Positions 1-64,000 of a stretch of 64,000 bases of DNA are shown in pieces. Within the stretch, counting starts at the first letter, position 1. Each line of letters starts with the position of its first letter. The notes under the pieces are model-generated. The model made no database searches. It saw nothing but the letters and a program-made list of their open reading frames with translations, and was not told the origin of the DNA. Where the stretch lies: NCBI GenBank assembly GCA_963778565.1, contig CAVZUZ010000009.1, positions 868,418 through 932,417 of the forward strand, written 5' to 3'. Made by a program: the position numbers and the translations under genes. This DNA is from Thermoanaerobaculaceae bacterium. Its GTDB lineage: Bacteria; Acidobacteriota; Thermoanaerobaculia; Multivoradales; UBA5704.

Positions 1-56
1 TCAATCGAGCGCAGGAGCGAGGCGAGCCGGTGAGGACCGGTGAGGACCGGTGAGGA

Positions 57-647
57 TCAGTCGCGCCAGACGCGGGTTGCGGGATCGTACGTGAGCACGC
101 GCACCTTGCCCGTGCGGTTGAAGACCCTCACCGCCGCGAGGCGCTTGACGCCGTCGGTCAGGTACAGCGAGCCGGCGGTCGCGGAGCCGAGCGGGCTGAA
201 GGAGGCGAGGTCCGACTGGTTGAAGCGGATCGGGTCGTCCGTGCTCAACGGCCGATCGGGCGAGCCGGGATCCGGGGGCGGCGGTCCCGGCGGAAATCCG
301 AAGCCGCAGCCCCTGCCGAGGTGGGCAAGCCGGCGGGGCGGCTTGACCGCGGGATCCACGCCGCTGTCGATGTCACGCGTCAGGACGCCGTCGCCATCGC
401 CGTCGCGATAGAGGGTGAAGGTGACCTCGCCATTGCCGGCGGTGCGGAACTTCACCGCCACGTTGGCGCTATGGCGGGTGGCGTAGGACCGCGCCAGCCG
501 CAGGACTCCCACCATCTCTTCGGCCGCCAGGCGCAGCCGCACGTCGCCGGTAATCCGCAGCAGCGGTGGCGTCACGACGGCCAGCAGGCACGCCAGCACC
601 GCGAGGACGATCATCAGCTCCACGAGCTGGAATCCTTTCTGGACCAT
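57..647 (-). CDS. Prepilin-type N-terminal cleavage/methylation protein (GspH/FimT-like minor pilin)
   Basis: N-terminus QKGFQLVELMIVLAVLA is a class III signal peptide (G|F...E5); C-terminal 'F.PLG.A..GSLYL' is typical of FimT/GspH. Confidence 0.85.
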   Translation of the reverse strand: MVQKGFQLVELMIVLAVLACLLAVVTPPLLRITGDVRLRLAAEEMVGVLRLARSYATRHSANVAVKFRTAGNGEVTFTLYRDGDGDGVLTRDIDSGVDPAVKPPRRLAHLGRGCGFGFPPGPPPPDPGSPDRPLSTDDPIRFNQSDLASFSPLGSATAGSLYLTDGVKRLAAVRVFNRTGKVRVLTYDPATRVWRD

Positions 648-671
648 GGCAGACCTCCAAAGGGGGGGCCC

Positions 672-709
672 CCGGGCGAGGCGGCGCCGCGACGGCCCGC
701 CTCGCCCGG
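672..709. terminator. GC-rich hairpin between comEA-like gene and pilin gene
   Basis: ccgggcgaggcgg (672-684) / ccgcctcgcccgg (697-709) perfect 13-bp inverted repeat; no clear U-tract. Confidence 0.4.
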
Positions 710-715
710 AACGCG

Positions 716-1048
716 TCAGCGGGAGTCGGAGCCTGAACGGCTCGCCTTCACCTTGTCCTTGAGGGTCGTCTCGCCGGAGGTCGCGACGTAGGGCTTGAGG
801 AGCTCGTACGTCTTCTCGCCGATGCCGCGCACCAGCATCAGGTCCTCGGGCTTCTTGAACGGACCGTTCTGCTTACGGTACTCGACGATGCGCTGGGCGA
901 TGCTCGGGCCCACCCGCGGCAGCAGGGCGAGCTGCGAGGCGTCGGCGCTGTTGACGTTGACCTTCTTGCCCTCGGCGGCCGCGGCGGGAAGGGCCGCCAG
1001 GAGGATCGCCAGGACTACACCGGCCACGATGCGATGTGCATGCTTCAT
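716..1048 (-). CDS. comEA: ComEA-family helix-hairpin-helix DNA-binding protein with signal peptide
   Basis: KVNVNSA...LALLPRVGPSIAQRIVEYRKQNGPFKKPEDLMLVRGIGEKTYE HhH signature. Confidence 0.9.
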   Translation of the reverse strand: MKHAHRIVAGVVLAILLAALPAAAAEGKKVNVNSADASQLALLPRVGPSIAQRIVEYRKQNGPFKKPEDLMLVRGIGEKTYELLKPYVATSGETTLKDKVKASRSGSDSR

Positions 1049-1409
1049 GATTTCTTCCTTTCGCTAGGTACTGCGTTGACGTTGAGCCTGCGGTACAGCG
1101 TTTCTCCCTTTCCGTGTTTTCGATTCGCCGTTTTCCTCGTCGCCACCTCCTCTCCGTGGTTGACGGCGAGCGGCAAGGATCAAAGCTCCTGCCAGGCGGG
1201 CCGATATGGCGCAAGCTGCTGAAAAGAAGAGAGTTGTCGGTCTGGGGCGATGCCGGGGCGAGGCCTTGCCCGACAAGGGATCGCGCGCGGAGCCGCGGCC
1301 GGAGCGGAGAGGGACCAGGAGCGGCGGGCGTTTACCCGCGTGTCAAAAGATTTGGCGGGCAGCGCAATCTTTTGCGGGGCCCGAGCCTTTCGAGTACAGT
1401 AACCGCGCC

Positions 1410-2087
1410 ATGGCGGAGGAGCGGTCGATCTGGCGCGAGTACCTGGAGGCGTTGATCATCGCCGCGATCTTCCTGTGGTTCACCAACACGTTCGTCATCC
1501 AGACCTTCTACATCCCCAGCCCGTCCATGGAGGACACCCTCCTGGTCGGGGATCACCTGTTCGTGAACCGGTTCATCTACGGCCCTGCGATCAGCGAGCT
1601 GGAACGGGATCTGCTGCCGTTGCGCAAGGCGCGGCGCGGCGACATCGTGGTCTTCCGCTCACCGATGGAGCCGAAGCTCGACCTCGTCAAGCGGTGCGTC
1701 GCCGGCGGCGGCGATGAGGTCCTGATCGACGACCAGCAGCTCCACATCAACGGCAAGGCGGTCAACGACTCGAGTTACGCCTTGCACAAGGGCCCCAACC
1801 TTTCGCCGCAGGAGGCGCGGGACAACTTCGGCCCCCTGGTGGTACCGCCGGGCGATTACTTCTGCATGGGCGACAACCGCGACAACTCTTACGACTCGCG
1901 GTTCTGGGGGCCGCTGCCGGGCCATCTGGTGAAAGGGCGGGCGCTGTTCATCTACTGGTCCTATGGCGGCAGGACCTCGAGCGGGCAATGGGAGAGCGTG
2001 GGGGCGAAGCTGCGGGATCTGGCGGAGACGGCGCTCGGCTTCTTTTCCAAGACCCGCTGGGAGAGGACGTTCCACCTGATCCGCTAA
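1410..2087 (+). CDS. lepB: Signal peptidase I (copy 1)
   Basis: IPSPSM catalytic Ser box, LVKRC Lys box, MGDNRDNSYDSRFWG; ATG at 1410 chosen within ORF 1206-2087. Confidence 0.92.
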   Translation: MAEERSIWREYLEALIIAAIFLWFTNTFVIQTFYIPSPSMEDTLLVGDHLFVNRFIYGPAISELERDLLPLRKARRGDIVVFRSPMEPKLDLVKRCVAGGGDEVLIDDQQLHINGKAVNDSSYALHKGPNLSPQEARDNFGPLVVPPGDYFCMGDNRDNSYDSRFWGPLPGHLVKGRALFIYWSYGGRTSSGQWESVGAKLRDLAETALGFFSKTRWERTFHLIR

Positions 2088-2095
2088 GCTGTTCC

Positions 2096-2794
2096 ATGCA
2101 CGTAGAGAAATCGTTGCTCCGGGAGTATCTGGAGGCCCTGCTGATCGCGGTCATCTTCGCGACCTTCGCCCGCACCTGGGTGGTACAGGCGTTCAAGATC
2201 CCCTCCGGCTCGATGGAGAAGAACCTGCTGATCGGCGATCACATCCTGGTCAACAAGTTCGTCTATGGACCGCGGCGGTTTCCCTGGGAGGAGAAGCTGC
2301 TGCCGATGCGCCGGGTGCGGCGCGGCGACGTCGTGGTGTTCAAGTTCCCCAACGAGCCCGAGCGCGACTTCATCAAGCGCTGCGTGGGGCTGCCGGGGGA
2401 CACCCTCAAGCTGGACGACAAGGACCTCTACATCAACGGCCGGCACGTGGACGACGCGGCGTTCACCTACTACGAGGACGGCGAGATCTATCCCCGCGAC
2501 CTGTTCTTCCATCCCCGGCGCACGCGCGACAACTTCGGCCCCACGACGGTGCCGTCCGGCCGCTACTTCTGCATGGGAGACAACCGCGACAACTCCAACG
2601 ACTCCCGCTACTGGGGGCCGGTGCCCGAGAGCTACGTCAAGGGCCGGGCGTTCATGGTGTACTGGTCGTTCGCCAGCGACGAGGACCAGATCGTCTGGCC
2701 CGGCTATGCGGGCAAGGCGCGGCAGATCGGCCGCGTGGCGCTCAACTTCTTCACGCAGACCCGCTGGGACCGTACGTTCCGCATCGTGCGGTAG
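2096..2794 (+). CDS. lepB: Signal peptidase I (copy 2)
   Basis: IPSGSM, FIKRC, MGDNRDNSNDSRYWG motifs. Confidence 0.92.
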   Translation: MHVEKSLLREYLEALLIAVIFATFARTWVVQAFKIPSGSMEKNLLIGDHILVNKFVYGPRRFPWEEKLLPMRRVRRGDVVVFKFPNEPERDFIKRCVGLPGDTLKLDDKDLYINGRHVDDAAFTYYEDGEIYPRDLFFHPRRTRDNFGPTTVPSGRYFCMGDNRDNSNDSRYWGPVPESYVKGRAFMVYWSFASDEDQIVWPGYAGKARQIGRVALNFFTQTRWDRTFRIVR

Positions 2795-2828
2795 ACTACG
2801 CCGACAATTCCTGCGTACGGAGGGTGCC

Positions 2829-3201
2829 ATGCCACGATGGAGATCGGAACGGGGCGAGGGAAATCTCGGATGTATCCTGTGGCTGCTCGCGCTCGGCCTC
2901 GCGATTCTGATCGCCTGGAAAGCGGTGCCGGTCAAGATGCAGAGCGCGAAGATGTACGATTACCTGGATGACGTGGCGAAGTTCGGTGCGGCGCGGGCGA
3001 CGCCCGAGGAGCTCGAGAAGCACATCCTCGCGCGCGCCGCAGGAGCTCAGCATCCCGCTCGACAAAAAGGCCGTCAAAGTCACGCGGTCCCGGGACCGCA
3101 TCTACATCGATGTCGAGTACACCATCCCGGTGGAGTTCCCCGGCTACACTTACCAGTGGCACTTCCGGCACAAGCTGGATCGTCCGATCTTCATCATCTG
3201 A
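2829..3201 (+). CDS. Small membrane-anchored pilin-like protein (DUF4845-like), frameshift near 3040
   Basis: MPRWRSERGEGNLGCILWLLALG... continues in another frame as ...IYIDVEYTIPVEFPGYTYQWHF; lies downstream of lepB. Confidence 0.6.
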
Positions 3202-4938
3202 TCCGCGGATGGCTAGCCGTCCTCGGGGGCGGCTTCGCCCCCGGGGCTTTGGCGGGTGTTCATCTCGCCGGGTTGATCTTCTTCCTCAATCCGGGCCTGC
3301 CTTTCTCCGTCCGCCCCGTGCTGCGCGGGAGCCTGGTCTATGGCCTGCTGCTCGGCCTGCTCGGCCTCGCCTTGCACCTGCCGGTCACCTGGGGCCGGCC
3401 GCGGCGGGCCGGCCGCATCCTGCCGTGGAGCCTCACCGCCGCGCTGGCCGCCTCCGCCCTGCTCGACTGGACCCACGCCTCCTATTACGCCTACTTCCTG
3501 CCGCCGGGAATCAACGAGCGCCTGATCAAGACCGCCCTCTGGCTCGTCGCTCGGCGCGCTGATCGCCTTCTATACCGCCCTGCTGCACACGCTGCATCGC
3601 CGGCGTTATGGGATCCGCAGCCGGCTGGCCTACGTCTTCATACCTTTGCTCTCGGTCTATGCCATGGTCGAGCGGCGCGAGGCCTTCCGCCCGCGGCCGG
3701 GGCCCGTTCCGCGTCCGGCGGTAGTCGAGGCCGGCCAGCGGCCGAAGCTTTGGGTGGTCGGCGTCGAGTCGGCCACCCTCGACGCCATCCTGCCCCTCGC
3801 CGGCCAGGGCCGGCTTCCCTTCTTCGCCAGGCTGCTGCAGGAGGGCGCCTACGGGCGTCTCGAGTCCCTGTCGCCGACGCTTCGCGACGCGGTATGGACG
3901 ACGCTCGCCACCGGCAAGTACCCGTTCAAGCACGGCGTCATCGGCCGGCGCCCCTATCCGGCGGATTTCCTGGCGCCCGGGGCCCAGTTGCGCCTGCTGC
4001 CGGCCGGGGTCTCCTTCCGGCGCTGGGGCACCCTCGGCGGCGCCCCCCTGCCGCCGGCCGGGCGGATGCGGGAGACGCTGGCCCTGTGGGAGATCCTGCC
4101 ACGGCTCGGCGTTCCGGCCGGCGTGGTGGGCTGGCCCGAGGCCGCTCCGATCGCTCCGCCTGGGGGCGAAACGGTCTTCGCCCTCTCGGACCGCTTCTTC
4201 GGCGGGGGGGCCGGAAAGGATGACGCCTGGCCCGAGGACCTCGCCCGGCGGGCCGAGCCTTTCCGGGCCGCGCCGCGGGAGATCGCGCCGGCGCTGCGCG
4301 GGCGCTTCGGCCCGCGCCCCCCGGAGTGGCTGCTCGCCGCCTCGACCGGTGATCTCCAGCGCCAGTCGCTGACCCTGTCGCTCGCCGATCAGAACCCGCG
4401 CACCGAGGCGGTCTTCCTCCTGCTCCCCGGATTGCGGCAGGTGTCGCGCCGCACCTTCGGCGGCTTCAGCGCCGTGCAGTTCGAGGGCGAGTCGGAGGCG
4501 ACGGGTGCCGCCGGCGCCGCCGCCGAGCGGCTGGCCGCCTACTACGCGCAGCTCGACGCGCGGCTCGCCGATCTGTGGGCGCGGACGACGGGTCCGCGGC
4601 TGCTCGCGGTGGTCTCGGCCTACGGCGCCGATCCGCAGGGAGGGTGGTCGCGCCTGTGGGGCCGGATGGCGCCGGGTCGGGCCCTCGGCGGCGAGTTCCT
4701 GGCGGCGCCCGACGGCGTCGTGCTGCTCCATGGTCCGGGGATCCGTCCCGGCGCCCTGGTGACCGGGGCGCGGGTGGTGGACCTCGCCCCCACGCTGCTC
4801 TACGGGCTCGGCTTCCCGGTGGCCCGGGACCTGGATGGCCAGGTGCTCACGGCGGCGTTCGAGAGGGAGTTCCTGGCGGCGAACCCGGTGACGTTCTTCC
4901 CTTCGTACGAGGGGCTGGCGAGGGCGGACAACCCCTAG
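3198..4938 (+). CDS. Membrane-anchored alkaline phosphatase/phosphodiesterase superfamily protein, frameshift near 3550
   Basis: N-terminal TM helices, then VVGVESATLD, WTTLATGK, VVDLAPTLLYGLG..DLDG motifs; start approximate. Confidence 0.7.
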
Positions 4939-4941
4939 GCG

Positions 4942-5335
4942 TCAAGCCTTCTGCGCCACCAGCTTGGGACCGGCCGCGCCGCGGACGCCTTCGCGGCTCA
5001 TCGCGCAGCGCCCCTCGAAGGTGGCGCCGTCCTCGATGACGAGGGCTGGCGTATCTATATCGGCAAACACTTTGCCGTGTGGGGCGATCTGTATCCTCCG
5101 CGTGGCCAGGATGGTGCCTCTCACGGTACCGGATACGAAGATCTGCCCCACCTTGCAGCTCGCCGTCGATCTCGCCCGATTCACCGACGATCAGATCGCC
5201 CGCCGATTCCACCTTGCCGGTGAGCTTCCCGTCGACGCGGAACGAGGCGTCGAAGCGCAGCTCCCCCTCCAGGTGGCTGCCGCTGTCCAGGAAGCCGTTC
5301 AGGTCGCTCCGCTTGCCGTCCGACTTGAAGATCAT
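4942..5335 (-). CDS. Bactofilin (polymer-forming cytoskeletal protein), frameshift near 5155
   Basis: LEGELRF...FRVDGKLTGKV...LIVGESGEIDG + VSGTVRGTI...GKVFADIDTPALVIEDGATFEGRCAM. Confidence 0.85.
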
Positions 5336-6201
5336 GGGTTCTCTCCCCGCTCGATCAGGACATCGTAGAGCCGCATCAGCTCCTCTTCCGAGTGGAAGTG
5401 GATTCGCAGGTGCCCGCCCTTGCCCTGCCTCCGGATCTCGACCCGGGTCTGCAGGCGGCGGGTGAGCTTCTCCTCCGCGGCGGCGGTATGGACCTCGACC
5501 GGACGGTCCGGCTTCTTCGTCTTCGGGCGCTCCCCTGACGCGGCGGCCGCGGTGGCTGCGGTCGCCAGCCGCTCGAGCTCCCGCGCCGAGAGCCCTTCGC
5601 GCACGGCTCGCTCGGCGAGGCGGACCTGCGCCTCGGCTCCGGGCAGCGCCAGCAGCGGGCGCGCCTGTCCGGCGGTGAGCTTCTCCTCGCGCAGCAGCTC
5701 CCGCACCTCCTCCGGCAGGCGGAGGAGGCGGAGCGCGTTGGTCACCGTGGTGCGGGCCTTGCCCACCCGGGCGGCGACCGCCTCCTGGGAGAGGCCGAAC
5801 TTCTCCTGCAGGGCGGCGTAGGCTTCGGCCTCTTCGAGAGCGTTCAAATCGCTGCGCTGGAGGTTCTCGACCAGCGCCAGCTCCAGCCGCTCGCGGTCAT
5901 CGGCGACCTCCCGCACGACGACGGGCACCTCCGCGAGGCCGGCCCGCTGCGCCGCCCGCCAGCGGCGCTCGCCGGCGATGATGGTCCAGCCCTGGCCTTC
6001 CGGAGTCACCACCAGGGGTTGGACGATGCCCTGGGCGCGGATCGATTCCGCCAGCTCTTCGATCGCCGTCTCGTCGAAGCGGGTGCGCGGCTGGAGGCGG
6101 TTCGGGCGCAGACTCCCGACCGGCAGCGTGCGCACCTCCGCCGCCGTCTTCTCGATCAAGGCGTCGAGGCCGCGGCCGAGGCCGCGCTTCCTGGCGTTCA
6201 C
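5332..6201 (-). CDS. parB: Chromosome partitioning protein ParB
   Basis: KRGLGRGLDALI, QPRTRF, IIAGERRWRAA, ALVENLQRSDL, HTH; GTG start overlaps the parA stop. Confidence 0.95.
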   Translation of the reverse strand: MNARKRGLGRGLDALIEKTAAEVRTLPVGSLRPNRLQPRTRFDETAIEELAESIRAQGIVQPLVVTPEGQGWTIIAGERRWRAAQRAGLAEVPVVVREVADDRERLELALVENLQRSDLNALEEAEAYAALQEKFGLSQEAVAARVGKARTTVTNALRLLRLPEEVRELLREEKLTAGQARPLLALPGAEAQVRLAERAVREGLSARELERLATAATAAAASGERPKTKKPDRPVEVHTAAAEEKLTRRLQTRVEIRRQGKGGHLRIHFHSEEELMRLYDVLIERGENP

Positions 6202-6950
6202 GCCGCCCTCCGCAGGATCTCGCGCGCCAGCGCCAGGTACGCCTCGGCGCCGCGCGACTTGATGTCGTACTGGAAGATCGGCAGGCCGTGGCTGGGCGCT
6301 TCGGCGAGGCGGATGTTGCGGGGCACGATGGTGTCGTAGACCTTGTCGGCGAAGTGCGCGCGGATCTCCTCGGCCACGTCCTTCGAGAGGTTGGTTCGAT
6401 CGTCGTACATCGTCAGCAGGATGCCGGCGATGGCCAGGCGGGGGTTGAGCCCCGCCTGGATACGCCGCACGGTGGCCAGCAGCTCGCTGATCCCCTCGAG
6501 AGCGAAGTACTCGCATTGCAGCGGCACGAGGACGCCGTCGGCCGCCGTCAGGGCGGCCACCGTGAGGTGGCCGAGCGACGGCGGGCAGTCGAGGAGGATG
6601 GTGTCGTACCGGCCGGCCACCTCGGCGAGGATCCCCTTGAGCTTCTTCTCCCAGCCGCTCTCGCCCACGAATTCCACTTCGACGCCCACGAGATCGCGGT
6701 GCGCGGGGACGAGATCGAGGTTGGGGAAGCCCGAGGGGCGGATGGCATCCGGGATGGACGCCTCGCCGGTCAGGACGTGGTACAGGTGCGGCGCGGTGGC
6801 ATGGGCGCCCAGACCGCGGGTGGCGTTGGACTGCGGATCGCAGTCGACCAGCAGGACGCGGCGCTCGAGGGCGCCGAGGCCGGCACCCAGGTTGATGGCG
6901 GTGGTGGTCTTGCCGACTCCGCCCTTCTGGTTCGCGATAGCGAGAATCAT
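6198..6950 (-). CDS. parA: Chromosome partitioning ATPase ParA/Soj
   Basis: NQKGGVGKTTT deviant Walker A, DCDPQ, DCPPSLG, QCEYFALEG, RLAEAPSHG. Confidence 0.95.
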   Translation of the reverse strand: MILAIANQKGGVGKTTTAINLGAGLGALERRVLLVDCDPQSNATRGLGAHATAPHLYHVLTGEASIPDAIRPSGFPNLDLVPAHRDLVGVEVEFVGESGWEKKLKGILAEVAGRYDTILLDCPPSLGHLTVAALTAADGVLVPLQCEYFALEGISELLATVRRIQAGLNPRLAIAGILLTMYDDRTNLSKDVAEEIRAHFADKVYDTIVPRNIRLAEAPSHGLPIFQYDIKSRGAEAYLALAREILRRAA

Positions 6951-6965
6951 GCTCAAATCGTGCTC

Positions 6966-7605
6966 TCAGGTGACGCGGCGCAGGGCCAGGATCCGCCGCC
7001 TCTCGCTGCCGGCGAGCTTGACCTCGCCGCAGGCGGCGAGCCCCGGCGGCAGATCGGGCTCGCGCTCGCCCGCCCAGAGGAGGAGACGACCCTCCTCGCG
7101 CAGGCGGGCCGCGAGCGCGCTCCAGGTCTCGGCATCGAGCCGGAGGGCCCGGGAGGTGATCACGTCGATGCTCTCCGGCAGACCGGCGGGCAGCGGAACC
7201 CGGACTCTAACATTCAGGCACCGGCACGGCAAAGACGCCTGGCGCGCGGCGGCGAGGAGGAAGGCCCACTTCCTCTCGCGCGCCTCGACGAGGGTCATCT
7301 CGAGCGCCGGCCGGGCGACGGCGAGAACCAGCCCGGGAAAACCGGCGCCGGAGCCGAGATCGAGCGCCGGCCGAGCGCCGGCCGGCAGCAGGGGCAGGGC
7401 CGCCAGGGACTCGCCGTAGTGCCGCGCCAGGATCTCCGCCGCCGTTCCCGGACCGATCAGGTTCGTCCGCCGGTTCCAGCGCCGGCAGCTCCTCGTAATG
7501 GGCGCGGAGGGCCGAAATCGTCTGCTCCGGCAGGAACTGGGGCGACAACGCGGCGATCCCCGCCGCGAAGTCAGCCGGAGAGATCTCGGGAAGCTCGAAG
7601 GCCAT
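6966..7605 (-). CDS. rsmG: 16S rRNA m7G527 methyltransferase RsmG (GidB), frameshift near 7485
   Basis: WNRRTNL, HYGESL, LDLGSGAGFPG, VEARERK, ITSRA; upstream of parA. Confidence 0.88.
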
Positions 7606-7628
7606 GCTGACCGCTGGCGGAAGGGGAA

Positions 7629-7644
7629 GGTTTCACGTGGAACA
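7629..7644. promoter_or_regulatory. parS site 1
   Basis: ggtttcacgtggaaca matches the parS consensus TGTTTCACGTGAAACA. Confidence 0.9.
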
Positions 7645-7664
7645 TTGGGTCTGCGAACCGCGAA

Positions 7665-7680
7665 AGTTCCACGTGAAACG
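7665..7680. promoter_or_regulatory. parS site 2
   Basis: agttccacgtgaaacg matches the parS consensus. Confidence 0.9.
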
Positions 7681-7698
7681 TGGCGTTCAGAAACCAAG

Positions 7699-8728
7699 TC
7701 AGACCGGCCGGATCGTCACGCGCTTGAAGTAGCCGTCGCCCTCGCTCTCGGTCGCTACGCCGGGATCGTCCGCCAGGGTCACGTGGATGATGCGGCGGTC
7801 GGCCGGGTTCATCGGCTCCAGGATGCGGGGCCGGCCGCGGCGGCGGACGTCCTCGGCCATGCGCTGCGCCAGGCTGCGCAGCCGCTCCTCCCGGATCTCG
7901 TGAAAGTTGTCGCAGTCCACCCGCACGGCCGTCGCCTCGCCGCAGAGGGTGCGGATCATCCGCGGCAGCAGGTGCTCGACCGCCATCACGAACTCGCCGT
8001 CGTCGGCGAAGCACCAATCGACGTCCTCGCCCGAGAGGTCCACCTCCAGGCGATCCTCGCCCTGGAAAATCTGCGGCGTCAGATCCAGCCCGGCGATACG
8101 GAGCAGCAGCGCGGACGACTTCGCCGCCGTCTCGGCCAGCGGACCGCTCGCCACCGGGTAACGCTCCGCCACCCGCCGCGGCGTCTCCGGCAGAATCACC
8201 AGCCCCCCGTTCTCCGGGCCAGCCGGCCGGGAGGCTTCCGCCTCCCGGTTCGGCCGCGTGAGCCGCGCCTCCTCGCGCCGCCGGCGGGGCCGCTCGCGAC
8301 CCTCCGGCGTCTCCCCGCCCCGCGCGGTCCCCGCCCCGCGACCCTCGCGACCGGCGCGCTCCGGGCGCCGCTCGGTCCGCCTCGCCGATGGCGCACCCGG
8401 CCGCTCGACGCGCGGCAGGCGCCGGATCGCGGGCAACGTACGCCGCCGGCGGCGGGGGTGGGTGGGCGCGCCCGCCAGGCGTCATCGGCAGCGGCACCGG
8501 CGCCTCTCGCCGCGGGTTGTCTGGATCGACCTCGATCACCACCTTGCGGCGCGTTTTCAGGAACCCGTGCCGCTTCTCCAGACTGCGATAGGCCACGTAG
8601 CTGGGGTCGAGGTTGAAGTAGTTGGCGGCCTGGATCACCGCCTGCTGCAGGGTGTCGCCGGAAAAGAAGCGTCTCTTCGGGTCGTTCATAGAGGTCGTCT
8701 CGTGCGGGAGCTCTCCGTCGCCAGCCAT
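7699..8728 (-). CDS. jag: Jag/EloR (KhpB) RNA-binding protein with Jag_N, KH and R3H domains; frameshift in low-complexity linker
   Basis: N-terminal FSGDTLQQAV...KRHGFL; C-terminal LEPMNPADRRIIHVTL...TESEGDG R3H; follows yidC. Confidence 0.85.
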
Positions 8729-10411
8729 CACGCCCCCCGCTTCTGCAGACGGTTGTAAACCTGGAGTTGCAGGATGGTCAAGACGTTGTTGGTCAGCCAA
8801 TAGAGCACCAGACCGCTGGGGAAACCCAGGAACAGGAAGGTCATGAAGATCGGCATCAGCTGGAACATCCGCCGCTGCATGGGGTCGCCCGCCTGCGGCC
8901 CCATGCGCACCTGCAGCACCTGGGTGAGCGCCCATGATGATCGGCAGCACATAGTACGGATCGTGCACCGAGAGGTCCTTGATCCACAGCATCCACGGCG
9001 CCTTGCGCAGGTCGACCGCCGTGGACAGCAGGCTGTAGAAGGCGAACAGGATCGGCATCTGCAGCAGCAGCGGGAAACAGCCGCTCGCCGGATTGACGCC
9101 GGCCTGCTTGTAGACCGCCATCACCTCCTCGTTCATCTTGCGCTGCATCTCGAGGTTCGGCTTGCCCTGCTTGTCGCGGAGCTTGGTCCGGTAGCGGTCG
9201 CGGATGGCCTGCACCTTCGGGTTCAGCTCCTGCATCTTGCGCATCGACATCGTGCTGCGGTGCGTCACCGGCAGCAGCACCACCTTGATGAGGATCGTCA
9301 TCAGGATGATGGCCCAGCCGTAGTTGGGCACGACGTGGTCGTGGATCCAGTGCAGGCCGGCGAGGAGGGGCCGGGCCAGGAAGCCGAAGTAACCGAGCTC
9401 CACCGTGCCTTCGAGATCGTAGGGGAGCGCCTGCAGCCGGTCGAACTCCTTCGATCCCCAGTAGGAGGCGAGCGCCAGCCGGTCCCCGGCCGGCCGCAGG
9501 ACCAGGAAGAACTCCCGGGGGAGGTCCTCCTGCTCCTTGGTGAGCTGGTCCTTGGGCGGCACCGGCACGAAAGTCGCACCCTCCCCCGCCGGCTGCACCA
9601 GCACGGGCTCGAGCACCGCCCGCTCGAGCCCCGCCTGGGGAACTTGGGCGGAGAGGAAGTAGGTGTCCTCGAGGCCCACCCAGCGCAGCGCGCGCCCGGG
9701 GATCTCCAGCCCTTCCGCGGCGCCCTGGGCCTCGACGAGCTTCACCTCGTCTCCCGCCTTGTAGACCGCCCGCCGCCGCTCGAAGCGGCTCTTCATCTCC
9801 TCCGCCGTCGGGTTGCGGATGCCGGGTCCGAGCAGCACGCCCCAGTCCCCGCCGCGGCCGGGCAGACGGATCTCCACCTCCAGCAGGCCCCGTTTGTCGA
9901 AGCCGAAGCGCTTCTCGGCGACCCCGAGGGGGCCGCTGTAGCGGAAGACGACGGAGCGGCCATCCCCTCCTCTCTCGGCCTGGAACAGCGCCCGGTCGAG
10001 GGGATGCGGCTGCAGACCGCGGCCCGCCGTCAGGGCATAGGGGTACGGGCCGCCCGACCGACCGCGCACCATCTCCAGCGCACCGCTGGCCGGATTGGCC
10101 GTCTCCGGCACCCGCAGGGAGACGAGCTGGGCGCCCCGATTGGTGAGCACGGCGCGGGTTCGGCCGTGCTGCAGCACGATCCGTTCCTCGACCGCGGCTT
10201 CGATCGGCGGTGCGGGGGCAAGCGGCGCTGCTGGCGCCGGCGCCGCGCCTTGTGCCGGGGCCGCGCTTTGGGCTGGCGAGGTAGGGGGGGCCGTCCGCTC
10301 CCGCGGCGCCGGTTGCGGCGGCTCCGGCTTGGGCGGCGGGAAGACCGTATACCAGATCAGGACGACGGCCAGGGAGAGCAGGAAGGCGACGAGCAACCGG
10401 CGAGTGTCCAC
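8728..10411 (-). CDS. yidC: Membrane protein insertase YidC, frameshift near 8930
   Basis: NYGWAII, GVNPASGCFPLLLQMPI, WIKDLS.HDPYYVLPI, FPSGLVLYWLTNN. Confidence 0.93.
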
Positions 10412-10461
10412 GGGCGCTTGAATCCTCTTTCGTCGTATCGACTACGGGAACGTCCGCCGCG

Positions 10462-10668
10462 CTACGGCAGGTCGATCCCGCCCGGGTGGAAAGGGTGGCA
10501 ACGGAGCAGGCGGCCGGCCGCCAGCAGGCCGCCCCGCCACGGACCGTGCTTCAACAGTGCGAGCCGGGCATACTCCGAGCAGGTCGGGGCGAAGCGGCAG
10601 GCCCGCGGCAGCCAGGGGGAGACGCGCCGCTTGTAGGCGTCGAGCAGGAAGACCAGAAGGCGCGTCAT
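10462..10668 (-). CDS. yidD: Membrane protein insertion efficiency factor YidD
   Basis: [11 protein letters not shown]...[14 protein letters not shown]. Confidence 0.92.
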
Positions 10669-11060
10669 GCCCGCCGCTCGCGCAGGCTCGAGAAGAGCCG
10701 CAGCAGCTCCGTTCGCAAGGCCGGAAAGTCGCTCCGGCGGGCCTCCGGCTTGAGATGAACCACCAAGTCCAAAGCGGGAAGCTGGCTGCGATCCTGCCAT
10801 CGCCGGTAGATCTCTTTGATCCTGCGTCTGAGCCGATGGCGTTCCACCGCTTTGCCCACCTTGCGGCTGGCGGTGATGCCGATGCGCGGGTGCCCGAGCT
10901 GGTTCGGTGCGAAATATATGAGTGCCAGCGATCCGTGTCGCCGGCGCCCCGTCCGGTAGCACCTGAGGTAATCGGTCCGCCGCCGCAGCCTCTCCCGGGG
11001 AGGCAGGCGCTCGCCCGCCACGCTTCGGGGCTGGCCGGGCAGGCGCGCCGCGCCCGGCAT
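10665..11060 (-). CDS. rnpA: Ribonuclease P protein component
   Basis: [34 protein letters not shown]. Confidence 0.92.
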
Positions 11061-11194
11061 CAGACGCTCAGGCGCTTGCGTCCCTTGCGGCGCCGCCGCG
11101 CCAGCACCGCGCGGCCGTGACGGGTGCGCATCCGCACCAGGAAGCCGTGCGTCCGCTTGCGCCGACGGTTGTTGGGCTGAAAAGTCCGTTTCAC
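11060..11194 (-). CDS. rpmH: 50S ribosomal protein L34
   Basis: [47 protein letters not shown] start. Confidence 0.97.
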
Positions 11195-11332
11195 TGTGGA
11201 ACCGCCTTCTTCCAAGTCGTGGTCATGGATCGCGGGACCGCCGGTCCCCATGGAACCGCCCGCTCGCATCGAACGAAACCCGTAAAGTAGTTCACCGGAC
11301 GCCCGGCCGTCAAGGACGCCGGCGACGATGAA

Positions 11333-11422
11333 TGGCGGAGAGGGTGGGATTCGAACCCACGGACCGGTTGCCCGGTCAACGGTTTTCGAGACCGCCCCAT
11401 TCGACCGCTCTGGCACCTCTCC
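11333..11422 (-). tRNA. tRNA-Ser(CGA)
   Basis: GGAGAGG acceptor, anticodon arm gcggt-CT CGA AA-accgt, long variable arm, GGTTCGAATCC, CCA end. Confidence 0.95.
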
Positions 11423-11446
11423 GGTTGTCTCTTCCTGCTGATCGAT

Positions 11447-11536
<90 letters not shown>

Positions 11537-11558
11537 AGGATTCTGCCAAAGAACGCCG

Positions 11559-12026
11559 TCACTGTGGCGCGCGCCGTAGCGACGCGAAGAAGCCGCGCAG
11601 CAGCGCGGCGCTCTCGCTTTCCAGAACGCCCGCCGTCACCTCCAGCCGGTGGTTGAGCCGCGGATCCTGGACCAGATTGCCCAGGGTGCCGCAGTATCCC
11701 GCCTTGGGATCGGCCGCCCCGTAGACGAGCCGTTCGACGCGGCTGTTGACCAGGGCTCCGGCGCACATCGCGCAAGGCTCGAGGGTCACGTACATGGTGC
11801 ACCCCTCGAGCCGCCACCCCTGTAACCGTGATGCCGCCCCGCGAATTGCGAGGATCTCGGCATGCGCCAGCGGATCGCAATCGATCTCGCGGCGGTTGTG
11901 GCCCCGGCCGACCACCTCCCCATCCCGCACCACCACGGCGCCGATCGGCACCTCGCCGATCCCGGCGGCCCGCTTCGCCTCGGCGAGGGCTTCCAGCATC
12001 CAGAACTGATCTGCCGGTCTCTCCAA
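11559..12026 (-). CDS. tadA: tRNA adenosine(34) deaminase TadA
   Basis: [26 protein letters not shown]; start uncertain. Confidence 0.92.
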
Positions 12027-12243
12027 GGGCGGGCCCGCCGAACGGAAAGCGTATCTTACCCGAGAAGGACCAAGCCGCAAAGCGCGGGGCTCCGCAATGA
12101 GGAAACGCCTATCCAAAGCGACGCAGTGTCGGCCGCGCCAGCCGCCAGGGGAATTCGCGGCGCTGCGGCGGGGTTCTCGGAGGTGCGCCGCGTTCTTTAC
12201 TTCCCCGATCCCAAGTCATAGCATGAGGGCCTGCAGTGGCCCG

Positions 12244-12351
12244 CGAAGGGTTCGGGTCCTGTGCATCGGTCTGCACCGAACCTCGTCAGGCCCGGAAGGG
12301 AGCAGCGATAAGGTGTCCGGTCGAGTGCCGCAGATTCACCGGAACCCTTCG
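12244..12351 (+). ncRNA. ffs: Small SRP RNA (4.5S)
   Basis: Conserved helix-8 motif TCAGG-CCCGGAAGGG-AGCAGC; terminal stem cgaagggttc/gaacccttcg; located between tadA and dnaX. Confidence 0.92.
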
Positions 12352-12371
12352 TCGACCACTGCCATCGCCCC

Positions 12372-14031
12372 ATGACGTACCAGGTCCTCGCGCGCAAGTG
12401 GCGCCCACAGAGCTTCTCCAACCTCGTCGGCCAAGCACCGATCGTCACCGCTCTGCGCAACGCCCTGAAGGAAGGGCGGATCGCCCAGGCCTACCTCTTC
12501 TCCGGCATCCGCGGCGTCGGCAAGACGACGGCGGCGCGCGTCCTCGCCAAGGCGCTCAACTGCGAACGCGGTCCGACCGCCGATCCCTGCAACGAGTGCG
12601 TGACCTGCATCGAGATCACCCGCGGCTCGAGACCTTGACGTCATCGAGGTCGACGCCGCCACCTATTCCAAGGTCGAGCAGATCCGCGAGCTCACCGAGA
12701 GCCAGCCAGTACGACCCGGCGCGCGAGCCGCTACAAGGTGGTGGTGATCGACGAGATTCACCGCCTTTCACGCCAGGCCTTCGACGCTCTACTGAAGATC
12801 GTCGAGGAGCCGCCGCCGCACTTGGTCTTCATCTTCGCCACCACCGAGATCGACGCCGTGCCGGCGACGATCCTCTCGCGCTGCCAGGAGTTCCACTTCC
12901 GGCGCGTGCCGTCGCAGGAGCTTGCGGCGCATCTGCGCCAGATCGCGGAGGCGGAGGCCATCCAGGCGAGCGACGCGGCGCTGCGGCTCATCGCCCGCGC
13001 CGGCGAAGGCAGCGTGCGCGACTCGGTGGCGCTGCTCGATCAGCTCGCCACCTTCGGCTCGGGCGCCATCGCCGACGAGGACGCCGTGCGCCTGCTGGGC
13101 GGGCTCGACACCGCCCTGTTCTACAGGCTTCTGGAGGGCATCCTGGCGGGCGATCCCCAGGCGGTGAGCGCCGCCGTGCGCCGGGTGGAGGAGGAGGGGT
13201 GGGATCCGCGGCACGTCTACGGCCAGTTCCTCGCCTTCTGCCGCGACGCCCTCCACCTGGCCATGGGCGGCTCGCCGGCGCAGGTGGATCTTCCCGGCGA
13301 GGAGGCGCAAGCCCTGGCCGCGACGGCCAAGGCGGGCGGCTACGAGAACCTGCTGCGGCTCCTCAACCAGCTCCTGACCAGCGAGCCCCTGGTGCGGCGC
13401 AGCGAGACCGGCGCGCTCGCCGTCGAGATCGCCTGGCTGCGCGCCGCCGAGCTGCCGAAGCTGACCCGCGTCGAGGAGCTGCTCGTCGCCGGGAACGTCC
13501 GGCTGCAGGCTGCCCCGGGCGCCACGCGGGCCGCTCCAGGGGCGACGCCTCGTTCCGGACCCGCTCCTGCGCCGCCGGTCCGTGCATCAGCGCCCCCCGC
13601 TGCGGCGAAGCAGCTCGGCACCGCCACCGCGATCCGCGCCGAGAGAAACGGCCGATCCGATGACCGTCTTCCGGGAAGAGGCGTCCAAGCGCAAGCAGAA
13701 CCTCGGCGGTTTTCTGGACGCGGCCGAGGAAGTGCGCTTCGAGGATGGCCGCGTCAGAATCGTTCTCGCGAGCGGCGACGCCTACTCCCGAGCTCGGTCG
13801 GACGCCTACCGGCCGGCCCTGGAGGAAGCGGCGGTGGCCGCGTGGGGCCCGGGAACCGGACTTGATATCGTGGAGAGCAGAACGGCGCCCGGGGACCCTC
13901 AGACGGCGGTGCTGAAGCCGGTGCCGATGAAGGAGGTCGAGCAGATCCCCGCCGTGCAAGCGGTGCTCGAGATCTTCAAGGGCAGCCGGATCGAGACCGT
14001 GGAAGAGCACGGCAGCTATACGGAGGATTGA
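12372..14031 (+). CDS. dnaX: DNA polymerase III gamma/tau subunit (several frameshifts)
   Basis: [44 protein letters not shown]; pieces lie in different frames. Confidence 0.92.
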
Positions 14032-14036
14032 GACCG

Positions 14037-14333
14037 ATGAGCAGCATGCGGCAGTTGATGAAGCAGGCCCAGGAGATGCAGGAGCGCCTCCAGCGCGAGC
14101 TCGACGAGCTCGTCGTCGAGGCCAGCGTCGGCGGGGGCATGGTCACCGTGAGGATGAGCGGCCACAAGCAGCTCGTCGGGTGCAGGATCGATCCCGAGGC
14201 GATGGACCCGAAGGACCCCTCGATGCTGGAGGACCTGATCGTCGCCGCCGTCAACGAGGCCGGCCGCAAGATCGAGGAGACGATGCAGGGGAAGATGGGC
14301 TCGATGGCGGCCAGCCTGCCGGGCCTGTTCTAG
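14037..14333 (+). CDS. ybaB: YbaB/EbfC nucleoid-associated protein
   Basis: LMKQAQEMQ, GGGMVTV, MLEDLIVAAVNEA; between dnaX and recR. Confidence 0.93.
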   Translation: MSSMRQLMKQAQEMQERLQRELDELVVEASVGGGMVTVRMSGHKQLVGCRIDPEAMDPKDPSMLEDLIVAAVNEAGRKIEETMQGKMGSMAASLPGLF

Positions 14334-14348
14334 CCCCGCGCAGACCGG

Positions 14349-14933
14349 ATGTCCGAACCCCTCGCCCGGCTCATCGGCGAGCTCGCCCGGCTCCCCGGCA
14401 TCGGTCCCAAGACCGCGACCCGACTCGCCCACTATCTTCTAAGGGTACCGGCCGCCGAGGCCCAGGCGCTCGCGCAGGCCATCGTCGAAGTGAAGGAGAA
14501 GCTCTTCCACTGCTCGGTCTGCAATGCCATCACGGCCGTGGACCCCTGCCGTTACTGCTCCGACCCGCGGCGGGACCGCGGCCGGATCTGCGTCGTCGAG
14601 GAGCCGTTCAACCTCGAGCCGCTCGAGCGCACGGGCGAGTACCACGGCCTGTACCACGTCCTGCTGGGCGCGCTTTCGCCGCACCGCGGGATCGGCCCCG
14701 ACCGCCTGGCGATCCCCGGCCTCCTGGCGCGTTTGGAGGGGATCGAGGAGGTCATCCTGGCCACCAACCCCAACGTCGAAGGGGAGGCGACGGCCCTCTT
14801 CCTCGCCCGCCTGCTCAAGCCACGGGGAATCCGGATCACCCGCCTCGCCTTCGGCATGCCGGTCGGCGGCGACATCGAGTACACCGACGAGGTGACGCTG
14901 GGCCGGTCGCTCGCCGGCCGGCGGGAGATGTGA
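14349..14933 (+). CDS. recR: Recombination mediator RecR
   Basis: LPGIGPKTA, C4 zinc finger, ILATNPNVEGEATA, GGDIEYTD. Confidence 0.95.
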   Translation: MSEPLARLIGELARLPGIGPKTATRLAHYLLRVPAAEAQALAQAIVEVKEKLFHCSVCNAITAVDPCRYCSDPRRDRGRICVVEEPFNLEPLERTGEYHGLYHVLLGALSPHRGIGPDRLAIPGLLARLEGIEEVILATNPNVEGEATALFLARLLKPRGIRITRLAFGMPVGGDIEYTDEVTLGRSLAGRREM

Positions 14934-16268
14934 CCTTCGGCGACCTCCTTCCCGAGGTCGTCGTGCCGCCGCCCGGGCCGCGCTCGCGCGAGCTGTCCGC
15001 CGCCCTGCGGGAGGTCGAGGCCCCGGGAATCAGCACCCTGCCTTGCGGGGAGAGCTTTCAACCATCCATCCTCTGGGATGAGGCGCGGGGCGCCAACGTC
15101 CGCGACGTCGACGGCAACGTCTATGTCGACCTCACCTCCGGCTTCGGTGTCGCGGCGGTGGGACACCGCCACCCGCGGGTCGTCGCGGCGGTGCGCGAGC
15201 AGGCAGGCCGGCTGCTCCATGGGCTGGGCGACGTGCACGCCCATCCGCTGCGGATCGCGCTGGCGCGGCGGCTCGCCGGCGTCGCACCGGTGGACGATCC
15301 CCAGGTCTTCTTCGCCATCTCGGGCGCCGAGGCGGTGGAGATTGCCCTGAAGACCGCCCTGGGCGCAACCGGCCGGCCGGGTATCCTCGCCTTCGAGCCC
15401 TCCTATCACGGTCTGACCCTGGGGGCGCTCGCCGTCACCAGCCGGCAGGAGTTCCGCGCGCCGTTCGCCGCCCACCTGCATGGGCACGTCCGCCGCCTGC
15501 CCTTCGGCGCCGCTCTGGAGAGGGTCGACGAGGCGCTCGCCCATGGCGACGACGGCCATGGCCGCGATGACCGCGATGACCACGGCATTGGCGCGGCCGG
15601 CGCCGTCATCGTCGAGCCGATCGTGGGCCGCGAAGGCGTTCTGGTCCCCCCCGCCGGCTGGCTCGCCGGGCTTTCGGACCTCTGCCGCCGGCACGGCGCA
15701 CTGCTGATCGCCGACGAGATCTTCACCGGCTTCGGCCGCACCGGCCGGCTTTTCGCGGTCGAGCACGACGGCGTGCGACCGGACGTCCTCTGCTGCGGCA
15801 AGGCGCTCGGAGGGGGATTGCCCATCGCCGCCGTGATCGCCCGGCGCCCTCTCTTCCGCTGCTGGGAGACCCCGGGCGAGGCGCTCCACACCGCCACGTT
15901 CGTAGCGAATCCCCTGGCCTGCGCCGCCGCGTTGGCCGCGCTGGACGTGCTGGTGGAAGAGGATCTCCCCGCGCGGGCCGCCCGCCTCGGCGAGGACCTC
16001 GGACGCCGCCTGTCGAGCTGGCCGGAACGGTTCACCGCCGTCGAGGAGGTCCGCGGCCGCGGCCTGCTCTGGGGGGTCGAGCTTCCGTTGCCGCGAGCAG
16101 GCGAAGCGGTTGATGCTGGCGGCCTGGTCCCGGGGCGTGCTCCTTCTCGCCGGCGGACCGCAGGGCCGGGTGGCCCAGCTCGTGCCGCCGTTGACGGTGA
16201 CGGAGGAGCAGCTCGCCGCGGCAGCGGGAATCCTCGAGTCCATCCTGGCGGGGGATCCGGCCGGCTGA
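14930..16268 (+). CDS. Class III PLP-dependent aminotransferase, frameshift near 16085
   Basis: DVDGNVYVDL, SGAEAVE, YHGLT, LIADEIFTGFGRTG, GKALGGG, VRGRGLL. Confidence 0.88.
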
Positions 16269-16289
16269 GGTCTCTCTTACAATCCCGCC

Positions 16290-16865
16290 ATGCTTCCCGC
16301 CCCCCGCTTCAAGATCGCCTTCATCGGCAGCCACGGCGTAGGGAAGACCACGCTGTGCTATGGCCTGGCGGCGCGCCTCAAGCGGCGCGACGTGGCGGTC
16401 GAGGTGGTGCACGAGGTGGCGCGACGGTGTCCGCTGCCGATCAACGAGGAGACGTCGGTCGCGGCGCAGTCGTGGATCCTCCACAGCCAGATCGCCGAGG
16501 AGCTGGTGGCCCAGGCCCGGTATCCGGTCGTGGTCTGCGACCGCAGCGTGCTGGATAACTACGTCTACCTGCTCCTCGCGGCGGGGCGGCAGGAGGGGCC
16601 GGAGGCCCTCGTCCGGTTCTGGATGCAGGGATACGACCTGCTGGTGCACGTTCCCATCTTCGAGCAGCTGAGCCCGGACGGCATCCGCTCGCCGGATCCG
16701 GGGTTCCAGCATGCCGTCGAGGACCGGCTCGCCCGCGAGCTGGCAAAGAGGAACCTGCCGGCCCTGCACCTCGATCCGGCGGCGCGCGCCGGTTGGCTCG
16801 ACACGGTGGAGCGGAACGTCTGGGAGCTACTGCGGCCGGCCCAGTTGCCGCTGCTCTCGCCGTAG
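16290..16865 (+). CDS. NadR/Ttd14-like P-loop kinase (AAA_28)
   Basis: KIAFIGSHGVGKTT, EVAR, CDRSVLDNYVY. Confidence 0.75.
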   Translation: MLPAPRFKIAFIGSHGVGKTTLCYGLAARLKRRDVAVEVVHEVARRCPLPINEETSVAAQSWILHSQIAEELVAQARYPVVVCDRSVLDNYVYLLLAAGRQEGPEALVRFWMQGYDLLVHVPIFEQLSPDGIRSPDPGFQHAVEDRLARELAKRNLPALHLDPAARAGWLDTVERNVWELLRPAQLPLLSP

Positions 16866-16878
16866 GGAGGGTGGAGCC

Positions 16879-17553
16879 ATGCCGTCTTTCGAAGGCCTGG
16901 TGCTGGCGTTGCTCGTGGCGCTTTTGACGGCCGGGGCCCTCGGGCTCTGGGCCATCCTGCGCCAGCCGTCCGCGAGCCCCGCCCTGCAGGCCCTGGGGCA
17001 AGGCCGGTTCGCCGCCGCCCTCGCGGCCGCCCGCACCGATGCCCGAGCCGGCCGCGACGAGCTGTACGCCGCCGCCGTGGCCGCCAAGCACCTCCTCGAG
17101 CTCGACCGCGCCCGCTCATTCCTTGAGCGCATCCTCGCCCGGGATCCGGGAGACGGCGAGGCCTGGCTGGAGAGCGGTCTGGTGGCGGCTTACGCCGGCG
17201 ACCCGGCGGCAGCCGACCGCGCCTTCTCGAAGGTGGAGCCCCTGCGGTCGGACCTCTTGGAATCGCTCACCTTGCATCGCGCCTGGCTGGCGCTGCGGCA
17301 GGGTGATGCCGGGGCCGCCCGGCGCCTCTTCGGCGAGGTGGAGGCACCGCTCGAGAATAAGCTCCGCTCCGACCTCGGCAGCGGCGAGCCGCTCTTCGCC
17401 GAGTGGTTTCTGCAGGCCGCCGCGCTCTGGCGCGACGCCGGCGATGACGAGCGTGCCGGATGGGCCTGGCGGGAAGGCCGGGCGTCCGCGCCGGAGAGCC
17501 GTCTCGGCGAGGTGGTGGACGCAGATCTGGCGCGAAAACCTTCGCTACAATAG
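16879..17553 (+). CDS. Membrane-anchored TPR-like protein
   Basis: N-terminal TM helix, Ala/Leu-rich helical repeats (DPGDGEAWLESG). Confidence 0.6.
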   Translation: MPSFEGLVLALLVALLTAGALGLWAILRQPSASPALQALGQGRFAAALAAARTDARAGRDELYAAAVAAKHLLELDRARSFLERILARDPGDGEAWLESGLVAAYAGDPAAADRAFSKVEPLRSDLLESLTLHRAWLALRQGDAGAARRLFGEVEAPLENKLRSDLGSGEPLFAEWFLQAAALWRDAGDDERAGWAWREGRASAPESRLGEVVDADLARKPSLQ

Positions 17554-17571
17554 GCGCTACAATAGGCGCCC

Positions 17572-18573
17572 TTGGGGATCGAGAAGCTTCTGCGGCGATG
17601 GGAGATCTTCTCCCACTTTACGGACGAGGAGCTCGTTCAGCTGGCGCAGTGCGCCACGCGCAGCCGCTTTCCCGCCGGAATCACGGTGGTCAAGGAAGGC
17701 GAGCCCACCCAGGACGCCTATCTGATCGAGAGCGGCGGCGTACGTATCCAGCGCAAGACGCCCTATGGCCAGTTCAGCCTGGCGGCCCTGACGCCGGGCG
17801 CGATCTTCGGCGAGACCGCGTTCGTCGATCGCGTCCCCCGCTCGGGAAGCGCGGTGACGACGGCCGAGACCGAGCTGATCGCCCTGAATCCCGTCGCCCT
17901 GTCGAACCACATGGAGCGCGATCCACGTTTCAAGCTGGCGCTCTACTGGGCGTTCTGGAAGAGCTTGTCGTCCAAGCTCCGGCAGACGAACGAGAACCTC
18001 TCCCAGTTCTTCTCGGAGACCGCCAGGCCGCCGAGCGCCGAGCCGGCTTCGACGCGGGAGTCGACCGGCGAGTTCCGCGTCGACCTCGCCTCCAAACGCA
18101 AGCTCTTCCAGGAGCAGAAGCTCTCGAGCCTGGAGATCAACTTCCTTACCTCGCTCTCCCGGGAGCGGAAGTACGGTCCCAACCAGGTCATCTTCCGCGA
18201 AGGGGACACCGGCAACGAGATGTACGTGGTGCTCGAGGGGCGGGTGATGATCAGCAAGTACATCCCCGGAGCGGGCGAGGAGGCGCTCGCCTTTCTCGAA
18301 CGGGGCGGCTACTTCGGCGAGATGGCGCTGATCGACAACGAGCCGCGATCCGCCGACGCCAAGGCGCACGAGGCCGGTACCGTCGTGCTCGCCATCTCCC
18401 GCGAAGTGCTGGCGGGCATCCTCGACATCCATAAGCTCTCGTCGATCCGGCTGCTGACCATCCTCTGCAACCTGGTGGCGAGCCGCCTGCGCGAGCTGGA
18501 CGACAAGATCATCGGCTGGTTCATCCTCGCCGGCGGCTCGGGGATCTCCTGGCCGGTGCCGCCGTCGGCGTAA
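17572..18573 (+). CDS. Tandem cyclic nucleotide-binding domain protein
   Basis: Two CNB cassettes: FGETAFVDRVPRSGSA and FGEMALIDNEPRSADA; no HTH. Confidence 0.85.
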   Translation: MGIEKLLRRWEIFSHFTDEELVQLAQCATRSRFPAGITVVKEGEPTQDAYLIESGGVRIQRKTPYGQFSLAALTPGAIFGETAFVDRVPRSGSAVTTAETELIALNPVALSNHMERDPRFKLALYWAFWKSLSSKLRQTNENLSQFFSETARPPSAEPASTRESTGEFRVDLASKRKLFQEQKLSSLEINFLTSLSRERKYGPNQVIFREGDTGNEMYVVLEGRVMISKYIPGAGEEALAFLERGGYFGEMALIDNEPRSADAKAHEAGTVVLAISREVLAGILDIHKLSSIRLLTILCNLVASRLRELDDKIIGWFILAGGSGISWPVPPSA

Positions 18574-19639
18574 CGCTTCCCTCCCCCAGCGCGCCCAGCG
18601 CCTTGCCCACCAGCGAGGACAGGGGCAGCCCGGCGCGCCCGGTCTCGTCGAACCAGCCGGCCACCTGTCCCCGAGCGGATCCCTCGCGCAGCTCGCCGCC
18701 CCAGGCGAGCTGCGCCGGGTGGACGTCGATCTCCAGGTCGCGGTAGGTAATGCCGTGACGCACCGTGGCGGCGCGGGCCGCGAGGGTCCACCGGCCACCA
18801 TAGCGGGCCGCGAGCGCGGCCTCCGGCGGCCCGTCCTCCGGCACGCCGTCCCGCTCCAGGGTCACCCACGGCAGCTCCCAGGTACCGGCAAGGAGGAGGC
18901 TGTCTTCAGGCCGGCGGAAGAGGAGGACTCCGCCGCCGTTCGACACCACGGCGACCAGGAGCCGGTGCCGTTCGGCATCGCGCTTCGCCTTCGGGAGAGG
19001 GTACCGCTCGGGCTCTCCCTCGCGCGCCGCTCGGCAGCCCGTTAGAAGGGGGCAGAGGAGGCACCGGGGGCGCCGCGGCAGACAGAGCGTCGCCCCGAGC
19101 TCCATCAGCGCCTGATTGCTGTCGCCCGGGCGCCGACGATCCATCAGCTCGGCCGCAGTTGCGAGCAGCTTGCGGCGCGAAGGCCCAGCGCGTGGGCTCT
19201 CGCCGAGCGCCAGGTAGCGCGAGAGCGCGCGCTCGACGTTGCCGTCCATGACCGGCGCGGCAACCCCGAAGGCGATGCTCGCCACGGCCGCCGCGGTGTA
19301 GGGTCCGACCCCGGGAAGGGCGCGGAGGCCCTCGACGGTGGCAGGAAACGCTCCGCGCTCGGCGACCTTCCGCGCCGCAGCGTGGAGCTGCCGCGCCCGC
19401 CGGTAATAACCGAGCCCGGACCATAGCACCAGCACCTCTTCCACCTCGGCTCCCGCCAGAGCCTCCACCGTCGGGAAGCGTTCCAGGAAACGGCCAAAGA
19501 AGGGAATCACCGTCTCCACCCGGGTCTGCTGAAGCATGACCTCGGAGAGCCAGATCTTGTAGGGATCGACCGTACGGCGCCAGGGGAGATCCCGGCGGTG
19601 CCGGTCGAACCAGGCGAGGAGGAGGCCGGAACGCCGCAT
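18521..19639 (-). CDS. mutY: A/G-specific adenine glycosylase MutY
   Basis: RDLPWR, SEVMLQQT, WSGLGYY, LPGVGPYTA, DGNV, C-x6-C-x2-C-x5-C FeS motif. Confidence 0.95.
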   Translation of the reverse strand: MRRSGLLLAWFDRHRRDLPWRRTVDPYKIWLSEVMLQQTRVETVIPFFGRFLERFPTVEALAGAEVEEVLVLWSGLGYYRRARQLHAAARKVAERGAFPATVEGLRALPGVGPYTAAAVASIAFGVAAPVMDGNVERALSRYLALGESPRAGPSRRKLLATAAELMDRRRPGDSNQALMELGATLCLPRRPRCLLCPLLTGCRAAREGEPERYPLPKAKRDAERHRLLVAVVSNGGGVLLFRRPEDSLLLAGTWELPWVTLERDGVPEDGPPEAALAARYGGRWTLAARAATVRHGITYRDLEIDVHPAQLAWGGELREGSARGQVAGWFDETGRAGLPLSSLVGKALGALGEGSVTPTAAPARRSPSRRRG

Positions 19640-19699
19640 CGCGTCATTCTAAACGCACACCGGCGGCCAAAATGGCAGAGTGAGATGTCGAGCATAGAG

Positions 19700-19892
19700 A
19701 GACGCTTCTCCCTCCTGGCGGAGGGAGAACAGGGGGGAGGCCCCATCTCTCCGGTTGGCTATTGTGGCTGTACCCCTGTGGTTAGGGGAATGTAGGTCGG
19801 ATTGAAAGAGGGCGAGATCCGAGGATCTCTAAGCTTGGTAGGACTGAGTTGGTGGGTCTGGAAACCTCCCCCCGCCTGTTACCGTGTCCTGC
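19700..19892 (-). ncRNA. Putative sigma54-dependent structured sRNA, copy 1
   Basis: Closing stem 19732-19740/19865-19873; hairpins CCCCT/AGGGG and GAGATC/GATCTC; 3' hairpin 19706-19729; homologous to 20060-20268. Confidence 0.65.
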
Positions 19893-19902
19893 AAGTGCTC
19901 TG

Positions 19903-19919
19903 TGCAACAGCCGTGCCGA
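19903..19919 (-). promoter_or_regulatory. sigma54 (-24/-12) promoter for sRNA copy 1
   Basis: Minus strand TCGGCACGGCTGTTGCA = GG-N10-GC with GGCACG...TTGC consensus. Confidence 0.75.
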
Positions 19920-20059
19920 CCCCAGCATTCCCCGGTAGGCCCGTTCCTCGAGCGCCCTTCCGGACGCTCGGCCGGGGTTGAGGAGACCGCCTCCACCTCT
20001 CACCCCTGTCCGGTCTTTTTTACAGGCGGCACGTGAAAGGATTGCCCGGCGGTACCCCC

Positions 20060-20100
20060 AAAAAGAGAGCGCCCCCCGACGCCGAAGGCGCGGGGGGCTC
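20060..20100 (-). terminator. Intrinsic terminator of sRNA copy 2
   Basis: Minus strand gagccccccgcgcc-ttcg-gcgtcggggggcgctc followed by tcttttt. Confidence 0.75.
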
Positions 20101-20268
20101 AGGGGGGAGGTTCCCTGCTTCGTGGTTGGCTGAGTTGGCTGGGTCTACCCCTGCTCAGGGGACGAAGGAGGGATCGTCATAGGGTGAGATCGCGTTAGGA
20201 TCTCTGAATGAGGATGGCTATCTTTTCGGCTGGATGGAACCTCCCCCTCGTTGCCTACTGATATGTGC
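20060..20268 (-). ncRNA. Putative sigma54-dependent structured sRNA, copy 2
   Basis: Closing stem GGGGGAGGTTCC/GGAACCTCCCCC, the same two internal hairpins as copy 1, terminator. Confidence 0.68.
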
Positions 20269-20278
20269 TCGTGGTTTT

Positions 20279-20295
20279 TGCAAAGAGCGTGCCGG
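20279..20295 (-). promoter_or_regulatory. sigma54 (-24/-12) promoter for sRNA copy 2
   Basis: Minus strand CCGGCACGCTCTTTGCA = GG-N10-GC. Confidence 0.75.
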
Positions 20296-20451
20296 GCCGC
20301 GATGGCGCGCGGAGGACGAGGAAAACCGCGTTTGCGCGAGGGCCGGCCCCTCTTGACCGGGGAGGGAACGCCCTCCAGGGCGGTTTCGTTCGTACAAACC
20401 GCCTGCTCAGAGTTTGGCATTTCTACATAGCGTGGTCCTCTGGATTGGGAT

Positions 20452-20958
20452 TTGACAGGATCCCACGGATGTCGGAGCTTCCGGGAGAACCGCACGATCG
20501 GCTGGAAGGAGTATCTGGACCTCCCGGAGCTGGGGCTCTTCCGCCTCAAGGCCAAGGTGGACACCGGGGCCCGCACCTCGACGCTGCACGTGGACTCGCT
20601 GCGGGTGCTGGAGACGCTGCCGGACGGTTCGGAGCGGGTGGAGCTGGTGATCGGCCCCGATCGCCGCCGGCCGGAGCTGCGGGTTCGTACGCAGGCGCGG
20701 GTGATCCGGCGCATGCGGGTCGTCGACTCCGGCGGCCATCCCGAGGTGCGGCCGGTTGTCGAGACCGAGATGGTGCTCGGGCCGGTTCGCAAACGGATCC
20801 TGCTGACGCTGACAGACCGGTCCGGCATGCTCTTCCGTATGATCCTCGGGCGCAAGGCTCTGGAGGGAGACTTCCAGGTGGACGTCGCCGGAAAATACCT
20901 GTTCCGCAAATGGCATCCCCGGCGCTCGCTGCGCGGAGCGCCCGGAATCCGGAAGTAG
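20452..20958 (+). CDS. RimK-associated retropepsin-like protease (RimB-like, PF05618-type)
   Basis: IGWKEY, AKVDTGARTSTLH, DSGGHPEVRPVV, DRSGMLFRMILGR; start uncertain. Confidence 0.85.
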   Translation: MTGSHGCRSFRENRTIGWKEYLDLPELGLFRLKAKVDTGARTSTLHVDSLRVLETLPDGSERVELVIGPDRRRPELRVRTQARVIRRMRVVDSGGHPEVRPVVETEMVLGPVRKRILLTLTDRSGMLFRMILGRKALEGDFQVDVAGKYLFRKWHPRRSLRGAPGIRK

Positions 20959-20971
20959 AGGCAAACCCGCG

Positions 20972-21877
20972 ATGAAGATCGCCATCCTGTCGCGCAAGGC
21001 GTCGCTGTACTCGACGTCGCGTCTCGTCGAGGCCAGCCGGCGGCGCGGCGCGGACGTGGCGGTGCTCGATCCGTTGCGCTGCGTGGTGAAGGTTTCCAAG
21101 AAACGGCCGGAGGTCTTCCACGACGGCGAGCGGGTGACGGGTGTCGACGGCGTCGTGCCGCGCATCGGCGCCTCGATCACCTTCTACGGCCTGGCCGTCC
21201 TGCGGCAATTCGAGATGATGGGCGTTTTCCCCGCCAACGAGAGCCAGGCCATCTCGCGCAGCCGCGACAAGCTGCGCAGCCTGCAGCTCCTGTCGCGTCA
21301 CGACATCGGCATCCCGCCGACCGCTTTCGCCCGCCGGCGCGAGGACCTGCGCTCGGCCATCCGCAAGGTCGGCGGCGCGCCGGTCATCCTCAAGCTCCTC
21401 GAGGGGACGCAGGGGCTGGGAGTCATTCTGGCTGAATCGGTCAAATCGGCCGAGTCGGTGCTCGACGCCATGAGCTCGCTGGGGCAGAACATCCTCATCC
21501 AGGCTTACATCGAGGAGGCCCAGGGGACGGACTATCGCGCCATCGTCGTGGGGGGACGGGTGGTGGCCGCGATGTCGCGTCGAGCTGGCGAGGGGGAGTT
21601 TCGCAGCAACCTCCACCGCGGCGGCACCGCCGGCGGAGTGGAGCTCGACGGGGCCTACGCTGCGACGGCCCTGCATGCGGCCGAGGTCCTGGGGCTGAAC
21701 ATAGCCGGGGTGGACATGATCCCCTCCAAGGATGGACCCATGGTCCTGGAGGTCAACAGCTCTCCGGGTTTGGAGGGGATCGAGGGGGCCACCGGCGTCG
21801 ACGTGGCCGGCGCCATCATCGACTTCGTCCTCGAGCATGCGCCGCAGGGCCACCCCCAGACCCAGGGTCGAGGGTAG
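20972..21877 (+). CDS. rimK: RimK alpha-L-glutamate ligase (ATP-grasp)
   Basis: MKIAILSR..LYST.RL, PRIGASITFYG, SRDKLRSLQLL, EGTQG, FRSNLHRGG, EVNSSPGLEGIE. Confidence 0.93.
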   Translation: MKIAILSRKASLYSTSRLVEASRRRGADVAVLDPLRCVVKVSKKRPEVFHDGERVTGVDGVVPRIGASITFYGLAVLRQFEMMGVFPANESQAISRSRDKLRSLQLLSRHDIGIPPTAFARRREDLRSAIRKVGGAPVILKLLEGTQGLGVILAESVKSAESVLDAMSSLGQNILIQAYIEEAQGTDYRAIVVGGRVVAAMSRRAGEGEFRSNLHRGGTAGGVELDGAYAATALHAAEVLGLNIAGVDMIPSKDGPMVLEVNSSPGLEGIEGATGVDVAGAIIDFVLEHAPQGHPQTQGRG

Positions 21878-21893
21878 CGGGGCGACAGACGCG

Positions 21894-22928
21894 ATGGCTG
21901 CGATGGGCGCAATGGCCGCGATAACCGCGCGCGAGCCCCTCACCTTCGCCGGCACTCCGGTGGCGCCCGGAGAGACGGCGGAGCTACGCCTCAAGGTGGC
22001 GGAGTCCTACACCGCTGAGCCGGTCAGCGTGCCGGTAACCGTGGTCCGCGGTTCCCCCGGCCCGGTCGTCTTCGTTACTGCCACGGTCCATGGCGACGAG
22101 CTCAATGGCGTCGGCATCCTTCGCGGCCTGCTGAACGACACCGACTTCAGCGCGCTGAGAGGGACGATGATCGCCGTGCCCGTGGTCAACGTCCCCGGCT
22201 TTCTCAATCAGGACCGCCGCCTGCCTGACCGGCGGGATCTCAACCGCAGCTTCCCCGGCAACCGGCGGGGGTCGCTCACGGCCCGCCTCGCCGATACGCT
22301 CTTCCGCGAGGTCATCCGCAAGAGCGATTTCGGCATCGACCTGCACACGGCGGGCGGCGAGCGCACCAACTATCCGCAGGTGCGCGCCGACCTCTCGCGC
22401 ACCGAGGTGGTCGAGCTGGCGAGCGCCTTCGGCTGCTCGCTGATCGTTGCCGGCGCCGGCCCCGAGGGATCGCTGCGCCGCACGGCGGTGGCCGCCGGCG
22501 TGCCGACCATCGTCTATGAAGCCGGCAGCTCTCGCCGTCTGGAACGGCCGGTGATCGCCGTCGGGATCGCCGGCGTGCTCAACGTGCTCCGCCACCTGAA
22601 CATGCTGCCGGGAGAGCCCGTTTCGCCGCCGCTGAAGCTGCTGATCGATCGCACCCACTGGATCCGTTCCAAGACCGGCGGCATTCTCGACCTGCGGGTG
22701 GACCTGGGGCAGCCCCTGCGCCGGGGCCAGGCGATCTCGGTCAACACCAATCCCTTCGGGCGCGAGAAGAGCCTGCTCAAGGCACCCCATGCGGGGGTCG
22801 TCCTGGGGCTGACGCAGCTGCCGCTCGTTCATCCGGGCGACGCGGTCTGCCACGTCGCCCGGCTCTCCGCCGCCGAGATCGACGCCTGGGGAGAATATTG
22901 GAGCGAAGACGGTAGGATGCGGCCATGA
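21894..22928 (+). CDS. Succinylglutamate desuccinylase/aspartoacylase family (M14-like)
   Basis: HGDELNG, RDLNRSFPG, IDLHT, YEAG. Confidence 0.88.
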   Translation: MAAMGAMAAITAREPLTFAGTPVAPGETAELRLKVAESYTAEPVSVPVTVVRGSPGPVVFVTATVHGDELNGVGILRGLLNDTDFSALRGTMIAVPVVNVPGFLNQDRRLPDRRDLNRSFPGNRRGSLTARLADTLFREVIRKSDFGIDLHTAGGERTNYPQVRADLSRTEVVELASAFGCSLIVAGAGPEGSLRRTAVAAGVPTIVYEAGSSRRLERPVIAVGIAGVLNVLRHLNMLPGEPVSPPLKLLIDRTHWIRSKTGGILDLRVDLGQPLRRGQAISVNTNPFGREKSLLKAPHAGVVLGLTQLPLVHPGDAVCHVARLSAAEIDAWGEYWSEDGRMRP

Positions 22929-24634
22929 AGAAGCTGCTCCTGATCTTCGGTCTGTTGTTGGCGATCGCTGTCCTCGCCACCTTCGCCGGCGTGCTCCTGG
23001 GCGGAAAGGGCGGTGGCATGAGCGGCGGCGCGACGGTCCTCGTCTGGCGCGTGTCCGGTCCGGTCCTCGAGCAGGAGGCGCCGCGGCTCCCCTTCGCGGG
23101 CGGCATCGCGCTCGCCAGCATCGCCGAGCTCTACCCGGCCTTGCGCGCCGCCCGCCGGGATCCCGGCGTCCGCGGTCTCGCCGTGTACGTCCAGAACGCC
23201 GACTTCGGCCTCGCGAAGGCGCAGGAGCTGCGGCGGCAGTTGCTGGCCCTGCGGCGGGGCGGCAAGTTCGTCGAGTGCTTCCTGGAGACGGCCGGCGAGG
23301 GTTCCAACGGCTCCCTGGAGTACTACCTGGCGACCGCCTGCGAACGTATCCATCTCGCTCCGGCGGGCGACCTCAACCTTCTCGGCCTCTACACCGAGAG
23401 CCGCTTCCTGCGCGGCACTCTCGACAAGCTCAAGATCGAGCCGGAGTTCAACCACGTCGGCCGCTACAAGAGCGCCATCGAGACCTACACCCAGGACCGC
23501 TATAGCCCGGAGGCCCGCGAGGCCATCGCCGCGGTGCTCGACGGCTGCTTCTCCCAGATCGTCTCCGCCATCGCCGAAGCTCGCCGCAAGAGCAGCTACG
23601 AGGTGCGCTGGCTGATCGACGGCGCTCCCTTCTCCGCCGAGGAAGCCGCCAGGCGCGGCCTGGTCGATCAGCTCTCCTATCCGGATCAGTTTCGCGACCA
23701 TCTGAAGCGGCGGGTGGGCAGGGAGCCGACCTACGTGGCGATCGAGGACTATCGCCCGGCCTCACCTCTCGCCGCCAAGCGGATCGCCGTCGTCTTCGCC
23801 CTCGGCACCATCGTGCGCGGTTCCGGCGGCATCGCTCCCTGGACGGAGGAGGTCTTCCTCGGTTCGGACGACATGGCTTCCCTGCTCCGCCAGATGGCCG
23901 GGGACGAGGCCGTCGCCGCCGTCGTCCTGCGCATCGACAGCCCCGGCGGCTCGGCGCTCGCCTCCGACCTCATTCTGCGCGAGGTCGAGAAGCTCAAGGA
24001 AAAGAAGCCGGTGGTCGTCTCGATGTCCGACCTGGCGGCTTCGGGCGGCTACTACATCGCCGCCAAGGCCAACAAGATCGTCGCCGAGCCGGCGACCTTG
24101 ACCGGCTCGATCGGCGTCTACGGAGGCAAGCTCATCACCCGGCGCTTCGAACAGGAGCTGCTGGGCCTCGGCCACGACGCGCAGAAGCGCGGCGCCAATG
24201 CCGACATCTACTCCTCCCTGCAGCCCAACAGCATGCAGCAGGACTCGCGGCTGCAGCAACTCATGGACCGCACCTATGCCACCTTCGTCGGCCATGTCGC
24301 AACCGGCCGGAAGATGAAGCGGCCGGCGGTCGAGGGGGTCGCCAACGGTCGCGTCTGGACGGGCGCCGCAGCCCAGAGGATCGGTCTCGTGGACGAGCTC
24401 GGCGGCCTCGATCGGGCCGTCGAGCTCGCTCGCCAGGAGGCCGGCGTCGGTCCCGGCGAAACCGTCGCCGTCGACTTCTATCCGCCGCCGCCGTCGTGGC
24501 TCGACCTGTTCTTCGAGAGGCGCGAGCCGCGCCTGCCCGCCGCGCTGGCGGATGTCGTCAAGGCACTTGAAGCCTACCCGCCGCGCGTGCTTGAATTGCC
24601 GCGCGAGGTGGCCCGGCTGGCCCGGCCTTTTTGA
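22925..24634 (+). CDS. sppA: Signal peptide peptidase SppA (long form)
   Basis: GRYKSA, LRIDSPGGS, AASGGYY, TGSIGV, GRVWTG. Confidence 0.92.
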   Translation: MKKLLLIFGLLLAIAVLATFAGVLLGGKGGGMSGGATVLVWRVSGPVLEQEAPRLPFAGGIALASIAELYPALRAARRDPGVRGLAVYVQNADFGLAKAQELRRQLLALRRGGKFVECFLETAGEGSNGSLEYYLATACERIHLAPAGDLNLLGLYTESRFLRGTLDKLKIEPEFNHVGRYKSAIETYTQDRYSPEAREAIAAVLDGCFSQIVSAIAEARRKSSYEVRWLIDGAPFSAEEAARRGLVDQLSYPDQFRDHLKRRVGREPTYVAIEDYRPASPLAAKRIAVVFALGTIVRGSGGIAPWTEEVFLGSDDMASLLRQMAGDEAVAAVVLRIDSPGGSALASDLILREVEKLKEKKPVVVSMSDLAASGGYYIAAKANKIVAEPATLTGSIGVYGGKLITRRFEQELLGLGHDAQKRGANADIYSSLQPNSMQQDSRLQQLMDRTYATFVGHVATGRKMKRPAVEGVANGRVWTGAAAQRIGLVDELGGLDRAVELARQEAGVGPGETVAVDFYPPPPSWLDLFFERREPRLPAALADVVKALEAYPPRVLELPREVARLARPF

Positions 24635-24679
24635 GTCTCAAACCCATGAGGTGATTGTGTTTGCCGCGGGGGTGTCGCC

Positions 24680-24811
24680 TTCTTCACAACAGGGGGGTTG
24701 CGATGGTGTTCGGCTGTTGCTATGATGATTTCGTCGTCGTCACCTAAGCCTCTTCGGACGCATTCCTCCCAGGCCAGGGATTTCCACAGACTGTGGAAAT
24801 CGTGTGGAAAT
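24680..24811. promoter_or_regulatory. DnaA-box cluster upstream of dnaA
   Basis: atttccaca 24780-24788, tgtggaaat 24792-24800 and 24803-24811, ttcttcaca 24680-24688. Confidence 0.7.
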
Positions 24812-24838
24812 TGAGTATCGTTCTTAGCCCGAGGTCGC

Positions 24839-26126
24839 ATGTCCCAATCCCTGTGGTCTCTCCTCCAACGCCAGTTGCAGCAGCAGTTAGATCCAGAGGA
24901 ATTCGCCACCTGGTTCCGTCCGCTCAGGGTGAGTAACGAGGACGCCAACCGGCTCGTGCTGGTGGCGCCGAACTCGCGCTTTCTCCACACCCTCGAGGAG
25001 AGCTACCGGCCAACGGTAGACCGGGCCGTGGCCGGCCTTCGCGGCCGCGGCTTCGAGGTGCTTTTTTCTCTGGAGACCGCCGCCGTGCCCGCGGACGAAC
25101 CGATCGAGCCTTCCCGTTTCGATCCGAAGTATCTGTTCGCGAATTTCATCGAGGGCAAGTCCAACGAATTCGCATCGGCGGCGGCCAAGCGGGTGGCCGA
25201 AAACCCGTCGCGCTCGCTACAACCCTCTCTTCGTTTACGGCGGCGTGGGTCTCGGCAAGACGCATCTCCTGCACGCCATCGGTCATGAGATCCAGCGCAG
25301 CCGGCCGCATCTGCGCGTTCTCTATCTGGCGGCCGAGCAGTTCGTCAACGAGCTCATCAACTCCATCCGCTTCGACCGCATGCCGGCCTTCCGCGAGCGC
25401 TACCGCACGATCGACGTCCTGATGATCGACGACGTGCAGTTCCTGGCCAACAAGGAGCGCACGCAGGAGGAGTTCTTCCACACCTTCAACACGCTCTACA
25501 CCAGCCAGAAGCAGATCATCCTCTCCTCCGACTCCTCGCCGCGGAACATCCCGACGCTGGAGGAGCGACTGCGCAGCCGCTTCGAGTGGGGGCTGATCGC
25601 CGACATCCAGCCGCCGGATCTGGAGACCAAGATGGCGATCCTCCAGCGCAAGGCCTCGGCCGAGCAGGTTCAGCTTCCGGAGGAGGTGGCGGAGTTCATC
25701 GCCCAGCAGGTCAAGTCCAACATCCGCGAGCTCGAGGGGCTGTTGAACCGGGTCGTCGCCTTCTCGTCGCTGACCGGCAAGCCTCTCACCCTGGCCCTCA
25801 CCCGCGAGACCCTCAAGGACATCCTCCCGGAAGAGGGAAAGAAGCCTCCCGCTGCCGAGATCATCAAGTTCGTTGCCCGTCACTACGACCTCAAGGTGTC
25901 CGAGATCAAGAGCAAGAGCAACTCCCGGCAGATCGTCATCCCCCGCCAGGTGGCGATGTACCTCTGCAAGCGGCTGACGGATCTTTCCTACCCGGAGATC
26001 GGCAAGCTTTTCAACGACAAACATCACTCGACGGTCATGTACTCCGTCGATATCGTGCAGCAGAAGCGCGACTCTGACCCGGATCTCGACCGCACGCTGC
26101 AGAATTTCGAGCGGCACTTCGTCTAG
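24839..26126 (+). CDS. dnaA: Chromosomal replication initiator DnaA, frameshift near 25220
   Basis: FATWF, GLGKTHL, IDDVQF, QEEFFHTFN, RLRSRFEWG, RELEG, HSTVM. Confidence 0.96.
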
Positions 26127-26132
26127 CTCTTC

Positions 26133-26148
26133 AGGCACACCGCTTGCA
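26133..26148 (+). promoter_or_regulatory. sigma54-like promoter facing dnaN
   Basis: AGGCACACCGCTTGCA = GG-N10-GC. Confidence 0.45.
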
Positions 26149-26184
26149 CGATATCTCGTCGCCGGGTCTCGACCCGTTCGGTGC

Positions 26185-26400
26185 AGGTATGTGGAGAGCT
26201 TTTCGGAAGCGCTGTGGAGCTGTTGCGGATTTTTTCGTGGTCTCCGGGTTTTTCCCCAGCCTCCTCCTTCCCCTCCACAGGTTCTGCACAGCTCGGGGCC
26301 GGAACCTAAGATTTCCTGCTTGAGGAACTTAGGCCCCCTTTCCTCTTTTCCGCCGCCCCTATCTACTACGACGGCTATGCTATATTCAGATGTCTTCTAG
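26185..26400. other. Probable oriC unwinding region (dnaA-dnaN intergenic)
   Basis: Degenerate DnaA boxes (tgtggagag, tgtggagct, ccctccaca, ttctgcaca), then a GC run and CTACTACGACGGCTAT trio-like repeats with an AT-richer tail. Confidence 0.7.
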
Positions 26401-26414
26401 ACGGAGAAGAATGA

Positions 26415-27512
26415 ATGGAGATCCGCGTCACCCGAAGCGAGTTTCTGGGCGAGCTGGCCCCGATGCAGGGCATCGTCGAACGCAAGACCACCATCCCGGT
26501 TCTCTCCCATCTGCTGTTGACGGCCCGCGAGGACAAGCTCCACCTGGCCGCGACCGACCTCGACGTCTCCCTCACTTCCTGGTGCGAGGCTGACGTCAAG
26601 AGCGAGGGCGGCATCGCCGTCCAGGCCAAGAAGCTGATGGAGATCATCCGCTCGTTGACGGGAGAGGAGGTCCTGCTGGCCCAGGAAGAGCCACGGGTGC
26701 TCACGATCCGCGCCGGCAAGTCGCGCTTCAGCATCCACGGCCTGTCGCCGGACGACTTTCCCACCCTTCCTTCGGTCGACGACGGTCGCCGGATCGAGAT
26801 ACCCTTCGCGGATTTCCGGCGCATGATCGCCAAGGTCCTCTTCGCCGTCTCGGCCGAGGAGTCGCGCTTCCAGCTGAACGGCGCCCTGCTCAAGCTCAAG
26901 GACGGTTCGCTGGAGATGGTGGCGACGGACGGCCACCGGCTGGCCTTGGTCGAGGGAGGCCTCGAAGGCACCGGCGGCGAAGATTCCGTCCTCGTGCCGC
27001 GCAAGGCCCTGCAGGAGCTGCAGCGCTTCGAGGGCGAGGGCAACCTCACCTACGGCCGCGGCGAGCACCACCTCTCCTTCCGTCTCGGCCGGCGCGAGCT
27101 GATCTGCCGCATCCTCGAGGGAACATTCCCCGATTATGAGCGGGTGATCGCCAAGGACAACGACAAGAAGGTGCTCTTCAACCGCAGAAATCTGGTGGAC
27201 GCCGTCCAGCGCGCCGCGCTGATGACGGGTGACCGCGCCCGCGCCGTGCGTCTCCAGTTCACTCCCGACCAGGTGGTGATCTCGGCCGTCAACTCCGACC
27301 TCGGCGAGGCGGTCGAGGAAGTTCCCTGCGACTACGACGGCCCCGAGTTTCGGGTGGGTATCAACCCCGATTACCTCACCCAGTTCCTCGCCGCCGCGGA
27401 CACCGAGAAGGTTCGCCTGGAGCTCAAGGACGAGAACACGCAGTGCGTCGGCTATCCCCTCGAGGGGCCCGACACGCGCTATCTCTGCGTGATCATGCCG
27501 ATGCGGATCTGA
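26415..27512 (+). CDS. dnaN: DNA polymerase III beta sliding clamp
   Basis: TIPVLS, ATDLD, VATDGHRLA, VPRK, FPDYERVI, VIMPMRI. Confidence 0.97.
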   Translation: MEIRVTRSEFLGELAPMQGIVERKTTIPVLSHLLLTAREDKLHLAATDLDVSLTSWCEADVKSEGGIAVQAKKLMEIIRSLTGEEVLLAQEEPRVLTIRAGKSRFSIHGLSPDDFPTLPSVDDGRRIEIPFADFRRMIAKVLFAVSAEESRFQLNGALLKLKDGSLEMVATDGHRLALVEGGLEGTGGEDSVLVPRKALQELQRFEGEGNLTYGRGEHHLSFRLGRRELICRILEGTFPDYERVIAKDNDKKVLFNRRNLVDAVQRAALMTGDRARAVRLQFTPDQVVISAVNSDLGEAVEEVPCDYDGPEFRVGINPDYLTQFLAAADTEKVRLELKDENTQCVGYPLEGPDTRYLCVIMPMRI

Positions 27513-27517
27513 GGCCG

Positions 27518-28588
27518 CTGCTCACCCATCTCGCCGCCCGCGACTTCCGCAATCTGGAGCCTCTCTCCTGGCGGCCGTCAGAGGGATCCCATCTCCTGCT
27601 CGGCGGCAACGGTGCCGGTAAGACGAGCCTTCTGGAGGCGGTATACGTGCTCGCGACTACGCGCAGCTTCCGTGCCCTTCAGATCGCCGACTGCGCGCGT
27701 CACGGCGCCGGCTCCTTCCACCTTCAGGGGGAGGTCGAGACCGGCCGCCGCTCCACCTTGGAGGTTGGTTGGATGGACGGCCAGCGGATGCGGGCGCTCA
27801 ACGGCAAGGTGACGCCCCTCGCCGAGCATCTGGCCGTCCTCCCCGTGGCGGCTTGGACGGCGGCGGCCGAGGCCGAGGTTTTGGTGGGGGCGCCCAAGGC
27901 GCGCCGGCGCTTCATGGACCGCGGCGTCGTCGGCGCCCGACCGTCCGCCTTGGAGGTTCTGGGCCGCTATCGTGAGGCCCTGCGGCAGAAGCGGAGCCTT
28001 CTCCTCGGGGACGGCGCCGGCATCGAGATCTGGAACGAGATGCTGGCAGCGACCGCTGCGGACGTGATCGCGCAACGCCACCGCTATATCGCGCTGCTCA
28101 AGGCGCGGCTGAGTGGGGCGATCGAAGCCTCCGGCCTGCCCTTCCCGCCGGTCGAGCTCCACTACCGCCCCTCGCCGGCCAACGGTCTGGAGGGCCAGGA
28201 GGTCATCGCCGCCGCTTTCGAACGAGTCGCCGACCGCGAGCGCCGGCGCCAGGTTCCCCTTCTCGGCCCGCATCGGGACGAGCTCGAGATCCTCTGGGGC
28301 GGCCATGAGATCCGCCGGGTGGCCTCGGCCGGCGAGCGCAAGGCGCTCTCCCTGATGCTCCTCGCCGCCCACGGCCGGGTCATGGAGGAGGCGGGCCGCC
28401 CGCCTCTCTATCTCCTGGACGACATGGATGCCGAGTTGGCGCCCCCGACCGTGGCCGCCGTCTGGAACGTCCTCAAAGGCGAGCACCAGATCTTCGCCAC
28501 CTCCAACCGCCCGCAGGTCTGGCTGACCCTCGAAGTGAGGAAGATCTGGGAGGTGGAAAGGGGTGAAATGAGGCTCGTCGCGGAGTAG
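27518..28588 (+). CDS. recF: DNA replication/repair protein RecF
   Basis: DFRNL, GGNGAGKTSLLEA, RRRFMD, GPHRDEL, ASAGE, LLDD..AEL; start approximate. Confidence 0.92.
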   Translation: MLTHLAARDFRNLEPLSWRPSEGSHLLLGGNGAGKTSLLEAVYVLATTRSFRALQIADCARHGAGSFHLQGEVETGRRSTLEVGWMDGQRMRALNGKVTPLAEHLAVLPVAAWTAAAEAEVLVGAPKARRRFMDRGVVGARPSALEVLGRYREALRQKRSLLLGDGAGIEIWNEMLAATAADVIAQRHRYIALLKARLSGAIEASGLPFPPVELHYRPSPANGLEGQEVIAAAFERVADRERRRQVPLLGPHRDELEILWGGHEIRRVASAGERKALSLMLLAAHGRVMEEAGRPPLYLLDDMDAELAPPTVAAVWNVLKGEHQIFATSNRPQVWLTLEVRKIWEVERGEMRLVAE

Positions 28589-28753
28589 TCAGAGGCGGGA
28601 ATCCCGGCCCCGTCCTCCTTTGTTGCAATCTTTGCAGAGAGGCTGTCGGCACACCTTTTGAAGGCCCCTTCCGGAGAGCTGGGAGAATAAGGCCTAAACC
28701 TTTGAAATTTCAGCCTTAATCGGGCTCGAAGCAAAGTCCGATTCATGGTATGA

Positions 28754-31252
<2,499 letters not shown>

Positions 31253-31330
31253 GGTGCGGAAGCCTGCGATCGTCGTCCCAGGAGAACGGGATCAGGAGAA
31301 CGCCGGATCGAACCAGGAGAGGACGGATAC

Positions 31331-32520
31331 CATGGAAGAGACGCAGACAGTCCCTGGAAGCGTGGAGCAACAGAAAGAAAAGCGGGTGACGACCAGCATT
31401 CATCGCGAGGCGGGCGCACCGCAGCGTATGCAGAGACGGATCACCCGAGCCGAAGCGGAGGAGGCGCCGCCGTCGCTCGCCGAGCTGCAGGAGCGACAAG
31501 ACGAGATCAGCCCGACGCGTCGCCCGACGAAGTATAGGGACGAGCGGGAGGAAGTCGACCCCGAATCGATCCCGGTTCCGGACGTGCCTCCGACAGGGTG
31601 TAGATAGGAGAGCGTCCATGCCCGTCGAGATCCAGCAAGTCGTGACGCTGTCCGCTGCGGCCGTTACCGCTGGTGAGGCAGGTTTGTCGACAGTCGGAGA
31701 GCCGACCATCGCCAACAATGGGGGCGGTCAGATTCTCATGGCAGGCAACTGGTACGCGGCGCGCTCCGTGGATGCCGGCACGACGTGGGAGGGGCTCGAT
31801 CCTTACAACTACCTAAATCCTGGTCCTCCCACCAGGTTTTGTTGTGATCAGACTGTCTTTTACGATGGCGCTTATGATTTGACCCTATGGCTGCTGCAAT
31901 ACCGGAAGAGCGCCACGGACAATACACTCCGGATTACCGTTAAACGCGGCACGACGCTCGGCGATGACGATTGGTCTTGGTGGGAGCTTTCATACGACCA
32001 CCGTCGATCCGACCTGGACCAAGGAGTGGTTCGACTACAACCATGTGGCGGCGACGGCGGGGCATTTGTTCATAGGATCGAACGTTTTCGGCATCGGTAA
32101 ATCGGTTTTGCCGTTCGCGTCATCCTCCGGATACCATTCGAATCGATCGTCACAGCCATCGAGCAAGGCGAGGCGATTGAAATTGATTATTTCGAGACCG
32201 GCGACAGCGGAACGCTCCGCTGTACGCAGGGGGCGACAGGAACCATGTTTTTTGCTGGCCAGATCGGAAACGACACGATCCGGCTTTTCAGTTGGCCCGA
32301 TGCGTCGCCAGACGTCACGAGTGTCGATATCAAAGTGTCGCCATGGCAATTAAAATATTTGAATATATCGTACACCAGAGATGCTGAAGATGAAAGATGA
32401 GATGAAGAATAGCGAGAACTCGACTCCTCGTATTCCGCTCCCGGTCCCGATAAGAACAACTGGCTGAAACGGTGCGATGACCGAATCACGGGAGCCTGGG
32501 TCGCGAGCGACGGATGGAGC
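31331..32520 (+). pseudogene. Fragmented hypothetical gene(s) inserted between gyrB and gyrA
   Basis: Lower GC; protein-like pieces in shifting frames (GEPTIAN, GNWYAARS, FCCDQ, WFDYN, YSAPGPDKNNWLKRCDDRITGAW). Confidence 0.5.
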
Positions 32521-32629
32521 GAATTGGATCGCAGCGGGATTTACCCTTCAGAACGGAACGGGATTGGCGAACGTCCAACCCGACCTCGTTCTCTTCGGTC
32601 TCGCGGCAGAACCTTCTTGAAGAGTTGAC

Positions 32630-35246
<2,617 letters not shown>

Positions 35247-35353
35247 GAAGGCGCCGGGGAACATCGGGAACAGGTCGGGATAGACTGGGCTCCCTCCGTG
35301 GCGGCCGCGCCGCGGAAGGCTCTGTGAACCGTTCCCGCAAGGAGGCCGCGCCC

Positions 35354-36013
35354 ATGCAGTTCTTCCTCGACACCGCTGAGATGAAGGAGATCGAGACCGG
35401 CCTCGAGTGGGGCATGGTCGACGGCATCACCACCAATCCCTCGTTGATCGCGAAGTCGGGCCGGCCGTATCTGCCGACGGTGCAGGAGATCGCCAGGCTG
35501 GTGCCGGGACCTGTCTCCGGCGAGGTTCTGGCCACGGAATACGAGGAGATCCTCTTCCAAGGTCGCAAGCTCGCGGCGCTCGCCGAGAACGTGGTGGTGA
35601 AGGTGCCGCTCACGCCGGCGGGCCTGCGTTCGGTCGCGACGCTGAAGAAGGAGGGCATCCGCACCAACGTCACCCTCTGCTTCTCGGCCGCCCAGGCGCT
35701 GCTCGCCGCCAAGGCCGGCGCCGCCTACATCTCGCCGTTCGTCGGCCGGCTGGACGACGTCGCCGAGGACGGCATGGAGCTGATCGACCAGGTGGTGACG
35801 ATCTACCGCAACTACGGCTTCGACACCCAGGTGCTGGTCGCCTCGGTGCGGCATCCCATCCACGTCGTCCAATCGGCGATGCTCGGGGCAGACGTGGCCA
35901 CCGTGCCGTTCAAGGTTCTGGAACAGCTCTACAAGCACCCGCTCACCGACATGGGCCTCGACCGCTTTCTCGCCGACTGGAAGAAGACGGGCAAGAGCTT
36001 CGACGAGTCCTAG
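35354..36013 (+). CDS. fsa: Fructose-6-phosphate aldolase/transaldolase (TalC-type)
   Basis: [38 protein letters not shown]. Confidence 0.93.
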
Positions 36014-36020
36014 GCTCTGC

Positions 36021-36597
36021 TTGGAACCTCAGCCCAAGCTCTCCCCGGCGCCGGGGCAGCTCTATCGTTTCGCCTGGGGTCTCTACCTCGTCCTGGCGCT
36101 CGCCGGAGCCATCTGGATCGGTCTCCAGCGCGGGGTCATCCCGCTGGCGCTGTTCGTCGACGTGAGCCGGTGGTGGCTCGATCTCGGCTTGGGAGCGGCG
36201 ACCGGCCTTCTGCTCCTGGCCCTCTGGTGGGGAGCCGAGCGCCTGTTCCCTCTGGCGCGGGAGCTCGAGGCGCGGCTCGCCGGCGTCCTCGGCCCGCTCA
36301 CCACGGCGGAGGCGCTGGCGCTGGCCTTGCTCTCCGGCTTCGCCGAGGAGCTGTTCTTCCGGGGAGCCGTTCAGGGGAGCTCTCGGCTGGGTCGCGGCGA
36401 CCCTCCTCTTCGGCCTGCTGCACAGCGGGCCCGGCCGGGCGTTCCGGCTGTGGGCGCTCTTCGCCTTGCTCGCCGGAGGAGTCTTCGGCGGCGTCATGGC
36501 CTGGCGCGGCAACCTTCTGGGGCCGGTGCTGGGCCATTTTCTGGTCAACGCCGTCAACCTCCGGCGTCTCGCCGGCCGTCCGAGGGACTCTGCTAGA
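36021..36597 (+). CDS. CPBP (CAAX-type) intramembrane metalloprotease, frameshift near 36380
   Basis: SGFAEELFFRG, FGLLH, HFLVN motifs across two frames. Confidence 0.8.
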
Positions 36598-36639
36598 CTG
36601 CCGGAGGGCGAGGCCCGGAACGAAGAGGAGGCTTGAACG

Positions 36640-38022
36640 ATGGGAAGGGATTCGGGGGACGTGCTGGCGCGGATCGACGCGGAAAAGGAAGGCTATCTCG
36701 AGGAGCTGAAGGACTACATCCGCATTCCCTCGATTTCCACCGATCCGGATTACAAGGGCGAGGTGCTCCGCGCGGCGGAGTTCCTGCTGGAAAAGATGCG
36801 GACGGCCGGGCTTCAGGCCGAGCGGATCGAGACCGCCGGCCACCCGCTGGTCTACGGCGAGTGGCTGGGAGCGCCGGGTAAGCCGACGGTCCTCTTCTAC
36901 GGGCACTACGACGTGCAGCCGGTCGACCCGATCGAGCTGTGGCGACATCCTCCCTTCGAGCCGACGGTCGAGGGAGACAAGCTGGTGGCGCGCGGCGCGA
37001 CGGACGACAAGGGACAGTCCTATACCCACCTCAAGGCCGTGGGCGCGATGCTCGCCGAGCGCGGCAGCCTGCCGGTGAACGTCAAGTTCCTGGTCGAGGG
37101 CGAGGAGGAGGCGGGCGGCCATGCCATCGACGAGTACGTGCGCCAGGACGGCGGCAAGAAGCTCGCGGCCGATTGCGTCGTCGTCTCCGACACGTCGCTG
37201 TTTGCGCCCGGCCAGCCGTCGTTGATCTACGGCCTCAAGGGGCTGTGTTACATGGAAATCAAGGTCACCGGCCCGAACCGGGACCTGCACTCCGGCACCT
37301 TCGGCGGCGCGGTGTGGAACCCGCTCAACGCGCTCTGTCACATCATCGACCGCCTGCGCGACGCGACGACGGGCAGGATCCTGATCCCCGGCTTCTACGA
37401 CGCCGTGCGGCCCTTGGCCGCCTGGGAGCGAGAGGAGTTCGCCAAGCTGCCGTTCGACGAGGAGGCGTACCGCGAGGAGCTGGGCGTGCCGGAGCTGTTC
37501 GGCGAGGAGGGCTACACCACCCGCGAACGCACTTGGGCGCGGCCGACGTGCGACGTCAACGGCATCTTCGGCGGCTACATGGGCAAGGGGGCGAAGACGG
37601 TCCTTCCCTCGTGGGGCGGGGCCAAGGTGTCGATGCGCCTCGTGCCGGACCAGGAACCGGGAAAGATCGCGGAGCTGTTCACCTCGTATGTGCAATCCGT
37701 CGCGCCCAAGGGCGTCACAGTCGAAGTGACGAATCTCCACGGCGCGGATCCGGTGGTGGTGGAGGCCGAAGGACCCATCGTCGACGCCGCGATGGACGCC
37801 ATGGAGGAGGTCTGGGGAGCGCGGCCGGTGCGCATCCGCGAGGGCGGATCGATCCCCATCGTCTCGACGTTCTCCTCGGTTCTCAAGAGCCCGGTCCTGC
37901 TGTTGGGCTTCGGGTTGCACGACGACGGCCTGCACTCGCCGAACGAGAAGTTCAACATCAGTCATTTCTACCAAGGGATCCGATCCGTGGCGCGGCTGCT
38001 GGATCGCCTGGGCGATCTATGA
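36640..38022 (+). CDS. M20 family dipeptidase
   Basis: YGHYDVQP, RGATDDKG, EGEEE, DLHSG, GGSIP, HSPNE. Confidence 0.92.
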   Translation: MGRDSGDVLARIDAEKEGYLEELKDYIRIPSISTDPDYKGEVLRAAEFLLEKMRTAGLQAERIETAGHPLVYGEWLGAPGKPTVLFYGHYDVQPVDPIELWRHPPFEPTVEGDKLVARGATDDKGQSYTHLKAVGAMLAERGSLPVNVKFLVEGEEEAGGHAIDEYVRQDGGKKLAADCVVVSDTSLFAPGQPSLIYGLKGLCYMEIKVTGPNRDLHSGTFGGAVWNPLNALCHIIDRLRDATTGRILIPGFYDAVRPLAAWEREEFAKLPFDEEAYREELGVPELFGEEGYTTRERTWARPTCDVNGIFGGYMGKGAKTVLPSWGGAKVSMRLVPDQEPGKIAELFTSYVQSVAPKGVTVEVTNLHGADPVVVEAEGPIVDAAMDAMEEVWGARPVRIREGGSIPIVSTFSSVLKSPVLLLGFGLHDDGLHSPNEKFNISHFYQGIRSVARLLDRLGDL

Positions 38023-38569
38023 GGAGTAAGGACGGTCTGGAGCGGGAGCTCAAGTTTCCCGGGGCGGGCTCGACAAGCTGCGGCAGCGGCTGCTCGAGCT
38101 GGAGGCCGAGCGGGTCGGCCCGGGGGCCTTCGAGGACAACTGGATTCTGGATCGCGGCACCGAGCTGATCTCCTCGGGCCATATCCTGCGCCTGCGCACG
38201 GATGGCGCCCGGGCCCGGCTGACTTTCAAGGGGCCGATGCGGCTCGAAGGCAACGTCAAGGTGCGCGAGGAGCGTGAGGTGGGCATCGAGAACGCCGAGG
38301 AAGCGCGGGCGCTCTTCGAAAACCTGGGATACCAGGTCGTGCGGCGATACCAGAAGGTCCGCGAGGAGTGGCAGCTCGGCGGCGTGACGATCGCCCTCGA
38401 TCACACGCCGATCGGCGACTTCGCCGAGTTCGAGGGGGATGGCGCCGAAACCGTGGCGAAGCGCTGCGGCTTCGATCTCCAGAAGGCCGAGCGCCGGTCC
38501 TATCTGCGTCTGTACGAAGATCACCTGAAAGAGCACCCGGACTCTCCTCCCGAGATGGTGTTCCGGTAG
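38019..38569 (+). CDS. CYTH-domain protein (class IV adenylate cyclase-like), frameshift near 38065
   Basis: ERELKF (ExExK), LRLR, LTFKGP, YQKVREEW, FAEFEG, SYL. Confidence 0.8.
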
Positions 38570-38598
38570 GCCCCCTTCCCGTCCACGCTCGGCGAGTC

Positions 38599-39654
38599 AT
38601 GCAGGCTAAGCGGATCCGGGCGCTGGTGCTGGCGGCCGGCCTGGGCACGCGGCTGCGACCGCTGACCGATACCACCCCCAAGCCGCTGCTGCCGGTCCGA
38701 GGCGTGCCCATCCTCGGCCATACGCTGGCGCAGCTCGCGGCCGTCGGCTGCGAGGCGGCGGCGGTCAATCTCCATCACCTGGGAGACCAGATCCGGCAGC
38801 GCTTCGGCGACGCCCATGGCGGCATGCCGCTCACCTGGTCGGAGGAGCCCGAGCTGCTCGGCACGCTGGGAGCGCTCCATCCCCTGCAGGAGTTTCTCGC
38901 GCAAGCCGATCTCGTGCTGCTCATCAACGGCGACAGCTTGTGCCGGTGGCCGCTGCGCAGGCTGATTCGCAGGCACCTCGCGGGCGGCGCCCATGCGACC
39001 CTGCTGCTGACCTCGCGGCCGGATCCGGCGGCGTTCGGAGGCGGCGTCGGCATCGATCGCGTCGGGCGGATCCTCTCCTTCCGGCCGGGCGATCCCGAGC
39101 GGGGCGAGGTCGTCCGGAGATACGTCTTCGCCGGAGCGCACGTGTTTTCTCCTCGCCTGCTCTCCCGGGTCGGACCCGGCAAGGCCGACAGCGTGCGCGA
39201 CCTCTACATGCCGATGCTGGAGGAAGGGGAGCTCATCGACGCGCTCGTCGACGGGGGGCGCTGGCACGATCTGGGAACGCCGCAGCGCTTCCTGGAAGGC
39301 GTCCTCGACTGGGCTCGGGCCGACTGGCCGGAACGGCTCTGGCGACGGTCGTGGATCTCCCCGAAGGCGCACCAGGGGTCGAGGGTGAAGGTCAAGCGGT
39401 CGGCGATCGAGCCCGGGGTGCGGCTGGGCGAGGGAGCGCGGATCGAGCGGTCGGTACTGTTCCCGGGAGCGCGGATCGGCAGGGGATGCGTCGTTCGCGA
39501 GGCGATCATCGGCTCCGGCGCCTCGGTGCCCCCCGGCACCTGGGTGGAGCGGCGGATCATCATGCCTCAGCGCGCGGGCTTCTCTCCCGGGCTCGACGAC
39601 TCCGTCGTCGGCGGCGCGGTCTATACGCCTTTCGGGCGCGATGGCGAAGGTTGA
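38599..39654 (+). CDS. NDP-sugar pyrophosphorylase family nucleotidyltransferase
   Basis: LAAGLGTRLRPLT..PKPLLP, NGD, WHDLGTP, hexapeptide tail. Confidence 0.88.
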   Translation: MQAKRIRALVLAAGLGTRLRPLTDTTPKPLLPVRGVPILGHTLAQLAAVGCEAAAVNLHHLGDQIRQRFGDAHGGMPLTWSEEPELLGTLGALHPLQEFLAQADLVLLINGDSLCRWPLRRLIRRHLAGGAHATLLLTSRPDPAAFGGGVGIDRVGRILSFRPGDPERGEVVRRYVFAGAHVFSPRLLSRVGPGKADSVRDLYMPMLEEGELIDALVDGGRWHDLGTPQRFLEGVLDWARADWPERLWRRSWISPKAHQGSRVKVKRSAIEPGVRLGEGARIERSVLFPGARIGRGCVVREAIIGSGASVPPGTWVERRIIMPQRAGFSPGLDDSVVGGAVYTPFGRDGEG

Positions 39655-39714
39655 ACGGGCGGCGTCCGTCTGTCATCATGCGCCATCCTGGCCACGCCCG
39701 TTGCGAGCTCCCCC

Positions 39715-40398
39715 ATGATGCCGGCTGACGCAAAAGACTTCCGCCTCCTCGTCTTCGATTGGGATGGAACCCTGATGGACTCCATCGGTACGATCGTGGC
39801 CTGCACCCAGGCTGCGGTCCGGGAGCTCGGGCTGCGGGAGATGTCCGACGAGACGATCCGGGGCACCATCGGTCTCGGGCTGCGGGAGACGATCGAGGTG
39901 CTGAGCCCGGGCAGCGACGAGGCGACGTTCGGCAGGATCCTCGAGTGCTACCGCAAGCATTGGGCCGCCACCTTCCGCGACATGCCGCTGCTGTTTGCCG
40001 GCGTCGGCGAGATGCTGCAGGACTTCGCCGAAGAGGGGTACCTGCTGGCGGTGGCCACCGGCAAGAGCCGGCGGGGTCTGGACTATGCCCTCGATCAGAC
40101 CGGGCTGCGCGAGCTCTTCCACGCGACGAGGACCGCCGACGAGGCTTTCTCGAAGCCCCACCCCCAGATGCTGCTCGATATCCTGGATGCGCTGGGGATG
40201 GCGGCCGGAGACGCCGTGATGATCGGCGACACGACCTACGACCTGGAGATGGCGAGAAGCGCGCGGATGGCCGCCGTGGGTGTCTGCTCCGGCGGGCACG
40301 GCCGCGAGGAGCTGGAGGGGCTCGGCCCGCTCGCCTGCCTGGACCAGGTCGTCGACCTGGCGCCGTGGCTGGCGAAGCGGGCCGCGGTTACGGTTTAG
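39715..40398 (+). CDS. HAD-IA family phosphatase
   Basis: FDWDGTLMDS, ATGK, SKPHP, IGDTTYD. Confidence 0.9.
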   Translation: MMPADAKDFRLLVFDWDGTLMDSIGTIVACTQAAVRELGLREMSDETIRGTIGLGLRETIEVLSPGSDEATFGRILECYRKHWAATFRDMPLLFAGVGEMLQDFAEEGYLLAVATGKSRRGLDYALDQTGLRELFHATRTADEAFSKPHPQMLLDILDALGMAAGDAVMIGDTTYDLEMARSARMAAVGVCSGGHGREELEGLGPLACLDQVVDLAPWLAKRAAVTV

Positions 40399-40404
40399 GG
40401 ACCC

Positions 40405-41267
40405 TTACTTTTTCCAGTCCGCTACCAGCCCTTCCAGCTCCTTGACCTGCTGCGGGTTGGGAGCCGGCTGTGCCGTTTTGGCGACCGCCAGGGCCTTCTC
40501 GCCGTAGGTTACAGCGCTCTTGACGTCGTTTTTCTTGGCGAGCAGCATGGCCTTGGCGCGCAGGTTGGAGAAGGTCTCCTGCAGCGCGATCGAGGCGTCG
40601 AGCCAGCGACCGGCCTCGTCGAGGCAGGTGTTGTTCTGGATGCAGTAGTTGGCCGCCTGCAGCGGAGTCTGCCAGCGCACGGCTTCCTTGGCCTTCGCCA
40701 GCGCCAGAAGCCGGGGTGTCCACCGTGAGGTTGAAGGGCACTCGGAGCTTCTCCCAGCGCAGCACGACTTTGGAGGAGACGTCCGTGGTGTCCTCGAAAG
40801 TGAAGGCCATCCGCTCCAGGGAATCTGCGACCGTCTCGGGTTTCACCTGGACGCGCAGGGCGTCGTCCTCCGGCTTGTAGTTGAAGGCCCCCCAGAGATC
40901 GGCGTCCTTGCTGAAGATGACCGTCCAGTCGCCGGAGGTGGGGATGGTCTGCAGACCGTAGGTGCCGGCGGGCAGCTCTTGCTCTTCGACTTTGACCGGG
41001 GTGCTGAAGGTGATCGTCGTGTTCTCGTTGGCTCCCGTGCGCCACACCTCGCCGAAGGGGACGAGCTTCGCCCCAGATCTTGCGGCCCTTCACTCCCGGG
41101 CTGCTGTACTGGATGGAGACCTTGGTGACTCCCACCACCTGGGAGACGGTGGCATTGGGGCTGGGCCGCGGCAGATCGAGCTGCTGCGCCAGCGCGGCGC
41201 CAGCGGCGAGGTTCAGGGCGATGAGGCTGGCGGCCGGCAGGGCCGCGCGAAGTCGAAGCGTTGTCAA
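40405..41267 (-). CDS. DUF2911 domain exported protein (two frameshifts)
   Basis: LPRPSP...YSSPGVKGRKIWG, WRTGANE, AGTY, C-terminal TPR-like part. Confidence 0.82.
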
Positions 41268-41363
41268 GTCGGCTCCTCCTTTCCAAGGGATTCGAATCGT
41301 CAGGCAGGGACGAACTCTAGCAGAGCGAAATTTCCGGCGAAGTAACCTTCTTGTAAAAGGGGC

Positions 41364-42500
41364 TTACCCATAGCCGCCGGCGCTTTCCTGGACGGGCTCG
41401 GCCTTCTTCGCCTCGGCGCGCCGCCGCGACTCGGCCGCCTCTGCGCGCGCCCGCGCGTCGTCCCATTCCGCGGCGGGCACCACCCACCCGTGGAGGTTGC
41501 GGAGGAGGAGGTCGGCGATGACGCGGATGTGATCCGGCCGGTCGTTGAGCGCGGGAATGTAGCGGTAGCGCTCGCCTCCGGCGTGCAGGAAGATCTCGCG
41601 GTTCTGCTCGTCGATCTCCTCGATCGTCTCCAGACAGTCGGCGGAGAAGCCGGGACAAACGACGTCGAGATTGCGGACGCCCGACGTCGCCATCGCCGTG
41701 ATCGTCTTGTCGGTGTAGGGCTTGAGCCACTCTTCCTTGCCGAACAGCGACTGGAACGAGACCTCCCACCGTTCGCCAGGGAGCCGCAGCTCCTCGGCGG
41801 TGAGGCGGGCGAGCTTATGGCACTCGCAGAAGTACGGGTCACCCGCCAGAAAGTACCGCTTCGGGATGCCATGGAAGGAGAAGAGCAGCTTCTCCGGCAG
41901 GCCCTCCCGCTCCCAGACCTCGCGGATGCTCGCCGCGAGAGCCCGGATGTAGGAGGGATCGTCGTGGTAGTGATGGATCGTGCGGATCTCCGGCACCCAC
42001 CGCCAGGTCCTCAGCTCGGCGGCCACCGCATCGATCGTCGAGCCGGTCGTCACCGCCGCGTACTGCGGGTAGAGCGGCAGCACCAGGATGCGCCGGCAGC
42101 CGTGGCCGGCGAGCTCGCGCAAGGCGCATCGGATCGAAGGATTGCCGTACCGCATGCCGGTCGCAACGTGGACCGGCGTGCCGATCTCCCGCCGCAGTAC
42201 CTCTTGCAGCGCCGCGGCCTGGCGCCTGGTGATGACGAGGAGGGGAGAGCCCTCCGGGAGCCAGACCTTCCTGTAGAGGGCCGCCGATTTGGGTGGCCGG
42301 GTGGTGAGCACGAACAGATGGAGGATCACCCACCAGAGCGGTCGCGGCAGCTCGATGACGCGCGGATCGAGCAGGAACTCGCGGAGATAGCGGCGCAGCG
42401 ACGGCGTGTCCGGCGCGTCGGGCGTCCCCAGGTTCGCCAGGAGGACGCCCACGGCCGGGATCTCCGCGTGCGGGAAATCGGGTTGTCCGAAATACTTCAT
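41364..42500 (-). CDS. hemH: Ferrochelatase
   Basis: NLGTP, MRYGNP, PLYPQY, FSFHGIP, WLKPYT, GFSADCLETIEEI. Confidence 0.95.
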   Translation of the reverse strand: MKYFGQPDFPHAEIPAVGVLLANLGTPDAPDTPSLRRYLREFLLDPRVIELPRPLWWVILHLFVLTTRPPKSAALYRKVWLPEGSPLLVITRRQAAALQEVLRREIGTPVHVATGMRYGNPSIRCALRELAGHGCRRILVLPLYPQYAAVTTGSTIDAVAAELRTWRWVPEIRTIHHYHDDPSYIRALAASIREVWEREGLPEKLLFSFHGIPKRYFLAGDPYFCECHKLARLTAEELRLPGERWEVSFQSLFGKEEWLKPYTDKTITAMATSGVRNLDVVCPGFSADCLETIEEIDEQNREIFLHAGGERYRYIPALNDRPDHIRVIADLLLRNLHGWVVPAAEWDDARARAEAAESRRRAEAKKAEPVQESAGGYG

Positions 42501-43225
42501 GCAGAGGGAGTTTACCCGGGGGGCAGACGAAGCCAGGACAGAGAATGGCGGGAGGAGGCCGGCACAAGCGTGGAGAGGGGCCAATACAAGGGCCGGAAGC
42601 CGATGGGATAACCCCGGGCGATGGCGAGAATCGCATGCGGCGCAGCGGTGAAGCACGCACACGAAGGAAAAGGTCAGCAGCAGCGATCGGCAAGCAGGCC
42701 ACCGGCCGCCGCGAGCGCGGCGCGAGAAGCGCAAGGAGCGAAAGAGATCTCGGCAGCGGGCCGCGACCTCGCGGCTGCAAGCGCAGAAGCGGACAAGATC
42801 AAGCAACCGATGTCTGCATGAAGATGTCGGAAGTCGAAGCATCAAAGGCCAATCGCGACGGAGGCGCGCCGCACGTTCGGAATCGCCACCGGATGAGACG
42901 GCAGCTCGTGCAAGAATGGCGCAACCTCGTCGCAAGAGCGCTCCCCGAGGGCGGAATAGCGAGAGGAGCGAGCGCAGCAGGCACGCGTGAACAGCAAGAT
43001 CGACAGCAAGGACTCAGGGTCAGGTCAAGGATGAGCAGGCTTCATACCTCTGATGAAACGCGTGGAGACACTACATCGGCATCTCGAAAGAGCTGGAGCG
43101 CAGGATGTACCCAACCGCCTCTGCGATCTCGAAATAATCCCGCATGGACACGTTCAAGAGTTCCGATTGTCTCAATCAGCTATCATAATCAGGTTGCAGA
43201 GACCAGGCCTTTTCTTTTGCTTGAA

Positions 43226-44508
43226 CTAGGCGATGCAGAGATAACCTCGAGGTCGGGAGTTTCGAGATCTGACATCGGATCCCGCCGCGCTCGAGCTGCG
43301 TCGGCCGCGGTACGCGAGCAGCCCGAACACCTCCCCCACCTGCTCCCAGCCCACCCGCATCAGGAAGGTGTTGTTCCTGCCGTAGGACTTGGCCCCGAGG
43401 ATGAAGAAGTTCGGCTCGGGATTGGTCAAGGTCTCCGGGCCGTGGGTAGTCTGCGTCAGGCAGTCCGCGCTCCCGGCGCCGAGGATGGCCGCCGAGAGCT
43501 TGATGGGTCCGCAGGTGGCATAGCACTCGTGGACCTGGAGCTGGCGGTACAGGCCGTGATCGCCGACGGAGCCGGTCAGCGAGAGGACGCGGTCGACGGT
43601 AATCCGCTCGCCGGCGCCCTTCCTCAGCACGACCTCGAAGCGGCCGTTCGATTTCGAGATCTCCTCGACGACCGCGCCGCGCCGGGTCTTTACGGCCGGC
43701 GAGGAGCCCGCCGCGAGCGACGCGGCCTCGGCGGCGAGACCTGATCGCTCGGGCAGGGGATCGCCCGCGTGGGTGCCCCAATCCGGCTCCGGGTTGCGCA
43801 GCAGCCAGATCACCTCGGTGCCCGGCGCGTCCTGCGCCAACCGGGCAAGCTCGCGCACCGCAGTTTGCGCAGAGTGGCCGGCGCCGGCTACGAGCACGGT
43901 CCTGCCGGACCACTCGCGGCCTCACGGCCGAGGTCGGGTATGTCGCGCCGGATTTCGCTCCCCATGGCCCGCTCGCCCGGAGCGGGTATGCCGCCGTCGC
44001 CGAGCGTGTTCGGGTTTTCCCAGGTGCCGGTCGCGTCGATCACGATCGCGGCGGTCTCCGCCCACTCGCGGCCGGAGCCGTCGGAAAGGAGAAGGCGGAA
44101 AGGACGCCGGCCGCGCTCGGCCGTCGCGATCTCCTCGTGCTTGAGCAGTCCCTGACGGCCGATGGAGAGCACGCGGGTGCCCAGCCGCAGGTTCGGGGCG
44201 ATCTGCGGCAAGGCGGCGAGCGGCTCGAACAGGCGCGCGGCGAGATCGTGGCCGGTAGGGCACTCCGCGCCTTCGGGCACCTCACTTCCGGAAGCCTCCA
44301 GGTGGCGCCGCATGCGGGGAGAGACGTTCATCTCCCAGGGAGTGAAGAGGCGGACGTGGCCCCAGGCGCGCACGTTGCCGGCGACGACGGGAGCCGCCTC
44401 GTAGAGGGTGAACGGAAAGCCTCCTTCGGCGGCCGCGAGGGCGGCTTCGAGGCCGGTGGGACCGGCTCCCAGGATGGCGATGCGTGGTCTGGCGTCGGAC
44501 ATACTCAT
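43226..44508 (-). CDS. FAD/NAD(P)-dependent oxidoreductase (flavoprotein monooxygenase-like), frameshift near 43910
   Basis: GAGPTG FAD motif, WGHVRLFTPW, DATG, GAGHSA, HECYAT, DCL, GAKSYGR..FLMRVG.EQV. Confidence 0.8.
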
Positions 44509-44517
44509 CTCCTTCGA

Positions 44518-45525
44518 TCAGAAGCGGGAAGCCGCCCGCTCGCGCGCGGGCAGGATCTCCAGGCAGGTGGTCCACCAGCCGGTCAGGATCGTCTCGACGA
44601 ACTCTTCGGGCAGACCCTCGCGCCGCATCTCGGCGGCGAGGGCCTGGTGATCGTAGGGGAGCGGCACCAGCTCGACCCCGAGGCCCTCGGCGCGAGCCTC
44701 CACGATGGCGTACCAGACATGGGTGTTGCCGTCGTTGGCCGGCCGCCCGATCACGCCGACGTTGGCCACGTCGCGGCCCGAGGACAGGCGCCGGTGCCAG
44801 TGCAGGCCGGTATGGGTGCAAAGGATGGCGTCGCAGCGGTTCTGGTCGAGCAGCACCTCCAGGAACGGCACGGGCGAGGTGCTGCGGAAGAGGAACTCGT
44901 TGACCCTGCGGGGCGAGCCGTGGACGAGCAGCAGCTCGCGGTCTCCCACCCTTACGCGCCGCCGTTTCGGGAACGTGCCGAGCCAGGCTTTGAGCTCCGG
45001 GGAACAGTTCCGCGCGGTGTAGCCGTAGGAAATCGCGGCGAAATGGTTGTCGCGCGGGTCGGTGTAGCCGCAGTTGCAGTCCTCGCGGCCGGAGGCGAGC
45101 GACTCCTCGTAGTTGCCCTGGATCGCGAGCACGCCTCCCTGGGTGAAGAGGGGCCGGACCTTTTCGGGGTTGGGTCCGAAGCCGCCGAGGTCGCCCAGGC
45201 AGTAGATGGCCTCGGCGCCGCGGCGGCCGGCGTCCTCCAGCAGCTCGGTCAAGGCAAGGTGGTTGTTGTAGACGCCGCCGAAGACGGCGATCCGGGAGTA
45301 GGGGCCCTCGACGGGAATCGAATCCTCCAGGCCGGCTCGGTAGGAGCGCAACGCCGCCGCGCGCTCCTCCGGGGCGAGGCGCAAGCCCGCGCCGGCGGCG
45401 GCCTCGCGGAACAGGGAGAGGGGCACCAGCTTCTCGCCCCAGGTGGCCATGCCGCGGTGAGCGGTCAGCTTGGTCCTGGCGTGGCGTTCCTGCTCGGCGA
45501 CATCCCTGGGCGGCCGGTGGGACAT
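44518..45525 (-). CDS. Metallophosphoesterase family protein
   Basis: CLGDLGG, QGNYE, VHGSPR, THTG, NVG..GRP; Cys motif DCNCGY. Confidence 0.8.
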   Translation of the reverse strand: MSHRPPRDVAEQERHARTKLTAHRGMATWGEKLVPLSLFREAAAGAGLRLAPEERAAALRSYRAGLEDSIPVEGPYSRIAVFGGVYNNHLALTELLEDAGRRGAEAIYCLGDLGGFGPNPEKVRPLFTQGGVLAIQGNYEESLASGREDCNCGYTDPRDNHFAAISYGYTARNCSPELKAWLGTFPKRRRVRVGDRELLLVHGSPRRVNEFLFRSTSPVPFLEVLLDQNRCDAILCTHTGLHWHRRLSSGRDVANVGVIGRPANDGNTHVWYAIVEARAEGLGVELVPLPYDHQALAAEMRREGLPEEFVETILTGWWTTCLEILPARERAASRF

Positions 45526-45539
45526 GGCGTCGCCTTTCC

Positions 45540-46421
45540 TCAGGTCCGGCAGCTCACGCCGTAAGCGTGGCAGGTCCAGCAGGCGGCATGTTCCAGGGGA
45601 AACGAGCCGAGGGTGTCCGCGAGCGTCTCGCCCATCTTGGCCGACGGCTCGTTGACCAGGATGGGGCACACCCAGACTCCCTGGCCGGTCGCCATGCGGC
45701 AGGCGCTGCACTGCAGGTGGTCCCATCCACTCTCGGGAGCGTCGACTTCGCGGAGCCGCTGCCAGCTCTCGTAGGCGCCGCCGCGCTCAGCCGCCGCGCC
45801 GATCTGGAAGACGGGAAGGATCTTGAGCCGCGGCCGCTCGATGCCCATCGATCGCAGCAGAGCGAAGAACCTCTCCTTCCCCGCGTCGGTCGCCGCCTCG
45901 CGGCAGACCTCGGTGACCGTGATCACCGGGTTGAGCCCGGCCGCGGCGAGATTGCGGATGCCGGCGAGAATGCTCCCAAAGGTGCCCTCGCCGCGAATGG
46001 GGTCGTTGCTCTCGGCGTCGTAGCCGTCGAGGGAGACGCGGAAGTCGAGCGAATAGTCGGAAGCGTCCACCAGCGACTTGAGCCGCGCGCAGCGGGCGGC
46101 GTCGAGCAGCAGGCCGTTGGTGAGCACCGTAGCGGGGCCGACGGCCAGCGTCGCCTCCAGGATGGCTTCCATCTCGGGGTTGAGGAACGGCTCGCCGCCG
46201 GTGAAGTAGTACTCGCGCACCCCGAGCCGGACCGCCTCGTCCAGATAGCGGCCAACCTCGGCCAGCGACATCAGCTCGTGCGTGTGATTGGTGGGTGAGC
46301 AGGAGACGAAACAGTGGGTGCAGGCCAGATTGCAGATCGTCCCGCCCACCTGGAACCAGAGGGTGTCGAGCGACTTCAGGGAAACGCGCGGGACGCCGGT
46401 CTCCGCTTCTGTCAAAGGCAT
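45540..46421 (-). CDS. Radical SAM protein
   Basis: CNLACTHC, FTGGEP, SLDG, C-terminal Cys cluster (CSAC, CP, CWTC, SC). Confidence 0.88.
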   Translation of the reverse strand: MPLTEAETGVPRVSLKSLDTLWFQVGGTICNLACTHCFVSCSPTNHTHELMSLAEVGRYLDEAVRLGVREYYFTGGEPFLNPEMEAILEATLAVGPATVLTNGLLLDAARCARLKSLVDASDYSLDFRVSLDGYDAESNDPIRGEGTFGSILAGIRNLAAAGLNPVITVTEVCREAATDAGKERFFALLRSMGIERPRLKILPVFQIGAAAERGGAYESWQRLREVDAPESGWDHLQCSACRMATGQGVWVCPILVNEPSAKMGETLADTLGSFPLEHAACWTCHAYGVSCRT

Positions 46422-46557
46422 CGCTGCTGGGCCATGGGGTTCAACATCGTATACGGCTGCCGCGTTCCGAACGGATGAGTGAGATCTTGCCGAGAGTCTA
46501 CACGAAGGGCGTGATGGTTCAATCGGCCTTGCGGAGCTGCGCTATGATCGCCGGATC

Positions 46558-46964
46558 TTGAAACGCTTCTTGCTCTTCGCCCTGCCCCTTCTTATCCTCA
46601 CCATGGCCCTTTTCCGCTTCGCGCTGGAGGTGCTGGGGATGGCGCCCGATCCGGCGGCGCTCTCGCGCCTGGGGGCGGCGCAGCTTCCCGCTTGGGTGAT
46701 GCTGGCGACCTGGGCGCTGGAGGCCGTCGGCCTTGCAGCCCTGTTCCTGATGATCCACGGCCGCGGCGGCCGGCTGCTCGCCGGCCTGCTGGCGGGCTGG
46801 ATCGCCTGGGTCTTCCGCGGCCCCCTGCTGGTGGTGACCGTGGCGGGTCTCGCGGGCCTGCCGCCCGGGCCTTGGTGGGCATGGCTTTCTCCTGGTGGGT
46901 GCTCTACACGCTCTGCGGTCTGCTTCTCGGCGGGGTGGCGGCCGCCGCGGCTCTGCCGCCGTAG
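46558..46964 (+). CDS. Small integral membrane protein, frameshift near 46875
   Basis: About four hydrophobic segments spread over two frames. Confidence 0.55.
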
Positions 46965-47037
46965 CGCGCCGTCAGCCCGAGGCGTTGGCAGGCGCTGTGC
47001 TAGGCTTCCGCGCCGTGGGAACAGCGAGCCTCTGCGC

Positions 47038-48092
47038 TTGAAGATCGCCGCCGTCGGGCAAGCTCTCCCGCCTCACTACTACGACCAGGAGACGCTGCTC
47101 GCGGCTCTCCGGCGAGCCGCTGGTCGGACCGCTACTTCAACCTCGACCGCCTGGAGCGCCTGCACCAGAACGTCCTGGTGGGCGGCCGGCACCTGGCGCT
47201 GCCGCATCGAGGAGTACGACGGGCTCACCACCTGGGGGCAGGCGAACGACGCCTGGATCCGGGTGGCGCAGGAGGTCGGCGACGCAGGCGGTGCTCGACG
47301 CGCTCGCCCGGGCCGGCCTTTCGACGTCCGATGTGGACGCCCTCATCTTCGTCACGGTGACCGGCGTCGCCACCCCGTCGATCGACGCCCGGCTGATGAA
47401 CCGGCTGGCTCTGCCGCCGCGGGTCAAGCGGATGCCGATCTTCGGCCTCGGCTGCGTCGCCGGCGCGGCCGGGATCGCGCGCGCCGCCGACTACGTCCGC
47501 GCCTTTCCGGACCAGGTGGCCGTGCTCCTCTCGGTCGAGCTCTGCTCGCTCACCCTGCAGCCGGAGGACCTCTCGATCCCCAACCTGATCGCCTCGGGCC
47601 TCTTCGGCGACGGCGCCGCCGCCGTCGTGGTCACCGGCGAGGACCGGCCCGGCCGACGGACCGCGGATCGTCGCCACCCGCTCGGTCTTCTATCCCGACT
47701 CCGAGCGGGTGATGGGCTGGGACATCTCCGAAGACGGCTTCAAGATCGTCCTCTCGGCCGACGTTCCCCAGGTGGCCCGCGACAAGCTGCGGCCGGACGT
47801 GGACGCCTTCCTCGCCGACCACGGCCTGACCCGCGCCGACATCGCCTCCTGGGTCTGCCATCCCGGCGGCCCCAAGGTGCTGGAGGCGATGCAGGAGTCG
47901 CTCGAGCTGCCCGAGGGCGCGCTCGACGTCACCTGGCGGAGCCTGCGCGAGGTCGGGAACCTCTCCTCCACCTCGGTGCTGCTGGTGCTCGACGAGACCC
48001 TGGAGAAGCACCGGCCCGCCCCGGGCAGCTACGGCATGCTGATCGCCATGGGGCCGGGGTTCTGCTCGGAGCTGGTGCTGCTCCAGTGGTGA
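47038..48092 (+). CDS. Type III polyketide synthase (several frameshifts)
   Basis: Catalytic triad motifs GLGCVAG, CHPGG, GNLSS; also VELCS, LFGDG, MGPGF. Confidence 0.9.
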
Positions 48093-48114
48093 GGGGAGCG
48101 AGCCGACTTGTTTC

Positions 48115-48318
48115 TCATCGGCGCCCCGCGCGGTCCGATGTCGAGATTGGGCTGGACGGTAGCTCCTCGGGTCGTCCCAGCTCGGAATGTAACGCCCGAG
48201 CCTTCTCACGATAGAAGGCTATTCTTTCCTCTGGCGTCTTGCCTTCGAGCTCAGCGTAATGAGCATCACGAATTCGTCGTGTCATTTCAACAGCCTTGAT
48301 TCCAGAACGATCCTTCAT
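48115..48318 (-). CDS. Small protein, probable antitoxin partner of the PIN gene
   Basis: 67 aa (AVEMTRRIRD...EERIAFY) starting 3 nt after the PIN stop. Confidence 0.55.
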   Translation of the reverse strand: MKDRSGIKAVEMTRRIRDAHYAELEGKTPEERIAFYREKARALHSELGRPEELPSSPISTSDRAGRR

Positions 48319-48321
48319 TGC

Positions 48322-48788
48322 CTAGCCTCCTTCCAAATCTGTAACTTCTCGCGGGGAATAGATCTGTAACGGTTTATAGCCGAGCTCCAAGTTCACCGAA
48401 TTAAAGAGCCGGATCTTGTCGAAGCGTACAATGTGCTTGAAGTTCCAGCTCACAAGAAGATCGGCCTCGGCTACTGTTGCCAAGCAATATGCAAGCCATC
48501 ATCGTAATACTTCGGGGTGAGAATTGTTCGTCTCTGGTAACCATCTGCAAGCTCGATCGCCTCTTGGCTGGAGGTGACGAACTCATGCTCAAAGCCAAGA
48601 ATCTCACTATATTTCTCCCGCACCGACCCCGGAGCGTCCTTCACCTCAGCCGCTACAACGTCGGAAAGGATGGGCCTGAAGATGCCAGCCTTGAAATCGT
48701 TAACCAACCCATTCGACCAAGGCGCAAACTCCTCATCGAAGCAGCCTCCGATTACAGACGTGTCAATGTAGACTCTCGGTTTCTTCAT
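48322..48788 (-). CDS. PIN-domain (VapC-like) protein, frameshift near 48480
   Basis: VYIDTSVIGG.FDEEF, DGLHIA, LVSWNFKHIV; lower GC. Confidence 0.82.
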
Positions 48789-48889
48789 GGGATTGTGCCC
48801 TCACCCGTAGAGCCGCGGACCTGCCTGAGACCGCCCAGGATTATACGCTCGCTAACCGGACCCACGACACATGAGGCAAGGCTCCTTCT

Positions 48890-49399
48890 TCACCCCTTCG
48901 CCGGCCGAGCCCCCCGCACGTACAGCGCCCCGTGGAACGCCTTTCCAGGCCGGACCTCATGAATCCGCCGCGCCTGTGCCAGGCGGCGGAGGACCGTTGA
49001 GACCGCGGACGGCTTAACGGGCTTGTCCAGCTCGTCGCCGTAGCGCCGGTTGACCTCCGCGGCAATGGCGTGCGCTCCGAACTCCTCGCCCTCCGGCTGC
49101 CTCTCGACCACCCGGGCCACCAAGCGGCTCACCATCGGCGCTTTGCCGAAGCGGGGGATCTTCTCTTCCCGGGCGCTCTCCGGCTCGGCGGGCGGAGCCG
49201 TGTACTCCGCCGTTTCCTCGGCTGCGGTTTTGAACGCCTCGTAGCGCTGGCGGATCTTCTCGAGCTCGGCGTCGTGGAAGGCGTGCCGCTCGTGGTGGTG
49301 CGCCTCCTGGCTTGCATGGAAGGTCTTTCGCTCCTGATGGTGGGCGATTCTCGCCTGCAGCTTGGCGAGCACCTCTGCGACGGAAGGGCTCTTGCTCAT
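48890..49399 (-). CDS. Hypothetical protein, N-terminal coiled coil and possible C-terminal winged HTH
   Basis: VLAKLQARIAHH...LEKIRQRYE; IAAEVN...VSTVLRRL..IH.VRPG. Confidence 0.6.
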   Translation of the reverse strand: MSKSPSVAEVLAKLQARIAHHQERKTFHASQEAHHHERHAFHDAELEKIRQRYEAFKTAAEETAEYTAPPAEPESAREEKIPRFGKAPMVSRLVARVVERQPEGEEFGAHAIAAEVNRRYGDELDKPVKPSAVSTVLRRLAQARRIHEVRPGKAFHGALYVRGARPAKG

Positions 49400-50049
49400 G
49401 GCGTCTCCAAAGAATGGCGCGAGTTGCGTCTCGATCGCGTCAATTGGCATAATTGGCGGCTCGCTTCGGCTCCGAGTCGCGACACTATCATTGCTTCCTT
49501 GCCCGGCTCAACTGTTTCTGGCCCGCGAAAGGTTTGATACGTTGCATTCTCTCTCTGTTTTCAGCCAGGGCGAGATCAAAGTGGTGCAGTTTGCTCTGAG
49601 AACGGTGCATTCCCGAGCGATGACGAGCCGTGCCCTCTGTGAAAAGCACCGCGTGCTCCCCAATCTGGAGCGCGACGGCGAGCTGTCGCGCCATTTCGCC
49701 TCTATGGAGGCGCAGTTTTCCCTCGTTCTGAATTCATCCGAAGAGTTGTCGCGACATTGAGCCAGCATTCTGGCGAGTCGTGAGAGGGGAATGGCGCGTC
49801 GCGAGCTCGAGGCGCTTCACTTCGGGGTCGACGCGTTGCATTCCCCGAACAAAATGCACCGTTTCGAGGAGGGAACGAGGCATTCCCTGTTCGATGCGAG
49901 GCGTTGATAGAGAGGATCGCGTCACTTCAGACTCTTCGTGGGCCGTTTCGAGGAGGTGGTGCCACAAGACAGGCCTTCTTCGCGGCACTTTGCAGTTCTT
50001 TGCGCGTGGACGCCCCCCTTTTTCGGCCCGCCCCCGCTACTATCGCCGT

Positions 50050-50634
50050 ATGCGAGCCCTCCTCGGCCTCGACACCCGCGTCCTCTACACCATCCTCATC
50101 GGAATAATCGCCGCCGGCCGCCTCGTCGAGCTGCGGGTCGCGAAGCGGAACTTCCGGGCTCTCCTGGCCCGCGGGGGCGTCGAGGCGGCGCCGGAGCACT
50201 ATCGGTGGATGGTGCTCCTCCATACGGCCTTTCTCATCGCCTGCCCGCTCGAGGTCTGGCTCCTCGACCGGCCGTTCCTGCCGGCGTTCGGGTTGCCGAT
50301 GCTCCTTCTCGCCGCCCTGGCCGCGGCGCTCCGGTGGTGGGTGATCTCGACGCTCGACGGCCGCTGGACGACGCGCATCGTCTGCCTGCCTGGTGCGCCG
50401 CCGGTAACGGGCGGGCCGTACCGGTTCCTCCGCCATCCCAACTATCTGGCGGTCATCGTGGAGATGTTCGCTCTGCCGTTGATTCACACGGCTTGGCTCA
50501 CGGCGGGCGTCTTCAGCGTATTGAACGCCGTCATCCTCCGGGTGCGGATCCGTGCCGAGGAGGAGGCCCTTTCACGCTTCTCCGACTATGGCAAGGTTTT
50601 CGCAGGCCGATCACGACTGCTCCCGGGACGATGA
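50050..50634 (+). CDS. Isoprenylcysteine carboxyl methyltransferase family protein (SrsB/BpsB-like)
   Basis: RLVEL, HY..MVLLH, WTTRI, GPYRFLRHPNY, RIRAEE. Confidence 0.88.
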   Translation: MRALLGLDTRVLYTILIGIIAAGRLVELRVAKRNFRALLARGGVEAAPEHYRWMVLLHTAFLIACPLEVWLLDRPFLPAFGLPMLLLAALAAALRWWVISTLDGRWTTRIVCLPGAPPVTGGPYRFLRHPNYLAVIVEMFALPLIHTAWLTAGVFSVLNAVILRVRIRAEEEALSRFSDYGKVFAGRSRLLPGR

Positions 50635-50873
50635 ACGACGAGACCATTCTCGCAGGCATCCTGGAGGTGGCCCGCCTGCACCTCGGCTGGCAAGGGCCTC
50701 TGACTCCGGACATGCATCTCGTCGAGGATCTGCGCCTCGATTCGGTCCGCCTGCTGACCCTGGCGGCGGAGGTGGAGAACCATTTTCGCGTTTTTCTGGA
50801 CGAACTGGACGAAGGTGCCATCGAGACCGTGGGCGACCTCGTGACCGTCGTGCGGAGGAAGCTGGGTGGCTGA
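50631..50873 (+). CDS. Acyl carrier protein
   Basis: LVEDLRLDSV phosphopantetheine Ser motif, IETVGDL. Confidence 0.88.
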   Translation: MNDETILAGILEVARLHLGWQGPLTPDMHLVEDLRLDSVRLLTLAAEVENHFRVFLDELDEGAIETVGDLVTVVRRKLGG

Positions 50874-52639
50874 GACGATACCCGACTGGCTCGAACGGGC
50901 AGGCCGCCATCCCGAGGGTGGTCTCCGCGTTCTCGACCGGCACGAGCGGGAGACCTGGTTCGGGTGGGCGGAGGTGCGCGAGCGGGCGCTCGCCGTGGCG
51001 GGAGGCCTGCTCGCGCTCGGGATCGAGCGCGGCGACCGCGTGGCCCTCGTCTTCCCCACCGGCATCGAGTTCTTCGAGGCGTTCTTCGGCACGCTGCTCG
51101 CCGGCGCGGTGCCGGTGCCTCTGTATCCGCCGGTGCGGCTGGGCCGCATGGGCGAATACCTTCGGCGCACGGCACAGATGCTGGAGCTGTCCGGCGCCCG
51201 CCTGGTGCTGGCGGACCCGCGGGTGCGGCGCATCCTCGGCGAGGCGGTCGCGGCGGCGAAGCCGGCCCTCGGCTGCCGCACCCTGGGCGATCTGCCGCGG
51301 CAAGCAGCCGAGCCGATCGCCGTCGAGCCTTCCGATCTCGCCCTGGTCCAGTTCTCCTCCGGCACCACGGTGGATCCCAAGCCCGTGGCGTTGAGCCACC
51401 GGGCCGTGGCGGCGCAGACGGAGATCCTCAACGCGCTTCTGGCGGGACACCGAAGATCTGCGCCATAGCTGCGTCTCCTGGCTGCCGCTCTACCACGACA
51501 TGGGATTGATCGGCTGCGTCTTCCCCGCCCTGTCGCGCGACGCGACGCTGACGCTGATCGGGCCGGAGGTCTTCGTGGCCCGGCCGGCCGTGTGGCTGCG
51601 GGCGCTCTCCCGCTATCGCGCGACCATCTCGCCCGCGCCCAACTTCGCCTACAACCTGTGCGTGACCCGCATCGCCGACGCCGAGATGGACGGCGTCGAT
51701 CTGTCCGGCTGGCGGACGGCTCTCAACGGCGCCGAAGCCGTCGCGCCGTCCGTGCTGCACGCCTTCTGCGACCGTTTCTCTCGCTGGGGATTCCGGCCGG
51801 AGGCCCTCACGCCCGTCTACGGCCTCTCGGAGGCGGCTCTCGCCGTGACTTTCTCGGATCTCGCCCGGCCGTTTCGCAGCCGGCGCTTCGATCGCGAGGA
51901 CCTGTCGCGGAAAAACGTGGCCCGCGAGGCCAAGGAAGGCCGGGAGATCGTCTCGGTGGGCCGGCCCCTGCCGGGATTCCGCTTGCGGATTCTCGACGAG
52001 GCCGGGCGGGATCTCCCTGCCGCGAGGGTCGGGCGCCTGTGGATTCAGGGTCCCTCGTTGATGGAGGGTTACCTCGGCGATCCGGAGGCCACCGCCCGCG
52101 CGCTGCGCGACGGCTGGCTGGACACGGGCGACCTCGGCTTCGTGCACGACGGCGAGCTGTACCTCACCGGGCGCGCCAAGGACGTCGTCATCCTGCGCGG
52201 TCGCAATTACGCGCCCGAAGAGATCGAGCGGGCGGTCGAGGGCGTGCCCGGCGTTCGTACCGGCTGCGTGGTGGCGGCGAGCTGGCTGCCTGAAGAGGCT
52301 CCCGGCGAGGTGCTGGCCCTCTTCGTCGAGGCCTCACGGAAGGCCACCGCGGCGGAGCTCGAAGCCCTGCCCGAAGCCTGCCGCCAAGCGGTGCTCGGAG
52401 CCACCGGTCTCGCCGCCGACCGGGTGCGTGGCGCTGGCGCCCGGCACTCTGCCGCGCACCTCCTCCGGCAAGCTCCGCCGCGCCGAGACCCTGCGCCTCT
52501 ACCTCGCCGGCGAGCTGGTGCCGCCGGACCCGGTGACGCCGCTGCGGCTGGCCGGCGCGATGGCGCGGTCCAGCCTCGCCTTCACGCGGCTGCGTCTGGA
52601 GCGGCGCCCCTCGACGCAGAAGCCGAGGACGGGGAATGA
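50866..52639 (+). CDS. Fatty acyl-AMP ligase (FAAL), two frameshifts
   Basis: QFSSGTT, WLPLYHDMGLIG, PNFAY, YGLSEA, TGDLG, GRAKD, LPRTSSGK. Confidence 0.88.
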
Positions 52640-53740
52640 CCGGCGGCAAGACGGAGCTGCTCGTCGTCGGCGGCGGTCCGGCCGGGCTGGCCACCGCCAT
52701 TCGGGCGCGGCTCGCCGGGCTCGACGTCATCGTCATCGATCGCTCCCATCCCCCCGTCGACAAGGCGTGCGGCGAGGGCTTGATGCCCGATGCCGTGACG
52801 CGGCTGCGGGAGATCGGGGTCGAGCCGCGCGGGTTCCCTTTCCGCGGCATCCGCTACTTCGACGGCGAGGTCGTGGCCGAGGGAGTCTTCCCGCACGCCG
52901 GCGGTCTGGGAGTGCGGCGGACGGAGCTGCACGCGGCCCTCGTGCGGCGGGCCGAGGAGCTGGGGGCGGACCTGCGCTGGGGCGTCAAGGCGGAAGGGCT
53001 CGGCCCTGGGGGGGTGGAGACCGAAACACGGCACCTTCGAGGCACGCTGGATCGCGGGCGCCGACGGGCTGCGCTCCCACGTCCGCCGCTGGGCGGGGCT
53101 GGAGGCGGGCGAGGGATCCTTTCGCCGGTTCGGGGTGCGGCGTCACTTCACCATGCCTCCCTGGAGCGACTTCGTCGAGGTCTACTGGGGCCCCGCCTGC
53201 GAGGCCTACGTCACTCCCGTGAGCGGCGAGCAGGTGGGCGTCGCCATGCTCTGGAGCGGCGGCAAGGCGGGCTTCGACGATCTGCTCGAGAAGATTCCCG
53301 CTCTGCGCGACCGGATCGCCGGCGCCCCCGCCGCCTCGCGCGACCGCGGCGCCGGCCCGCTCCACCAGCGCGTGCGGGCGGTCCGGCGCGGCAACGTGGC
53401 GCTGGTGGGAGACGCCGCCGGCTACGTGGACGCCATCACCGGTGAAGGGCTGGCCGTGGCACTGCACGAGTCGGCGGCCCTGGTCGAAGCGATCCTGGCG
53501 GGCGACCTCGGCCGCTATGCGGCCGGCCACCGGCGCATCAATCGCCTCCCGAACACCATGACTTCTGTGGTGCTGGCGCTGGAGCGCCGGCCCCGGCTGC
53601 GCGCCCGTGCCGTCCGGGCGCTCGCCGCGGAGCCGGCTCTGTTCTCCCGCCTTCTGGGCATCCACGCGCGCACTCTGCCGCCACGCCGCCTGGGCGTGGA
53701 CGGCGCCCTGCGGCTGGCCTGGCGGCTGGTCGCGGCATAG
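52636..53740 (+). CDS. NAD(P)/FAD-dependent oxidoreductase/monooxygenase, frameshift near 53025
   Basis: GGGPAG, DKACGEGL, GADG, LVGDAAGYVDAITGEG. Confidence 0.85.
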
Positions 53741-53783
53741 GCCTTTTGCAGTCACGATGGCGCTTTGCGCCGAGGAGACAGCA

Positions 53784-54356
53784 ATGCTCCGCCGCAGGAC
53801 CGTTCCCCTGTTTCTGGCCGCCTGGTCGCTCGCTTCGGTCCTCTCCGCCGAGACGCTGACGTTCGAGCTCGATCCCAAGGCCACGTTCATCACGTTCACG
53901 TTCGGAGCCACCCTTCACACCGTCAACGGTGCTCTGCAGGCCAAGCAGGGTACGGCCCAGATCGACACCGAGACGGGCGCGGCCAGCGGCTGGATCGTGC
54001 TCGACGCCACCACCGCCACAACCGACAACTCCCGGCGCGACCGCAAGATGCACGAGAAGATCCTGGAGAGCAAGCGCTTCCCCGACATCGTCTTCGACGT
54101 GCAGCGGGTCAGCGGCAAGATCAACCGCACGGGACACAGCGACCTGCAGCTCCACGGCACTCTCGACTTTCACGGCGATCGCCGCTTCCTCGTCCTGCCG
54201 GTGGCCGTCATCAGCGAGGGGAATCGGGTGACTGTCACGGGAGACCTGCTCATCCCTTACGTGGAGTGGGGGCTCAAGGATCCGAGCTTCCTGCTGCTGC
54301 GGGTCGAAAAGGAGGTGCGGGTGAAGATCAAGGCGGTGGGGCGGCTGAGCGGGTAG
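53784..54356 (+). CDS. YceI-family lipid/polyisoprenoid-binding exported protein
   Basis: Signal peptide, HTVNG, TDNSRRDRKMH..LE..RFP.I.F, GTLDFHG. Confidence 0.8.
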   Translation: MLRRRTVPLFLAAWSLASVLSAETLTFELDPKATFITFTFGATLHTVNGALQAKQGTAQIDTETGAASGWIVLDATTATTDNSRRDRKMHEKILESKRFPDIVFDVQRVSGKINRTGHSDLQLHGTLDFHGDRRFLVLPVAVISEGNRVTVTGDLLIPYVEWGLKDPSFLLLRVEKEVRVKIKAVGRLSG

Positions 54357-54404
54357 GGTGGTTCAAAAGGACCTTGGCGGTCGGTTTGGCTCTGCCCTTC
54401 GAGA

Positions 54405-54446
54405 CCTCACCCCCTGGCCCCCTCTCCACGAAGTGGAGAGGGGGAA
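54405..54446. repeat. REP-like palindromic element
   Basis: cctcaccccc-tgg-ccccctctccac-gaa-gtggagagggg hairpin in intergenic space. Confidence 0.55.
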
Positions 54447-54562
54447 CAAAATCGAAATCCAATTAAGAGGTTCGGCTATGGCTTCACAGCTCGTCCTGGG
54501 AATGCCGCCCCCTTGATCACTGTTCCCCTGAACTGCTGCCGTAGGCCTAGAATAGGTCTCAT

Positions 54563-56125
54563 ATGAAGAAGCCCGTCCACGACTGGTCGCCCGTCCTCGC
54601 CGCCGAGCGGCCGGTGGAGCGCTTCTCCGCTCATGGCCGGCACCGCTTGGCGCTGGCCTACGCGAACACCTACCACGTCGGCATGTCGAGCCTCGGGTTC
54701 CAGCGCGTCTACGAGCTGGTCCACGGCCGGCCCGAGTGGTCCTGCGAGCGCTTCTTCCAGGACGGCTTCGGCATGCCGGTCTCGGTCGAGAGCCGGCGGC
54801 CGCTGGACGACTTCCGCTGCGTCGCCTTCTCCGTCTCCTTCGAGGAGGACTACGTCAACCTCCTCCAGATGCTCGATCGCGCCCGCATCCCGCTGCGCCG
54901 GCGCGACCGGCAGCGCTGGGACCCGGTGATCGTCCTGGGCGGCTCCTGCGCCGCGATCAACCCGCTGCCGATGTCGGAGTTCGTCGACGTCTTCGCCCTC
55001 GGCGCGGCCGAGAACGTCCTGCCCGCCCTGCTCGGCGCGCTGGAAGAGGAGGAGGACCGGGAGGCGGTGATCGAGCGTCTGGCGGCGCACGCCGGGTTCT
55101 ACGTTCCCGCCTTCCACTCTCCCGAGGAGGAGGGCGACGAGCTCCCCAAGCTCGACAAGCTCGAGCTGACCGAGGAGCAGATGAAGGCGCCGGGGCACCT
55201 GCCGACGACCGCCATCGTCACCCCGCGCACGGAGTTCTCGGAGAAGTTCCTGATCGAGATGTCGCGCGGCTGTCCCGAGAAGTGCCGCTACTGTTGGGCG
55301 ACCTTCGGCATGGGGCGCTTCCGCTGGCATCCCACCGAGTACATCCTGGCGTCGCTCGAGCGCGCCCGGCCGGTCACCGACCAGCTCGGCTTCGTGGCGA
55401 CCGCCGTGGGCGATCATCCGGACATCGAGCGCATCCTGGGCGAGGCCAATCAGCTCGGTTTCCGCACCTCGGTCTCCTCGATCCGCATTCCCGCCGTCAC
55501 CGAGGGCGTGCTCGCGGCGCTCCACGCCTCGGGCGACCGCTCGATCACCCTGGCTCCCGAGACGGGCACCGACGAGCTGCGGGCGAAGATGGGCAAGCCG
55601 ATCACCAACGAGGTCCTGCTGCGCAAGATCCGGCTGATCTTCCAGCACGGCTTCACCCACCTCAAGCTGTACTTCATCGTCGGCCAGCCGGGCGAGACGA
55701 TGGCGGACGTGCAGGGCATCCTCGACCTCGCGGCGCAGGCGCGATCGATCATGCTGGAGGAGGCCGCGAAGACGGGGGTGATCGGCAACATCCACCTCGG
55801 CGTCAGCGTGCTGGTGCCGAAGCCCTACACCCCCTGGCAGCGCGAGCCGATGGACGACGAGAAGAGCCTCAAGGAGAAGCTCGCGGCCCTGCGCAAGGGA
55901 GTGGCGCGGATGCCGAACGTGTCGATGGGCTCGGTCTCGGTGCGCCAGGCGATCTGGCAGACCTACATCAGCAAGGCCGGCAGCGACGCCGCCGACGCCA
56001 TCGAAGCGGCGGCCCGCGGCGAGTCGGTGAGCTCGCTCCTCCAGCGCTTCGCCCACAAGGTCCACCCGGAGGTCTACCGCCGGTTGGAGGGCGACCTGCG
56101 GTGGCACTTCATGCGGCAGGCATGA
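54563..56125 (+). CDS. Radical SAM protein with B12-binding-like N-terminus
   Basis: [39 protein letters not shown]. Confidence 0.85.
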
Positions 56126-56141
56126 TTAGGAAGGAAATGCC

Positions 56142-56531
56142 ATGAAGGCCATCCCAACAGCGCCCAAGAACATCGACGAATATATTGCGACCTTCCCCAA
56201 GGTAGTGCAGGAAATCCTGGAGAAGATAAGGCTGACGATTAAAAATGCGGCGCCGGACGCGGAAGAAAAAATCAGCTATCAAATACCCACCTTTACCCTG
56301 AACGGCAGCTATTTGATTTACTTTGCCGCCTATAAAGAGCATATCGGGCTTTATCCTGTGTCAATAGGGAATGCGGAATTCGACAAGGAGCTGTCTCTGT
56401 ATGTAGCCGGCAAGGGCACGGCGAAGTTCCCGTTGGACAAGCCGATTCCTTTCGACCTGATCGGCAAGATTGTGAAGCTCAAGGTGAAGGAGAGCCGGGA
56501 GAGAGCAGGAGCGAAGAGGAAGAAGAAGTAA
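56142..56531 (+). CDS. DUF1801 (YdhG-like) protein
   Basis: [39 protein letters not shown]; lower GC. Confidence 0.85.
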
Positions 56532-56642
56532 CTCCTTGCCCCGTGGTAACGTTGAAGGTCCCGCGGTACTTACCGTCTCCCTCATCGAATGCAGTCGATT
56601 GGCGCCGTGGGAAGCGACGGAGGCGGTGGCCGCAGCCCGCCG

Positions 56643-58040
56643 TCATCTGCGTGATGCATGAGCTGTTACTTCCGCTCCAGCAGAAGGAGCAAAGGCCAAC
56701 CCAGTCTTTTCGGAGACAGCACTGACGCTTGTCCGAAAGATGCTCACGTCCTTGTTCTTCAAGGGAGCGTAGGCGTTCGGCACGATGTGCGCCTCTACCG
56801 AAGAAGCGCTTTTGCCGGCATACATCACCTGGAAAAAATGTGTGGGTACGGGCACACGGTTCGGTCCCATAAGCGTCACATTAACGGTCGCGTTACCCGG
56901 AGCGGAATCATAGATTGGGCCGCGAATGACATAGACGTCATTGCCCGCCATCGCCTTAGCGCTCGTATACTCCTCAAGCGCCAACCACATCCGTTGATTT
57001 ACATACGATAACTGTGGTACTACCGCGCTCAAGTAGAAGATCTTAAGAGTTGATGCCTCTCCCAGGCCGAAGAGATCCGCTCTTCGAACGAGGTGTCCTC
57101 GATCGAAATCATTGTTGCGGTAATCAGCGGGCGATGCCTGGTAACGTTCCGGCAGCTCCGGGTCCGACACGAATCGATCGGGACGACGCCGAATGGTTTC
57201 TCCAGGCACGATACGGTATGCCACCCACCGTGGCAGGCGGAGAAGCGGGCTGAAGCCAACCGTGAACTCGCGGCGGATGATGACAGTTTCTGCGTCTGGC
57301 AACGTGAACGGGAACGTAGAGACAGCGCCGGCCTCAGTAATCATGTGGGGTGCACGTTCATCGCCTCGCCACCGCAGATAACTCGGAGGGATCTGCGCAA
57401 ACTCACCTGCTGAAGACTCCGTGAGTGCCGACTCGATCCATGACTCTTCAGGTATGTCCACTAATCGAACGAGTTGAAATCCTCGCTTGGTCTTTTCGTT
57501 TATCTGCGCATCACTCTTCAGTACAAAGACGCCTGCGGCCGGATCGTCCGATTTCTGTATCCTTACGGCGAACACATCGGCGGCGTCGACGTCAAACTCG
57601 GCTCTCCCCGAGTCATCGGTGAGCCGCCGCACGACCTCAGTCCGGAGTTTGTGGTCCACCGTTACAGGCATGCCTTTTACGTACTGTTCCGGAACATCGT
57701 CCCGACGAACGATCTGGACGGCAAACTTACCTTCTCGTTCGTGCGACAGATCCCTTACTCGGAGGCCGAAGACAACTGCCGCAGTGCCGGCGGCAACAGC
57801 ACACAGGTAGAGTAGCGCCGGTCGGCGCAGAAGCGCTTTCATGACGCTTCTGGCGAGATCCGTCACCCAGGCGTCCTTCTTCGAGGCCCAGAATACGGCT
57901 GCGACGCACGCCGCAAACGACACCAGCGCCGGCAGAGCTTTGACCCAAGGATTGTTCGCCTTGATGATGGAGAAGACCGAGAACTCGAACACGAGAGCTC
58001 CGGCCGCCAAGACCAAGACTAGGACGGCTACTCGCAACAT
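56643..58040 (-). CDS. Membrane-anchored DNA/RNA non-specific endonuclease (Serratia NucA-type)
   Basis: Three N-terminal TM segments; PRWVAY, FDRGHL, NQRMW..LE, VPTHFF. Confidence 0.82.
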   Translation of the reverse strand: MLRVAVLVLVLAAGALVFEFSVFSIIKANNPWVKALPALVSFAACVAAVFWASKKDAWVTDLARSVMKALLRRPALLYLCAVAAGTAAVVFGLRVRDLSHEREGKFAVQIVRRDDVPEQYVKGMPVTVDHKLRTEVVRRLTDDSGRAEFDVDAADVFAVRIQKSDDPAAGVFVLKSDAQINEKTKRGFQLVRLVDIPEESWIESALTESSAGEFAQIPPSYLRWRGDERAPHMITEAGAVSTFPFTLPDAETVIIRREFTVGFSPLLRLPRWVAYRIVPGETIRRRPDRFVSDPELPERYQASPADYRNNDFDRGHLVRRADLFGLGEASTLKIFYLSAVVPQLSYVNQRMWLALEEYTSAKAMAGNDVYVIRGPIYDSAPGNATVNVTLMGPNRVPVPTHFFQVMYAGKSASSVEAHIVPNAYAPLKNKDVSIFRTSVSAVSEKTGLAFAPSAGAEVTAHASRR

Positions 58041-58188
58041 GATTCTAAGTCTACTACTGACGCTTGCGTCCGCCTAACACGCCGCCTCGTCAGTCTGGCG
58101 CAAGAAACTTGGGTCCGAGCGAAACAGGGGACATTGAATTTTCGCTTTCCAGCGGCGGAACTCCGCAGAGGAGGGAGGCGCCCGGCTC

Positions 58189-58653
58189 CTACCTGCGAGA
58201 GATGTACACGCCCTTTTCCGACATCGAGCGGTCGATCGAGAGCCGGCCGCTGCCCCGGACCATGACGGCGAGCGCGATGCCGATCGCCAGCAGGTGGTAC
58301 TCGAACCCTTCTCCCTTCTGGTTGCCGTACCAGTTCATGAAGAAGCCGTTCTGCAGGTGGACCATGAAGATCGCCCCCAGCATCACGCAGAGGACGCCAA
58401 AGGCCCCCACCCGTCCGAGGAAGCCGGTGATCAGAGAAAGAGCGCCGAAAAACTCGGCGATGATCACCAGGAAAGCGATGACCGCCGGCAGCCCCAACTG
58501 GCTGGTGAAGAACTGCATCGTCCCTGAAAAGCCGTTTCCCCCGAACCAGCCCAGCAGCTTCTGGGCCCCGTGCGGGAAGATGACGATGCCCAGGGCGAGC
58601 CGCACGATCAGCATGCCCGTATCGTCATCCGTCTGCATCAGTTTCTTGAGCAT
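58189..58653 (-). CDS. DoxX family membrane protein
   Basis: RLALG..FPHGAQKL.GWFGG.G, GFEYHLL. Confidence 0.9.
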   Translation of the reverse strand: MLKKLMQTDDDTGMLIVRLALGIVIFPHGAQKLLGWFGGNGFSGTMQFFTSQLGLPAVIAFLVIIAEFFGALSLITGFLGRVGAFGVLCVMLGAIFMVHLQNGFFMNWYGNQKGEGFEYHLLAIGIALAVMVRGSGRLSIDRSMSEKGVYISRR

Positions 58654-58709
58654 CGGAGATCCCCCCTTTTCCCTTTGCCATCGTTTGCCGGGATTGTCGC
58701 ACGAACGCG

Positions 58710-60857
58710 CTACGGCGCCGCGGCGACGACGCGAATTCGGGCGTCCAGCGCCCGGGCGCTCCTGCGGTCGGGTCCGGCGAGGAACGGGTTGATGTCGAGC
58801 TCGCGCACCCGCGGGTGACGCTGGGCGAGCTGGGCGAGGCGGAGCAGCACCTCGCAGAGCAGGTCCAGGTCGGCGCCTGGCTCGCCGCGCACCCCTTCCA
58901 GCAGCTTGAAGCCGCGGATGCCCCGGATGGTGTCGCGGGCTTCCTGCGCGTCGAGCGGCGTGACCGCGAAGCGGACGTCCTGGAACACCTCGACGTACTT
59001 GCCGCCGAGCCCGAACATCAGCAGCGGGCCGAAGCGGGGATCGGTGGTGATGCCGAAGATCACCTCGTGACCGCCGCGCGCCATCTCCTGGACGAGGAAA
59101 CCCTCCAGAGGATGGCCCGACGCCGTGACCCGGCGCTCCATCTCCGCGGCCGCCTCGGCGAGCTCCGCCTCGTCGCGCAGGTCCAGCCGCACGGCCCCGA
59201 CGTCGCTCTTGTGGATGAGGCCGGGGGCCACCGCTTTGAGGACGACGGGAAAGCCGATCTCCCGCGCCGCGGCCTCTGTCTCGTTGCGGTCCCTCGCCAG
59301 CCGCCACCTGGCCAGCGGCACGCCGTAGAGCTCCAGCACGCGGAAGGTGGCCGCAGGATCGAGATAGCCGGCGAGATAGCCGTCGCCATCGCCATCGCCA
59401 TCGCAGACATTGTCGAGGATCGCCGCCACCTTACGGTCGTCGGTCTCGAACTCGGGCGTCGCAAGGTCGGCCGGACGCCTGCGCCAGGCGCCGTAGCGGG
59501 CGAGCTGGAACATCACCCGCGCCGCCGATTCGGGGAAGTGGTAGACGGGCGGCAGGTCGCGGGCCGTCTTCACCGCGTCATAGAACTCCTCGGTCGCCAT
59601 CATCACCGCCAGCACCGGCTTGGGCCGCTGCCGCGCCACGGCGCCGATCGCTTCCAGCACGTCGATGGGGTTGGCGAGAATGGGCGTGACGTTGATGACC
59701 ATCGCCATGTCCACCTGCGGGTCGTCGAGCACGGCGGCGACGGCGCGGGCGTAGTGCCCGGCCGTGGCCGAAGCGATCATGTCGACCGGGTTGGCGGTGC
59801 TCGCTTCCGGCGGCAGGAAAGAGCGCAGCTCGGCGCGGGTCGCCGCCGAGAGGTCGGCCATGCGCAGGCCCAGGTTGACGCAGGCGTCCGTGGCCATGAT
59901 GCCGGGTCCGCCGGCGTTGGTGACGATGCCGACCTGAAAACCGTTGGGGAGAGGACAGCGGGAGAGGGCCCGCGCGACGTCGAACAGCTCTTCGATGGTG
60001 TTGGCGCGCAGCACGCCGCACTGCTCGAGAAACGCCGAGACGGTGACGTCGGTGCCGGCGATGGCGCCGGTGTGGCTGCTGGCGGCCCGCGCTCCCTCGG
60101 CCGTGCGCCCCGACTTGACCACCAGGATCGGCTTCTTGCGCGTCACCCGCTTGGCGATCTCGGTGAACCGCCGCGGGTTGCCGAACGACTCCAGGTACAT
60201 GGCGATGACCCGCGTCTCCCGATCGTCCTCCCAGTGCTCGATCAGGTCGTTGCCCGAGACGTCCGCCTTGTTGCCCATCGAGACGAACTGGGTGAGGCCG
60301 ACGCCCAGGTCCTGCGCCACGTTCAGGATCGCCACGCCCAGGGCGCCGGACTGGCTGACGAAGCCGATGGAGCCCCGCCGTGCCGGCGTCGGCGCGAAGG
60401 TGGCGTCCAGCCGCACGCCGGGATCGGTGTTGATGACTCCCATGCAGTTGGGACCGATCATCCGGATGCCGCCGCCGCGGACGGTCTCGCGCAGCCGCCG
60501 TTCGAAGGCGGCGCCCTCCTCGCCGGTCTCGGAGAAGCCGGCGGTGATGACGATCAATCCACCCACGCCCTTGGCGAGGCACTCCTCCACCACGCCCTCC
60601 ACCAGGTTGCGGGGCACCATGATCACGGCCAGGTCGATCGGGTCGGGAATGGCCGCAACTTTTGGATAGCACTTGAGCGAGTGGATGGCGTGGGCGTGCG
60701 GATTGACCGGGAAGATCGCGCCGCTGAACTCGTTGGCCACCAGGTTGTGGAGCAGGCTGAATCCCAGCGAGTCGCGGCGGCGCGAGGCGCCGATGACGGC
60801 GATGGAGCGGGGCGAGAAGATGGAGTCGAGCGGCCGCGGGGCGGAGTTATCGGTCAC
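58710..60857 (-). CDS. Acetate-CoA ligase (ADP-forming) family, fused CoA-binding plus ATP-grasp
   Basis: PRSIAVIGAS, GPNCMG, SQSGA, SHTG, NPVD, HKSDVG, ELDINP. Confidence 0.9.
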   Translation of the reverse strand: MTDNSAPRPLDSIFSPRSIAVIGASRRRDSLGFSLLHNLVANEFSGAIFPVNPHAHAIHSLKCYPKVAAIPDPIDLAVIMVPRNLVEGVVEECLAKGVGGLIVITAGFSETGEEGAAFERRLRETVRGGGIRMIGPNCMGVINTDPGVRLDATFAPTPARRGSIGFVSQSGALGVAILNVAQDLGVGLTQFVSMGNKADVSGNDLIEHWEDDRETRVIAMYLESFGNPRRFTEIAKRVTRKKPILVVKSGRTAEGARAASSHTGAIAGTDVTVSAFLEQCGVLRANTIEELFDVARALSRCPLPNGFQVGIVTNAGGPGIMATDACVNLGLRMADLSAATRAELRSFLPPEASTANPVDMIASATAGHYARAVAAVLDDPQVDMAMVINVTPILANPIDVLEAIGAVARQRPKPVLAVMMATEEFYDAVKTARDLPPVYHFPESAARVMFQLARYGAWRRRPADLATPEFETDDRKVAAILDNVCDGDGDGDGYLAGYLDPAATFRVLELYGVPLARWRLARDRNETEAAAREIGFPVVLKAVAPGLIHKSDVGAVRLDLRDEAELAEAAAEMERRVTASGHPLEGFLVQEMARGGHEVIFGITTDPRFGPLLMFGLGGKYVEVFQDVRFAVTPLDAQEARDTIRGIRGFKLLEGVRGEPGADLDLLCEVLLRLAQLAQRHPRVRELDINPFLAGPDRRSARALDARIRVVAAAP

Positions 60858-60899
60858 AGTGTTGATCCTTGGCGTCCTTGCTGTCCTTATGGTCCTCGT

Positions 60900-61788
60900 T
60901 CAATTGCTGCTCGCTGCCTCCGGCGCCAATACCAGCAGCCGTTCCGGCGCCAGCCTCACGGCGAGCGGCAGCCGCGCCTGGCAGACGTCGCCGTCCACCT
61001 GCGCCGGGGCGCCGGGCGGCGCGGAGAAGATCACCTCTCGGACCCGACGGCACGCGACGTCTCGCCGTCGCACATGCGCGGAGCGTAGCAGGTCGAAGGC
61101 GAAGGAAAGGGTGGCCGCCCGGCCCGCGCCCCGGAAAGCGACCAGCTCGAGCCAGCCGTCGTCGGGCCGGGCGGCGGGAGCCAGGCGGAACGAGCCGCCG
61201 TATAACGGGATGTTCGATACGGCGGCGAAGGTGACGTCCAGAGGTTCGCCGTCGGCCATGATCTCGAGCGGTGGATAACGATACCGCCACCACTCACGGA
61301 ATCCCTGATAAACGATCGCTCCCTGGCCGAACCGCCACTTGAGGCGAACGTCCAGGACGGCGAGCACCTGGGCATCGAGGCCGGCCGAAACCATCATCAG
61401 GAAGGGATGGCCGCCGGCGAGCCCGACGTCGAGCGGCCGGGCCGGCAGCCGTGTAAGAACGCTGGCGGCTGCCACCGGATCCGGCGGCAGGCCGAGCGCC
61501 CGCGCCAGCAGGTTGACCGTGCCGCCCGGCAGGATTCCCAGGGCCGTCGGACTGCCGAGAAGGCCGGCCGCCGACCTCCCGCAGGGTGCCGTCGCCGCCG
61601 AAGGCGAAGACGACCTCCGCGTCTCCCGCCTGCTCGCGCGCCAGCTCGGTCGCCTGGCCGGGAAACGCCGTGGGAATGGGCTCTACCGCGAAGCCTCCCG
61701 CCCGCAGGATCGCCAGGATCGCATCCAGCCGTCGCGCGTGCCGCTGGCGCCCCGACCGCGGGTTGTAGATCAGGGCGGCGCGGCGCAT
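60900..61788 (-). CDS. Diacylglycerol kinase family lipid kinase, frameshift near 61575
   Basis: IYNPRSG, GGDGT, PGGTVN, YGG, QVDGD. Confidence 0.85.
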
Positions 61789-61810
61789 CGCTGGGCGTCG
61801 GCAGGGGACG

Positions 61811-62840
61811 TCAGAAGAGGGATCCCGTGGTGCCGGGAGGCTGGCGAAGGCCGAGGTGCTGATAGGCGCGGCGGGTGGCGACACGGCCGCGCGGGGTGCG
61901 CTGCAGGAAGCCTTCCTGGATGAGATAGGGCTCGTAGAGGTCCTCGATGCGTGCCGGTGTCCTCACCCACCGCCACCGCCAGCGCCTTGATGCCGGCGGG
62001 CCCGCCGTCGTAGTGCTCGATCAGGGTGCTGAGAATCTTGCGGTCGAGGTCGTCGAACCCGAACTCGTCCACCTCGAGGAGGGTGAGGGCGCGGCGAGCG
62101 ACGTCGAGGTCCACCGCCTTGGCCCGCTCCACCTGAGCGAAGTCGCGCACGCGGCGCAGCAGGCGGTTGGCCACGCGCGGAGTCCCCCGGCTGCGGCGGG
62201 CGATCTCGTCGGCGCCCGCCTGCTCGATGGGCACGTCGAGGAGCTTGGCCGAGCGCAGGACGATCTCCGTCAGCTCCTCCGGCCGGTAGAAGTCGAGCCG
62301 GTGGACGATGCCGAACCGCGCTCTCAAGGGAGCGCTGATGAGGCCCGCCCGTGTGGTCGCCCCCACCAGGGTGAAGCGGGGGAGATCGATCTTCATCGTC
62401 CGCGCCGCCGGGCCCTGGCCGATGACCAGGTCGAGCCGGAAGTCTTCCAGCGCGGGATAGAGGATCTCCTCCACCGTCGGTCCCAGCCGGTGGATCTCGT
62501 CGATGAACAGCACCTCGCCCGCATCGAGGTTGGTCAGGATCGCCGCGAGATCGCCGGCCCGCTCGAGCACCGGCCCGGCGGTGGTGCGCATGGGCGCTCC
62601 CATCTCGGCGGCGATGATGTGGGCGAGAGTCGTCTTGCCCAGTCCCGGCGGGCCGAAGAGGAGCACGTGGTCCAGCGACTCCCGCCGCTCCCGCGCCGCC
62701 CGGATGAACACCCGCAGGTTGTCGATGACCTTCCTCTGGCCGATGTACTCGCCGAGCCGCTGCGGGCGCAGCGACGGCTCGACTCCCAGGTCCTCCGGAT
62801 CGGGAGCGCCGGAGAGGATGCGGTCATCCACGGCGGGCAT
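61811..62840 (-). CDS. ruvB: Holliday junction branch migration helicase RuvB, frameshift near 61950
   Basis: [54 protein letters not shown]. Confidence 0.95.
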
Positions 62841-63023
62841 GGAGCCATTGTAGCGGGTTCGGGCTTTTGAGACAGGGCGGGTCGAGCCCCCTCCCACCGT
62901 CCAGACCCGCTCCTACCCCAGGCAGTTTTTCATCTTGCTGTTCTCGGACCGGGGAGGTGAGGGGCCGCCGGGAATTTGACTCGCCTCCGGCGCTGTCTTA
63001 TATTCCAGCCGGCGCATTTCCGT

Positions 63024-63097
63024 CGGGGCGTAGCGCAGCCTGGTAGCGCACCTGCCTTGGGCGCAGGGGGTCCTCAGTTCAAATCTGGGCGCCCCGA
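63024..63097 (+). tRNA. tRNA-Pro(TGG)
   Basis: CGGGGCG acceptor, cctgc-CT TGG GC-gcagg, GTTCAAATC; CCA not encoded. Confidence 0.92.
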
Positions 63098-63152
63098 TAT
63101 CGACGGCGATCCCGCAAGGTCGTGCCAAGGCCGGACCGGGCCGCGCACACGG

Positions 63153-63228
63153 CTGCCTGTAGCTCAGTGGATAGAGCGGCGGCCTTCTAAGCCGCGGGTC
63201 GGGGGTTCGAATCCCTCCAGGCAGGCCA
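63153..63228 (+). tRNA. tRNA-Arg(TCT)
   Basis: gcggc-CT TCT AA-gccgc, CCA end. Confidence 0.95.
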
Positions 63229-63254
63229 TTGTTCTTCTTCATCCGCGCTTACGA

Positions 63255-63331
63255 GCGCCCTTAGCTCAGCTGGATAGAGCGACAGCCTCCGGAGCTGTAG
63301 GTCAGAGGTTCGAATCCTCTAGGGCGCACCA
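63255..63331 (+). tRNA. tRNA-Arg(CCG)
   Basis: acagc-CT CCG GA-gctgt, CCA end. Confidence 0.95.
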
Positions 63332-63721
63332 TTTAAGCTTCCTGAAATCAGTAGTTTGCGGCCAGGGCCTGAGTCAGGGGACAGGGATGGCCTCGGAGAG
63401 CCCGGCTGTTGCCGTCATAGCCTTGTTCACCTCCCAACGGCCCGGATCATCGACACGTTGCCGCTCCGGAAGGCGGCCAAAGCGCTGGCGGCCGAGTTGG
63501 CGGTCCTCCAGCTCAACTGGCGGGAGACGGACCTGGAGAAGGTCGTAGCCGGCGCTCCCGATCAGGAAAAGGCGCAAGCGCTCCACCGGCATTTCGGCAA
63601 GCTCACCCGCACGTAGCAGGATCGGGGGGAGGTCCTCGGGGCCGCCCTCCATCCTCTCCCGACCCTTGACCTGTAAAATCACGCTTGACACATACGCTTG
63701 CGCCAGCTTACGCTAGCGAAC

Positions 63722-63997
63722 ATGATCCGGAGCTTCCAGCACAAGGGGCTCGCGCAGCTCTGGAACGAGGACGATCCGAAACGAGTGAGAGCCGACTTGC
63801 TCGACCGCGTGCGAGGGCGGCTGACGGCACTCAATGAGGCGCAGGACTTGCGAGAGCTGAACATGCCGGGATGGAGACTCCACCAGCTTCAAGGCAAGCC
63901 CACCCGCTATGCACTCGCGGTCAACGGCCCGTGGCGTATCACCTTTGAATGGGAAGACGGCGACGCCCTACACGTAGACCTTGAGCAGTATCACTGA
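63722..63997 (+). CDS. higB: HigB/RelE-family toxin
   Basis: MIRSFQHKGL...PGWRLHQLQG...VNGPWRITF.W...VDLEQYH; a cognate HigA would lie beyond the window edge. Confidence 0.88.
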   Translation: MIRSFQHKGLAQLWNEDDPKRVRADLLDRVRGRLTALNEAQDLRELNMPGWRLHQLQGKPTRYALAVNGPWRITFEWEDGDALHVDLEQYH

Positions 63998-64000
63998 GGA

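Follow-up and report, generated by a model that had tools for sequence, protein, structure and literature searches.

The window analyzed here is a 64,000-nt stretch of DNA from a Thermoanaerobaculaceae bacterium (assembly GCA_963778565.1, contig CAVZUZ010000009.1, positions 868,418-932,417 of the forward strand). On the minus strand of this window, the intergenic region 19700-20300 contains two paralogous units with the same layout, namely unit A (20293-20060), which is located upstream, and unit B (19917-19706), which adjoins mutY; in an earlier note on this DNA (hereafter, the original prediction), these were copy 2 and copy 1, respectively. The mutY gene (18521-19639, minus strand; Pfam domains HhH-GPD, HHH and NUDIX_4) is the downstream neighbor of unit B on the same strand, and a row of plus-strand genes, Zn_protease-RimK-AstE_AspA-Peptidase_S49, diverges from unit A, starting with the Zn_protease gene (20452-20958) and the RimK gene (20972-21877), both assigned by domain matches.

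Read along the minus strand, each unit starts with a GGCACG-N4-TTGC box that is followed, at a distance of about 45 nt, by a G-run, GGGGGAGGUUCC, which pairs with a C-run, GGAACCUCCCCC, about 130 nt downstream; a GAGAUC/GAUCUC hairpin and a CCCCU/AGGGG hairpin lie between the two runs. The module shared by the units consists of GGGGGAGG(U)UUCC, GAGATC-loop-GATCTC, CCCCT-loop-AGGGG and CCTCCCCCC, and in the alignment of unit A with unit B, the mean column identity is 77%, with the stems constant and the loops diverged. All the sequence features listed in the original prediction were found in place on the minus strand, and the alignment bears out its portrayal of a duplicated module with conserved stems and differing loops.

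For unit A, a transcript of about 209 nt is predicted (20060-20268, minus strand), with the 5' end deduced from promoter geometry and the 3' end placed at the T-tract of an intrinsic terminator, a G+C-rich hairpin followed by TCTCTTTTTG (20060-20091, minus strand), which was detected by a terminator scan. The core of this unit (20099-20250, minus strand) is matched by R1, a covariance model built from 50 units of the genus, with a score of 137.5 bits (E = 6e-29), and contains helices identified by RNAalifold and covariation. The unit B core (19729-19874, minus strand) is matched by the same model with 116.4 bits (E = 6e-24), and the predicted transcript, at least 187 nt long (19706-19892, minus strand), would start near 19892, as deduced from its promoter; the position of its 3' end is uncertain, given the lack of a T-tract after the hairpin UUCUCCCUCC-GCCA-GGAGGGAGAA (19706-19729, minus strand). 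The original prediction had both units ending in a 3' hairpin; this holds for both, but a canonical terminator, with a T-tract after the hairpin, is present in unit A only; unit B has neither a T-tract nor a terminator found by the scan, at a position where relatives have a hairpin and a T-tract. Given that terminators by our criteria (hairpin plus T-rich tail) were detected in 38 of the 78 homologs only, and not in unit B, some copies may not be discrete units. No conserved ORF was found in the 50 genus units, in which the longest sense ORFs comprise 3-61 codons and start at scattered offsets, in agreement with the predicted non-coding character of the region. The ORFs that overlap the region mechanically comprise 49-73 codons.

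Secondary structure and covariation

Compared with shuffled sequences, the fold z-scores are -3.14 for unit A and -2.69 for unit B, with 1 of 200 shuffles as good in each case. RNAalifold applied to a MAFFT alignment of the 50 genus units predicted three helices, P1 (11 pairs), P2 (6 pairs) and P3 (5 pairs), and in the MAFFT-only genus alignment, 7 of the 22 pairs are compensated. The evidence becomes broader in the set of 83 distinct homologs from across the order, in which 97.3% of the cells are standard pairs and 20 of the 22 pairs show changes on both sides (155 cells). When the pairing was slid by 1-3 columns as a control, 45-73% of the cells were paired and 5-11 pairs were changed on both sides, and none of 500 shuffles reached the observed values, a shuffle statistic that is inflated by the fitting of the covariation alignment (A4) to the model and by the relatedness of the sequences. 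The covarying stems that the original prediction anticipated in homologs are thus found in many sequences across the order.

In a mutual-information scan, the pairs of P1 and P2 rank at the top and no other Watson-Crick-compatible pairs come up, so that the three junctions between the helices appear to be unpaired. The resulting model is a three-way junction, in which the G/C-rich P1 would be the closing helix, and P2 (GAGAUC) and P3 (CCCCU/AGGGG) would be short hairpins of conserved sequence, P2 being a perfect GATC-containing palindrome. On the minus strand of the window, P1, P2 and P3 of unit A map to 20247-20236/20114-20103, 20204-20199/20191-20186 and 20161-20157/20152-20148, respectively; the corresponding helices of unit B are 19873-19865/19740-19732, lengthened by U-G pairs, 19829-19824/19819-19814 and 19788-19784/19777-19773. 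The frequent U-G pairs in P1 fit the minus strand only, which points to a minus-strand RNA, and the original argument for the strand from U-G pairing extends beyond the pair of units itself: in alignment A2, 24 sequences have UG and 17 have UA at pair 13-157, and 22 have UG at pair 14-156. An inner helix noticed by eye, formed by CCCUCUUU with AGAGA-U-GGG in B copies and by UCCUUG with CAAGGA in some A copies, was not retained, having been recovered neither by RNAalifold nor by the order-wide mutual-information scan.

Sigma-54-type promoters and a conserved upstream repeat

The boxes that the original prediction assigned to sigma-54, GGCACGCTCTTTGC in front of unit A (20293-20280, minus strand) and GGCACGGCTGTTGC in front of unit B (19917-19904, minus strand), are -24/-12 promoters by pattern match and genus conservation, and proved to be the sole two matches to GGCACG-N4-TTGC in the 64-kb window, compared with 0.26 expected; two matches were reached in 1 of 100 shuffles. 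In all 25 loci of the genus, the pattern GGCA[CT]-N5-TTGC occurs as exactly two boxes on one strand, 261-411 nt apart; the unit A promoter retains this pattern in 25 of 25 loci with a variable spacer, and the unit B promoter, GGCAC/TG-GCTG-TTGCA, is almost invariant across the genus. The relaxed form GGCA[CT]-N5-NTGC is present in 74 of the 81 homologs with enough upstream sequence, and 70 of 73 distinct promoters have the box 35-49 nt ahead of the core. The sigma-54 box is missing from seven copies, each of which is either the third copy of an array or a second copy in one family.

The genome encodes a single protein with the Sigma54_DBD domain, RpoN, and yields 32 matches to Sigma54_activat, some of which are split hits of one gene, corresponding to roughly two dozen activator genes. 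No activator gene linked to the RNA was found in the 64-kb window or in any of 143 loci of relatives (730 kb of flanking sequence). Upstream of unit A, at 20389-20427 on the minus strand, lies an inverted repeat, TGTAGAAAT-N20-TTTGTACGAA, that all 25 genus loci have conserved. In 31 loci, among them some without a RimK match by tblastn, it precedes the A promoter by 102-115 nt, and with up to 1 mismatch allowed per arm, the genome has no second site of this kind. Because the repeat is kept at a fixed distance from the promoter, also in loci without a RimK match, and is unique in the genome, it can be considered a candidate enhancer (UAS) of the unit A promoter, to which an activator might bind. 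A genome search for a regulon defined by this repeat returned its own locus and a single weak site that has no promoter close by. Searches of other genera that allowed up to 2 mismatches per arm gave no consistent match; by eye, related TG[TC]AGAAATGCCA blocks were noticed in the loci of a few other genomes.

Phyletic distribution

In the 8.1-Mb assembly from which the window comes, BLAST and R1 both found exactly the two units, and besides the locus itself, BLAST of a unit against this genome produced short chance matches only, so that the units are not a dispersed REP or MITE element, a possibility that the original prediction had raised against itself. BLAST detected the tandem pair in 24 of 24 further members of the genus and in none of 16 genomes of other families. 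The covariance search called for in the original prediction, besides recovering the pair in its own genome, extended the family across the order, well past the local pair initially described: R1 matched 90 of 92 genomes of the bacterial family, with all 11 genera represented and 1-6 copies per genome, and 102 of 151 genomes of the order (a tally that takes in one unpublished genome, G216), with at least one match in each of the 12 families sampled. Matches are rare in two families of the order (3 of 21 and 1 of 21 genomes). At the sensitivity of Infernal's stricter filters, which were used in the large covariance searches, R1 matched none of 114 genomes from other orders of the class, and in a sample of the phylum, R2, a broader model built from 93 hits, matched the 3 members of the order itself and none of the 147 genomes outside the order. 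A pattern scan of named records identified 68 stretches, nearly all of them in soil or sediment MAGs labeled Thermoanaerobaculia or Acidobacteriota.

A search of the region against Rfam 15 found nothing at the gathering score. With E-values up to 10, there were seven weak chance hits, the best one being whalefall-1 on the plus strand (21.4 bits, compared with a threshold of 37), and none to Pxr, CrcZ, Qrr, GlmY/Z, 6S, Y RNA, Acido-1 or Acido-Lenti-1, in accord with the original statement that the family was not one of those recognized. In the literature that we searched, there was no description of such an RNA and none of regulatory RNAs in this lineage. With the covarying stems, the shared promoter type, the spread over the order and the signs of expression in soil, the conclusion that this is a previously undescribed sRNA family, apparently confined to one order of Acidobacteriota, is well supported.

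Genomic context in relatives

Among 63 loci of relatives, counted without de-duplication, mutY is located downstream on the same strand in 41, at a distance from the last RNA copy of 58-285 nt in 40 loci and 628 nt in one, with the MutY proteins showing 44%-74% identity to that in the window. In 15 of the 63 loci, there is no mutY for at least 1200 nt downstream, and the sequence of 7 others ends too early for a decision. One family of the order has ligD ahead of the RNA and a DEAD/DUF3516 helicase gene facing it; the remaining genomic contexts vary. The rimK gene is often absent from the loci of relatives. The linkage of the RNA is with mutY rather than rimK: of the setting between mutY and a rimK operon in the original prediction, the mutY side is the usual one and the rimK side is not general. 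Arrays of 2-3 copies have a promoter and a hairpin for each copy, and in those arrays that contain a copy of the unit B type (GGAGAGA signature), this copy is always nearest to mutY. A scan revealed no canonical sigma-70 promoter for mutY, the 13-nt spacing of TTGGCC-TAGAAT being too short. The conserved TAGAAT located 6 nt before the mutY ATG suggests, from sequence, that the gene has a promoter of its own.

RNA-library contigs

Six RNA runs share a few words with the window (shares of 0.04-0.12). In all four soil metatranscriptome runs that were compared, each from a different study, short contigs align with the RNA cores; these contigs are 79-285 nt long and 80-99% alike, and cover the core at 19731-19863 in the four runs and 20158-20253 in two of them. 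The contigs come from relatives and indicate presence only, not strand, ends or level, with DNA carry-over being possible, and the parts of the window that no contig covers carry no information. The depths on record are up to 170 on the cores versus 2-24 on pieces of mutY, values that cannot rank genes, and among the contigs listed, none joins an RNA core to mutY. The metatranscriptome check proposed in the original prediction thus lends weak support to transcription.

Single-stranded junctions and the CC-NN-CC motif

The three single-stranded junctions are 25-35 nt long each, poor in G (C 37.5%, A 30.4%, U 20.2%, G 11.8%) and contain 3-6 CC-NN-CC motifs. The pattern CC..CC occurs 300 times, 3.6 per RNA on average, compared with 95 +/- 10.7 in shuffles, and the enrichment depends on the spacing: CC.CC (91 versus 99 in shuffles) and CC...CC (119 versus 91) are not or barely enriched. 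The middle dinucleotide is AA in 94 cases, UA in 43, CA in 42, AG in 33 and UG in 19, with others making up the rest; the complement of a GGAGG-type ribosome-binding site (middle CU, CCCUCC) accounts for just 5 of the 300 motifs. Across the order, the junction that follows P3 is the best conserved unpaired stretch, with the consensus UA.AGCCA ... CCAA.C, and it hardly varies among the B copies within the genus. The genome encodes Hfq and Rho, and a search of it for CsrA found none; none of these three proteins is known to recognize CC-NN-CC.

Possible functions of the RNA

Given the promoters, the covarying stems and the phyletic spread, it appears highly probable that the two units belong to a genuine family of sigma-54-dependent ncRNAs. 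The original prediction of two paralogous, sigma-54-driven structured sRNAs of a new family is supported by all the refutation tests that were named along with it. We lean slightly toward the more inclusive statement that the units represent a real family of sigma-54-type sRNAs, acting in trans via C-rich single-stranded sites. According to this proposal, two paralogous stand-alone genes, A upstream and B beside mutY, would each be transcribed from a -24/-12 promoter that requires an enhancer-binding activator encoded elsewhere, yielding an RNA of about 190-210 nt that closes with a 3' hairpin and in which P1, P2 and P3 hold out the three C-rich junctions. Acting in trans through these sites, the RNA could be a multivalent decoy for a protein that binds single-stranded RNA, by analogy with the CrcZ/CsrB principle. 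Such a sponge function, to which we assign somewhat less than an even chance, ranks above base pairing because the motif conserves the CC dinucleotides at a 2-nt spacing and leaves the middle bases free, and conserved dinucleotides at a fixed spacing around a free middle have the look of a protein-recognition site. As a tentative elaboration, the RNA might be a protein sponge of a new kind, a sigma-54-induced scaffold whose 3-6 CC-NN-CC sites titrate a hitherto unrecognized global regulator that binds C motifs or else a general factor, for which Rho, a cold-shock-domain protein and a KH protein would be candidates with a preference for C-rich, G-poor RNA.

Base pairing of the RsaE/RoxS type, whereby C-rich stretches of the RNA would pair with G-rich sites in mRNAs and alter translation or stability, is a possible function as well, although a rather doubtful one. 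The unpaired regions are C-rich and G-poor, C-rich regions are described for RsaE/RoxS, the post-P3 junction (UA.AGCCA ... CCAA.C) is conserved as sequence and would suit a seed, and Hfq is encoded in the genome; however, what is conserved is CC-NN-CC, with free middle bases, among which the CU that would complement a ribosome-binding site appears in 5 of 300 motifs, and in a crude duplex test, the sRNA showed no sign of pairing with the mutY start region (mean z of 0.18 for unit A and 0.28 for unit B; none of 24 below -2 in either unit). The close and conserved placement of the RNA upstream of mutY could be compatible with a cis role, such that the sigma-54 promoter would produce a terminated or processed structured leader and read-through would make mutY expression conditional. 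This arrangement, which we consider improbable, would account for the same-strand mutY in 41 of 63 loci (58-285 nt away in 40 and 628 nt away in the other) in the frequent absence of rimK and for the lack of a T-tract terminator in unit B, and resembles the case of the cbrB-crcZ transcript, which is processed into a functional sRNA (PMC5113210). It is at odds with the 2-3-copy arrays, in which every copy has its own promoter and hairpin, with the 15 of 63 loci where mutY is missing over at least 1200 nt and the family in which ligD precedes the RNA, and with the separate mutY promoter that TAGAAT, 6 nt before the ATG, would imply; as a weak additional point, no listed contig spans an RNA core and mutY, and the mutY depth is far lower.

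Two other explanations were raised by individual features of the locus. In the rsr-yrlBA-rtcBA operon of Salmonella, tandem Y RNAs with a closing 5'/3' helix are expressed from a sigma-54 promoter, and the end-to-end closing helix, tandem copies and sigma-54 promoter of the present units, together with their DNA-repair neighbors mutY and ligD, might suggest a Y-RNA-like partner of the Ro60 (Rsr) protein. The odds of this are very small: no TROVE/Ro60 domain was found in the genome itself, none of 61 genomes of the family reaches the Pfam cut-off, and Rfam yields no Y RNA match. A REP/MITE repeat, a chance cluster of palindromes or a small protein gene, which the perfect GATC palindrome of P2 and the overlapping 49-73-codon ORFs could bring to mind, is less probable still, practically to the point of being negligible; it is ruled out by the two copies per genome and the compensatory changes, and is further contradicted by the fixed synteny, by the strand-specific G-U pairs and by the lack of conservation of ORF length and start.

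Comparison with known regulatory RNAs

Several known sRNA genes, including Qrr, GlmY and NrsZ, have -24/-12 promoters, and some of these are present in multiple copies; the RNA described here differs from them in size, fold and host phylum and has no Rfam match at E-values up to 10. Among the closest known systems, CrcZ has an A-rich motif, and Pxr is likewise a sigma-54-dependent RNA with a tandem arrangement. CrcZ and CrcY of Pseudomonas are RpoN- and CbrB-dependent paralogous sRNAs that are described as antagonizing Hfq/Crc via repeated single-stranded motifs (PMC5113210). The present RNA resembles them in its sigma-54 promoter, paralogs and repeated single-stranded motif, and differs in having no sequence or Rfam similarity to them, in its three-way junction of about 200 nt and in the phylum of its host; unlike in CrcZ, the motif is CC-NN-CC and no activator gene adjoins the RNA (0 of 143 loci). 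Pxr of myxobacteria is reported to be a lineage-restricted sRNA with three stem-loops and, in some species, multiple paralogs (PMC5568312; PMC5684412). The RNA shares with Pxr the restriction to a lineage and the presence of paralogs; in contrast to Pxr, its 5' and 3' ends pair to close the junction, so that the stem-loops do not stand in series, and there is no match to the Rfam Pxr model. In RsaE/RoxS of Firmicutes, a conserved sRNA, the functional sites are described as C-rich unpaired regions that pair with G-rich sites in mRNAs. C-rich unpaired regions are common to both RNAs, whereas the C motif here has a variable 2-nt middle, with the GGAGG complement in 5 of 300 cases, the promoter type and the fold differ, and Rfam shows no match.

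Implications

Acidobacteriota are among the most abundant bacteria in soil, and the family described here is suitable for inclusion in Rfam, where it could serve for the annotation of hundreds of MAGs; it would also extend sigma-54-controlled riboregulation to a new phylum. The Csr system recognizes GGA, and the Hfq/Crc code is A-rich; the CC-NN-CC motif points to a partner unlike either. If the scaffold proposal is correct, Acidobacteriota would possess a post-transcriptional switch analogous to Csr/Crc with a different recognition code, and the location beside mutY, or ligD in one family, could link the RNA with the physiology of stationary phase or damage. The activator, and hence the signal, might be reached via the conserved upstream inverted repeat.

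Possible transcription past unit B, and the region preceding mutY

In the relatives compared with this genome (L010-L033), the conserved core of the RNA is followed by a T-tract, or by a second hairpin and a T-tract, which have been lost from unit B, the copy adjoining mutY (19690-19730); therefore, transcription past unit B into mutY may be stronger in this genome. On the plus strand at 19706-19742, that is, at the complement of the unit B 3' hairpin, an Rfam search returned a weak match to whalefall-1 (21.4 bits compared with the gathering value of 37; E 0.006), which we consider to be due to chance.

Upstream of mutY itself, we detected a TAGAAT hexamer (19651-19646) that is located 6 nt before the ATG and is conserved in the genus, as is the CTGCCA(A/T)TTTGRCC block preceding it (window 19640-19700). 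mutY may be leaderless and driven by a promoter of its own; a sigma-70 scan identified no canonical promoter for this gene.

Surroundings of the sigma-54 promoters

Among 73 distinct homolog promoters (loci L054-L151), 20 carry a GGAA[AT] motif that begins 14 or 16 nt upstream of the GG in the -24 box, and one more carries it 8 nt upstream of this GG, compared with 2 occurrences in a control window. Unit B also possesses this motif (GGGGAATG at about 19936-19929). Just upstream of the promoter of unit A, the paralog farther from mutY, the minus strand contains a small hairpin followed by a T-run (20339-20326), overlapping a CAAAC ... TTT block with partial conservation in the genus (window 20300-20345). 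This hairpin could serve as a site for DNA bending or protein binding, situated between the candidate enhancer, an upstream inverted repeat, and the unit A promoter.

Some of the three-copy arrays include a mutY-proximal third copy that lacks any sigma-54 box (L054 1195-1343; L117 3067-3220; L090 5344-5489; L099 2457-2600). These copies may be co-transcribed with the preceding copy or may be decaying.

Gene neighborhoods

One family of the order carries the RNA directly downstream of ligD (ligase, Prim-Pol and phosphoesterase) instead of beside mutY (L084 3957-4105, L113, L141); there, the RNA faces a DEAD/DUF3516 helicase gene. ligD is a second DNA-repair neighbor of the RNA, in addition to mutY.

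Other components of the window include a row of four plus-strand genes (20452-24634) encoding a Zn_protease (RimB-like), RimK, an AstE_AspA-type deacylase and an S49 peptidase, the first three of which occur together in many relatives as well. Genes for the bacterial small SRP RNA and for five tRNAs (12250-12348; 11336-11536; 63024-63328) are ordinary.
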